Shown here: one piece after another, positions 1 through 64,000 of the stretch
How positions within the stretch are numbered: position 1 is the first letter of the stretch
How the letters are laid out: each line of letters begins with the position of its first letter
Assembly (NCBI GenBank): GCA_963745835.1
Contig: CAVUZH010000024.1
Location: 329,558 to 393,557, forward strand
Reading direction: 5' to 3'
DNA: 64,000 nt
From: an uncultured delta proteobacterium
GTDB lineage: Bacteria > Desulfobacterota > Binatia > UBA9968
Translations under genes and position numbers: made by a program
The notes under the pieces: generated by a model
What the model was told of the DNA's origin: nothing
The model's input: only the letters and a program-made list of their open reading frames with translations
Databases searched by the model: none

Positions 1-10139: not shown

Positions 10140-10901
10140 CGTCGTCTCCCGAGACGCTGTACTCTGCCGGTTGGCGTGCCGCTTTCCCCAAGGACCTTAT
10201 AGCCGTGCAGAGCGACGTGCAGCTCGCCTTGGAAATCCGAGACCTCGCGCACCTCCAGGCGTATGGTTGACTGCGGCGCAAAAACAATCGGCTTGGCGAA
10301 ATATCGAAAGGGCCGGTCGCCATTGGAGATGCCCAAGCCCGCCGTGCTGAGAATCGGTTCGCTCTGAAATTCGCGGCCAGAGCCTTCGTCAAACAGCGAG
10401 TACAAGAACTGGATGTTTTCCGGCGGGGCCGCAACTACCTGAAAGAGATTTTCCAGGACGCTCGGATCCAACGGAATATTGCCGCCGTTCTGCAGCGCGA
10501 GTTCCACAATATCTGGATTAAGTTTGAAACCGTTTTTGAGCACCGCTTCCGCTCCGGTCTCGCGCTTGAGTAGCCGGGACGTCTCGGGCAGCTTGGCATC
10601 GAGGCCGTCGAGCAGCGGACCGATCACATCGTGCAAGCTGAATCGTTGGCCGGCGTCGTGACAAGGATGATCGGCGCCGAAAGCTTGGGACCGAAAGTCA
10701 GCGCGGCGACCTTCGGCACCAGTCCGTAACCGATGGAAACGGCAACGAAGGTCGCTTCGATACTTACGGTGACGGTACGATTAAGAACGTTGTCGCGCCT
10801 GCCGGTCAGATCGTAGCGGAAGGCGTATTCGAACGGCACCGTGCGCCGCGACGTCAAGGCTCGGTCTTCGGCAAATCCCGACGTGACTGAGCCGGCGTCA
10901 T
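10136..10901 (-). CDS. Single beta-sandwich (jelly-roll-like) structural protein, paralog of 10898..12253, frameshifted
   Basis: ATG 10901 overlaps the upstream TGA. VPFEYAFRYDLTG...FVAVSIGYG...SGREFQSEP...NGDRPF..FAKPIVFAPQSTIRLEV...LHGYKVLG. Confidence 0.7.
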
Positions 10902-12253
10902 CGGCGCATCCCCTGGGAGTTGATTCCCAGCACTTTGAAGCCTTGGAAGACGAAGTAAAGCGTGCCGCGGCCAAAGTGTTCTTGAACAGTAACGCGGATC
11001 GCGGCGCGCGGTCTGAAAATCATGGCCCTCGCGAGCTTTTTAAACGGCCGGTCGCCGTTGGCGATGCCAAGCCCGGCTATATTATGGATCGGCTGGTTCT
11101 GCAGATCGCGCCCAGCGCCGGCGTCATAGATCGATAACGAAACGAGACGTCTTCGGGCCGATTGAGGTTCTCGAAAATTTTGCCGGCGACGCTCGCGCGC
11201 ACCTTATCGCTCAAGCCGCCTCCGCTGTCGAAAGCGATGCGCAGAAAACTCGGACGAATTCGGATCCCGCCGAGCAAAGCGTCTTGCGGCAAGGCGCCGA
11301 GCGGGAGTCGCGAGAGCTTGAACGTTTTTCCGCACCGCCCTCGCTCGGCGGACTGACAATATTGCCAGGCAAGGTAACCGGGATCTCAGCGGCTCCCGTT
11401 TCTAAGCCATAACCGATTGCAGTTGTGACAAATCCGCCTTCAGCGTTGATCGGAACTTCGGTTTCAATCAGGTTTTCGGCGCGGCCGCTGAGTTCCAGGC
11501 GCGCCACGTAATCAAACGGCACGACCCGTTCCGACGGCTGGCCGATGGTCTCGATGCGGCACATGGGGGAACCGTGCAAGCGCCGCAGCAAGGGCTCCGG
11601 ACAGTTGGATGCGCCGAGCAGTTTGTAGCCGTAGAGAACGATAAACAGGGTTCCTTTGACACCTTCGGAACGTTCGACGATATGCAGCCGAACGCTCGAG
11701 CGCGGCATGAAGGTCAATGGCTGTGCAAGCTGACGGAAAGGCCGCTCGCCATTGCTTTTTCCGAAGGAAGCGAGATTGTGGTGGGCTCGTCTTGCAGTTC
11801 GCGCCCGCTGGCGCTGTCGACGAGGCTGAAGAGAAAAGAAATATCTTCAGGAGGTTTTAGCCGTTCGAGGATCCCGGCGTCGAACTGAGGCGCTAACTGT
11901 TGATCGAATGCGACCGGGCGCAATCGCGGACTCAGCCGGAAACCAGTAATCAAAGCGTCAACCGGAATTTTCCCGAGCTTGATCTCGTTCGCCGGGAGAG
12001 AGCTCTCGAGGGAGACAGCCAGCGATCGGACGCGCTCCTCTTGCAACCCGTAGCCGATGCCGGTGGCGACAAAGACGCCGTCGCTGCTGATGTTGATCAC
12101 ATCCTGAACGATGTTGCCTGGAATGCCTTTGAGCTGAAAACTTGCCGCATAGTCGTACGGGATCACGGCCCCCGGAACTGCCTGCGGCGCTGTCCCGCCG
12201 CGCCGGACCGGCGGAAACCTGCGGGTGTATGGACGTGTTTGAGTCGATATCAT
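10898..12253 (-). CDS. Two-domain tandem beta-sandwich (jelly-roll-like) structural protein, frameshifted
   Basis: Two copies of the module P[YF]DY.A...L.G...N...FV.T.IGYGL...PED.SF....D...GR.LQ..P...G.RPF..LA....F.PR...R...G[YF]K.LG. They are fused in frame within ORF 11211..11717. Confidence 0.7.
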
Positions 12254-12384
12254 TTCAGCATCGCTCCAGATTTTTTGGCGAACAATTCACACCCAAGCGC
12301 GGACATCCTGGGATGATCGTTCATATCGAGTTGTACAAACTCCTGATATGAGCACCGGGTGATCGGCACCCCTGCCATAGATGG

Positions 12385-13407
12385 TTACTGCACGTCTCTG
12401 GTCATGTAGCCGTCCAACACGACCCAGATGTAGAGCGGGCCGTAGATCCTCTGCAGCTCTTTCAACACATCGGCATCCGGCACTTCGATTTCGACCCGGA
12501 AGTTCTGCTGTTTGTCGATGAATACCGGCTCAGCGAAACGGAACGTGGCGGTCGGCGAGGGTTCGCCATGAGTTGTAAACGCCGCCGTCTCCGAATACGG
12601 GCCGGCGCCCGCGGGGAAAAACCACGTGGGCATCTGAATCATGATCTTTTCGCCGACATAAAGCGTCGTAACCGTGTTGTAGATGAACTTGCCGATGAGC
12701 GTTCCGGCGCCGTTGTTCGGGTGAATCTGTGCCTTTGGCGGCCGTTTGCTGTCGGGGCGCACCTTCTTGATGATCGCTTCGATATCGGAAACATGCAGCC
12801 AGATCACGCCTTGCATATTGACGATATCTTCGCCGCCGATGGTTTTGTCCGGCTCCGAATGGAAGAACGTAAACGACTCTTCGTCCGCGAACAGCGGCGC
12901 ATACCCGTCTCGGTCGGCACGCGCTTCAGTCAACAGCTCCATGAGCGGGCCCAAGCCGATCTTGAAGTTGGCGAGAATCGGCTCGGCGTTACTGGGCAGA
13001 GTCGTATCGATGAGCGCTGGAATCGTCGAGTCGATGATTTTGTTGTTGTCATCGGCAATCACGATGGCCGGATTGCCGGCGTCCCGCGCCACGAAGTAAA
13101 AAACGTTCTCGTCTAGATCTTCGACCGGATACTCTTTGTCTTCCACCGTGATGTCGTCGGGGAATTCCGGCGGCAAATCGCTGATCACCACCCGCATCGC
13201 TCGCGCCTCGAACGTATTGTAGTGCGGCAAAAGCGAGGCCGACTGCAGGTTGGTTTCCAATTTGGTCTTGTTCTGCACATTGACGAAGAATCGCAGGACT
13301 CCCGTACTTTCTGCGTCTCGCAGTTGTTTCTCCGGTTCCACGGTGAGCGAGTCATAGATGGGCAGATGGACTTTTTCTCTTACGCCTTGTACGACAGCCA
13401 TGGTCAT
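12385..13407 (-). CDS. Putative major shell/capsid protein (jelly-roll-like with large acidic insertion)
   Basis: Intact 340 aa ORF with AAAGGAGG RBS, flanked by stem-loops. Shares strand motifs with the downstream paralogs (FEARAMRV; FAEPVFIDKQQNFRVEI; VVLDGY). Fold is inferred. Confidence 0.55.
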   Translation of the reverse strand: MTMAVVQGVREKVHLPIYDSLTVEPEKQLRDAESTGVLRFFVNVQNKTKLETNLQSASLLPHYNTFEARAMRVVISDLPPEFPDDITVEDKEYPVEDLDENVFYFVARDAGNPAIVIADDNNKIIDSTIPALIDTTLPSNAEPILANFKIGLGPLMELLTEARADRDGYAPLFADEESFTFFHSEPDKTIGGEDIVNMQGVIWLHVSDIEAIIKKVRPDSKRPPKAQIHPNNGAGTLIGKFIYNTVTTLYVGEKIMIQMPTWFFPAGAGPYSETAAFTTHGEPSPTATFRFAEPVFIDKQQNFRVEIEVPDADVLKELQRIYGPLYIWVVLDGYMTRDVQ

Positions 13408-13462
13408 GCCTCCTTTCGAATGTTAACGAGCTACCCGCCCCCGAAGCGGGCTCGATGTGGCT

Positions 13463-14162
13463 TCACCACAGGGGCTTGAACGTCTCCGGTATCGAAGTTG
13501 CGGTTCCCGGTTGCGCCGTGAACCCGTTGCAGCTGGCGTTCACGGTCGCGGGTTGAACGTAGCCCTCGAGCGGCTCCGCCTCGCCGAATCCGCTGACGTT
13601 GGTCGGAAGCGGGCAACCGGCATTGAACGCCGGCTCCATCTCGCGCACGTATCCATCCATCTCGGGCTCGCCGTAGATCTCCGGCGATTCACCGTAGTAC
13701 CCGTACGGTTCAGTCTCACCGTAGGGCATCTCTTCGGAGAGATAGGGCTCCTCTCCGTAGTAGCCGACCGGCTCGTACTGGCCGTACATCTCCGGTTCCC
13801 CGTACGGCTCCGGCGCCTGCGCATAGTAGCCATACGGATCAATCTCTCCGTAGGGCATCTCTTCGGACAGATAAGGTTCTTCGGCGTAATAACCTATCGG
13901 CTCGTATTGGCCGTAAACATCCGGCTCGCCCCAGCCGTACATTTCAGGCGGCTGGGCGTAATATCCGTAAGAATCGACCTGGCCATAGCCGTAGCCCTGA
14001 GAGAGATACGGATCCTCGGCGTAATAGCCATAATCCTGCGGCAGCTCGCCGTAATAGCCCATGTCGGGCTGCTGAGCGTAGTGAAATCTCATTGTTCTTC
14101 CTCCATAGTTTTCGCTCGGGATTAACAATCATGACTTCGTCAAATCCAAGGTTACGTTTCAT
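13463..14162 (-). CDS. Acidic Tyr/Gly/Glu/Pro tandem-repeat protein (putative scaffold), frameshift near 14118
   Basis: Start MKRNLGFDEVMIVNP (14162) joins ORF 13463..14128. About 39-aa repeats of YGEPEMYGQYEPVGYYGEEPYLSEEMP type. Confidence 0.75.
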
Positions 14163-14196
14163 AGTGAAAGCTCCGCAAAAGGTCGCTGCGGGTCGT

Positions 14197-14577
14197 TCAG
14201 CCTTCGATTCCTCGCGCGTGATCCGGTAACGTCCGCCGATGATGTAGAGCTGGGTTCCTTGCGGGATTGCACGCCAGTCGCGCCGGCGTCTCCATAAAAT
14301 GGATGTAAGTCCTGGATTGCTTCGGCGTTTGTTTGTCCGAGCTGTAAATCAGACCACGCAGATAGCCCAGATGCACCAGCACCTCTGGAATCACTCTCCG
14401 GCAAGGCGCGCGAACCACCTGCGCAGGTGCAAAGCAATGGAAACAGGCGAAATTTCTTCTTGAGCTCGCTTGAATGCAGCCTGGAGGCCGCGCTCGCACC
14501 GACCGCGTGCCTGGCGAGATGCGCGAGCGATGACATAACTCACTGAGGTCGTCCTTATCTCTGAGGTGCGTGTTCAC
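14197..14577 (-). CDS. Small hypothetical protein, frameshifted
   Basis: GAGG-preceded GTG at 14577. Stitched: …FHCFAP…VLVHLGYLRGLIYSSDK…TYIHFMETPARLACNP-QGTQLYIIGGRYRIT-RGIEG. Confidence 0.55.
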   Translation of the reverse strand: MNTHLRDKDDLSELCHRSRISPGTRSVRARPPGCIQASSRRNFACFHCFAPAQVVRAPCRRVIPEVLVHLGYLRGLIYSSDKQTPKQSRTYIHFMETPARLACNPARNPALHHRRTLPDHARGIEG

Positions 14578-14587
14578 CGGATATCCT

Positions 14588-15320
14588 CTAACGTCGTCGC
14601 CGCACTCGGACCGGCCTTCTGACGGACATCGCCCACTTCGGGTACAACAGGCCGGCGGCGGAATCATGCGTCGGGTTGCGCGTGCGCAGCGGCGCCCGGA
14701 ACGAGGCCTCCGGGACCGCGCCATGCGAGGCAGCGCATGTAAAGTCGCCGCGGCTGAACTCCAGTGTAAGGATGGGGACGTGGGATCCACCCTGGCGGCA
14801 TGTACGGCCGCATCGGCGGCGCCATCATTGGCATGGGAACCTCGGCGAATTCATCGCCAGCATCCGGTGCATAGACCTGTTGTGCCGCCTGGGCTACAGG
14901 CTGCAACTGTTGGATCGCTCCTGGCAGCGCTTGTTGGTACGCCTGTACCGCCGGCGCAAGTTGCTGCATGACGCCCGGCATAGCGCTTTGAAAAGCCTGC
15001 ACCGCGGGCGTGAATTGTCTGACGACTCCGGGAAGTGCCCGCTGCGCCGCTTGAGCTATCGGGGCAAAGCGTCGAAGCGCGCCCGCTGCTCCTCGAATGA
15101 TCCCCGGCAATGCTCTCGCCGCATGGGGAAGGACTTTCGCGGCAATAGCCGGCAACACCTTGGCCGCGAGCGGCGCCAAAAACGGCAACCCAACGGGATT
15201 GCCAAAACCGTCGTAGACGACTTCACCCATCGGCTCTGGATACTCTCCGTATTGAGAACCATAGATTTGAGCATCCGGAACTTCATGCAGGTATCCCGTT
15301 AACGTGTCTTGGACGAGCAT
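14588..15320 (-). CDS. Amphipathic-helix repeat protein with acidic leader and basic tail (putative membrane-active internal protein)
   Basis: Acidic YGE leader, YDGFG, then GLPFLAPLAAKVLPAIAAKVLP and about four 18-aa Q/A/P repeats. Probable frameshifted tail VRRPVRVRRRR-stop at 14588. Confidence 0.65.
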
Positions 15321-15861
15321 TTCATTCCCTCCTTTTCAATTTCACAAACCCGTTTCCAAAGCGCCGGCGGCGCCCATCCTATCCGTCGTTCACAGTCGCG
15401 TCCACGGCGATCCATCGGCCGCGAACATTCACCTCTGGATAAATGTGCGAGTATGCATGCGGCTTGTTCGGGCGAAAACCGGCCAACACCAGCCTCACCG
15501 GATGACCGGTAGACATGAGCATCGCGCCCAAAAGAATGGTCATATCGTCGCAATCGCCCGCCCGAAGCTCGAGCATGCGACGCGCTGAGTGCAGCAACTC
15601 CACACGGAAGATATCCCTCGTGTAGCGAATATTGCGGCGCACCCAATAGAACAAAGCGCAGACCTCGCCAAACCGGTTTTTTGGACGGATGCCGTACTCG
15701 CGAAAGATTTGAATCGCCTTTTGTCGAACGTAAAAATCTTTGGCTCCCGCGAGAATCATCCGCGCAATAATTTGCGCCGTCACCAGGGTGCCCCCGGTTC
15801 CATTGGGAACGCGATGAATGCGAATGCGAGGCGTCACGAAACGGCTGCATAATTGTATCAT
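15299..15861 (-). CDS. Transglutaminase-like cysteine protease (putative maturation protease)
   Basis: GDCDD (Cys), HIYPEV (His), WIAVDAT (Asp). The C-terminus likely continues by frameshift (…IGWAPPALWKRV…). Confidence 0.85.
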
Positions 15862-16113
15862 TCACACCACACCGAGAATCCGTTGAATGGGAACGATCAG
15901 TTGTTGCTTGATTCCTTCGACCTCAACAACGGCAAAAGCGCCCTGCGAACTGCCGCTGTCTGAAATATCAAGAACCTTCCCTTGCAGAAGATCATCTCCG
16001 TAAACTTCGAGAAGCAGCATTTGAACATCTGGAACGTAAACATCGCGGATTTTGAAATGGACCCAGCGATGCTTTAGTCGAGAAGTCTCGCTCTTGAGTT
16101 GTTCCGCAGCCAC
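15862..16113 (-). CDS. Small beta-barrel (SH3/KOW-like) hypothetical protein, first gene of the operon
   Basis: LQGKVLDISDSG...FAVVEVEG...LIVPIQRI. Start moved to GTG 16113 because the sigma54 promoter lies inside the longer ORF call. Stop abuts the next ATG. Confidence 0.6.
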   Translation of the reverse strand: MAAEQLKSETSRLKHRWVHFKIRDVYVPDVQMLLLEVYGDDLLQGKVLDISDSGSSQGAFAVVEVEGIKQQLIVPIQRILGVV

Positions 16114-16125
16114 ACTGCGCAGTTC

Positions 16126-16141
16126 AGCAAGCGACGTGCCG
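16126..16141 (-). promoter_or_regulatory. sigma54 (-24/-12) promoter
   Basis: Minus strand CGGCAC-GTCGC-TTGCT matches YGGCAC-N5-TTGCW; it faces the operon and lies just downstream of a bEBP gene. Confidence 0.85.
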
Positions 16142-16233
16142 GTTCGGGGCGTGCGTAATAACGAGACGAACCCTAGCAATTTTCGATAGCTGGGCTCTGC
16201 GCAGGTTTACGTCGTTGGAAGCAGCTAAGACGA

Positions 16234-16287
16234 TGCAGAAAAAATATTCCGGTTCGTATCATGATTTTCCGGAAGACTCTTTCTGCA
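16234..16287. promoter_or_regulatory. Candidate bEBP enhancer: paired palindromic sites
   Basis: CAGAA-N6-TTCCG (16236-16251) and CGGAA-N6-TTCTG (16270-16285) are mutually inverted, 95-145 bp upstream of the -24 box. Confidence 0.6.
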
Positions 16288-16587
16288 GGCGGGGAAAAAA
16301 CTCGAGCGGCGCATTGCTGGCGTGCTTTGCGTAAATTCTGTAACCGATACTCCTGCAACCCCGGAGCTGTGATAGTCAAACCCCGTGTTATTCGCTTTTT
16401 TCAAATGGGAATAACATTGCAATGCGCCTTCATTCGACCGTTGTAGTGCGAGCATGCGTCGGGGAAGCTGTGAAAAAATCCCCCCTGATCTCCCTTTACA
16501 AAGGCAGAACGAAAACCGCGCGATCGATCATAGGTTAGGATGCAGGAATCCGAATTGCCGCGGCACCAACATCTAAACGGCGCCAGT

Positions 16588-18237
16588 CTAGCGGTCAACG
16601 GTAGAGTTCAGGTGGTACTTGCGCAGTTTGTTATAAACGCTGCGCGACGTGATACCAAGAAGGCGTGCGGTTTGGGACTGGTTGCCGCGTGTCTTGCGGA
16701 GCGCTGCCTCAAGGAGAAGCTTTTCACAAGAAGCAAGCGACCCATTGAGCCGCCAGTTGTTCGCATCCAGCAACCTGACAACGGACGAAGTCACCTCGCG
16801 CTGTGGCGACGACGCCAGCGGACGATCATCAACGGATCGCGGCGGCCCGTGAGATTCTTCTCGCAATGCAGGCTGCCAGCGCGATAGTTGTTGCAAAATC
16901 TCCGGCGGCAGATCAGCCAGAGTGAGAGGGGCAATATCGTCCTTTTTAACCAGCGCCTGCCTGACGATATTCTCCAGTTGCCTCACGTTGCCGGGCAGTC
17001 CGGCTTCTGCGAGCGCTTCAATGAACTCGTCTTCGACAGACAGCGGCAGCGCCGGTGCGAGGGCGCGATACTTCTGAAAAAAATAATCAACCAGCGGTCT
17101 AATGTCCCCCGGTCTTTCCCGCAATGACGGAGTATGGATCGACAGTACGTTGAGCCGGTAAAAAAGATCTTCGCGAAAGTTCTTTTCTTTCACCATCTGC
17201 TCGAGAGCCCGGTTGGTTGCGGCAATGACTCTTACATCGACGGACGTTTCGTCGTCCTCGCCAACGCCCAAGACGGTCTTTTCTTGCAGCATGCGCAACA
17301 GCTTGGACTGTAGCCCATCCTCCAGTTCGCCGATTTCGTCAAGAAAGAGAATTCCGCCATGCGCGGAACGAACCAGGCCTTTTCGATCGCGATTCGCACC
17401 CGTGAATGCGCCGCGTATGTGGCCGAATAGTTCACTTTCAGCTAAGCCCGCGCTGATGGCGCCGCAATTGACTGCGACGAAAGGGCCGCTGCGGCGTTTC
17501 GGGTCTAAGGCATGAATAGCATGGGCCAACAGTTCCTTGCCCGTACCAGTCTCACCCGTAAGCAGGATGGGGAGGTCGCTAAGAACACTGACTCGGAGAA
17601 CTGTGCGAAACACCGCCAGCATTGATTGGCTTTCCCCAACAATCCCCGCCTGGATCATATTCTCTTTGATGCATCGCTCATCCTCCTCCCGTCGTGCTTC
17701 GGCCTGAAAGAGCTGAACGAGCAGCTGGAAAAGTTCGGACTCAAAATCTGATCTCGAGCTATCCAACAAATTGGATGCGCCGGCTACAAGGGGCAAGCAG
17801 CGAGTCCGTATCGGCCAATTGTGAGCTCCGTCTGCATAAGCCAATATGCCAAGTCCGGAGCCTTTAAGAGCATGCAGAGCGTCCAGCAGAGATGCGTTTG
17901 GGCCAAGCTCGTCGTCCAATGCGACCAGAAGAACATTGGCGCCAGACGTGGCGCGCGCTCCTCCGACTTCGTTGATATCACTAAGCCACCTAGGGGTAGC
18001 GCCGCACTGCGCGATGATTTGCTCAAGGCGCGAGCGGTTAAGGTCCCCACGATCAAGCAGCATAATCGTAGGGGGTGAACTATGCGTGGGTATTAGGTTG
18101 GAATTTGACCGATAGTCTGCGGGAGAACTTGACAGAGCTTTCGGCTTGGTTGGCTGACTCATCGGCACGCTGGTCATCTTTCGGCGTGTGCGTAACTTCG
18201 AAGCTGTGATCAAAGCTGATCGCATCGGTGTCGACAC
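16588..18237 (-). CDS. sigma54-dependent enhancer-binding activator (AAA+, Fis-type HTH, degenerate receiver-like N-terminus)
   Basis: GETGTGKE, GAFTGA, LFLDEIGE, FREDLFYRL, PGNVRQLEN, GNQSQTARLLGI. True start is uncertain (18162 or 18063 possible). Confidence 0.95.
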   Translation of the reverse strand: MSTPMRSALITASKLRTRRKMTSVPMSQPTKPKALSSSPADYRSNSNLIPTHSSPPTIMLLDRGDLNRSRLEQIIAQCGATPRWLSDINEVGGARATSGANVLLVALDDELGPNASLLDALHALKGSGLGILAYADGAHNWPIRTRCLPLVAGASNLLDSSRSDFESELFQLLVQLFQAEARREEDERCIKENMIQAGIVGESQSMLAVFRTVLRVSVLSDLPILLTGETGTGKELLAHAIHALDPKRRSGPFVAVNCGAISAGLAESELFGHIRGAFTGANRDRKGLVRSAHGGILFLDEIGELEDGLQSKLLRMLQEKTVLGVGEDDETSVDVRVIAATNRALEQMVKEKNFREDLFYRLNVLSIHTPSLRERPGDIRPLVDYFFQKYRALAPALPLSVEDEFIEALAEAGLPGNVRQLENIVRQALVKKDDIAPLTLADLPPEILQQLSRWQPALREESHGPPRSVDDRPLASSPQREVTSSVVRLLDANNWRLNGSLASCEKLLLEAALRKTRGNQSQTARLLGITSRSVYNKLRKYHLNSTVDR

Positions 18238-18702
18238 TGCGGCCAGCCGTTGTTACGCCGGACTATTTTTTGACTTAGTACAGTCTTTATCACTCAGTCA
18301 AGCAGTTTTTGCCAATCGTTAATAACGTTAGGTGACATTAACGTTGCGTTAAAGCAAACGCGAGACCGAATGCGAGGAGTCCAGGGCCCGGTTCGAAGCT
18401 CGGAAACTTCGGAATTTTTTACCGAAGATCAATTTTTCAAAAGCAGGGCGCAACTCTAGACACACTGCGCGTAACAAAAGTTTACGGATGAAGGAGCAGC
18501 CTCCATCTGATGGAAATTATGAAATCTCCAGAATCGGAGCGTGAAGCAGGTGTGATTAGCGGTTGATCAAAAAGCTGCAGCTGCAAGGCGCGCGTTGATC
18601 GCTGGAAGCGGAGACGTACTCAGCCAGTACATGCGTGTGAGCGTCGAACCGAAGCAGTCAGCGCAGACGAACAGGACGCAATGTGCCTTTTTCATCAGTC
18701 GC

Positions 18703-19068
18703 TCACATGCCAAAAATTTTCTGAAAATCCGTCATGTGTTGCTTCAACTGATTGCCAAATTCGGGGCCGACGACATAATCGGGCTCGCCCTGGAACTCTT
18801 TATATTTTGCCGTATGCCTTTCATCGCAACGCCTTTGCCCAAATCCACAGCGAGAACCTTTTGCCCTTCCTCCGACAGCGACCAATCCGTAAAGAGCAGT
18901 GCGGCGTGCGGGTGCGGCGCATTCTTGGCGACAAAAAATCCGTTTGGTTTGATGATCCTCGGCGGCAGCACGCTGAAACCGAGCGGCGCGCCCGTAGTGT
19001 TAAAACGCAGAAACCACCGCGGAGATGCGCGACAAGGCGACGAATAAGCTCGATTTCCTTTGAGCCAT
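18703..19068 (-). pseudogene. Internally deleted ABC (Fe3+/polyamine-type) solute-binding protein remnant
   Basis: GGAGG plus ATG leader joined directly to the C-terminal NAPHPHAALLFTDWSLSEEGQK, which resembles the 43417..44448 C-terminus. Confidence 0.65.
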
Positions 19069-19122
19069 ATCCCTCCGTTGATCGCTGGTACGATTCTTAT
19101 GCCTAATTAAAAAACTTTAATA

Positions 19123-19244
19123 CAGGCTGCTCAAAAGATCTCAGATGCGAGGCGCGTGAAGTTCGATGAGCGGAGGCGTATGGTCAGTACGTTGAAGCGA
19201 GTCGACCGAGCGAAACGAAGCAGGTGAGGCTTTTCAGCAGCGTG
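19123..19244. repeat. MITE/REP-like element with terminal inverted repeats
   Basis: CAGGCTGCTCAAAAG...CTTTTCAGCAGCGTG; related ends occur at 23431, 48629-48806 and 50347. Confidence 0.65.
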
Positions 19245-20354
19245 TCAGTGCGTCGCTGCCGCTTTCATGCGAAACAGCTTCATGGCATTGCCGCCGAGAA
19301 TTTTGTCTTTGTCTTTATCCGACAAACCGGCCATCGCTTTGATCGGCGCGACTGTATTAGGCCAGGTCGAAATCGCATCGCCGTGATCGAAATCGCTGCC
19401 GATGATGATGTTGTGATCGGGCCAGATCTCGACAATCTTCGGCAGATAATCTTCCCACGAAATCGCCGCGACATAGAGCTGCTCGAAATAAGCGCTTGGT
19501 TCTTTCTTCAACCGATCTCTGCCTTTGAAAAAATCATTGACCGAAGTCGTTCCCGGAGATTCCGCCAGAGTGTGATGGTTTAGCGTCTTCATCAGCCACG
19601 GCACCCAGCCGATGCCGCCTTCAAAGAAGGCGAAGCGCAAAGTCGGAAACCTATCCAGCACGCCGCTCATGATCAAACGCGCCGCGCTCACCATATAAGT
19701 CAGCGGGAAGCCGAGCGCGGTCGCGAGCATCTTGAAACCATCATAGCGGTCGCTGCCGACCAGCCATGGGTGGCAGTCCTGGGCTTCGAAGATGCGCGTT
19801 CCTGGATGCACGAGAATCGGCACATCCAGCTTGCAAACCTCTTCGTAGAACGGCCAGAGCACTTCGGCGTCGAGATCGCAGTCTTGGTGCCCGCCCATCA
19901 GTTTGACGCCTTTGAAGCCGAGTTCAGTCACCGAGCGTCGCAGCTCGCGAACCGCTTCATCGACATCTGGCAGATACACCCAGGAGATTGCGATCAACCG
20001 ATCGCGACCGCCAATATCCTCGGCAACCGTATCGTTGTAGGCTCGCGCCATGGCGGTCCCTAAAGACGGCTCGACTTCATAGATGAGCGGTCGATTATCC
20101 GGAATGACAACTTGATAGTCGAAGCCTTCGCGTTTCATGACCTCGTAGCGGATGTCCAAATTCCAGCGCGTTTCACTGAAGGAATGAATTTTCTTGCCGT
20201 CGCGGTAGTACGTCGCTGCATCTCCGGGAAATTTCTCGCCGTAGCGGATCATTTCACCGGCGCCTTTTTTAATTTCTACGTGTCCCCGGCCGGGATGATC
20301 GACTCGATCGATAAAACGAACCGGCCAGTAATGAGTATCGCCGTCGATGTACAT
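19245..20354 (-). CDS. Amidohydrolase_2 family metallo-hydrolase/decarboxylase
   Basis: IDGDTH, ILVHP, FFEGGIGW, GSDFDH, ILGGNAMKLF. Confidence 0.9.
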   Translation of the reverse strand: MYIDGDTHYWPVRFIDRVDHPGRGHVEIKKGAGEMIRYGEKFPGDAATYYRDGKKIHSFSETRWNLDIRYEVMKREGFDYQVVIPDNRPLIYEVEPSLGTAMARAYNDTVAEDIGGRDRLIAISWVYLPDVDEAVRELRRSVTELGFKGVKLMGGHQDCDLDAEVLWPFYEEVCKLDVPILVHPGTRIFEAQDCHPWLVGSDRYDGFKMLATALGFPLTYMVSAARLIMSGVLDRFPTLRFAFFEGGIGWVPWLMKTLNHHTLAESPGTTSVNDFFKGRDRLKKEPSAYFEQLYVAAISWEDYLPKIVEIWPDHNIIIGSDFDHGDAISTWPNTVAPIKAMAGLSDKDKDKILGGNAMKLFRMKAAATH

Positions 20355-20511
20355 TTTCACCTCATCGAAACATTTTGATGGCTGCACTGCGGATCTTATT
20401 TGCAACAATAGGTGGGGTCAACCGATCCGACACTTTGCAGGACAAAGTTGACGGTTACTCGCGGCAACAGTTAGATTGCCACTCACATCACCACACTGAT
20501 CTCAATTCCCG

Positions 20512-21772
20512 GTGACAAAAGACATCGCAACACACGCCGCCAACGATCCCGCTGCGCCAATCCGACCGTGGTCTGTCCCTCCTCATTCGGGACTATCGCC
20601 TGATCTTTATCGCGATTCTTTGCTCGAACACGTCAATGCACATGCGCAACGTGGCCAGCTTGTATCAGGTTTACCAGTTGTCGGGATCTTCCGTGCAGCT
20701 TGGCATAGCCGGTTTTTTCCAAGCACTGCCGTTCATCTGTTTTGGTCTTTTCGGCGGCGTACTCGCCGACACGTACAACCGTAAAAAGCTGATCTTATTC
20801 ACCGCCGGATTTAACTTGCTGCCCGGTTTGGCGCTTGGAGTATTAACCGCCACGGGAGCCGTGCAGGTTTGGCATGTCAACGTGTTGAATGTCGTAACCT
20901 CATCCTTGCAAGTCCTCGGTGGTCCGGCGCGCCAGGCAATTTTTCCGAGCTTGGTGCCGCAAGCTTATCTTCTAAACGCGGTTACTATGGTGGTGTTAGT
21001 GATGCAGGGAACACAGCTAACTGCGCCGGTTTTTGCCGGGTTCCTTATCGATTTCTTCGGCGTGGCTGCTTCCTATATCGCCGATGCTTTATTGCTGGTA
21101 CCGGCTATCTGTTGCGTTTTGCTGGTCCGCAGTTCAGGACAACCCCAAGGCGCGCGCCGACAGGTGAGCTGGCGCAGCCTGATCGAGGGTTTTGAGTTTC
21201 TCTACCATACGCGCATTATCCTCTCGCTGTTTCTGTTGGATTTCTTCGCCGTGCTGTTCGGTTTTTACCGTCCGATACTGCCGATCTTCGCCGCCGACGT
21301 CTACAACGTCGGCGCACGCGGCCTGGGCGCGCTCTACGCCGCCCCAGCGATTGGAGCTCTCATCGGCTCCGGCATCCTACTCGCTGCCGGAGAGATCAAG
21401 CGTAAGGGAGCCCTGTCGATTGCCGCGACATTGCTCTTCGGGTTGAGCTTGGGATTCTTGGGAGTATCGAGATGGTTTTGGCTCGGTCTCGTCGCGGTCG
21501 GTATTTTGGGATTGGCCGATGCCATCAGCGTGACGGTACGCCGCACGGTTGTGCAGACTCTCGCGCCTGACGATATGCGCGGCCGTGCAACAGGCTTCTT
21601 AACGGTCTTTGCCCAAACCACCAATGCGCTTGGAGCAGTCATGGCGGGTGCAGGAGCCGCGCTGCTCGGCGCTCCAAACGCCGCCCTCGTCGGCTGCATA
21701 CTGTGCACGTTAACGGTTTTGGCTGTTTGCTGGGCGATCCCCCAGCTGTGGTCGTATCGTTCGGGCCGTTGA
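20512..21772 (+). CDS. MFS transporter (EntS/DHA3-like), N-terminal frameshift
   Basis: GGVLADTYNRKK motif A, about 12 hydrophobic segments, PDDMRGR. Confidence 0.88.
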
Positions 21773-21957
21773 GTGGAAACAGTTCAAAAGTTCAACCGTT
21801 CAAGGTTCAACGTGAAGAAATTCGATAGACGGGTCATCAGGTTTGTCGTTAAGGATCAACGTCGATGCTCCCGGTGGAGGGTAAGCTTAAAGGAGAAGTA
21901 AACCATCCCGCAGCAAGTTGACGGGTATCAAAACATGGCGGTGCGAATCTACCGAAA

Positions 21958-22034
21958 GGCATCACCCGAATGTTTTAATGGGGGTCTAGTTCCGGTCTCG
22001 CCTGGATTCCGATAGAAGCATTCGGGAATGACGG
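21958..22034. repeat. REP-like palindrome
   Basis: Imperfect inverted repeat ending CTGGATTCC...GGGAATGACGG; same family as 38754..38851. Confidence 0.55.
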
Positions 22035-22079
22035 ACTCTAAGAGGCCCGGGAATAACTCTTTACGCAGCAAGCCACGGG

Positions 22080-23321
22080 TTAACTTCTCGTCAACAAAAC
22101 GACGGTTTCCACTTGCTCGGTTTGTGGGAACATATCGAGTGGCTGCAACCGGCGCACGCGGTAACGATGATCGACCAGTTTAGCGAGATCGCGCGCCAAG
22201 CTGGTTGGGTTGCACGACACGTAGATTAAATTAGAAGCGTTCACCTCAAGGATCGCCTCCATGGCCGCTGGCTGAACCCCCTTACGCGGCGGATTGAGCA
22301 CGACCAGATCAATTTCACCCAGCATTTTTTTGGTTTCGGCCAGCTTCCCTGCGACATCGGCCGGGAAGAAGCGGCAATTCGATATGCCGTTTCTGCGTGC
22401 ATTCTGTTTCGCTGTATCAATCGAAACCGGGCTGTCATCGATTCCCCAAACCAGCCGGGCGCTGCCGGCCAGATAAAGAGATATCGGCCCGACACCGCAA
22501 TACAGATCAAGCACCGTTTGAAGACCGTTGAGTGCCGCCATCTCGGCTACCAAATCGTAAAGCCTTTTCGCGCTGGACGGATTTGCCTGTGAAAATACGC
22601 CGGCGGGAAATCCAAGAATCAACGAGCCGATATTTTCGAGCAAGGTGTCGCGACCGGAGATGATGCGGTACCGGTCTCCCCAGATCACGTTACCGTGCTG
22701 TTCGTTGACGTTCTGGATAACGCCGTTAATGAAAGAAAATTTGCGACTCAGCGATCGAGCCAACGCGCCTCCTTGAGGAAAGTCGCGATGGCGCGTCACC
22801 AAGGTCACGCTCAGCTCGCGCCGGGCAAAGCTGTAGCGAAAATCCAAATAGCGTAACTGGCCGCTGTCGTCTCTCTCGTCATAAGGTTCGATTCCCAGTT
22901 CAAGAATTTTTTTCTTCAGATACCCGAGCACCTGATTCACTGGACGGGGATGTACCGGACAGGAAGAGATATCGATCACCCGATGGGTACCCGGCACATA
23001 AAGACCGGTTGCGATCTCGCCGCGAGTCCTGCGCACGACCAGTTTGATGCGCGCCCGGTAGCCCAGCCGGTGCGGTGCGGCGATCACCTCCGGCACTTCG
23101 GTGTGAACCAACGACGGATAACCGGCCAGCGAGCCGGCGACGCATCTCCCGTTTTTTGAGCAACTGCGCGGGATATGGAACATTACTGAGGGGACAGCCG
23201 ATGCAATATGGATAATGAGGGCAGGAAGATTCGTGCAGACCCTGTAGCGGCGTCGGATCATGCCGCTTCTGCGCCGGCTTAAATCGCCGATCGCGCTGGG
23301 TCTTAAACGAGCCTCGAACAC
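22080..23321 (-). CDS. rlmD: 23S rRNA m5U methyltransferase (RlmD/TrmA family), N-terminal frameshift
   Basis: CPHYPYCIGC Fe-S motif (adjacent frame), FSQAN, LDLYCGVG, NPPRKG, YVSCNP, DMFPQT. Start is uncertain. Confidence 0.85.
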   Translation of the reverse strand: MFEARLRPSAIGDLSRRRSGMIRRRYRVCTNLPALIIHIASAVPSVMFHIPRSCSKNGRCVAGSLAGYPSLVHTEVPEVIAAPHRLGYRARIKLVVRRTRGEIATGLYVPGTHRVIDISSCPVHPRPVNQVLGYLKKKILELGIEPYDERDDSGQLRYLDFRYSFARRELSVTLVTRHRDFPQGGALARSLSRKFSFINGVIQNVNEQHGNVIWGDRYRIISGRDTLLENIGSLILGFPAGVFSQANPSSAKRLYDLVAEMAALNGLQTVLDLYCGVGPISLYLAGSARLVWGIDDSPVSIDTAKQNARRNGISNCRFFPADVAGKLAETKKMLGEIDLVVLNPPRKGVQPAAMEAILEVNASNLIYVSCNPTSLARDLAKLVDHRYRVRRLQPLDMFPQTEQVETVVLLTRS

Positions 23322-23430
23322 TGTCGGATCTCGGTCGATTCCCTGGTGATGAACTGCTTGTAGATTTACTGTTCACCCTTGAACGATACCGACCAGCCCC
23401 ATCCAAATCAATTGCGAGATTTATTCTAAT

Positions 23431-23544
23431 AGCAGGCTGCTTAAAAAGCCTCGGAGCGATGACCAGTATCCTCGTGATCGTGTCCGTGCAAACCTGATCG
23501 AGAACTCCGAACGAACACGAACACGCGAGCACGAATTCACGAAT
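23431..23544. repeat. Dispersed repeat (AGCAGGCTGC end plus CGTGAT/CACGAA hexamer hairpin)
   Basis: Core CTCGTGATCGTGTCCGTG...GAACACGAACACG is near-identical at 48678 and 50363. Confidence 0.75.
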
Positions 23545-23661
23545 TGGGGGCGAGGCGGGCGGCGTTGGATCGATCTCGTTTCTCACCTACCATGATTCCA
23601 ATCACGCGTTGGCTTGGTCGAGGATTCCGGTCACGAGATCTGGCACAACCTACTCAACCCA

Positions 23662-23690
23662 TTGACAACCTATTAGGTCTACGATAAAGA
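23662..23690 (+). promoter_or_regulatory. sigma70-type promoter
   Basis: TTGACA-N17-TAAAGA, positioned to start just before the riboswitch. Confidence 0.6.
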
Positions 23691-23702
23691 ACCTTTGTAA
23701 GT

Positions 23703-23774
23703 TTTGCGCGACTGGCGTTACGTGGAATTAACCACGAGGGAGTGCAAAGCATTAAGACGGCCGAACGCCTGGGT
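23703..23774 (+). ncRNA. ZMP/ZTP (pfl) riboswitch aptamer
   Basis: P1 TTGCGC/GTGCAA, GACTGGCG, P2 CGTGG/CCACG, AGGGA, linker, then GCCGAACGCCTGGG (pseudoknot partner of GGCG). Confidence 0.9.
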
Positions 23775-23803
23775 CTCTTAGCTAAAGAGGTTCAGGCTTT
23801 TTT
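23767..23803 (+). terminator. Intrinsic terminator (riboswitch expression platform)
   Basis: GCCTGGGTCTCTT-loop-AAGAGGTTCAGGC followed by TTTTTT, overlapping aptamer P3. Confidence 0.85.
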
Positions 23804-23972
23804 ATGCCCTGCCAATCAACTTCGCCCAATTTCGTTTTTCGTCCATCGCTCTCCCTGCGACGTTTAGCTGCCGTCTGCCTCCGCCGGCTCAGGGCTGACG
23901 CCTGGTTATGCTCGTCCCTTGACCCGGCACGTTGCGTAGGTGCTAGAGTTTCCAGGGAGAAAAAATAAACCA

Positions 23973-25115
23973 ATGATCAAGCATTATCTATTGTCGCCCG
24001 GTCCGACGCCGATTCCCAACGAAGTCGCCTTGGCGATGTCGGAGACCATGATCCATCATCGAACGCCGCAGTTTAACAAGGTGTTCGAGCAGTCGCGCGA
24101 GGGACTCAAAAAGCTCTTCGGTACCAAAAATGACGTACTGATGCTCGCCTCTTCAGGCACCGGCGCCATGGAGGCATCGGTCGCCAACTTATTTTCGCCA
24201 GCCGATAAAGTCCTGGTTATCAATGGCGGCAAATTTGGCGAGCGCTGGCTCAATATCGCAAATGCTTTCGCTCTCCACCCCATCGAGCTGAAAGTCGAAT
24301 GGGGGCAAAGCGGTAGAGGTCGAAGCTGTCGAGAAGCAACTAAAGCCCATCCCGACCTCAAGGGTGTCATGATCCAGGCCAGCGAAACCTCCACGACGGT
24401 GCTTCATCCCGTGAAGGAGATCGCCAAGCTGACTAAAAACGGCCCGCTATTTCTCGTTGATGGTGTCACTGCGGTTGGCGTGGTTTCGGTACCGCTCGAT
24501 GACTGGGGCATCGATGTATTGGTAACCGGCTCGCAGAAAGCAATGATGTTGCCGCCGGGCCTTGGGTTTATCGCCCTGAGCGACCGGGCTTGGGAAAGAA
24601 CTAAACAAGCAACCTTGCCGCGCTTTTATTTCGACCTAAACCTCGAGCGCAAAAGCCAACAGAAAGGCTCCGGCGCTTTTACGCCGGCAGTCTCGCTGAT
24701 CTTCGGTGTGCGCGCCTCGCTCGACATGATGCAGCGTGAAGGTCTCGATAACGTGTATGCCCGCCATGCGCGCATGTCACGGGCGACGCGGGCGGCAGCG
24801 ACTGCTTTGGGATTGAAGCTACTCGCTCCCGATAGTCCCAGCCCGGCAGCGACCGGCGTCTACCTCCCCGAAGGAATCGACGCCGATCAGGTACTCGATT
24901 ATTTGCGAGATCACATGAACATTACACTCGCCGAAGGACAAGATCAGTTGAAAGGAAAAGTCATTCGCATCGCCCACGTCGGTTATATGGGCGCTTTCGA
25001 CGTCATCACCGCTGTCGCGGCGCTGGAGATGGCGTTGCGTAAATTCGGCGTTGAGCTTCCTTTCGGCAAAGGCGTGGCGGCGGCGCAAGAAGTTCTCATG
25101 GAGGCTTTGGCGTAA
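23973..25115 (+). CDS. Class V PLP aminotransferase (serine-pyruvate/AGT family, likely SerC role)
   Basis: LLSPGPTP, SSGTGAME, SETST, VDGVT, TGSQKA; directly upstream of serA. Confidence 0.9.
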   Translation: MIKHYLLSPGPTPIPNEVALAMSETMIHHRTPQFNKVFEQSREGLKKLFGTKNDVLMLASSGTGAMEASVANLFSPADKVLVINGGKFGERWLNIANAFALHPIELKVEWGQSGRGRSCREATKAHPDLKGVMIQASETSTTVLHPVKEIAKLTKNGPLFLVDGVTAVGVVSVPLDDWGIDVLVTGSQKAMMLPPGLGFIALSDRAWERTKQATLPRFYFDLNLERKSQQKGSGAFTPAVSLIFGVRASLDMMQREGLDNVYARHARMSRATRAAATALGLKLLAPDSPSPAATGVYLPEGIDADQVLDYLRDHMNITLAEGQDQLKGKVIRIAHVGYMGAFDVITAVAALEMALRKFGVELPFGKGVAAAQEVLMEALA

Positions 25116-25117
25116 AG

Positions 25118-26701
25118 ATGAAGATCCTAGTCAGCGATTCTCTTGCGCCTCAAGGCTTGGAAGTATTTCAGCGCGCCCAAGGCTTTGAAGTAGATGTACG
25201 GATCGGCCTCAAGCCCGATGAGCTAAAAGAGATCTGCGCTGACTATGACGGCTGGGTGATCCGCAGCGGCACCAGAATCACCGCCGACCTGATCGAAGCA
25301 GCGAAGAACTTGAAAGTGATCGGACGCGCGGGCGTGGGTTTTGAAAACATTGACGTCAATGCGGCAACCCAAAGAGGCATCGTCGTCATGAATACACCAG
25401 GTGGCAACAACGTCACCACCGGAGAACATACGATTTCGCTGATGATGGCTTTGGCGCGTCACATCCCGCAAGCGGTCGCCTCTCTCAAAAGCGGCAAATG
25501 GGAACGCAACAAGTTCATTGGTATCGAGTTATGCAACAAGACCATCGGCGTCATCGGCCTCGGCAATGTCGGTCGAATCGTTGCCGAACGCGCCGCCGGT
25601 CTGCGAATGAAAGTTATCGGTTTCGACCCGTTCATCTCAGCCGAGAATATCGCGCGCATGGAGGTCGAGCCCGCCACATTGGAAGAAATTTTTTCCAGGG
25701 CTGACTTTATTTCTGTTCACGTGCCGCTGACCGCTGAAACCCATGGGCTCATCAACCGCGAAGCTTTCGCGAAAATGAAAACCGGCGTACGGATCATTAA
25801 CTGCGCGCGCGGCGGCATCGTCGATGAACAGGATCTAGCCGACGCGATCAAAGAGGGGAAGGTCGCCGGCGCCGCTCTGGATGTGTACGTCGATGAACCG
25901 CCCGCGGCTGACCACCCGCTGCTAAAAATGGACCAGGTCATTACCACGCCGCATCTCGGCGCATCGACTGACGAAGCCCAGCTGAACGTGGCGGTCGCCG
26001 TGGCCGAACAAATGGTCGATTTTCTTGCCCAGGGCCTGGTTCGATATGCTGTTAATGTTCCTTCTGTCAGCCCGGAGCTTCTAAAGATCCTCCGGCCATA
26101 CCTGATCCTTGCCGAAAAGCTCGGCAGCTTACAGGTCCAGATGGCCGATGTATTGCCCCAGGAAGTTCACGTCGAGTATCGTGGTGAAGTGACCCAATAC
26201 AACATCGCTCCGCTGACGTTGGCGGTCCTCAAAGGCTTGCTCACCCCGGTGATGGAGTCGAGCGTGAATTACGTCAACGCGCCGATCATTGCAAAAGAGC
26301 GCGGTATTCAAGTTGTCGAATCGAAGAGCAGCAAGGCCGGCGACTTTTCCAGTTCTATTACCGTCAAGATCGCCACCCAGGACCGTGCAGTGGAAGTGGA
26401 GGGAGCCATTTTCGGCGACAAACACCCGCGCATCGTCCGTGTCGATAACTTCTATCTGGAAGCCGCCCCCGAAGGATACATTCTCATATTGCGCAACAAG
26501 GACGTGCCCGGTGTGGTCGGTAACGTCGGCACGATATTGGGTAAAAACAGCATCAACATCGCGGGCATGGAACTCGGACGCGGCGCGAAAGGCGGCAATG
26601 CCATCTCGTTTATACACGTCGACGATCAAATTCCCAAAGAGACCATGAAAGAACTGCGCAATCTGCCGCAAACGGTTTCAGCGGAATTAGTAAAACTATA
26701 A
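25118..26701 (+). CDS. serA: D-3-phosphoglycerate dehydrogenase
   Basis: GRAGVG, GLGNVG, INCARGG, TPHLGASTDEAQ, C-terminal ASB and ACT domains. Confidence 0.97.
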   Translation: MKILVSDSLAPQGLEVFQRAQGFEVDVRIGLKPDELKEICADYDGWVIRSGTRITADLIEAAKNLKVIGRAGVGFENIDVNAATQRGIVVMNTPGGNNVTTGEHTISLMMALARHIPQAVASLKSGKWERNKFIGIELCNKTIGVIGLGNVGRIVAERAAGLRMKVIGFDPFISAENIARMEVEPATLEEIFSRADFISVHVPLTAETHGLINREAFAKMKTGVRIINCARGGIVDEQDLADAIKEGKVAGAALDVYVDEPPAADHPLLKMDQVITTPHLGASTDEAQLNVAVAVAEQMVDFLAQGLVRYAVNVPSVSPELLKILRPYLILAEKLGSLQVQMADVLPQEVHVEYRGEVTQYNIAPLTLAVLKGLLTPVMESSVNYVNAPIIAKERGIQVVESKSSKAGDFSSSITVKIATQDRAVEVEGAIFGDKHPRIVRVDNFYLEAAPEGYILILRNKDVPGVVGNVGTILGKNSINIAGMELGRGAKGGNAISFIHVDDQIPKETMKELRNLPQTVSAELVKL

Positions 26702-26765
26702 GGAGAACGCCAGGAGGCGCGAGGTTCTGTGGGAGGATTTGACATTCGCCCCTACCGTGTCCTAG

Positions 26766-28080
<1,315 letters not shown>

Positions 28081-28215
28081 CCCGCAACCGGCAGCTGTTC
28101 TTAACCTTCTTTGGAAAGTCCCATTAAAAATAATTCTTCGGGACCGAAGCTTGAATACCTGATCGGCGCGTGATTATCATGAGCGTATAGTCGAAGCAAA
28201 CCCGGAGGAAGACAG

Positions 28216-28521
28216 ATGAACGGCGAAACTTCAAGAGAGAAACTGATCAGCGATCTCAGAACCCTGGTCGGTGATGCCGAAGAGCTGTTAAGAGCCACGA
28301 CCACCCAGGCCGGCGAAAAAGTCGCCGCAGCGCGACAAAGAATCGAGCAAAGCTTGATCGAGGGCAAGAAGGCGCTGGCCGATGCCGAACAGGCCCTAAT
28401 CGATACGTCCAAAGAATACGCCGACATTGCCGACGACTACATCCGGGAAAACCCCTGGAACGCAATCGCCATTGCCGCCGCCGTAGGGCTGTTATTGGGC
28501 CTGATGCTCCGTCGTAGCTAA
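28216..28521 (+). CDS. DUF883/ElaB-YqjD family tail-anchored protein
   Basis: DLRTLVGDAEELL...DDYIRENPW..IAIAAAVGLLLGLMLRR. Confidence 0.92.
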   Translation: MNGETSREKLISDLRTLVGDAEELLRATTTQAGEKVAAARQRIEQSLIEGKKALADAEQALIDTSKEYADIADDYIRENPWNAIAIAAAVGLLLGLMLRRS

Positions 28522-28679
28522 ACGTATCCGATGACGCTTATAAAGAAGCATTGCACTAAAAAGCGCCCCAAAGGATCTTGCATCCTCCAAGTCGCTAGCC
28601 AGGGATCCACGCAAGCTCTACCAACTGATCAGAGTTATTGGTTGCCGAGGACAAGCTTCTTTGCCTTACTGGCGTGAAT

Positions 28680-30360
28680 TCATTCGGATCGCGCCCTTTC
28701 CTCTTTCCGCGGATCGGCCGCCCCGCTTAGTGAACCGCGATGCGCGGTGATCGCCTGCACCACCCCGAGCACGCTTCTCTCACGCAGAACGTGCCCGCGC
28801 CGCTCAAGTGATTTTTTCGTCTCGTTGGGAATATCATTCTCGACGTTTAACTGATCCGGCAGCCATTGATGATGCACGCGCGGGGCTTCCACCGCTTTCC
28901 TCACCGGCATGCGAAAGTCCAGCACATTGAGAATAGTCTGAAGCGTGGCGCTGATGATCCGGGGGCCGCCCGCGGCGCCGACCACGAGTTCCGCCCGGTC
29001 GCCTTGCAGAACGATCGTCGGCGACATGCTGCTCAGCGGCCGCTTTCTAGGTTGGAGGGAATTGGCCTCATTGCCGACCAGACCGTAAACATTGCCGCTC
29101 GAATGGATCGCGAAATCGTCCATCTCATTGTTGAGCACAATACCGGTGGCCGGCACCAGCAGTTTGGAACCGAACCGCGTGTTGACCGAAACCGTGCAAG
29201 CCACAGCGTTGCCGAAACGATCGATCACGCTGAAATGCGGTGGTTCCACCCAGCTCGGACTTAAAATTATCAGGCCGTAATATTTTGGCGGATGGGTTTT
29301 CGCCGCGGAAATACGACTTCGAATCCACGCGCCGTAGTCTTTTGACGTAATTAATGCAATCGGTGCCTTGACGAAATCCGGATCGCCTAAATATTGCGCG
29401 CGATCGGCGAATGCATGTTTCATGGTCTCGGTAATCAGGTGGAGATAGGTTGCCGAGTTGTACGGCAATCCGCTCAGCGGGTAGCCTTCGAGAACTTTGA
29501 GCATTTGCAGAATCGCCACGCCGCCCGAGCTGGGCGGCGGCATGGTAATGACGGTGCGCTGGCGATAGTTGCCGATGAGAGGTTCCCGCCATACTGGCTT
29601 ATAGCTTTTCAGATCGTCGCTGCTTAAAACTCCGCCTTCGCTTCTGATCGTTTCAACGATCGCGTCGGCGACCCAGCCTTGATAGAAAGCGTTGGCACCT
29701 TGAGAAGCGATCGCCTTCAAGGTTTCAGCCAATTGCGGCTGGCGAATCACGTCGCCTTCGTTTGGCACCTCATGGTTCGGCATATAGATCCGTCCGAGCG
29801 CGGAGAACTTCTTGATCGATTCCTGCTGACGATCGATCGCGTAACGCAGTGTCGAGTCCAGGGGAAAGCCGTCGGCGGCGAGCGCGATCGCCGGCGCGAC
29901 AAGAACCTGCAGCGGCATGCTCCCGAAGCGCTTGTGCGCCTCGGTTAAACCGGCGACTTCGCCGGGTACTGCTACCGCCAAAGCTCCGGTCAGGCTTAAC
30001 GACGACACCGGCTTGCCGTCCTTCATGTATGTTCCTTGCGCGACCCTTCCGGTGCGGTTTCGCGAAAATCTAACGCATGCGCACGCCGGTCCTTTGCTTG
30101 ATAGATAACCATGAAGCCGCCGCCGCCGATTCCTGATGAAGCTTGATCCACCACAGCAAGCGCGAATGCCGTCGCAATCGCGGCGTCGACCGCATTGCCG
30201 CCACGATCGAGCATTTCCATCCCGATTTCGTCGCCAATGGGCTATCCGACACCACCAAGCCGCTAGCGGCGCGCTGCGTGCGCGCTAACGACGGTTCAGT
30301 AAAAATGTTGAACAGGAAGAAAAAAACGCAGATGAAGGATCGGTGAATCAGAACGCGCAT
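28680..30360 (-). CDS. ggt: Gamma-glutamyltransferase, frameshifted
   Basis: [51 protein letters not shown]; signal-like N-terminus. Confidence 0.93.
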
Positions 30361-30551
30361 AAACTGATCATGTTTAGTTCTTTGCCTGGAGATTTGCAAC
30401 TGAATTGCGTTCGAGTGAAAACCTTAACAAGAATGCTGGGGCCAGCTTCGATAAAATCGAGTGAGCAAACGATCATCGAGAACCAAGCGAGGTAGTTTAC
30501 GCTTGCCATACCGTGCCCATTCCTCCATATTAGCTTGAACAGTTCAAAGTC

Positions 30552-33500
30552 ATGCAGACCATTCTCGGTCCCTTCCATCCACATCTGGAGAACGCGCTAG
30601 TCGAGGAGATTTGTAAATACAAAAATGCCGACCTCATCTGCCCGCTGCTGATTTTAGTTCCTTCTGATGCCCTACGGCGCCGTTTGAAAGTTCTGCTTTC
30701 GCGGGAGCGCAGTCTATCTTTCCTAAATCTGCAACTGCTGACGTTTTATCAATTGTCGGCGAAGCTGTGCGCTGAAGCGGAGGGACTCAGTCCGCCGATC
30801 CTGCGTGAAGAGCTCTTTCTCGAAGAGGCGTTGCGCCAGATCATCCGCACGCGGCAGCCGGGCACGGAACCCTTCAGCGGTATCGAGGAACGCGCCGGCG
30901 GGTGCGCCGCGCTCTGGCAAAGCCTCAGAGATCTACGGGACGGAATGGTGCAACCGACTGTCGCGGAGGAAGCGCTGCGCGAAGGTCACTTCGATTCGAG
31001 AACACAGGAAAGGACAGCCAATCTCTTGAACCTGCTTCGGAGTTTTCTTAGTTTCTGTCACGAGCGCGACATCCGAGATTACTCCACCCTCGACAAGTTC
31101 GCCCTCGCACAGGCACCGTCATCGGTTTTCCTGGGGCAATTCGCGCAGGTTTTCTATTACGGCTTCTACGATTTAACCCAAATTCAGGTGGATCTTTTCC
31201 ATGCCGTCGCGCAAACCTACCCAACGACTCTGTTCTTCCCTCTGTTAAACACTCAGCCGGTCCATGAAGGCTGGCAATTCGCGGCGCGCTTTTATCACGG
31301 CTACGTACAGGGCCGGGCCGGTACCGAGGCGACAAACAATCTGGTGATCGAATCCGCATCACGGAGCTGAGTTGCCTCAAAGTTTCGGTATTTTTGATCA
31401 ACACCCTCTAAGGCATTACCAATCGATGCCTGCCAGTTGGCGGTGCCGGATCTTTAATACTTTCGGCATTCACGACGAGATCAGCGCGGTGGCAAAGCAA
31501 ATCCTGCTTCTGACCGGCGAGGACAACATGGCCTTCGATCAGATAGGCGTGGTCGCGCGCACTCTCGATGATTATGGCGCCACCATCAAAGAGGTCTTTG
31601 CCCAACATAAGATCCCGATCAGCGGCTCCATCGAGGAACCCGTGGTGCAGTTTCCTTTGACCAAGGCTGCCATCCTCTTGATGAACCTTGCGGCGCAAAA
31701 CTACCCGCGCTCGCACGTGATCGATCTGTTGTCGTCTGCCTATTTTCGACTGAACGGGTCGGCAAAAGAGCCAAGCGAGCTTCGTACCGATCTATGGGAT
31801 TTGGCCAGCCGGGAGCTGGCGATCTGCAAAGGAATCGAGGAGTGGCAAAGAATCGACCGGTACACCTCCCAAGGTATGAAGTTGTCCCGAGTATCGGATG
31901 ACGATGACCGGCGCTTTATCGAGATTCCAGCAGCGCAGCTGCGCACTCTGGCAACTATTTTAAAAAGACTCCATAGCCATTTATCCCGGTTACCGCAGCA
32001 CGCCTCTTGGAGTGAATATGCCGATTCATGGAAGAAATTGTTCGCGGAATATCTCGGCATCGAGCCTGAACCGAGCGCCGACTTCAACGCCGCTGATAGA
32101 TTGATCTGTAAGCAAATCATCGAGATTCTCGATGAAATCGCTGGTCTTGACGCGGTTCAGGACGATGTTCCGCTAGGCGACTTTACCGAGAGTTTTGCGC
32201 GCTGGCTCGCCCGCAGCACCATCGTCGAAAGCGATAAGAATATAGGTGGCGTCACCGTGTCGAGCGCCAGCGCCGCTCGCGGGATTAGATTTCGCGCGCT
32301 ATTCATCGTCGGCATGAACGAAGGCGTTTTCCCACGCACGATTCGTGAAGACGCGTTTCTGCGCGATCGCGATCGCGAGGTGCTGGAGCGCGATTTCGGC
32401 TACAAAGTGAGTCAGAAGCTCGCCGCTTTCGATGAAGAGAAGCTGGTTTTTACCCTGCTGGCAAACTCGGCCAGCGAGCGGCTCTATTGTTCGTTTCAGC
32501 GCTCCGATGAAAGCGGCAGAGCGTTAGCGCCGTCATGGTATCTCGACGAGCTCAAACGCGCATTTTCAGGCGGAAAGCAAAAATATGTTGCCGAAGATAC
32601 GATTCCGCGCAGCGCCATCGACAAAGCGATTTGTCATCCTTTCGATCGCGAAGAATTGCTCCTCCCGTCCGAGTTAGCTATTCGCCTCAACCTCACAGGC
32701 AGAGACTCAAAATCCTTGATCGAAGCGGCCGATCTTTCGCCCAATCTATACAAGCAAGGCCTTGAAAACATACGACGGATCGATCTCAGCACCGAGCGGG
32801 TCGGTATGTTCGACGGCATGATCCAAGCACCGGCTAAACACTGGCTGCGCTTTACACAGCACGGCCTCTCGCCCACCGCATTGGAACTTTACGCACGCTG
32901 CCCATTTCAGTACTTCGCGCGCCAGATGCTTGGACTCGAACAGTTGGAAATACCTGAAGAAGTGATCGAGCCATCGGTAGCGGAAGCCGGCAAGCTGGGT
33001 CACGACATTTTAAAAGCTACCTACCAGGTATTAATCGATGCGCGGCTATTTCACAAAAGATTCCTCATTCATCGATGTCGATACATTTTATCGGCGGCGT
33101 CTCAGGATATTTTTACCAAATATGAGAGCCGAGCATCCTGTCGGTTATCCTTTGCTCTGGGCGAGCTTTTGCGAAGGCTTAACTGAGCTTACCCGCGCTA
33201 TTCTGCACGCTGATCTCGAAGATCTCCGCCAATCGGGCTATACGCCCGTGGAATTGGAACTCGGCATAACCGGCCAGCTACCCGGTGACTGGCCCGAGGT
33301 GATTCGAGGCCTTGCAATTCGGGGACGCATCGATCGCCTGGATGTGGATCGGACCCGAAATCGTCTGCGCATTGTCGATTACAAGTTCAAACGTAGCAGC
33401 AGTGCTACTGCCGCGGAAAAGGATCTCGATACAGCCGCGCTGCGCGGCGAGAAGCTACAGCCGCCGATCTATTCGCTGCTCGGCAAGTATTGGGTGGAAG

Positions 33501-33829
33501 TCAACGAAAGAGAGATACGCAAGCCCGAAATCGAGGCCACTTTATTCTATATTGCGCCGGCCTGGAGTGATGGCCCGCTCGTGCGAAAGACATTCAGCGC
33601 GGTGACTCTCGGAAGCAAAGTCGGAGAGGAAATTAAAAAAACCGTCGCTGAGCTTGTTACCGGCATCCGATCCGGCAGATTTTTTATGCAGCCAAGCCAC
33701 TACTGCAAATATTGCGAAGTCGCGGAAATATGCCGCAAAAATCACCCGCCGAGTCTCTGGCGCACGGAAAACGATCCGATCACCGCGCCGCACCGACAGT
33801 TGCGCGAGAAAGAGTCCAAAAAGTGTTGA
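30552..33829 (+). CDS. addB: AddB-like helicase/nuclease subunit with PD-(D/E)XK and Fe-S cysteines, frameshifted
   Basis: ORFs 30552, 31372 and 33038 stitched. CPFQYF, RGRIDRLD, IVDYK, CKYCEVAEIC. Confidence 0.85.
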
Positions 33830-36800
33830 TGGTGCCGGCAAAACCGATCGAACTACCGGACGCGCATGACCGCCGCATAGCAGTCGAGACTTTCGATCGC
33901 AACCTGGTGGTCACGGCTGGAGCCGGGACCGGCAAGACAACTCTCCTGGTCGACCGGCTGGTCCATCTATTGTTGCGCAACCCGGACCCTCTGCAAATCA
34001 CGGAGATTGTCGCGCTGACTTTTACCAATAAAGCCGCCGATGAGATGAAGCAGCGGCTGCGCGATCGACTTCAAGATTACCTGCAGGCGGATCTTCGAAA
34101 CGAGCCGGTCGAGGAGACGAAAAAGAAGCTGCAACAACAGGTTGAATCGTTTATTGGGACGTATCAACTCTCTAAAGACGAGCTCGACCGCCGCGTGCAG
34201 GAGGCATTGCGCAATCTCGAGCGCGCCGAGATCGGCACGATTCACAGCTTTGCGGCCACTCTTTTGCGCCTTTTCCCATTAGAAGCCGGCGTCGATCCGC
34301 AGTTTGGTGAGGACGACGGCAAACAGTTCCGGCGCATCTTTGGCCAGCAGTGGAATCTCTGGCTCGATCACCAGCTCGCGCTCGAAAACAGCCACGCCGA
34401 CGATTGGCGCAAGGTTCTCAAACAGCTCACGCTCGAGCAGATTGAAGAGCTGGCGAAATCTTTATGCTCCGAAACTGTTCAGCTCGATCAGCTCGAACCG
34501 AGCAAACTAGGACAGGCCATCTTGCGCTCATGGCTGCGCAACCTTCTCGAAAGCGCCTCCGGCTTAAGCCAACGCCATCCGGAAGATCGGATCAACGAGA
34601 GGCTCGTGCGCGCCGCATCGATGGTGATCCAGGCATTTCTCGATGGCGGTGATTTTAGCGGGCCGGCTTTAGCCGAACAAAGCGCTTATTTGCTCGAGCG
34701 CTCCATCGACCGGGACACCAAAGGCTGGAGCGAATGCGATGTCGAGGAGGCCCAGAGGTTACTTAGGGCGGCAAAAGGCTTGTGCAGAGTCGATGCAGAT
34801 TTGTCCCGGCTTATCTGGCAACTCCTGGTGCCCTACGCCGCGCGTTTCCGCGAGACATTTGTCCATGAAGGATTCATCTCATTCGACGGCCTGCTGATTC
34901 GCGCGCGCAATTTGGTCCGCGACCATCTGCGCGTGCGTGAAGAATTGAAGCGCCAGTATAGGACGATTCTCATCGATGAATTTCAGGACACCGATCCGAT
35001 TCAGTACGAGATTCTACTTTATCTGGCTGAACAGCCCGGCAACTCGGCCACCGATTGGCGCAAAATCAAACTGACCCCCGGGAAAATTTTTGTCGTCGGC
35101 GATCCCAAGCAATCGATTTATGCATTCAGGCGCGCCGACATCGAGGCTTACCTGGAAGTGGTCGAGAAAATCATCAAAGCGCAAAACGGCGTTGAATGCC
35201 GTTTGGTTACCAACTTTCGCAGCGATGCAGCGATTATCAATGTCATCAACGGCGTCTTTTTACCCCTGATCCAGCCACAAACCGGTGTGCAGCCGCTCTA
35301 CATAGGAATCGAACCGGCGCCGCAGCAGAGCTTCGCGTCGCATCGCCGGCACCGGCAAATCTCTGCCGAAAGTGCTCGTACGAAAGATCGTAGCCCCGGA
35401 TGAAGAGGTGGACGCCGACACGGCTCGCCGTCTCGAAGGCGAGAGTCTCGCAGCTTGGCTCCAGGATCAGGTGTTGGAACCGGGCCAGCTTCGTCAATGC
35501 AGAAGGCGAGCAGGCTCAGGCGCAGCCCAAAGACATTGCGATGCTTTTCCGCAAGCTCACCGACATTCATGATTATCTCGAACCGCTGCGGCGTCGCGGC
35601 ATTCGTTATGTCGTTGAAGGGGAGCGCCATTTCTATGCCGCCAAAGAAATCATCGATGCCGTCAATTTGCTTCGAGCCATCGACAATCCCAACGATCGCT
35701 TGGCGCTCGTCGGCGTCCTGCGCTCGCCCATCGGCGGCATGACAGATCAGAGTCTTTATGATCTGCACTGCCAAAATCTACTCGACTACCGTCTTTCGGA
35801 ACAGGTTAGCGGTAAGGATTTTCCACCGGCGCTGGCAGAACTTTACGCTACCTTAGCCAAGCTGCACAGGGACTGCCGCACCTTGCCGGTGGGCGACGCC
35901 GTATCCCACATATTCCATGCTCTGCCGCTAAAGCTTTTGGCGGCAAGCCATCTTCACGGCGAACAGGCGGTTGCTAACCTCGATAAGTTGCGCCGGCAGG
36001 CCGAACTGCTCGGGCGCGAAGATAGCGCGATGACCTTCAAAACAGCTATCCGCCAGCTGCAACAGCGCGTGCTCGACGTCGAAGAGGAAGGCGAAAGCGT
36101 GCTCGCCGAAGAAGCTGTCGATGCGGTGCGCATCATGAGTATCCACAAATCGAAGGGACTTGAATTTCCGATTGTGATTCTCGCCGGCTGCCACGCCGGC
36201 ATTAATGGCCGGCAGAAACGGCCGGCAGAAGCGCTGTTCGATTGGTCCAGCGGACTCACCGGACTTCATGTCGGCTCGTTCACCGATTTGGCCGGCGTCT
36301 ACATCGCTGAAAAAAACCGGCTGAGAGCCGAGGAAGAAACCAAGCGAGTGCTTTACGTGGCGATGACCCGCGCTCGAGAGCACTTGATTGTTTCGGCCGG
36401 CCCGAGCACCAAAAAAGGCGCCGGCAATTTTGTCGGCATGTTGGATGAAGCGCTCGACGATCAGATCGGCGAGGCCGCTCAGTCGAGTTTGATCGACATC
36501 GGCGGTGCCAGGCTTGAAGTGGAACTCGTCGAGGCGAGTCTTACTGCGCCGGGGCCGGCCACCAGCAAGAAAAAGCCCGCCGATAGAAAAAGCAATTGGC
36601 AGAGCTACATCGACACATGGCAGCGCCGTGGGGAAATCTATGGAGCGGCTCTAAAAACACCGGCCTTTGTGACGCCGACGTCGCTCAAACGCAACGAGCA
36701 AGAGCTGAGCGAAGCGGCGGCGACGACTCAGCGATTCGCGCAGGGGCGCACCCCGGCCATGCTCATCGGAGAACTGGCGCACCGATTTCTCGAAGACTGG

Positions 36801-37268
36801 GATTTCGGCAGCGATAAAAAATTATTGAGCAGTCAACTCGATCGTTTTCTTTCTACATCGCTGCCGGCCCAATACCGCGCAGACGCCGATTCCATAGGCG
36901 AAGAGCTGAAAACCATTTTCGAGCGATTTCTAAATTCAAATCTCTACACCGAACTATCCAAGGCTCAGATCCTCGGCCGCGAAGTGCCGCTATTGATCCC
37001 ATGGAACGGCCAGATCATGGAAGGGGTCATTGATCTGATCTATGAGCGCAAGGGTTTGCTTTACCTGGCCGACTATAAGACAGATACGATCGAAAGGAAG
37101 GATTTGCCGCTGCGCGCGCAATCTTACCGCCAACAAGCTGAGATTTACTCGGAAGCGGCGCGCCGCAGCTTGAAACGAGAAATCGCGGCTTTCAAATTGA
37201 TTTTTTTGCGGCTCGGCGAGGCAGTGGAGGTCGATCTTAATTCAAACAAGGAGCTGTGGCTTTTCTAG
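33829..37268 (+). CDS. addA: AddA-like UvrD helicase-nuclease, frameshifted
   Basis: AGAGTGKT, TFTNKAA, DEFQDTD, VGDPKQSIY, SIHKSKGLEF, YVAMTRA, GVIDL, DYKT. Confidence 0.9.
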
Positions 37269-37270
37269 AT

Positions 37271-37882
37271 ATGACCATGAGAACTTTCTTTTTCGATATT
37301 GAGACCATTCCCACCGACCAGTCCCTGACCGACAACAATCTGTTCGCTGCGCAAATGCATCTCGATGAGGCCGAGATTATCAAGAAGCTAAGTCTTTCCG
37401 CCGCAACCGCGAGGATTCTCTGCTTGGCCTACGCCATCGAGCCGCAAGCCGACTCCCCTGTCGAGATCCTGCATGGAACCGAGGCCGAGATCATCAGCAG
37501 TTTTTGGAAGCTGGCCGGGGATTGTGATTTGTTCGTCGGGCATAATGTCTTCGATTTCGATCTGCGGTTTATTTATCAGCGTTCGATCATTCATCAGATC
37601 AAGCCTTCGCGTGAGATCCCGTTGGCCCGTTTTCGCAGCCATCCGGTTTACGACACGATGCAAGAATGGAGTCAGTGGGGCCGCGAACACGTGAGCCTGG
37701 ATCTGCTCGCGCGCGCCCTTGGGATCCCATCCCCGAAACAAAGCCTGGACGGCTCCAAAGTATATCCCTACTTTTGTGCGGGAAAACTGCCGGATATCTG
37801 TGACTACTGCAAACGCGATGTCGAAACTGTGCGGCAGGTCTATCGCCGCCTTACGTTTACTTACGTCCCTCCGCAACTATGA
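37271..37882 (+). CDS. RNase H-like 3'-5' exonuclease (PolB proofreading-related)
   Basis: FDIET, GHNVFDFD, YCKRDV (Exo I-III). Confidence 0.88.
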   Translation: MTMRTFFFDIETIPTDQSLTDNNLFAAQMHLDEAEIIKKLSLSAATARILCLAYAIEPQADSPVEILHGTEAEIISSFWKLAGDCDLFVGHNVFDFDLRFIYQRSIIHQIKPSREIPLARFRSHPVYDTMQEWSQWGREHVSLDLLARALGIPSPKQSLDGSKVYPYFCAGKLPDICDYCKRDVETVRQVYRRLTFTYVPPQL

Positions 37883-37976
37883 TTTCGTCAGGACTGCAGG
37901 CAGCCAGCCTGTACTCGCGCTGTGATCCTACAGACTGCCGGTGTCTGTCCCAGAGGTCCGTTACGTTTTTCGGCCG

Positions 37977-38753
37977 ATAGGGGTCGGAAACGGCTTTCGC
38001 CGTCCCCGCCCTCCGAACCGTGCGTGCGGTTCTCCCGCACACGGCTCTCCAGTCGGTGGTTTCCTCATCGGGATTGGCTCGCTAGCTTGCAGGCTGTAGT
38101 CATGGTGAACAGTCCTGGGCCGCGATATGTATTTGCCAGCGACGAATCGGCTCTACACTTTGTCGATCAGGCTGAACCATTTACCTCCTTTGACGCCGTT
38201 TCCCAGCGCCGCCAGCATGCGCTCGTTCCACACCGAAGCTTCCACCCACGACCAATCCCGGCCGTGTGGCTCTGCGCCTTGTGTAGCCCGGGCACTACCG
38301 GCGCTTCGCTTTCGCTCTGCTTCGTTGTGCCACTCACGTTTCCACCTTCCTATCTCCCTTCCCTCGGCGCGGCTTTGCTTTCCGCACCTGGCGCGGCTTT
38401 CACCGCTTCGGTACTATGGAGACTCTAACTCCTGCGCCGCTCACCATCCACAGCGCAGGTCTCCCCGCTTACTGCGCTACACCTTCCTGTCGTTCCGTCT
38501 CCAACCACGTCGGGCTGCCTGATCATCGCTTACCACCACGCCAGCGTGACCAGCGAGTTTCGGACTTCGCCATGAATGAGCAGGCTCGTCGCAGCTCCCC
38601 GCCGAATCGAGTTCGTTATCCTACGGACCGACAGTTCGCCTCCGGTTGCTCTCCACGCCGCTTCGAGCCGACGCAGTTACCTTCAGCTACGGAGCTGTGG
38701 CATACTCCGACACGGACTTTCACCGTGCTGATGTGGCGCCATCACGGGCGCAC
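37977..38753 (-). mobile_element. Group II intron with internally deleted RT/maturase ORF
   Basis: 5' GTGCGCCCG at 38753; domain V GAGCCGTGTGCGGGAGAACCGCACGCACGGTTC; domain VI ending CCCTAT at 37977. Remnant IEP peptide VWNERMLAALGNGVKGGKWFSLIDKV-stop. Confidence 0.92.
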
Positions 38754-38851
38754 TCATTCCGGGCAAACCCCCGGATCACAGTCCGGGGGTGGCGCGACCC
38801 GGAATCCAGGAAATTCAAAGAAAGCTGGTTTCCCGCTTTCGCGAGAATAAC
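38754..38851. repeat. REP-like palindrome forming the intron 5' exon
   Basis: TCATTCCGGG...CCCGGAATCCAG...CTGGTTTCCCGCTTTCGCGAGAATAAC. Confidence 0.7.
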
Positions 38852-38981
38852 TCCTAGGAGCTCCGAATCTGAATCCAAGTTATGGTCACCACACTATTGG
38901 GCATAAATTTAAGCATTACCAAAGACTCGATTCGATTTTTTCACCCCCGGTACCATTGAATACAAGAAGGAGGAAAACAGA

Positions 38982-39263
38982 ATGGATTTCGAAAAAGCAA
39001 AACTCAATCCCGCGGCCGTTTTCAAGAGCCCTCAAGAAGTCGTTTCAAACCAGGAATTGTCGCGCGAACAAAAAATTGAAATTCTCAAACAATGGGAACA
39101 GGACGCTAGGTTGATGGAAGTCGCCGAGGAAGAGAACATGCCCGGCCCGCAACCCAAGCTGCTCCAGCCGATTCGCGAGGCTCTGCACGCGCTTAACTAT
39201 TGGCCGGATACGGAGAAATCGGGGCAAGCAAAGTCTGATAAAAATCCTACCTCGGGCTGCTGA
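38982..39263 (+). CDS. Small hypothetical protein
   Basis: AAGGAGG RBS; PAAVFKSPQEVV...KIEILKQWEQDA...AEEENM. Confidence 0.8.
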   Translation: MDFEKAKLNPAAVFKSPQEVVSNQELSREQKIEILKQWEQDARLMEVAEEENMPGPQPKLLQPIREALHALNYWPDTEKSGQAKSDKNPTSGC

Positions 39264-39405
39264 GTAAGAACGGCGCGGACACGCCATTTGTGCGATGGTA
39301 TTTCCCACTATCTTTGCAGTCCGAGGTTGTTTGCGAGAAACTATTTTGGACAAGAGTGCTCCCGGTCCCTTTTCTTTTCCTCGTGGTATGATCCGGCGGC
39401 AAGGG

Positions 39406-40326
39406 ATGGGATACAAAAGATTTATTCCGCTGTTTGCTTTCGGCGTATTTTGCATCGCCGCCTATCTCCTCTATCGTGCGCTCAGCGCATACGAGCGCGC
39501 CAAGATCGTCGAAGCCATTTTCGCCATTCCGCGGCCGCGTTTGGCGCTGGGCGCGTTGTTCGTCGGCGCCAGCTACTTCTCGCTCACCCTCTTCGATACG
39601 CTCGCTGTTCGGTACATCGGCGCCAAGCTTCCCTACCGGCGCATTGCACTAGCCTCCTTCACGGCCCTCTCCCTTGGACACACGCTCGGCGTCGCCGCCG
39701 CTAGCAGCGGCGCTATCCGCTACCGCCTCTACTCCCGCTGGGGCATCGGCCCAGGCGACATTGCAAGGATCATACTTTTCTGCGCTGTGACCGCAGGTCT
39801 CGGTCTCAACACGCTGATGGGGCTCGCGCTCTTGTTGCAGGCGCATGTGGCAACGAAGCTGCTGGGGTTTAGCCGCGCCGGCGCCATCGCTCTCGGCGCC
39901 GCGTGCCTTCTGTTAACCGCGCTGTACGTGGTCCTTGCGGCCGTGCTGCCCCGACCGCTGGCGATCAGGCGGTGGGAGATCCCGATGCCGCCGGTCAAGC
40001 TCGCGTTGGCGCAGGTTTCGATTGGCACAATGAACTTCTGTTTCGTCGCTGCGGCCTTGTACGAGTTGCTTCCGGCGACCGTAGGCGTCGGATATTTCGC
40101 CGTTGCCACGGTTTACGTGCTCGCTAGCGTGGCAAGCATCGTCAGCCACGTGCCCGGCGGTCTCGGGGTGCTCGAAGCCGTCGTGATTCACGTTCTGCCG
40201 GAGGCATCCGTGATCGGCGCGCTTGTCGTTTTTCGCTTTATTTACTTCCTGGTGCCGTTCACAATCGGCGCGGTTCTGTTCGCAGCCTGTGAGCTAGTGC
40301 AGCGGCGTGGTTCTTTCCACTCATAG
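39406..40326 (+). CDS. UPF0104/lysylphosphatidylglycerol-synthase TM (flippase-like) protein
   Basis: SSGAIRYRLYSRWG, SHVPGGLGVLEA, FRFIYFLVP; multi-TM. Confidence 0.88.
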   Translation: MGYKRFIPLFAFGVFCIAAYLLYRALSAYERAKIVEAIFAIPRPRLALGALFVGASYFSLTLFDTLAVRYIGAKLPYRRIALASFTALSLGHTLGVAAASSGAIRYRLYSRWGIGPGDIARIILFCAVTAGLGLNTLMGLALLLQAHVATKLLGFSRAGAIALGAACLLLTALYVVLAAVLPRPLAIRRWEIPMPPVKLALAQVSIGTMNFCFVAAALYELLPATVGVGYFAVATVYVLASVASIVSHVPGGLGVLEAVVIHVLPEASVIGALVVFRFIYFLVPFTIGAVLFAACELVQRRGSFHS

Positions 40327-40555
40327 TTTCATGTTTTCGCAATTGCGAAAACGTGAAAGTGAGCTTTTCGATCTTTCGAGAATTCTTGAAGGGTAGGACT
40401 ACCCGAGTAGATGTTCGTTCGGTCCAGCTACTGCTAGATTCCAATCGGCGCACCCTGGTTTTTGTCCGCGCCGTTTCGTGAAATCTTAATGGCACTGGGT
40501 CAATATCTTGCGCGGGTGCGCACTTGGTGTATGTCTGCCGGTTCTACGATCGCTC

Positions 40556-41575
40556 TTAAAGTCCGTATCTCTTTTTCGCCTCGGCGATGAAGCCGGTTTC
40601 TTCGAGCGTCTTGACGAAACTGCCATTGATGATCTGATGAATATCCAACTGGCCAACTTTGGGAGTCACTCGTGCAACATACTTTTGGATATTTTTCCAA
40701 GCCTCGGGATCCGGCGCTACATCGAGCGAGGAAACCGTCCGCAGTGCGTTGTAAGAGGTCTCGGCGTCCTCGTCCGTGCTCAGCCGAAGGTGTTTCTTTA
40801 GCACCTCCATCACCTCTCGTTTGTTACGCGGGCTTTGAATAAAGACCACGCCCTCAACCATCCCTTTCACCAAGCGCATGATCAGGTCGGGCGAATTAGC
40901 GATCCGGTCGCTGCGCGTACAAACGCCGACTCCCTGATACGGAACCTTCAGATCCGCGGTACTCGCTAAGCCGCGCAGGCCGGCCCGTTTTGCCACCGCC
41001 GCCGAAGCCTGGGTGATCACCGCCGCGTCGATGTTCGAAGCGAGCAGCGCTTGGAGAATGGTCGGCTCGTCCCCGATCACGCGCATCTGCAATTTGTACT
41101 TGTCGGCGTCGACGCCGAGCCGATCCAAAACGATCATCGTTTGCAACCAGAAGCCGCCGCCGATGCTCTGCACCCCGAAGATTTTCTCGCGCAGCGCGCC
41201 AAGGGAGTTGATCTCCTTGCGCACGATTAGCTCCCGCGCAATCTTATTGAAGGGACTCGCGACACAGCCGAGCTTTGCTCCGCCGGAGACGCCGCTGATG
41301 ACCGACGAAACGGCCGGCCAAAAAGCCTGTACATCTCCCGCCATCACAGCGGTCAGGCTGATCTGGCCGTTGCGCACCTGGAGCATGTTCACGTCCAGGC
41401 CGTAGCTCTTGAAAATGCCCTTGTCCACCGCAACCCACATCGGGCCGACGGTCTCATTGTGGCCGCCGTAGGAAATCAGAAGCTTGTCCTGGGCCTGAGG
41501 TGCCGAGAGCATCGCCAGTATCAATATTAGAAAAACGCTGGTGCAAACAATCGGGTGCTTGCGTGTGGAATGCAC
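40556..41575 (-). CDS. ABC substrate-binding protein, NMT1/SsuA-like
   Basis: Signal-like N-terminus; WVAVDKGIFKSYGLDV; ALLASNIDAA. Confidence 0.85.
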   Translation of the reverse strand: MHSTRKHPIVCTSVFLILILAMLSAPQAQDKLLISYGGHNETVGPMWVAVDKGIFKSYGLDVNMLQVRNGQISLTAVMAGDVQAFWPAVSSVISGVSGGAKLGCVASPFNKIARELIVRKEINSLGALREKIFGVQSIGGGFWLQTMIVLDRLGVDADKYKLQMRVIGDEPTILQALLASNIDAAVITQASAAVAKRAGLRGLASTADLKVPYQGVGVCTRSDRIANSPDLIMRLVKGMVEGVVFIQSPRNKREVMEVLKKHLRLSTDEDAETSYNALRTVSSLDVAPDPEAWKNIQKYVARVTPKVGQLDIHQIINGSFVKTLEETGFIAEAKKRYGL

Positions 41576-41946
41576 GATTTACCTCCGAAAAGTAGGCTAT
41601 TCTTCTACTCGCTCCGCGGCCGGCGCCGGTAGCGCAACCTATCGCGGAACCACACTTACTTCAATTACATGAATTACGTTGAGCAAACCTGCAGCCGAAA
41701 AGAGGGGGCAACTCATGAAAAGTTGCTTCGCAAAATTCTCTGTTGTGAAATACGTAACGGCGGGGCGTGTACCGACTTCGCACAGGTGGAATTAAAATTC
41801 ATAGCCCTAAGGCTTTAACTCTCATAATTGGTCGAGGATGTGTTGGCTAGCCTATTCTCCCGAACCCAGTCGCCGGTTCATTGCAATGGTGGCGGTGCTT
41901 GGTACGTTGAAACTGAAAATTTCGTCCGGAGAGGGAAGGAGGTTTT

Positions 41947-42099
41947 ATGGCCACCCAGAAGCAACGCGCCGCAGCTCGGAAGAACATCAAAAAAGCCGCG
42001 AAGGCGGCAAAACGAAAACAAACTTTAAAACACTTGCCGAAGAAAACGCGACGAGCGCTCGGACAACAGGCCGCCAAAGTCAGACAATCACGGCGCTGA
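41947..42099 (+). CDS. 50-aa Lys/Arg/Ala-rich basic protein
   Basis: AAGGAGG RBS; MATQKQRAAARKNIKKAAKAAKRKQTLKHLPKKTRRALGQQAAKVRQSRR; below the ORF-track cutoff. Confidence 0.8.
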   Translation: MATQKQRAAARKNIKKAAKAAKRKQTLKHLPKKTRRALGQQAAKVRQSRR

Positions 42100-42218
42100 C
42101 TTTGAAGTGAGACAACTAAACCACTCATCTAATTGATTAATTCTTGTCTCAGACATCGGTCGTGTGTGGCATATAACAACAATTTGGCTGCTTCGGTTGT
42201 TTCATGGATCAATCTCCT

Positions 42219-43303
42219 CTAGGCGGCAACTCCGAACAACCGGAGCGCGTTCTGGCCAAGGATGCTGCTTTAGCCTGCGCCGATAGATCTTCCCGCGCAT
42301 TGATCACCGGCACCGTGTTGGGCCAGCTTCCCATGGTATCGGCGTGCGGGTAATCGGTGCCGACCACCCAGTTTTGATGGCCGTATCGCTCGACCAGAAC
42401 GCCCAACAATGCCTCATTCGTTCGTACGGAGAAATACAAGCGGTCGAGATAGTCGATCGGTTCTCGCTTGGGCTTCGTGAGTCAGTCTGTCGTAATCCCC
42501 TTCACCGGAATAGACCGCGGCAAGACCCTCCATCAGATGCGGCACCTGCGTGCCACCGCCTTCGAGAAAACAGAAGCGCAGTTTCGGGAAACGCGTCGAG
42601 CACGCCACCGAACATGAGATTCGCGATGGTGATGGAATTCTCCATCGAGTTCCCAGGGCGCTCCAAAAGCCATAACCCCGCGTGGCGTAGTGCCGCGTCA
42701 TACGCCAGCCGCCGACGATTGGCCCGGTGTTCACCGGATGAAAAATGATCGGGACGCCGAGCTCTTCGGCTTTGGCGTAAACCGGCCAGAACTCTTCCCC
42801 GTCGAGATCGTTGTCACCGACAGTCGTATAACACACGGCGCCTTTGATGCCGAGTTCGCGCACGGCCCGATCCAGCTCATCGCTGGCGATCTGCGGCGCT
42901 TGCATCGGCAGCGTTGCCAAGCCGAGAAATTCCCGGGGTATTTTTTTACGATACGGCCGATGGCGTTGTTATACGACCGGCAAACCGCCGCTCCGAGCTC
43001 GGGCTCGACATCATAATAAAACGAGCCATTGCTCGGCACGAGGACTTGAATGTCGATGTTCGCTTTCTCCATGTCCGCGACACGAACTTCCGGTTTATTG
43101 CCTGACGAACGCGGCCTCGGATTAAACGGGTTTGGAATGGTACGCGCATAATCAGGAATGTTTCGTTGGCGCGCCGGGTAAACCACGCAGGAGTTTCCCT
43201 TCTCGTCCGTTTCGATACGTGGACCTTCCTGCCGAAATACCGCCGGAACATCGGCAAAAGCATCCTCAGGTAAAATGTGCGAGTCACAATCCACGTATGG
43301 CAT
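42219..43303 (-). CDS. Amidohydrolase_2 family protein, frameshifted
   Basis: VDCDSH, IIFHP, FLEGG, GTDYPH across three frames. Confidence 0.85.
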
Positions 43304-43416
43304 GGCATCTCCTTTGATAAACAAGTAACTCCGGGCCTACTTGGTCGAAAGCCTCTTGGCGCAAAGTATACGAGCCACAACCTACATAGACCATGTTTTC
43401 GCTTCCGGCTGGCCGA

Positions 43417-44448
43417 CTACTTCAGGCCAAGCAGATCGCGATACTCGTCGCGGATCTGCACGTAGTTTTTGCCGAGGCTTAAGTCCGATGGCACGATCCT
43501 CACATTCTTGATCAGGTCGAGTGGATTACCCGCGACATCCTTGCGCACCGAGCTGCGATCGCTCTTGACGATCAATTCTTGCCCTTCCCGCGAGAGTACG
43601 AAATCGACGAACAGCCTGGCCGCATTTGGATGAGGCGCCAGCCTGTTGATACCGACAAGTCCGGCGGCGGAAACGACTGGATCCAAAGCCAAGAACTCCA
43701 CTGGACTGCCTTTATGCTTGGCTTCAATTGCGTTTTGCAAAAAATTGTTCACCAACAGTGCAATCTCGCCGCCGGAAAGCAATCCGGTCAACATCGAGCG
43801 GCCTTGAGCAAAGCGAATATCCTGCCTCTTCAGGCCTTCGAGAAAATTTCGCGCCTTTTCGGCACCCCAGATTTTTCGCAGATTCGCGTACCATTCTAAA
43901 TCCGAAGAATCCATTCCAAGGCGGCCCTTCCATTTGGGGCTCAACAGGTCGGCATAATCCTTCGGCAGATCGGCGGGAGCGACAAGCTTGACGTTATAGC
44001 TGACGACCATCGGCGTGGTATACATAGTCGCCCACATGCCGTCGTTGTCCTTGTGGCCCTCCGGAAAATCCCTTCGTTCGGCCGAATCGTATTTGGCAAA
44101 GTAACCCTGCTCCACCAGCGCATAAGGCTCAAATCCAGTGGCATTCATGACGTCCCATATATGCGTGCCGGCGCGCTGCTCGGTTTGAATTCGCGAGACC
44201 AACGCTGAGCCGGTGGCCCGGTAAAAAGTAGTCTTGATGAAAGGATATTTTTTTTCGAGGGTCGACAGAATCTCTTGGGCATCGGGAATCGGCATGCCGG
44301 AATAAAAAACTAGCTGTCCTTCTTTTCGCGCGCCTTCAATAACCTCTCTCGATTGCGCCGCTAGGTCGTCCGCCGATCCTAAAGAGATTAGCAACAAGAG
44401 GGAAACAACTATGTGTCGCAACGGATCCAACTTTTTGCTCGACGTCAT
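43417..44448 (-). CDS. ABC substrate-binding protein (Fe3+/polyamine-type)
   Basis: GARKEGQLVFYS, DLLSPKWKG, APHPNAARLFVDFVLSREGQ. Confidence 0.88.
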   Translation of the reverse strand: MTSSKKLDPLRHIVVSLLLLISLGSADDLAAQSREVIEGARKEGQLVFYSGMPIPDAQEILSTLEKKYPFIKTTFYRATGSALVSRIQTEQRAGTHIWDVMNATGFEPYALVEQGYFAKYDSAERRDFPEGHKDNDGMWATMYTTPMVVSYNVKLVAPADLPKDYADLLSPKWKGRLGMDSSDLEWYANLRKIWGAEKARNFLEGLKRQDIRFAQGRSMLTGLLSGGEIALLVNNFLQNAIEAKHKGSPVEFLALDPVVSAAGLVGINRLAPHPNAARLFVDFVLSREGQELIVKSDRSSVRKDVAGNPLDLIKNVRIVPSDLSLGKNYVQIRDEYRDLLGLK

Positions 44449-44681
44449 TCAGCCTCCCTGGAGTCTAGGCCAAACCAAGTACCGCAACTTTCTACAAGTT
44501 GTCAAGCAATGGAATGTAAGCGCCTGCGCCAAAATTGCACGGATCAAATGCAAACTCTACCGGAGGGCTTCAGTTACGCTTTCGCGAATTCTGTCAAGAT
44601 GAAAATAAGAGTCACGTAACATGCGCTTAGTCATCCCTCGATCTCTGACAAAGTCCCTGGGTCACAGGATCTGGCCTCAGG

Positions 44682-45818
44682 CTAGCGCGTCGGGAGCGGT
44701 CCGGCGCCGGAAAGCTTCTTCAGCGTGTCGATGACCTCGGCGTCGCGCGGCGTCTCTTTGACGACTTTTGCCAACGCTTCCGGCATGATCGGATCGGCCT
44801 CATCGCCGACGATCTTCTCGTATTCCCTGTGGAAGTCGCGATCTTTGAACGCCATCCCGATTGCCTCTTCGAGAATCTTTACGCGATCGTTCGGCGTTCC
44901 GGGGGGTAGAACATAAGGTGAGCCGAGAAGTCTGAAGGCTCGCCACATCGACAACAGCTTGATCTCCTTGTCCGATTTCGCAAAGCTCTCGATCTCCGGC
45001 AAGTGCGCAAAGCGCGGATGCTTCGCGCCCTTCGGCGCCTCTAAGATAGAGTGGAAGTTCATCAGACCTCTCTCCACCCATTCCGGGTTGCGCCGCAAGA
45101 CCGACGTCGGATTATTGGATCGCGCGTCCAATTCGCCGCGCAGCAGCGCCGCATCGACTTCGGGAGCGGTATAGCCGGCGATAAACTTTGGATCCTTCAT
45201 GCCCAGGAAATACGCGAAAAATCGCGCCGCGACATAAGCGACATGTCCGACCGACTGAGCGCCGATCCGGATGCCGGAGGCCGCTCGGAGCTTCTCTAGA
45301 CTGTCCAACCCCAGTTCTCTTCTCGTGTAAATTATTTGGTGGGTTACGCTTTCCGGCGAGCCGAGATAGATAAATTTATCGGCCTCGTACATCACGCCGG
45401 TCTCTCCGAGAATGCTCAGGGCGATTACGCCGCCACTTAACGATCCTAAAGTGAGTCCGTCCGGGCGAGCGTTCGCGTACATGTAATTCGCCGCTTTTCG
45501 ACCGCCGCTACCATCCATGAACTCGAGAATCACCGTTGGGTTTCCCGGGATGTACTTGCGCAAAAACGGCGCTAGCGCTCGAACACGAAAATCTCCGGTG
45601 CCTCCGGGAGTCGCGGCGACAATTATTTTTATGGTCTTGTCTTGATAAAAGGGAGGTTGGCCTAGAGCAGAAATCGGCAAAACCGCCAGCTGTGTAAGTA
45701 CCGTTATTGCGAAGATCAGAAGCGGAAATTTCGCTCGGGCAGATTTGCTGTCCGGCGCAGCCGCGCGCTGCACGCAGTACATTAGTAACTGGGACTGGCG
45801 GAGAATTTTGTCTTGCAT
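44682..45818 (-). CDS. Tripartite tricarboxylate transporter substrate-binding protein (Bug/TctC-like)
   Basis: FYQDKTIKIIV..PGGTGD...ARPDGLTL...PPGTPNDRV. Confidence 0.88.
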   Translation of the reverse strand: MQDKILRQSQLLMYCVQRAAAPDSKSARAKFPLLIFAITVLTQLAVLPISALGQPPFYQDKTIKIIVAATPGGTGDFRVRALAPFLRKYIPGNPTVILEFMDGSGGRKAANYMYANARPDGLTLGSLSGGVIALSILGETGVMYEADKFIYLGSPESVTHQIIYTRRELGLDSLEKLRAASGIRIGAQSVGHVAYVAARFFAYFLGMKDPKFIAGYTAPEVDAALLRGELDARSNNPTSVLRRNPEWVERGLMNFHSILEAPKGAKHPRFAHLPEIESFAKSDKEIKLLSMWRAFRLLGSPYVLPPGTPNDRVKILEEAIGMAFKDRDFHREYEKIVGDEADPIMPEALAKVVKETPRDAEVIDTLKKLSGAGPLPTR

Positions 45819-46084
45819 TAGCTGTCTCCTTTTCCCGATACTTCTCCGAGAAAAGAAAAAGATGCAACCATCAAACGCCCGTGTGTCTAAGCAGTTTCAG
45901 CAGTTTTATCCCAAACCGATTCGTTTTTTCCGCCCTAAGCGCGTCATTTGCGCGGGTAAATTCGCTGTCCTTACACGTGTGTCACACGGCACACGGTTAC
46001 TCTCCGCAAACCCAGGGACTCGCGAGCTTCTCTTACTACAAAGAACCTCGTATCATTGGCAAGCTACATTCGGAGGAAAGCTTC

Positions 46085-46564
46085 ATGCGTATGAAACTGT
46101 TAGTAACTTCGTTTCTCTTGTTGATTGGATGTACAACGGTCCAGAATATAAGTCCGCCTCCTATCGCTGTACCCGCGGGTTTGACAGAAAATGATGTAAA
46201 GCTAGCGATTTTGATGGCAATTGCGAACCGGTCAGTCCCGCCCAAATTAGCTCATGGTGAAGTCGTCACGGATGGAGTTGTAAAAGCATTGTTTCAACAA
46301 AATGCCGATCCGCCGCGCAGAGATTCCTGGCACCTGGAAGGCATGGAATCAAGCGTGATCTATGCTGGATACGAAAATAGGGAGCGTTCCATGAACGTTG
46401 CCGTGCGTTACGATGAGCGGACAGTGACAATGGAAATACTTGACAGCCGGAGGCTGAAACAAAGCGACGACAGAATTCACAAGCGGGCTTTTGCCTTGCT
46501 TAAACCCCTGGAACATCGTGTGCAAGCTGCGCTTAGAACTATCGCCCGCCGGGACGTATCGTGA
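46085..46564 (+). CDS. Putative lipoprotein
   Basis: GGAGG RBS; MRMKLLVTSFLLLIGC lipobox. Confidence 0.75.
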   Translation: MRMKLLVTSFLLLIGCTTVQNISPPPIAVPAGLTENDVKLAILMAIANRSVPPKLAHGEVVTDGVVKALFQQNADPPRRDSWHLEGMESSVIYAGYENRERSMNVAVRYDERTVTMEILDSRRLKQSDDRIHKRAFALLKPLEHRVQAALRTIARRDVS

Positions 46565-46795
46565 ATGTCGACCGAAGCGACCGCGACAGCTATTAAGAAT
46601 CGCCGAACCCTGCCGGTCACCACGGACTCTGTGGCGGTCAGGTACTGCAATGCCACACCAATATCTATCAATGAGATGCCTTGCTGCGACCCGGAGAAAG
46701 CTAACCCGGAAGAGCTTGTATTGAACTGTATAAATCCACATCGCTGTGTCTAATAATCGCAGAAATCCCCATCGATTCGCCAATCTAGAGCGGCG

Positions 46796-46823
46796 GGAAC
46801 TTTTTCCGAACCGGGCCGTCTAA
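46796..46823 (+). promoter_or_regulatory. ECF sigma-type (autoregulatory) promoter
   Basis: GGAACT-N16-GTCTAA directly before the ECF sigma gene. Confidence 0.7.
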
Positions 46824-46837
46824 TACTAAACAAGTCC

Positions 46838-47414
46838 ATGCTCGCAGACGGGATAGGTGACGCGGAATGCGTCAAGCGCGTTCAACGGGGCGACACCGAA
46901 TCCTTCGAGATTTTGGTGCGGCGGCACCAGAAAGCGACTTTCAACCTGATTTACCGGTTTTTGGGAGATTACGATGAAGCCGCGGAGATCGCGCAGGAAG
47001 TGTTTCTTTCCGCATTACAAGTCGATCCATCAGTTTCGCGGCGATGCCCATTTTTCCACGTGGCTGTATCGGATCGCCTTTAATCACGCCAGCACCCGTC
47101 GCAAAAGCTTGAACAACAAACTACACCGCGATCTTGTCTTTGATGGCACGGAAGTTTTGGCCGACGGCGCCATCGATCCTGCAACGAGCGCGGAGCGGAA
47201 AGAAGTTCAACAATGCGTCCAGCGGGCGCTCAACAACCTCGATCCTGACGATGCGCAGATTATTCTACTCCGGGATCTACAAGATGTTCCCTATGAAGAG
47301 ATCGCTGCAACGCTTGATGTCCCTGTTGGCACGGTGAAGTCCAGACTGCACCGCGCGCGACAAGCGCTTAAATCCAGCCTTTCACCTTATTTTACTGATT
47401 GGAAATCGACATGA
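46838..47414 (+). CDS. ECF sigma-70 factor (RpoE/SigW-like), frameshifted
   Basis: AAEIAQEVF, FSTWLYRIAFN, YEEIAATLDVPVGTVKSRLHRAR. Confidence 0.92.
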
Positions 47415-48661
47415 ATTGCTTAGAGGCGGAGAAGAATTTCGCGGCGCTATTGGATGATAGCCTCGATCATGAACGGCTCCGCGAGATAAAAGATCATCTC
47501 AACGCCTGTTCACGGTGCAGTGAAGAGTTAACCGGCCTTGCTGAATCTCAACGACTCGTGAAGGGTTTGCCGCCGGTTGAGCCGCCGCTCGGCTTCACAA
47601 CCCGGGTAATGGCAGAAGTTCGTGAAACAGCACATCGGCCCACTCTCTGGCAGCGGCTGTTTTTATCTTTCCCAACCAAGCTTCCCCTGCAGGGTATGGC
47701 CGTGGTTTTGATAAGCGTGCTCGCCGCTTACCTTTATCAGACAGAGTCTGATCACGGCGAGCCAGCGAGAACGGCGCCGCCTGCGAGCTCGTTCCAAAAT
47801 CGAGAAGAAACCGACAGATCGCCGTCATCCCCGGCGCAAGCGCCTGCAGTTGAATCGAAGGCGCAGGTCGCCGACGAGGCAGGAGCGCAGGGACGAAGAG
47901 AAAAACGTTCATCAGCACCAGAACAGCCTCGCTCACTTTCCGAACCACAAGAGCAGAATAAAAACATCGACGGCATAAAGTCCGGCGCTGCGGCCATGGC
48001 GCCTGCTAGCCCCGCTCTCACCACTCCACAGCCGAATGAAAAATCGTCGTCGGGCGATGAAGCTGCTTCAGCTCGACTGGAGCAGTCCTTACCCTCCGGA
48101 AGAGCTCAGGCGAAAGGAGGTCCGCCGCCGGGTTCCCTTCAAGGCAGTGATACTGCGTTGAAAGACGCAACCCCGACCGCAAAATCGCCCGCTTCCAGCG
48201 ATCTGCTGGAGAAACGGGCCGCCCCATCATTAGATGCTCTCAGGTCCGCCGCTGCTCTCTCCCCGAATCACGAGTTGACGCTGCGTCTCAAGGAGTCCGC
48301 GCGCGATGACAAGAACACAGCCGCGCGACCGCAGTTGGAACGCTTCCAATCAGAACCGCAAACATCGACGTCCGGGGCAGAATTCAAAGAACTCGAGCAG
48401 GCGCGACAGCGCGCAATTAAAACCGGTCAGCCACAAACTCTGTGGACCACTATCCCTTCCGGCCAATACGACAGGTTCAAGAGCGAACTTGCCGGCTTTG
48501 GGAACATCGAGAGCGAATTGCCGCCGCCAGCCCCTGAGAAGGATGCTGTGTCAAAATCGTCTGATCAACTTCGGATCAAAGTAACTATTCTCCCGCCGCT
48601 GCCTCAGCCGAGGTCCCTTCAAGCCGCTAGCAAACTCCCGCTGAAAAAAGCGCGGCTGTAG
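47411..48661 (+). CDS. ZAS (zf-HC2) anti-sigma factor, single TM
   Basis: HLNACSRC, a TM segment and a low-complexity periplasmic region; coupled to the sigma gene. Confidence 0.85.
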   Translation: MNCLEAEKNFAALLDDSLDHERLREIKDHLNACSRCSEELTGLAESQRLVKGLPPVEPPLGFTTRVMAEVRETAHRPTLWQRLFLSFPTKLPLQGMAVVLISVLAAYLYQTESDHGEPARTAPPASSFQNREETDRSPSSPAQAPAVESKAQVADEAGAQGRREKRSSAPEQPRSLSEPQEQNKNIDGIKSGAAAMAPASPALTTPQPNEKSSSGDEAASARLEQSLPSGRAQAKGGPPPGSLQGSDTALKDATPTAKSPASSDLLEKRAAPSLDALRSAAALSPNHELTLRLKESARDDKNTAARPQLERFQSEPQTSTSGAEFKELEQARQRAIKTGQPQTLWTTIPSGQYDRFKSELAGFGNIESELPPPAPEKDAVSKSSDQLRIKVTILPPLPQPRSLQAASKLPLKKARL

Positions 48662-48806
48662 AGCGCAAGGCAGAATCCTCGTGATCGTGTCCGTGAACAC
48701 GTGATCGAGAACTCCAAACGAACACGAACACGCGAGCACGAACCGCGAATCGGGGCGCAGTCGAGCAAGCGCAACGAAGCATATGAGTGTTTTTCAGCAG
48801 CCTGCT
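48629..48806. repeat. Most complete copy of the dispersed MITE-like repeat
   Basis: GCTGAAAAAA...hexamer hairpin...TTTTTCAGCAGCCTGCT. Confidence 0.75.
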
Positions 48807-48893
48807 CGCCGAGGAACATTTTCCTCCCTGGCGAAGTCTAATCAAGGAAATCGCAACGGCGGAAGTTCATGATCCGCCTTAGGAGGAAGCACA

Positions 48894-50348
48894 ATGCGAA
48901 TACGCACCAAAAGCATACTACAATTGTCAGCCCTGGCTTTGACTACGCTTCTTGCGCCGGGAGCGGAGTGGCGCAGGTTTGGCTATGCAGCCGGTCCTGC
49001 CGAACTCTCGAATCTTGCAACCAGCCTCAATGACCAGGAGGCGGTTTCGATCACCGTCTATAATAGCAACATCGGTTTGGTCAAAGACGCCAGACGGCTC
49101 ACCTTGCCCAATGGCATTACGCAGCTAAAGTTCGGCGAAGTCGCGGCCAAAATTATGCCGCACACCGTGCATATTAAATCGCTGAGTGATCCCGCCGGCT
49201 TAAAAATTCTCGAACAGAACTACGAATACGATCTGCTGACGCCGCAGAAGCTACTTGAAAAGTTCGTCGGCAAGGAGATCACGATCCTCAAAGACAGCGT
49301 GGAAGTTCCAATCACGATTCTGAGCGTGAATCAGGGTATCGTTTACAGACTGGGCGGGCGTATCTTTACCGGACAGCCGCACAATCTGATCTTTCCCAAC
49401 ATTCCCAACAACCTCATCTCCCATCCGACCCTGGTTTGGTTATTGGAAAACCGCGGCACAGCGCCGCATAAGATGGAGGCAACCTATCTCACCGCAGGCA
49501 TCAGTTGGCGGGCCGATTACGTCGCCGTTCTCGACAGTAAAGATAAGCTCCTGGACCTTTCGGGGTGGGTGACCTTGGACAATCAAAGCGGCGCGAGTTA
49601 TCAAAACGCCCGCCTCAAGCTCGTCGCCGGCGACGTCAATCGGGTTATAGAACAGCGCGGCGCGGCAGATGCCGTGCGCGCATTGGCGGAATTATCGGCA
49701 AAGCCGGCTGCCGCTCCGTTTACCGAAGAGTCATTCTTCGAATACCACCTTTACAGTCTGCAGAGAGCCACGACGATCAAGGAGAACCAGACCAAACAGG
49801 TCAGCCTCCTATCAGCGACTGGCGTTCCCATCGCCAAGCGCTATCTCTATCGTGGTTCACAACAATATCTTCGGGCCAGGCATGGCGCGCCGGTCTCGAC
49901 CGAGAAGATCGGTGTTTACGTCGATATCGCCAACAAGAAAGAACAAAACTTAGGCATGCCTCTGCCAAAAGGCATCGTACGAGTCTACAAAGCAGATAAC
50001 GACGGCAGCCTGCAATTTATCGGCGAAGACCGCATCGATCACACGCCGAAAGACGAGACGATCAAGATCAAGATGGGCAACGCCTTTGACATCGTCGGCC
50101 AGCGCAAGCAGACCGATTGGCGCAAGATCGCTGACAACGTTTACGAGGCAGCCTTCGAGGTCAGCTTACGTAATCACAAGGAGGAAGCGGTCACCGTGAA
50201 CGTCGTCGAGCCGATGCTATCGGACTGGGAAATTCTGAGCAGTTCTCACACTCACAAGAAAACTGACGCTCACACCGCTCAGTTCGATTTGCCTGTGGCG
50301 AAAAACGGTGAGACCAAATTGCAGTATCGGGTGCGATACAAGTTCTAG
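48894..50348 (+). CDS. DUF4139-family exported protein
   Basis: SITVYNSNIGLVKD, EQNYEYDL, SWRADY, LKLVAGDVNR, GEDRIDHTPKDE. Confidence 0.85.
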   Translation: MRIRTKSILQLSALALTTLLAPGAEWRRFGYAAGPAELSNLATSLNDQEAVSITVYNSNIGLVKDARRLTLPNGITQLKFGEVAAKIMPHTVHIKSLSDPAGLKILEQNYEYDLLTPQKLLEKFVGKEITILKDSVEVPITILSVNQGIVYRLGGRIFTGQPHNLIFPNIPNNLISHPTLVWLLENRGTAPHKMEATYLTAGISWRADYVAVLDSKDKLLDLSGWVTLDNQSGASYQNARLKLVAGDVNRVIEQRGAADAVRALAELSAKPAAAPFTEESFFEYHLYSLQRATTIKENQTKQVSLLSATGVPIAKRYLYRGSQQYLRARHGAPVSTEKIGVYVDIANKKEQNLGMPLPKGIVRVYKADNDGSLQFIGEDRIDHTPKDETIKIKMGNAFDIVGQRKQTDWRKIADNVYEAAFEVSLRNHKEEAVTVNVVEPMLSDWEILSSSHTHKKTDAHTAQFDLPVAKNGETKLQYRVRYKF

Positions 50349-50433
50349 CAGGCTGCCGAATGCTCGTGATCGTGTCCGTGCAAACGTGATCGAAACCCAG
50401 AACCAACACGAACACGGTAGCACGAACACGAAT
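50347..50433. repeat. Partial copy of the dispersed repeat
   Basis: AGCAGGCTGC...CTCGTGATCGTGTCCGTGCAAAC...CACGAACACG. Confidence 0.7.
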
Positions 50434-51142
50434 GGGGGAGCCTCCCACTGGGGTCCAACACTCACGCAGGCAGGCCCAGGTCTCACAATTCGCTCTTTGC
50501 CGAAAATCTTCAATTTCCCTCTCGCCATTCCATCAAAATAATTCTCATTGACAGTCGCTCGATGATGGTGCGATAAGCAGACAACGATATAGCCACTTTC
50601 AGCGCTATCATCTCCAGAATGCCGAGGCTCTTCTGAAAATAGAGACCAAGGACGCTCTCCCGCCAGACCAAGAAGCGAATCAAATTTACTATGGTTGGTA
50701 GTCAAACCGATACATCGAGTTGTCTTTCGGCCGATTAAATTCCGAGCGACTGAAAGAGATTTCTCTATTAGTTTCAGTGCGCCGGCGCTGCCTATGAGAT
50801 TGGTGGGCGGTGGCCTCTCGATTGCTGAAGAAATCTTTTAGCTCAGCAATGCCTATCAATTCGCTCGACAGTAAGCGTCAATAGAGTTATTCGGAGGTGA
50901 TCGTATTGGCGGCCGACGATGTTGTTTAAATTGCTCCTCTAACGTGGTCGCAAACTAACACTAAGTAAAACATTCCGGCTGACGCTGCTCAGGCTGCAAT
51001 CCTTACTCTCCCCATTTCCATTTGGGCCCGATTGGTTTCTAACCGGTCGGGCCCTTTTTAGTTTGAGCTACTAATGGACGCCAGTTTGGAGAAAACGAAG
51101 AGAAGTATTCCTATTTTTGGGTCCTGCACCAAGGCGGAGAAG

Positions 51143-52151
51143 GTGACCACAAGAATAATCACTCGCCCGTTGTCAGCAGTCAGCCTTGCTATGGGCGTTT
51201 TGCTGTTTCCGCTTTGCATATCCGCTCGCGCGCAGCAGCCGGACGAAAGTCCCCCGGATAGGATACCTAACTGCTACCTCCCCTTCCGCTGATCGCGGCC
51301 CGCACCGAGGCATTCCGGCAGGGTCTGCGCGAGCTTGGGTACGTGGAGGGAAAAAACATTGTCATTGAGTATCGATATGCAGAGGGAAAAGCTCGATCGC
51401 CTCCCCGCCCTCGCAGCCGAGCTAGTGCGTCTCAAGGTAGACGTCATCGTCACGAGCTGGTCCGACAGCAACCCGTGCCGCCAAGGAAGCAACAACCACG
51501 ATTCCCATCGTCATGACGCAGGATAACGATCCTGTTGGCAACGGGTTCGTCGCCAGCCTGGCGCGGCCTGGCGGGAACATCACTGGATTGTCAACCCTTG
51601 CCCCGGAGATAAGCGGAAAACAACTGGAGCTTCTGAAGGAGATCGTTCCTAGGCTCTCCCGCGTGGCCGTCTTCGGGACTTCGACCGACCCGGGCAACGC
51701 ACAAGCGTTAAGAGAGACGGAACTCGCCGCAGGGGCGTTCGGAGTGAAGCTTCAATACCTGGACGTACTAGGTCCCAAGGATATTGAGACTGCATTCCGA
51801 GCCGCAAGCAAGGGGCGTGCTGACGCAGTCCTCGTGCTGGCGGGCCGCGTCCTCATTTCTCACCGAACACAGATTGCAGAACTCGCGGTAAAGAGCCGGC
51901 TCCCGGCGATATACGGCAGAGCCAGAATATGTGGAAGCCGGTGGGCTTATGACCTACGGCGTGAGCTTCACCGACTTGGACCGGCGCGCCGCCACGTACG
52001 TGGACAAGATCCTGAAAGGCGCCAAGCCGGCCGACTGCCGGTGGAGCAGCCGACGAAGTTCGAGTTCGTCATCAATCTGAAAGCCGCCAAGCAGATCGGC
52101 CTGACGATTCCGCCGAATGTGCTGGCGCGAGCGGACAAGGTAATCAAATGA
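51143..52151 (+). CDS. ABC_sub_bind-family substrate-binding protein, copy 1 (frameshifted)
   Basis: [11 protein letters not shown]; [33 protein letters not shown]. Confidence 0.85.
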
Positions 52152-53134
52152 GATTGAGGCGCGGAGTCATTCATTTCGGTCTACTTGCGATGCTCTTGTC
52201 GCTGAGCTTTCCGATCGAGGCGCAGGAGCCGGCAAAGCTAGTAAAGATTGGGTTTCTTGGAGCCGGCCCCAGTTCGCGGCCCTGGCATGAGTCGTTCCAG
52301 CGCGAGTTCCGGAAACTCGGATATGTCGACGGGAAGAACGTAACCTTTATCCATCGCTTCGCCGATACCAAGTACGAGCGACTTCCCGCTCTGGCTGATG
52401 AGCTAGTTCGGCTCGAGGTTGACGTGATCATCACGCCAGGTTCGAATGACACCCGCGCGGCCAAAAATGCAACCAAGTCGATCCCCGTCGTTTTCTTGGG
52501 AGCAGGGTCTGATCCCGTTACTCTTGGACTGGTTGACAGCCTTGCACGGCCCGGCGGAAACCTAACGGGAGTCAGCTCTATTGCATCCGCCTTAGCCGGT
52601 AAGCGATTGGAGTTGCTAAAGGAAACGGTTCCCAAGCTCTCCCGTATCGCGATGCTGTGGAATCCGCAGAATGCGGGATCTTTGCAGGTGTGGAAAGAAA
52701 GCGAACTGCCGGCAAAGGAACTGTCTCTGCAACTTCATTCCATGGCAATAAACAGTACGGATGAACTGGAGAGCGGTTTCAAAGATGCAGTTAAGGTACA
52801 TAGCGGAGCTCTCGCCGTGACAGCAGGCGCATTGCTCAGCACCTATCGAGAGCAAATCGTAGACCTTGCGGTAAAAAATCGGCTGCCGGCTATAGCCGGC
52901 GGAAGAGAATTCGTCGCTAAGGGGGGGTTGATGTCCTATGGACCCGACCCGATTGAACCGTACCAGCGGGCGGCAGTGATGGTTGACAAAATCCTAAGGG
53001 GAGCCAAACCCGCTGACCTGCCCATCGAGCAACCCACGAAGTTTGAGTTGGTGATCAACCTGAAGACGGCGAAGCAGATCGGCCTAACGATTCCGGCCAA
53101 TGTGCTGGCGCGGGCGGAAAGGGTGATCAAGTGA
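52148..53134 (+). CDS. ABC_sub_bind-family substrate-binding protein, copy 2 (intact)
   Basis: 328 aa with a signal peptide and the same family motifs. Confidence 0.92.
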   Translation: MRLRRGVIHFGLLAMLLSLSFPIEAQEPAKLVKIGFLGAGPSSRPWHESFQREFRKLGYVDGKNVTFIHRFADTKYERLPALADELVRLEVDVIITPGSNDTRAAKNATKSIPVVFLGAGSDPVTLGLVDSLARPGGNLTGVSSIASALAGKRLELLKETVPKLSRIAMLWNPQNAGSLQVWKESELPAKELSLQLHSMAINSTDELESGFKDAVKVHSGALAVTAGALLSTYREQIVDLAVKNRLPAIAGGREFVAKGGLMSYGPDPIEPYQRAAVMVDKILRGAKPADLPIEQPTKFELVINLKTAKQIGLTIPANVLARAERVIK

Positions 53135-53338
53135 TTTGTGCCCAAAGGATCATGCGGTTTAGCTATAGCTTTCCAGCTCAGGCGCAGCGCCCGAAGAAAG
53201 TTCGTCGCAATAGTAGACGGCAACTTCTAACAGCGGCACCAAACTACACCTGGGATATGGTGGCATCGACCTACAATAAATTGTGGCAACGTTTTCTGAG
53301 AATGTTCGTTAAGGTGGTCTCATAAACAGGAGGAAACC

Positions 53339-54549
53339 ATGCTTGTCGCCATCGCTATTTTTATTGCTGTCGCTACCGGCACCGCGCATGCCGATACTGT
53401 CACAGACTGGAACCAGACTGCGATCGAAATCATGAAAGTTGCGGGGTCTGGCCAACCCTTGGTCACGCACCTTGGCGATGATGCATGTTGCGATGTCCGA
53501 TGCGATCAATTCAGTACAAGGCCGCTACACGCGTTATGTGGCGACAATTCCTTTCGTGCCGAGCGCCTCAGCCGAAGCCGCGGCCGCGGCGGCCCGCAGC
53601 AAATTCTGCTCCAGCTGTTATCCCAATCAAAAAGCTATTATCAACGAGGCATATGCGACATCAATCAAGGCCATTCCCGAAGGTCCCGCAAAGAGTCAGG
53701 TGTAACACTAGGCGAAGAGATCGCAGCGGCAGTTCAGGCCGATCGCTGCGGCCGATGGGACGAAGTGGCTGACACATATCGGCCGATCACCAGCCCCGGT
53801 GTCTGGGTGCCGACCACGCTACCCTTGTTTGCGCAGTACGCGCAGGCAAAACCATGGGTACTCAATAGCGCCGACCAATTCCGGCCTGGTCCCCCGCCTG
53901 CGCTGACGAGCGAGCAGTATGCCCGCGATTACAACGAGACGAAAACCATAGGCGGCGTCAAAAGCAATGCGCGCACGCCGGAGCAGACCGAGGCGGTGAA
54001 GTTTTGGACCCAAGCCAATCTCGGCCCTTCGTGGCAGGCAGCCGCGCGCGAGCTCTCGGCGGCGAAAAAACTGAGCCTCGCCGAGAGTGCACGCCTGTTT
54101 GCGTTACTTAACATGGGCATTGCGAATACGTTCATCAACGACTGGGATGCTAAGTTCACGTACAATTTCTGGCGCCCAATAACCGCGATCCGGAATGGTG
54201 ATACCGATGGCAACGCAGCAACCGAGCGAGAGGCCGGTTGGACCCCATTAAACGCGACGCCGATGCATCCGGAATACCCGTCCCAAGCAGCAATTATCTG
54301 CGGGTTGGCCGTGCGCATTCTGGAGCCGGTTTTCGGGCCCAACCCGGCTGTTCGCATCGTTGCTACAGATCGTTGCGAACCCTACCCTCAGGCGGGAGTT
54401 CACCAGTATTGCGGCAGCTGGCCGAGGAGCACGAAAACGTGCGTGTCTGGGGAGGCATCCATTTTCGGAATTCTCTTGAGGTGGGCGCTGATATGGGGCG
54501 CAAAATAGCCGCTTATCTGATCGATAATTCTCTCAAGCGCGTGCCTTAA
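53339..54549 (+). CDS. Vanadium haloperoxidase/PAP2-superfamily exported protein, frameshifted
   Basis: VTDWN, WDAKFTYNFWRPITAIR, HPEYPS, RVWGGIHF. Confidence 0.85.
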
Positions 54550-54830
54550 GGAGGTTGCAACGGCTACTTCCCGCGGCGCTGATAATGTCTGCTCTGTCGC
54601 GGCATCGTAGTGAATAGCGAGACCGTACTGAACCCCAGCCAATGAAGCCAGCAACTCGAGCTTTTCGTGAGAGTGCGAACTGAGGCGATCCTTTATTATC
54701 CTGATATGCTGCCGCGCCGCTTCTGCGCTCTCGAAGCAAAGGCGTCGCGTTACGATTCCGCCGAATGTGCTGGCCCGGGCGGATCGGATCCTTCGATAGT
54801 CGTGAGCCATGGGAACGCGCGAGAAAAACG

Positions 54831-64000: not shown

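Follow-up and report, generated by a model that had tools for sequence, protein, structure and literature searches.

A transglutaminase-core enzyme, predicted jelly-roll proteins and a leader shared by putative envelope-degrading enzymes: a candidate processing system in bacteria

In bacteriophage T4 an N-terminal tag directs diverse internal proteins into the assembling shell, and gp21 then removes the tag and trims the structural proteins; the T4 shell has the HK97 fold and gp21 is a serine protease that cuts after L/I-x-E. Adenain and Ulp1-like proteases are paired with jelly-roll coats in adenovirus, virophages and Polintons. Adenain (clan CE, with the catalytic order His-Glu/Asp-Cys) cuts (M/I/L)xGx-G sites, including those of a membrane-lytic precursor. 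Encapsulins have an HK97-fold shell and metabolic or stress-enzyme cargo, carry tags that are usually C-terminal, and are not known to include a protease; targeting peptides of the encapsulin type are not known to be cleaved off. Tgl is a small transglutaminase-fold enzyme that acts on a self-assembling coat with Tyr-rich proteins, wall hydrolases and an alternative sigma factor, cross-linking the Bacillus spore coat. The C39 peptidases of bacteriocin ABC exporters are papain-like and remove double-glycine leaders, and the MuF-type phage-packaged polymorphic toxins and contractile injection systems, which derive from phages and assemble in the cytoplasm, have variable toxins with an N-terminal loading region (see PMC3482391). 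A transglutaminase core can belong to a peptidase, to a cross-linking enzyme or to an inactive binding protein (PMC3482391).

We analyzed a stretch of DNA of 64,000 nucleotides (the window) and detected a gene system of about 20 kb, all features of which are given below on the reverse strand. About ten of its core proteins had no Pfam, NCBIfam, PHROG or PADLOC family (NCBIfam for the window copies only), and full-text literature searches returned no paper on a transglutaminase-like enzyme together with jelly-roll proteins, or on the leader described here; with no match and no paper found, we regard the system as undescribed. It was found in about 10 phyla (57 related loci), including cultured Streptomyces and Mycobacterium species. 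Among 60 related genomes there was at most one weak partial match (E 2.1e-4), and the system is sporadic across phyla. The best-supported mechanism, to which we give a probability of about 0.4, is that the enzyme would cleave the leader carried by the variable genes of the locus.

The enzyme (15299-15861) is a transglutaminase-core Cys-His-Asp protein of 187 aa if read through, according to Pfam and to tblastn with the protein of a related type-1 locus, L011. Transglut_core (PF01841) matched residues 61-155 (E 1.3e-12, 48.4 bits vs a cut-off of 23) and was present in all 120 best homologues listed, which have 77-89% identity and come in part from other phyla; the closest of those listed are mostly 187 aa long. 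The original prediction had called the triad intact, and all three residues were located: Cys104 in GDCDD (15550-15552), His139 in SHIY (15445-15447) and Asp154 in VDAT (15400-15402). Among 51 orthologous ORFs, Cys and His are each kept in 50 and Asp in all 51, the single gap being a 42-aa fragment at a contig end. Homologues of protein F, described below, reach only about 60% identity, compared with the range given above for the enzyme (best 120 listed), and the enzyme is the best-conserved component among the core proteins with measured identity. A sequence-profile search of the PDB gave 3isr as the sole match (E 0.014). Taken alone, the enzyme is unremarkable within its large superfamily; it is the surrounding system that stands out.

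The genetic context of the enzyme is compact. Its 3' end overlaps the start of gene D by 22 nt, both in the window and in L011. In type-2 loci the enzyme carries a fused C-terminal extension of about 175 aa, and in one case (P0241) protein D2 is additionally fused to the enzyme. A complex prediction for the enzyme (31-row alignment) with residues 1-80 of protein D (19 rows) scored 0.00 vs a mark of 0.32 and was uninformative.

As assembled, the ORF encodes only 160 aa (ATG at 15861, stop at 15379), and the last 27 residues of the enzyme homologues (IGWAPPALWKRVCEIEKEGMKCSSKTR) lie in the other frame in the window: in tblastn with the L011 enzyme, residues 1-157 matched frame -2 (15861-15391), and the match to 161-187 was in frame -1 (15382-15302). 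The span originally predicted, 563 nt, is one base short of 188 codons, which implies a 1-nt deletion near 15388 in the assembled gene; this break, 5 codons past the catalytic Asp, had been overlooked. Compared with the intact L011 orthologues, at least nine frame breaks fall within about 9 kb of the operon (in the enzyme, three in GH, and in IJ, X163, K, L and one cargo leader), which could suggest that the window copy is a decaying, non-functional remnant with an idle enzyme. Outside the enzyme gene, break points lie at about 11780, 11330, 11134, 10640, 9861, 9376 and 7864. We regard such decay as distinctly improbable. A housekeeping PDDEXK_1 nuclease in the window is also split (31372-33186 and 33038-33829), and a gamma-glutamyltranspeptidase match in the window begins at profile position 68 of 512, so that its N-terminus may be missing; since frame breaks also hit housekeeping genes of the window, an assembly indel is likelier than a pseudogene. 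Relative to L011 the operon has neither in-frame stops nor large deletions, and its gene order is complete. In two of four soil runs, one contig each carries an extra base behind 15387 that restores ...VN-RRIGWAPP, and in the protein K region relatives' contigs lack one base at 9376; these runs contain at most 0.23 of the sampled words, their contigs belong to close relatives and not to the source, and the parts they leave uncovered are uninformative. The one-base gap in the enzyme gene is probably an assembly error.

The first gene of the locus (16588-18237) encodes a sigma-54 enhancer-binding activator of 549 aa (Sigma54_activat E 4.2e-64, AAA_lid_14, HTH_8), an orthologue of which lies upstream in 36 of the 58 sources. 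We detected a -24/-12 promoter-like element, CGGCACGTCGCTTGCT (16126-16141), with one mismatch to TGGCAC-N5-TTGCW, which lies 265 nt upstream of the enzyme ATG; its distance to the homology-supported part of protein B, also downstream of it, is about 49 nt. Elements with at most two mismatches at the matching distance were found in 20/29 loci vs 0/28 control windows. Across the whole window the pattern is not enriched (24 occurrences at up to two mismatches vs 29.5 expected), and only the position-specific comparison between loci is informative. The locus combines the two features that mark a sigma-54 operon, a dedicated activator and a -24/-12-like element. Protein B itself (15862-16179, homology at 15868-16077; tblastn with L011 B, E 6.6e-18) is small and conserved, belongs to no known family and had no Pfam match; its stop codon abuts the enzyme ATG and it is present in 32/58 sources.

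Protein D (14664-15320) has a conserved N-terminal module, MLVQDTLTG.HEVPD, followed by VYDG[LF]GNPVG; in the window YDGFG occupies 15201-15215 and a hydrophobic stretch rich in Ala, Pro, Gly and Leu comes next. Residues D37, G38, G40 and G44 (DG.G..G) are invariant in 19/19 sequences, with N following the motif, and the D orthologues end in poly-Arg (at least three R/K among the last 10 residues in 18/22). Protein D2 (14200-14466, ...YIHFMETP.RLAC..., tblastn E 9.3e-27) is a small family-less core protein present in 53/58 sources. Protein E (13463-14128) is acidic, Tyr-rich and disordered, with low-complexity YGYYAEP repeats together with MYGWG and VSGFG. Its orthologues have a conserved N-terminus (FDEVMIVNP) and C-terminus (P[DE]TF[KR]PLW), a negative net charge in 37/38 cases, mostly about -20 to -50, and mostly 11-18% Tyr; the FDEVMIVNP terminus is missing in the window, where it is probably frameshifted.

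Further downstream, X163 (9679-10093; one frame break, tblastn in two frames, E 1e-45) carries an N-terminal C..C motif and NPWG.G, is present in 47/58 sources and had no match in a PDB sequence-profile search. Protein K (9142-9661, detected by tblastn, with a frame break near 9376) has the invariant pattern GHH.VGRA.D ... H.DH.H, presumably akin to the signature of LAS-type zinc peptidases, and had neither a PDB match by sequence-profile search nor a Pfam match. Among the type-2 loci listed, the protein K query matched only in L059, and the transglutaminase-core protein is, by sequence, the only candidate enzyme common to both locus types in that set. Protein L (7655-9041, about 460 aa, detected by tblastn, with a frame break near 7864) is conserved; it had two PDB matches at E of about 0.8, and its ESM Atlas model has a pLDDT of 0.34, at which the neighbours are meaningless. 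A coiled-coil protein of 161 aa (7124-7609) has a weak DUF6468 match, and its analogue lies downstream of L in L011.

The core of protein F (12385-13407, 340 aa) is predicted to be a jelly roll into which a further domain (residues 85-215) is inserted. No other marker of the system is as widespread: F has 2545 homologues at E<=1e-3, with no Pfam domain in the 120 listed. Its AF2 model (pLDDT 69.7) matched best, by VIA, an Orf virus D13-type scaffold (Z 8.6, rmsd 4.1, 140 residues aligned), followed by PBCV-1 and PRD1 coat proteins and nucleoplasmin; Foldseek against the PDB gave nothing at E<=0.001. Next to F lie three tandem jelly-roll paralogues (10136-12253), which at least four frame breaks divide into the ORFs G, H, I and J in the window. 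Each paralogue carries PFDY...IGYGL...FL[FY]SL.D..SGRE.Q.EP and a loop N[IL]AGLG...G[DE]RPFR, which reads TAGLG in J, and its C-terminal tail is basic (at least three R/K in 43/71 tails). In the loop A189, L191, G192, G196, R198, P199, F200 and R201 are invariant, and in the model of the L011 orthologue (pLDDT 80.4) positions 187-196 fall below 50. VIA placed this model near the satellite panicum mosaic virus (SPMV) coat (Z 9.1, rmsd 3.8, 123 aligned), PHM (Z 9.0), SPV1 (8.7) and P23-77 VP17 (8.0). Foldseek against BFVD gave five matches at E<=0.001, which we use only as "jelly-roll-like" because their TM is 0.2-0.4. HHalign of F with the paralogues covered 39 C-terminal columns (E 0.0067, probability 5.7%), which only suggests distant paralogy, and X163 aligned with the paralogues at E 0.37. 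F and the paralogues are predicted, from these models, to form an eight-stranded jelly-roll beta-sandwich, the fold of viral coat proteins; the assignment holds at fold level only, because a Z of 8-9 is a level that VIA calls common and the non-viral jelly rolls PHM, nucleoplasmin and GOLD score alike. Among the 50 best matches listed for the F or paralogue model, none has the HK97 fold.

These predictions raise the alternative that an integrated virus has gone unrecognised here and that the locus, instead of being a cellular system, is its structural module, with jelly-roll coats, a cysteine maturation protease and Arg-rich nucleic-acid-binding tails. Such an origin, which we judge very improbable, would agree with the jelly-roll folds, with the nearest ESM Atlas clusters of the paralogue, which are mostly viral hypothetical proteins, with the basic tails and with the lysin-like protein K. 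It is opposed by the database searches: no relative of F was found in the 2.9 million contigs of IMG/VR, nor of a type-2 F query in the phage and plasmid collections; PHROGs gave no match at E<=0.01 for 10 proteins (nine L011 core proteins and a 347-aa protein of L049). No packaging ATPase, replicase or integrase family was matched in the scanned proteins or among the genes that recur across loci. The dedicated sigma-54 activator and promoter at the start and the polymorphic enzyme array at the end also count against a virus. PADLOC, which models known anti-phage defence systems, gave 0 families at E<=0.01 for 10 L011 core proteins.

The 3' part of the locus is a variable cargo array (1-7120) of at least seven leader-bearing genes that runs off the window start. 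It comprises the OmpA-like cargo N (at 7090, leader MAYVRIPEADSALG), the Aspzincin_M35 cargo O (at 5959, leader MVYPRSLTGARYGEP), the zincin-like cargo P (at 4985, leader MAYQMIGDAP), a gene with the leader MYIYDREP (at 4041), a frameshifted one with MYIRTHEGLGES (at about 2680), the OmpA-like cargo S (at 1317, leader MYIHLNGLGQP) and a gene with the leader MYIMTTLAEP (at 523). Pfam families in 95 leader-bearing ORFs were OmpA (9), Aspzincin_M35 (6), Trypsin_2 (5), Extensin-like_C (3), Beta-lactamase2 (3), VanY (2) and PG_binding_1 (2), with single cases of Lipase_3, PLD, PLA2, Amidase_6, M15_4 and M74. Judged by these families, the array encodes polymorphic enzymes predicted to degrade the cell envelope (wall, lipid, protein).

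The nine motif strings listed in the original prediction were all found in the window. The 22 operon translations (5014 aa) contain 13 copies of G[LFW]G; shuffling within each protein gave an expectation of 3.8 +/- 1.9 and reached 13 in 0/2000 cases. With a genome-wide observed/expected ratio of 1.03 (4174 long ORFs), about 3.9 are expected and the Poisson P is 2.3e-4, an optimistic value because the pattern was picked after seeing the sequence. Conservation of the motif in homologous loci is uneven: it stands for protein D (YDG[LF]G in 29/31 orthologues), for the paralogue loop ([IT]AGLG in 59/82) and for protein O (TAGLG in 3/3), and several of the listed sites turned out to be lineage-specific (kept in 1/34 orthologues of F, 1/28 of EBP, 0/6 of P and 1/7 of N at each of two sites). 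VSGFG is found in 17/39 and MYGWG in 3/36 orthologues of E, and the motif in 7/33 of K (GxG in 25/33).

We detected a common leader on the variable downstream genes of the 57 related loci from about 10 phyla: M(x)Y[ILVM], 2-12 residues, then (G)LG(Q/E)(P/A). The predicted motif xxG[L/F/W]G does recur at leaders and junctions across phyla, and its conserved core had to be redefined as L-G, then Q/E, then P/A. The strict form of the leader was found in 35/539 downstream same-strand ORFs vs 3/16561 genome ORFs, with none in the control ORFs on the opposite strand (0/687) or upstream (0/532). A hydrophobic-Gly anchor is present in 71/95 cargo leaders and absent within 22 residues in the other 24; the hydrophobic residue is L in 58 of the 71 leaders and is preceded by Gly in 22. 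The next residue is Q in 24/71, E in 14/71 and another in 33/71, and P/A follows the Q/E position in 29/71. Both locus types carry leaders. That the GxG strings are an effect of chance or composition would be extremely improbable, even though the pattern was chosen after reading and 6 of the 13 window sites are not conserved in orthologues: beside the shuffles and the genome-wide ratio, the leader pattern applied to other genomes gave its 35/539 vs 0/1219 control ORFs. The leader enrichment, the invariant D motif and the leader anchoring largely refute chance.

In type-2 loci a linker about 20 residues past the catalytic Asp contains ...ELQG[ILM]G in 8/14 loci, with the variants DDGLGQS in a Mycobacterium sp. 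and EEPLGQL in Streptomyces kanamyceticus. A motif fused right behind the enzyme domain is the layout that a self-processing protease would show, judging by sequence. We propose that the jelly-roll proteins would assemble in the cytoplasm, that the leader would bring the cargo to this assembly, and that the enzyme may act as a processing protease which recognises the hydrophobic-Gly motif and cuts at or beside it. Putative cut sites would be the leaders, the D junction YDG[LF]GNP and, where the enzyme is fused, its own linker; the AGLG loop of the paralogues, which is disordered, is a further possible site. By analogy, such a scheme would follow the logic of adenain and of gp21 acting with the T4 capsid-targeting sequence. 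In this mechanism we infer the assembly, the recruitment and every cleavage. The wider picture of a new cellular virus-coat-like machine, in which a sigma-54-induced jelly-roll particle would be loaded with envelope-degrading enzymes by an N-terminal tag (MY-hydrophobic...GLGQP) and matured by a transglutaminase-fold protease, is in our estimate rather unlikely as a whole.

The leader could instead be a recruitment or export tag whose Gly motifs are uncut turns or epitopes, with the enzyme acting otherwise in the system, by processing one partner such as D, by binding peptides or on the cell wall. The sequence behind the leaders is slightly Pro-rich (10% Pro vs 7.7%), resembling encapsulin-type targeting peptides; in one genome (G061, locus L017) an F homologue stands apart, the 10 kb around it containing no further gene of the system, and no enzyme was found there, as far as the query used could tell; and the gene overlap and fusions between D and the enzyme would fit a single dedicated partner. 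Where the enzyme is fused, however, the same motif type lies at its own domain junction, and it also lies in the disordered invariant loop of the paralogues. A pure recruitment tag explains neither, and this counts against an uncut tag, which we hold to be somewhat unlikely.

The transglutaminase-core fold would also fit a true transglutaminase, joining the Gln of the L-G-Q leader, or another Gln, to Lys of the jelly-roll proteins and so fixing the cargo or hardening the assembly. Q is indeed the commonest residue after hydrophobic-Gly (25/80 in a second count, beside the 24/71 above, vs 4% background), and the Tyr-rich acidic matrix protein and the wall hydrolases recall coat assembly. Because an acyl donor must be Gln, the E, the other residues found in the leaders at this position and the N in protein D count against cross-linking. 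The original prediction had offered cross-linking of Gln-rich partners as its alternative, which proved weak: D has 9.6% Gln here, a richness that its orthologues do not keep (median 3.8%, 23 sequences), its Lys is rare (0-2.7%), and Q follows L-G in only a third or so of the leaders. We consider a transglutaminase role improbable, and leader cleavage remains our preferred reading.

In its general meaning, one short tag would couple coat-like proteins to a swappable set of enzymes that degrade wall, lipid and protein. If the proposed mechanism is true, this would be the third independent bacterial conversion of a virus-type shell into a cellular device, a bacterial transglutaminase-like protease would have a defined substrate code for the first time, and the tag, about 15 residues long, would be a portable means of loading. 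Should cleavage prove wrong, the leader would still be a strong marker for finding cargo of the system in genomes.

Compared with T4 and gp21, the likeness, drawn here from genes alone, lies in a short N-terminal tag on diverse proteins together with a dedicated protease in the same module; the locus differs in its jelly-roll shell candidates, its Cys-His-Asp transglutaminase core and its motif (G)LG(Q/E)P, and it is chromosomal, apparently sigma-54-controlled and absent from the virus collections searched. With adenain it shares a cysteine enzyme beside predicted jelly-roll proteins and a Gly-containing motif at leaders and junctions, here as putative sites, and the layout of protein D, a conserved junction and a hydrophobic stretch, recalls that of the membrane-lytic precursor. 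It differs from adenain in consensus ((M/I/L)xGx-G vs (G)LG(Q/E)P), no packaging ATPase was found and no double jelly-roll is shown. A clan CE protease was rejected, as the catalytic order is Cys-His-Asp on Transglut_core and the enzyme matched neither Peptidase_C5 nor C48 at E<=0.1, in agreement with the original statement that the enzyme and the adenovirus protease belong to different clans.

The C39 peptidases resemble the locus in pairing a papain-like cysteine enzyme with Gly-bearing N-terminal leaders on varied substrates encoded nearby; the candidate substrates here are enzymes of 100-580 aa, not peptides, and in the motif a hydrophobic residue precedes or separates the Gly residues. 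A C39 leader peptidase was rejected, since no Peptidase_C39 or ABC-transporter family was matched among the scanned window and L011 proteins. With Tgl the likeness consists of a small stand-alone transglutaminase-fold enzyme, a Tyr-rich protein, wall hydrolases and an alternative sigma factor, and there is no sequence match past the superfamily. The eCIS and MuF systems likewise have a variable 3' enzyme array with an N-terminal region, including peptidoglycan hydrolases, lipases and proteases; a contractile injection system (eCIS/T6SS) was rejected, as the scanned proteins gave no sheath, tube or baseplate family (Pfam, NCBIfam, PHROG), and no MuF or portal family was matched in any of them. 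Encapsulins share, again on the evidence of genes alone, a virus-fold candidate shell and short terminal peptides on neighbouring cargo, and the present locus differs in having several predicted jelly-roll proteins and envelope-degrading cargo. If the proposed picture is true, the system would be a jelly-roll counterpart to the HK97-fold encapsulins and the tail-derived injection systems, delivering or releasing antibacterial enzymes.

The enzyme gene opens with an ATG at 15861 on the minus strand, and its 160-aa frame ends at 15379. The product scores 48.4 bits (E 1.3e-12) for Pfam Transglut_core, where 23 bits is the cut-off, and has 1084 relatives at E<=1e-3, from 1121 candidates, in 5.8 billion proteins; the best 120 of the 1084 share 77-89% identity and are mostly 187 aa long. 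The predicted Cys-His-Asp triad is intact: Cys104 (15550-15552), His139 (15445-15447) and Asp154 (15400-15402), all on the minus strand, are retained in 50/51, 50/51 and 51/51 orthologous ORFs, the sole gap in the count being a contig-end fragment of 42 aa. By profile and catalytic residues, the enzyme is a member of the transglutaminase-core superfamily, and it is the most conserved of the core proteins with measured identities. The gene for core protein D starts 22 nt inside it, and the two genes overlap or else are fused.

As assembled, the frame is broken five codons past the catalytic Asp. Using tblastn, we placed the orthologue from L011, an intact related type-1 locus, with residues 1-157 at 15861-15391 (frame -2) and 161-187 at 15382-15302 (frame -1); the window thus holds the homologues' final 27 codons in a different frame, and the 563-nt span of the original prediction is the full gene minus one base. 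Related-strain contigs from two soil runs (one contig each, X1 and X2; relatives, not the source sample) carry an extra base behind 15387, changing ...AAC GAC GGA TAG to ...AAC CGA CGG ATA GGA TGG (N-R-R-I-G-W), as in homologues. At least eight further frame switches against L011 (three in the paralogue ORFs GH and a single one in each of IJ, X163, K, L and a cargo leader) would, together with the enzyme break, fit a dead copy of the system, which we consider improbable given this restoring base in relatives and the genes broken outside the operon. There, a PDDEXK_1 (AddB-like) nuclease is split over two overlapping frames (31372-33186 and 33038-33829, plus strand), and a gamma-glutamyltranspeptidase (28680-30026, minus strand) lacks the first 67 profile positions, matching from position 68. 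These two genes suggest that the assembly has an indel-error rate of about 0.3-1 per kb, which touches every ORF-based reading of the window, and we read the frame breaks as assembly indel errors rather than decay.

Core protein F (12385-13407, minus strand) has 2545 relatives, with no Pfam domain among the best 120 listed. The alignment of F was used to fetch 57 loci from public genomes of Nitrospirota, Acidobacteriota, Verrucomicrobiota, Pseudomonadota, Myxococcota, Planctomycetota, Calditrichota, Gemmatimonadota and Cyanobacteria, and further searching extended the range to Mycobacterium spp. and Streptomyces kanamyceticus. The conserved order is sigma-54 activator, B, enzyme, D, D2, E, F, three tandem paralogues, X163, K and L, followed by a locus-specific region. 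A sigma-54 -24/-12 element with one mismatch lies at 16126-16141 (minus strand), and elements with at most two mismatches occur at the same distance 5' of the enzyme in 20/29 loci vs 0/28 control windows. One genome (G061) has a lone F homologue (L017:10001-10987) that keeps all conserved motifs among housekeeping genes, with no other system gene within 10 kb; the enzyme was not found in this genome with the P0155 protein as query.

The F model (pLDDT 69.7) shows a jelly roll with an inserted domain, best matched by the poxvirus D13-type scaffold (Z 8.6, rmsd 4.1, 140 aligned) and further by PBCV-1 and PRD1 coat proteins, as well as nucleoplasmin and sugar-binding modules. The paralogue matched satellite panicum mosaic virus coat (Z 9.1), peptidylglycine monooxygenase (9.0), SPV1 (8.7) and P23-77 VP17 (8.0), and its nearest ESM Atlas clusters are mostly of viral hypothetical proteins. 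The Z values of both models are at a level the tool calls common; the models support a jelly-roll fold, and a capsid role goes beyond a match at fold level. An unrecognised provirus is very unlikely, as replication, packaging and integration genes are not among the conserved ones, F queries did not find the locus in the virus collections searched and a dedicated sigma-54 activator governs it. F had no relative in IMG/VR, and a type-2 F query had none in phage or plasmid collections.

Protein E (13463-14128; L011:9175-9945) is low-complexity and acidic, with a negative net charge in 37/38 (mostly about -20 to -50), mostly 11-18% Tyr and conserved ends (N-terminal FDEVMIVNP, C-terminal P[DE]TF[KR]PLW). 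Type-2 loci have E as two proteins, one of 95 aa preceding F and one of about 347 aa following it; the second of these carries two VDGLGNPIGGFW copies. Arg-rich C-terminal tails were seen on D and the paralogues (L011:8201-8752, L011:10924-13109 and orthologues), with an Arg run ending D in 18/22 and basic tails on 43/71 paralogue ORFs; with the acidic E, they suggest charge-driven assembly or nucleic-acid binding. Protein K (9142-9661) has invariant GHH.VGRA.D ... H.DH.H motifs (H-x6-D, H-x-H), which resemble the signature of LAS-type zinc peptidases, and no Pfam or PDB sequence match. K occurs in type-1 loci and, among the type-2 loci listed, in L059 only; those listed without K still have leaders. 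The enzyme and K are the two enzyme-like proteins conserved in the core.

M(x)Y[ILVM] opens nearly all variable-region genes, and (G)LG(Q/E)(P/A) comes no more than a few residues later; examples are MYIRIPEGLGQTP, MYLRTAEGLGQAP, MVYITTFAGLGQPG and MSYIQLGEPAQ. A strict pattern, M.?Y[ILMV].{1,12}[LFW]G[QE] near the ORF start, was detected in 35/539 downstream same-strand ORFs of the loci, against 0/687 on the opposite strand, 0/532 upstream and 3/16561 whole-genome ORFs. The hydrophobic-Gly anchor was present in 71/95 cargo leaders; in these 71 the hydrophobic residue is L in 58 and is preceded by G in 22, and the Gly is followed by Q (24) or E (14) and then by P (16) or A (13). The window leaders MYIHLNGLGQPRG (1317) and MYIRTHEGLGES (about 2680) are the LNGLG and HEGLG of the original prediction, whose xxG[L/F/W]G pattern, by these counts and composition, captures part of a leader that is real and conserved. 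Elsewhere in the 7.28-Mb source genome only two ORFs match the strict leader, at C3:1001571 (plus strand, MYLMRLGE...) and C22:278022 (minus strand, MVYIFLGE...); they are probably chance matches and could be orphan cargo.

Pfam matches of the 95 leader-bearing ORFs were OmpA (9), Aspzincin_M35 (6), Trypsin_2 (5), Extensin-like_C and Beta-lactamase2 (3 each), VanY and PG_binding_1 (2 each), and Lipase_3, PLD, PLA2, Amidase_6, M15_4, M74 and DUF2272 (one each), a predicted repertoire of cell-envelope-attacking enzymes. One cargo family (6119-7120 and homologues) has the leader, a Cys-rich CG..C.C..CR, then G[LF][GSE]E[WRY]Y, which includes the listed TSGLG, and an acidic run. A class-I SAM methyltransferase lies inside or beside the cargo array in 20/58 sources (L011:17373-18236; C24:326789-327439, left of the window).

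All nine motif strings listed are present, and the 5014 aa of operon translations contain 13 G[LFW]G sites. Shuffles gave 3.8 +/- 1.9, with 13 reached in 0/2000, and the observed/expected ratio across 4174 long ORFs from this genome was 1.03, giving P = 2.3e-4. This P is too favourable, since the sequence had already been read when the pattern was chosen; chance is scarcely credible as the source of these strings. Conservation among orthologues is uneven: strong for D (YDG[LF]G, 29/31), the paralogue loop (59/82) and cargo ORF O (3/3), partial for E VSGFG (17/39) and K (7/33; 25/33 as GxG), and absent for F (1/34), the sigma-54 activator (1/28), E MYGWG (3/36) and the cargo ORFs P (0/6) and N (1/7 at each of two sites). 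The observation is partly confirmed: gene, catalytic residues, motif and enrichment were borne out, but the assembled sequence interrupts the enzyme's frame, the motif was loosely defined and several listed sites are unconserved.

In D, D-G-x-G-x-x-x-G (VYDG[LF]GNPVG) is invariant in 19/19 sequences; it follows a conserved N-terminal module and precedes a hydrophobic stretch rich in Ala, Pro, Gly and Leu. The paralogue loop N[IL]AGLG...G[DE]RPFR has eight invariant residues and is the sole internal stretch with pLDDT <50 (model mean 80.4). Type-2 loci have a shorter F, a single paralogue and an enzyme tail of about 175 aa starting about 20 residues past the catalytic Asp; the tail opens as ...M-M-x-E-D-x-E-L-Q-G-[ILM]-G in 8/14 loci and reads DDGLGQS in a Mycobacterium sp. 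and EEPLGQL in S. kanamyceticus. In fused forms a leader-type motif follows the enzyme's own domain. In P0241 the enzyme is fused to D2 as well. The long-tailed P0273, P0284, P0326 and P0331 come from isolate genomes named Mycobacterium sp. and Streptomyces kanamyceticus; therefore, cultivable hosts of the system exist.

The context fits, with partial support, a processing protease whose targets would be motifs at the leaders and junctions of a coat-like assembly. In the most economical reading, to which we give a probability of roughly 0.4 and in which all beyond the existence and conservation of the motif is inferred, the jelly-roll proteins would assemble, possibly aided by acidic E and the Arg tails, the leader would bring cargo to the assembly, and the enzyme would recognise the hydrophobic-Gly motif and cut there. 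The T4 capsid-targeting sequence and its protease gp21 work by this logic, as does adenain. Alternatively, the leader may be a tag that is never cleaved; this is possible though doubtful, terminal targeting peptides can stay unremoved, and G061 has F without the other genes or an enzyme found with the query used. A true cross-linker is unlikely: L-G is followed by Q more often than by any other residue, yet most leaders and D have E, N or others there, and the Gln-richness of D (9.6% in the window vs a median of 3.8%) is not conserved.

Papain-like enzymes with cleavage after hydrophobic-Gly or Gly-Gly are well known, among them Atg4, deubiquitinases and C39. PMC3482391 also describes the C39 case. 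Membership of the adenain family was ruled out by catalytic order and fold, and that of C39 by the lack of a domain match and of ABC transporter family matches in the proteins scanned. The system is not a contractile injection system, the proteins scanned having no match to sheath, tube or baseplate families, and it may also be distinct from encapsulins, as far as a fold list can tell, with no HK97 fold among the matches listed for its models. The core proteins scanned had no match in PADLOC or PHROGs, and 60 related genomes gave only one weak partial match (E 2.1e-4). A full-text literature search, at the level of listings and abstracts, found no published description, and the system as a whole appears undescribed and merits experimental follow-up in an intact, cultivable representative. 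Taken together, it has its logic in common with adenain, C39, encapsulins and contractile injection systems, and its parts in common with none of them.

Follow-up and report, generated by a model that had tools for sequence, protein, structure and literature searches.

Adenovirus protein VI is made with an N-terminal propeptide, the nodavirus gamma peptide and reovirus mu1N are amphipathic pieces freed by cleavage at Asn, and reovirus mu1 cleaves itself at an Asn-Pro bond. The excerpt cited here for protein VI describes its protease-dependent maturation and its amphipathic membrane-lytic helix (PMC7564661), that for nodaviruses presents the gamma peptide as a membrane-active piece of a non-enveloped virus (PMC8046363), and that for tailless membrane phages reports minor membrane proteins that link the capsomers to the lipid core (PMC9719478). 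In a 64-kb window, the whole stretch of DNA analysed, an operon encodes a protein, here called the target, that recalls these systems in layout and in genetic setting. We propose, with a rough probability of 0.4, that the target is a masked membrane-binding or membrane-permeabilising component of a virus-like jelly-roll assembly, one that would be cleaved and would act on lipid as an analogue, not a homologue, of protein VI.

The target and protein VI are alike in an N-terminal piece (removable in protein VI, a leader in the target, where cleavage would be expected by analogy) and in an amphipathic helix that follows this piece directly, as indicated in the target by a switch in charge and hydrophobicity and by a hydrophobic moment at 100 degrees. 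They are also comparable in context: protein VI is made together with jelly-roll capsid proteins and with a cysteine protease that serves maturation, and the target has a Cys-His-Asp enzyme and predicted jelly-roll proteins as its neighbours. Because the enzyme gene precedes the target and the jelly-roll genes follow it, the analogy, which an earlier note on this DNA had drawn from the layout of propeptide, lytic helix and basic C-terminus, is the more apt. That interpretation is partly supported, in that properties and gene context fit; homology does not enter into it, since neither Pfam nor PDB profiles reveal any sequence relation to protein VI. The neighbouring enzyme has a transglutaminase core where the adenovirus enzyme has the adenain fold, and the target differs further from protein VI in its proline-punctuated repeat array of ~108 residues, its oligo-Arg end, its bacterial host and its sigma-54 control.

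Other described systems share single traits with the target. The nodavirus gamma peptide and reovirus mu1N recall it through an invariant Asn-Pro in the target's motif, but they are parts of a capsid protein, whereas the target is encoded by a separate gene. Precursors of the brevinin, temporin and dermaseptin type also place an acidic pro-piece before a cationic amphipathic peptide, and some post-motif segments of target paralogues resemble amphibian peptides in style. The likeness to brevinins and temporins pointed out in the earlier note extends to the cationic, amphipathic character and not to homology with frog peptides: the polar face of Gln and Arg and the 16% Pro and 11% Gln of the target's middle are unlike those peptides. 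Compared with the amphibian precursors, the target has no signal peptide and no dibasic processing site, is far longer, has many prolines, carries Gln rather than Lys on its polar face, and possesses conserved C-terminal parts. A secreted antimicrobial peptide precursor was rejected as an identity for the target, whose N-terminus, MLVQDTLTGYLHEVPD, is polar and acidic and has no signal peptide. Exchangeable apolipoproteins and GvpC share tandem proline-punctuated amphipathic units with a stripe that stays in phase over about 100 residues; the target's period is 18 and not 11, 22 or 33, its context is another one, and it has no homology to them. PRD1, PM2 and FLiP/PhiCjT23 combine a jelly-roll capsid with small membrane-associated proteins and wall-lytic enzymes, in which the operon resembles them, but hhalign of the operon's 340-aa family against PM2 P2 and PRD1 P3 gives a probability of at most 0.2%, and the operon block has a sigma-54 activator of its own and no packaging ATPase motif, replication gene or integrase that we could find.

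Three further identities were discarded. For a holin the target has no transmembrane helix (median maximum Kyte-Doolittle score of the post-motif segments 1.37, and 1.6 or above in 13 of 123), and residues 45-62 of the window's copy include two Lys. The match to a phage tail tape-measure family (phrog_305) has E=0.005, covers residues 60-146 only and comes from an operon that has no tail genes. PEP-CTERM and LPXTG sorting signals go with a signal peptide and pack a motif, a transmembrane segment and a basic cluster into the last 30 or so residues; the target has no signal peptide, and some 180-200 residues separate its motif from the Arg cluster. To judge by sequence, the target belongs to none of the families with which it was compared.

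The gene and protein comprise the following features.

14664..15320, minus strand: coding sequence of the target in its main frame, 218 aa as assembled (ORF list and translation)
15189..15320, minus strand: acidic leader, residues 1-44, net charge -7, with a conserved start (MLVQDTLTGYLHEVPD) and an acidic Y/G/E/P spacer
15189-15215, minus strand: YDGFGNPVG, residues 36-44, the invariant motif that closes the acidic leader
14865..15188, minus strand: six amphipathic units of 18 residues, residues 45-152 (register, autocorrelation, moment and AF2)
14685..14798, minus strand: C-terminal motif PPGWIPRP.PYTG..PRR.YMRC..WRGP.GLVP, residues about 175-212 (near-invariant alignment columns)
14588..14632, minus strand: tail-coding segment, AMSVRRPVRVRRRR and stop, in another frame than the main ORF (three-frame translation)

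Sequence inspection shows a good ribosome-binding site, AAGGAGGG, 6 nt 5' of the target ATG. The interval first assigned to the gene has been corrected to the minus strand; it had started at 14588 because the Arg tail is read in another frame at 14632-14588. What the earlier note had observed in the sequence is confirmed. The acidic leader does end where it was said to, at YDGFG, here within the fuller motif. The cationic amphipathic helix is there too, in that residues 45-86 have a net charge of +6 and 18-residue hydrophobic moments of up to 0.68 at 100 degrees; this stretch, however, holds 6 prolines in 42 residues and forms the first two units of a longer array. Likewise, the period of 18 residues, or five helical turns, is real, but the units number six and not about four. 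The helix and the repeats, described separately before, are one array of six 18-mers (~108 residues), in whose register the first two units are basic and the last four Gln-rich. Over residues 45-152 autocorrelation (BLOSUM, 500 shuffles) is strongest at lags 18 and 36 (z=9.0 and z=5.0, respectively), with lesser peaks at lags 7, 8 and 11 that are typical of amphipathic helices, and at 100 degrees per residue the hydrophobic stripe stays in phase throughout. Tandem Repeats Finder returned 0 rows for the target DNA, so the repeats would be old and kept at the protein level. An AF2 model built from a 112-row alignment, with the 95% identical homologue P0001 as first sequence, places a beta-hairpin at residues 2-13 and helices at 48-70, 74-113 and 115-149, and leaves the C-terminal third disordered. 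Its confidence is low (pLDDT 59.8, pTM 0.23), as would be expected of a chain that needs a partner surface.

The target represents a real, conserved and unnamed bacterial protein family. At least 264 metagenomic homologues match at E<=0.01, all of them 'hypothetical', with neither a name nor a Pfam domain. A Pfam-A scan of the target itself yielded 0 families, the ESM Atlas only unnamed clusters (0.82-0.84), and a PDB profile search with 112 family sequences an unrelated spike protein as best match (E 0.1); NCBIfam had nothing for the target and 15 neighbours, save one sub-threshold match to a 161-aa ORF at 7124-7609. In the open-access full-text and bioRxiv literature searched, neither the motif nor the operon is described. 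No fused longer form of the target turned up, a result of little weight.

The homologues share one layout: a start of the type MLVQDTLTG, an acidic spacer, YDG[FL]GNPVG, a hydrophobic and cationic segment, a variable helical middle, PPGWIPRP..YMRC..WRGP and an oligo-Arg end. Among the 120 best homologues, ML[VIM]QD[TS]LTG was found in 113, YDG[FL]GNPVG and P.GW[IM] in 117 each, and an Arg run at the end in 116. The D, G, G, N, P and G of YDG[FL]GNPVG are invariant over 120 distinct instances of the motif, around which the charge switches: its mean is -2.97 in the 14 residues upstream and +2.38 in the 20 downstream, where D or E occurs in 8 instances only. Directly behind the motif, too, lies the hydrophobic maximum, since the 19-mer of highest hydrophobicity begins, at the median, 2 residues further on; in two intact loci this 19-mer scores 1.42-1.61 and is among the most hydrophobic stretches of the core operon proteins, none of which, in these two loci, contains a signal peptide or a segment of transmembrane grade.

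The middle, by contrast, is conserved in character and not in letters. The hydrophobic-moment analysis that had been suggested as a check bears out helical periodicity family-wide: across 115 homologues the coherent moment of the whole middle is 0.263 at 100 degrees and at most 0.119 at the other angles sampled, and the z-score against shuffles has a median of 4.2 and exceeds 3 in 70 of them. Phe, Leu, Ile, Val and Ala occupy one face and Arg, Lys, Gln, Glu, Gly and Pro the other, with 50% of Phe within 30 degrees of the hydrophobic centre and 72% of Arg and 60% of Pro beyond 120 degrees from it. Conservation in homologues, another of the suggested checks, gave a divided answer, as motif, charge switch and amphipathic character are kept and the sequence of the helix, in the alignment, is not. 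Paralogues in related loci retain the leader, the motif, the hydrophobic segment, a Pro-rich region and the oligo-Arg, and vary in the remainder; some lack the Gln repeats and the C-terminal motif, and several bear the unit of acidic spacer, motif and hydrophobic segment two or three times.

The operon around the target comprises these further features.

16588..18237, minus strand: sigma-54 enhancer-binding protein (Pfam Sigma54_activat, E=4.2e-64; HTH_8)
16126..16141, minus strand: sigma-54-type -24/-12 element, CGGCAC-N5-TTGCT, the only one-mismatch match in the window
15862..16179, minus strand: small acidic protein, the operon's first gene (alignment; conserved part about 72 aa)
15379..15861, minus strand: gene of an enzyme with a transglutaminase core (Cys-His-Asp; Pfam PF01841, E=1.3e-12)
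14197..14530, minus strand: basic protein of ~110 aa, ..LGELRGLIY.SDRG..GRPRTFIHFMETPP..GGNYRVT.RGIEG (alignment; frame-broken in the window)
13463..14162, minus strand: acidic Tyr/Gly/Glu-rich repeat protein (alignment; its N-terminal MKRNLGFDEVMIVNP in another frame at 14118-14162)
12385..13407, minus strand: acidic protein of 340 aa, possibly capsid-like (2545 homologues, counted as clusters at 90% identity, all hypothetical)
11211..12253, minus strand: protein of ~470 aa with two jelly rolls in tandem (read as two ORFs in the window; AF2 pLDDT 76.5, VIA matches)
10136..10974, minus strand: protein of ~263 aa with one copy of the jelly-roll domain of the ~470-aa protein and an RR.RR end (split in the window)
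9142..9669, minus strand: protein of 175 aa with H..G.A.D and H.H motifs (alignment)
7707..9041, minus strand: conserved protein of 444 aa, whose C-terminus in the window departs from the family consensus

We envisage that the acidic leader would keep the cationic array inactive or docked and that the invariant motif would be the site at which the neighbouring enzyme cuts or holds the target; that the Asn-Pro bond might instead cleave itself is pure conjecture. Once freed, the array could lie flat on an anionic bilayer and then thin, bend or break it. The oligo-Arg end would add electrostatic grip and, together with the C-terminal motif, might anchor the target on the jelly-roll proteins, on its strongly acidic partners or on nucleic acid. 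The assembly would be made in the cytoplasm and switched by sigma-54. Were the producer's inner membrane the site of action, the target would let a wall peptidase that has no signal out of the cell, a holin-like job; were it the membrane of a target cell, it would act like the penetration proteins of non-enveloped viruses. Because the wall enzymes have no export signal and the operon has no holin-like protein, the target family would be the only candidate for breaching a membrane.

The same features could, however, serve contact with protein. The commonest residue on the hydrophobic side is Ala, the polar face consists largely of Gln and Arg, and such a helix, with 16% Pro, would suit packing against protein as well as against lipid; conserved ends around a middle of variable length would also be expected of a linker or scaffold. 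The main rival, quite possible if tentative, is a reading of the target as a non-lytic adaptor (a scaffold, cement or ruler) whose conserved ends dock on operon proteins and whose stripe packs on a periodic protein lattice, much as GvpC works on gas vesicles, P30 in PRD1 and CsoS2 in carboxysomes. Both ends of the target are conserved around a repeat middle of 66-159 aa (the distance between YDG[FL]GNPVG and P.GW[IM] across 120 homologues), the neighbouring Tyr-rich protein has the same design of conserved ends and a variable middle, the jelly-roll proteins, too, bear Arg-rich ends, and there are the weak PHROG tape-measure matches. Those matches sit in low-complexity A/Q/P sequence, however, and a ruler would be expected to hold its length constant. 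hhalign of the target family against PRD1 P30 gives a probability of 0.16%. The segment behind the motif, moreover, is consistently the hydrophobic peak and, in some paralogues, is nearly uncharged over 40-55 residues; both traits suggest lipid rather than a protein groove and are in keeping with the masked membrane-active component that we prefer.

The oligo-Arg end invites a further reading, namely that of a core protein that condenses polyanions or nucleic acid, in which this end does the work and the helices are spacers. At least 5 Arg are found among the last 12 residues in 117 of 120 homologues, the Arg-rich ends recur on the jelly-roll proteins, and the acidic operon partners have net charges of -20 to -44. 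Such a reading leaves the invariant motif, the hydrophobic segment and the amphipathic phase unexplained, and a Walker A scan of the operon-strand ORFs gave 2 chance matches in short ORFs and none of packaging-ATPase type; we regard it as unlikely as an account of the whole protein. Binding of polyanions by the tail may nevertheless be an added function, which could coexist with the other readings.

The enzyme that the masked-component reading makes the candidate for priming is the only core operon protein with a Pfam, PHROG or NCBIfam match. It scores 48.4 bits against the PF01841 profile, for which the curated cut-off is 23, and belongs by this measure to the transglutaminase-core superfamily; its nearest solved relative is 3isr, a 'putative cysteine protease' (E=0.017). 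The columns of Cys104, His139 and Asp154 are invariant in 16 sequences, and the enzyme is 69-88% identical to its copies in 15 loci across phyla. In all 15 related loci, which span several phyla, a target-family gene comes next downstream of the gene for the enzyme, and in 8 of these loci the two genes overlap by 1-19 nt. In the window the conserved C-terminus of the enzyme runs in another frame down to 15299, where the ORF 15299-15865 carries its RRIGWAPPALWKRVCEIEKEGMKCSSKTR; read in this way it overlaps the target's start codon, by 22 nt in all.

On another reading, the enzyme would be a true transglutaminase and the Gln-rich repeats its substrate, to be cross-linked or deamidated so as to harden a coat or matrix. 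An enzyme with this core and an intact triad is indeed encoded next door, the target-family proteins have a median of 19 Gln, mostly on the exposed face, and the Tyr-rich partner (28-49 Tyr and a net charge of -23 to -44 per protein) is reminiscent of cross-linked coats. Lys acceptors, however, are scarce, with a median of 3 per target-family protein and 1-4 per Tyr-rich protein, which makes cross-linking less likely. Many paralogues, moreover, keep the motif and the hydrophobic segment and have no Gln-rich units. We consider this explanation improbable.

The remaining operon proteins bear on what the masked component would belong to. For the 340-aa acidic family the nearest ESM Atlas clusters (score 0.97) are unnamed and come mostly from viral contigs, and the nearest named ones (0.77-0.78) are capsid domains of PM2 P2 and PRD1 P3, which is a lead only. 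The ~470-aa protein, read as two ORFs in the window, is one ORF in 9 other loci. When Pfam was run member by member, neither the 64 sequences of the 470-aa family nor the 120 of the 340-aa family gave a meaningful match; PDB profile searches returned nothing for the 340-aa, 470-aa and 175-aa families, and hhalign of the 340-aa against the 263-aa family gave a probability of 4%, with a locally suggestive stretch only. A 3989-aa match to the jelly-roll profile (P0179) turned out to be a protein of cadherin repeats and was set aside as motif noise. The motifs of the 175-aa protein, H..G.A.D and H.H, are what we take to be the zinc signature of LAS or M15 peptidases, a likeness that no Pfam or PDB sequence match and no profile backs. 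In other loci, genes further downstream encode OmpA-like, VanY, M74 and M35 domains.

Gene order is shared by 15 loci, from MAGs labelled Verrucomicrobiae, Acidobacteria, Deltaproteobacteria, Alphaproteobacteria, Polyangiaceae and others. It runs from the sigma-54 activator (upstream in 12 of the 15) through the ~72-aa acidic protein, the enzyme, the target and the ~110-aa basic protein to the acidic Tyr/Gly/Glu-repeat protein, the 340-aa acidic protein, the ~470-aa, ~263-aa, ~160-aa, 175-aa and ~444-aa proteins, with two paralogues in the target's position in some loci. Because only about 72 aa of the first gene's product are conserved, its true start is probably near 16080. In 10 of 14 loci an element like the -24/-12 element of the window stands 254-345 nt ahead of the gene for the enzyme, against an expectation of 0.012 per 100 nt. 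The operon is patchy in distribution, as the enzyme is present in 2 of 41 relatives and in 2 of 301 genomes of the phylum, its own genome included. IMG/VR yielded relatives of neither the target nor the 340-aa protein, and isolated phages and plasmids none of the latter. No packaging-ATPase motif, integrase or replication gene is conserved with the operon block, and the window contains no tRNA genes.

A broader and rather doubtful proposal is that the double and single jelly-roll proteins of the operon assemble into a virus-like particle without a tail, with a maturation enzyme of its own and the target as a masked lytic protein like protein VI, and without packaging ATPase or replication genes. 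The operon would have spread horizontally among soil bacteria of several phyla under a sigma-54 switch, as a system related to the PRD1-adenovirus world, either domesticated or proto-viral, that serves lysis, delivery or killing. The target and nearly all the proteins encoded with it fall outside described families, in an operon that is nonetheless common and whose order is kept across phyla. If the masked-component reading is true, the locus would offer a bacterial and genetically tractable protein that is primed by a protease, breaks membranes and is tied to jelly-roll proteins, with a bearing on the origin of penetration proteins in non-enveloped viruses and on the bacterial domestication of tailless virus particles. 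The array, with its five-turn unit of 18 residues, polar-face prolines and oligo-Arg end, would be a natural design for a switchable membrane-active polymer.

The copy of the operon in the window is interrupted by frame breaks. The Arg-rich tail, which the earlier note had rated as probable, is real, and it is in frame in homologues P0001-P0004 (95%, 78%, 80% and 77% identical to the target), but in the window it lies outside the frame of the target's ORF; the break falls within about 14640-14675. By comparison with copies that are intact elsewhere, six or more genes of the operon have a broken frame, among them those for the transglutaminase-like, ~110-aa, Tyr-rich, ~470-aa, ~263-aa and 444-aa proteins. 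Close relatives' contigs from two soil or rhizosphere runs contain one more G behind 15387, which puts the enzyme back in frame, and relatives' contigs show 1-nt differences at 14261 and 14439, within the ORF 14197-14790 that covers the ~110-aa protein. Housekeeping genes of the window are split as well: purA covers positions 1-314 only of a 416-position profile, addA is in two pieces and addB in three. Because these genes are affected too, the target's break probably stems from an indel in the assembly. A real mutation is the less likely reading and is kept as the lesser option because no relative's contig spans the region of the break, 14632-14712, where the relatives' contigs diverge at 14632.

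That the target is a decaying pseudogene whose protein is not made in the genome holding the window, as the at least six broken operon genes might suggest, is very improbable, given that purA, addA and addB are split in the same window, that this genome comprises 7.3 Mb in 25 contigs, that relatives' contigs of short-read type restore the enzyme's frame at 15387, and that the out-of-frame tail segment is letter-perfect against the last 14 residues of P0001. As a separate observation, and with DNA carry-over possible, contigs from an RNA library include stretches of the genes for relatives of the target, the enzyme and the Tyr-rich protein, a hint that operons of the target family may be expressed in soil.

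The operon that encodes the YDG[FL]GNPVG-motif protein also contains Tyr-rich, 340-residue and jelly-roll genes and is accompanied by a cell-wall-related gene; together with a group of genes for predicted HExxH proteins, its minus-strand features in the window are as follows.

16126-16141, minus strand: sigma-54-type promoter element upstream of the operon, its position kept in 10 of 14 related loci
13463-14162, minus strand: acidic Tyr-rich protein family (28-49 Tyr; net charge -23 to -44)
12385-13407, minus strand: 340-aa acidic protein (2545 homologues, every one unnamed)
10136-12253, minus strand: one jelly-roll domain in three copies, of which a ~470-aa protein holds two and a ~263-aa protein the third
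9142-9669, minus strand: LAS-like motif protein, the cell-wall-related gene
2-523, 1302-1886, 4131-4985 and 5057-5974, minus strand: four predicted HExxH proteins, within 2-5974

ESM Atlas neighbours of the 340-aa protein are mainly of viral-contig origin, and its nearest named clusters include the capsid domains of PM2 P2 and PRD1 P3, from membrane-containing tailless phages (score 0.77-0.78; a lead only). Both jelly-roll proteins have Arg-rich ends, and in the window each of their genes is frame-split.

Three proteins related to the motif protein, from loci in other genomes, carry the YDG.GNPVG unit two or three times:

L015, 9848-11185
L005, 7667-8455
L007, 7109-7705

In the L015 protein, a hydrophobic segment comes after every unit, then a Pro-rich stretch and a run of oligo-Arg, and after these an acidic YFAEDPS repeat spacer. 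The design of the motif protein is mirrored by that of the Tyr-rich family, in which a conserved FDEVMIVNP start and a conserved, Cys-containing C terminus ending in ETFKPLW enclose variable (P)E.YGYYAE repeats.

VanY, M74, M35 and OmpA-like domains occur among the cell-wall-related genes with the operon (downstream genes in related loci L004, L008, L012, L013 and L014); neither these nor 9142-9669 have an export signal. Signal peptides are likewise absent from all four predicted HExxH proteins. That at 5057-5974 reaches the Pfam Aspzincin_M35 cut-off; that at 4131-4985 matches below threshold only and has near its start GGLVYDGPGVIGG, which partly resembles the YDG[FL]GNPVG motif.

Single-base indels seem to be numerous in the assembly. 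In the window (26784-28080 and 30552-37268), purA is broken into adjoining or overlapping ORFs, as are addB, in three pieces, and addA, in two.

A stretch of 62.8% G+C at 60-62 kb contains numerous overlapping ORFs. There are two paralogous ABC_sub_bind genes of the same length (328 aa):

52148-53134, plus strand
58950-59936, plus strand
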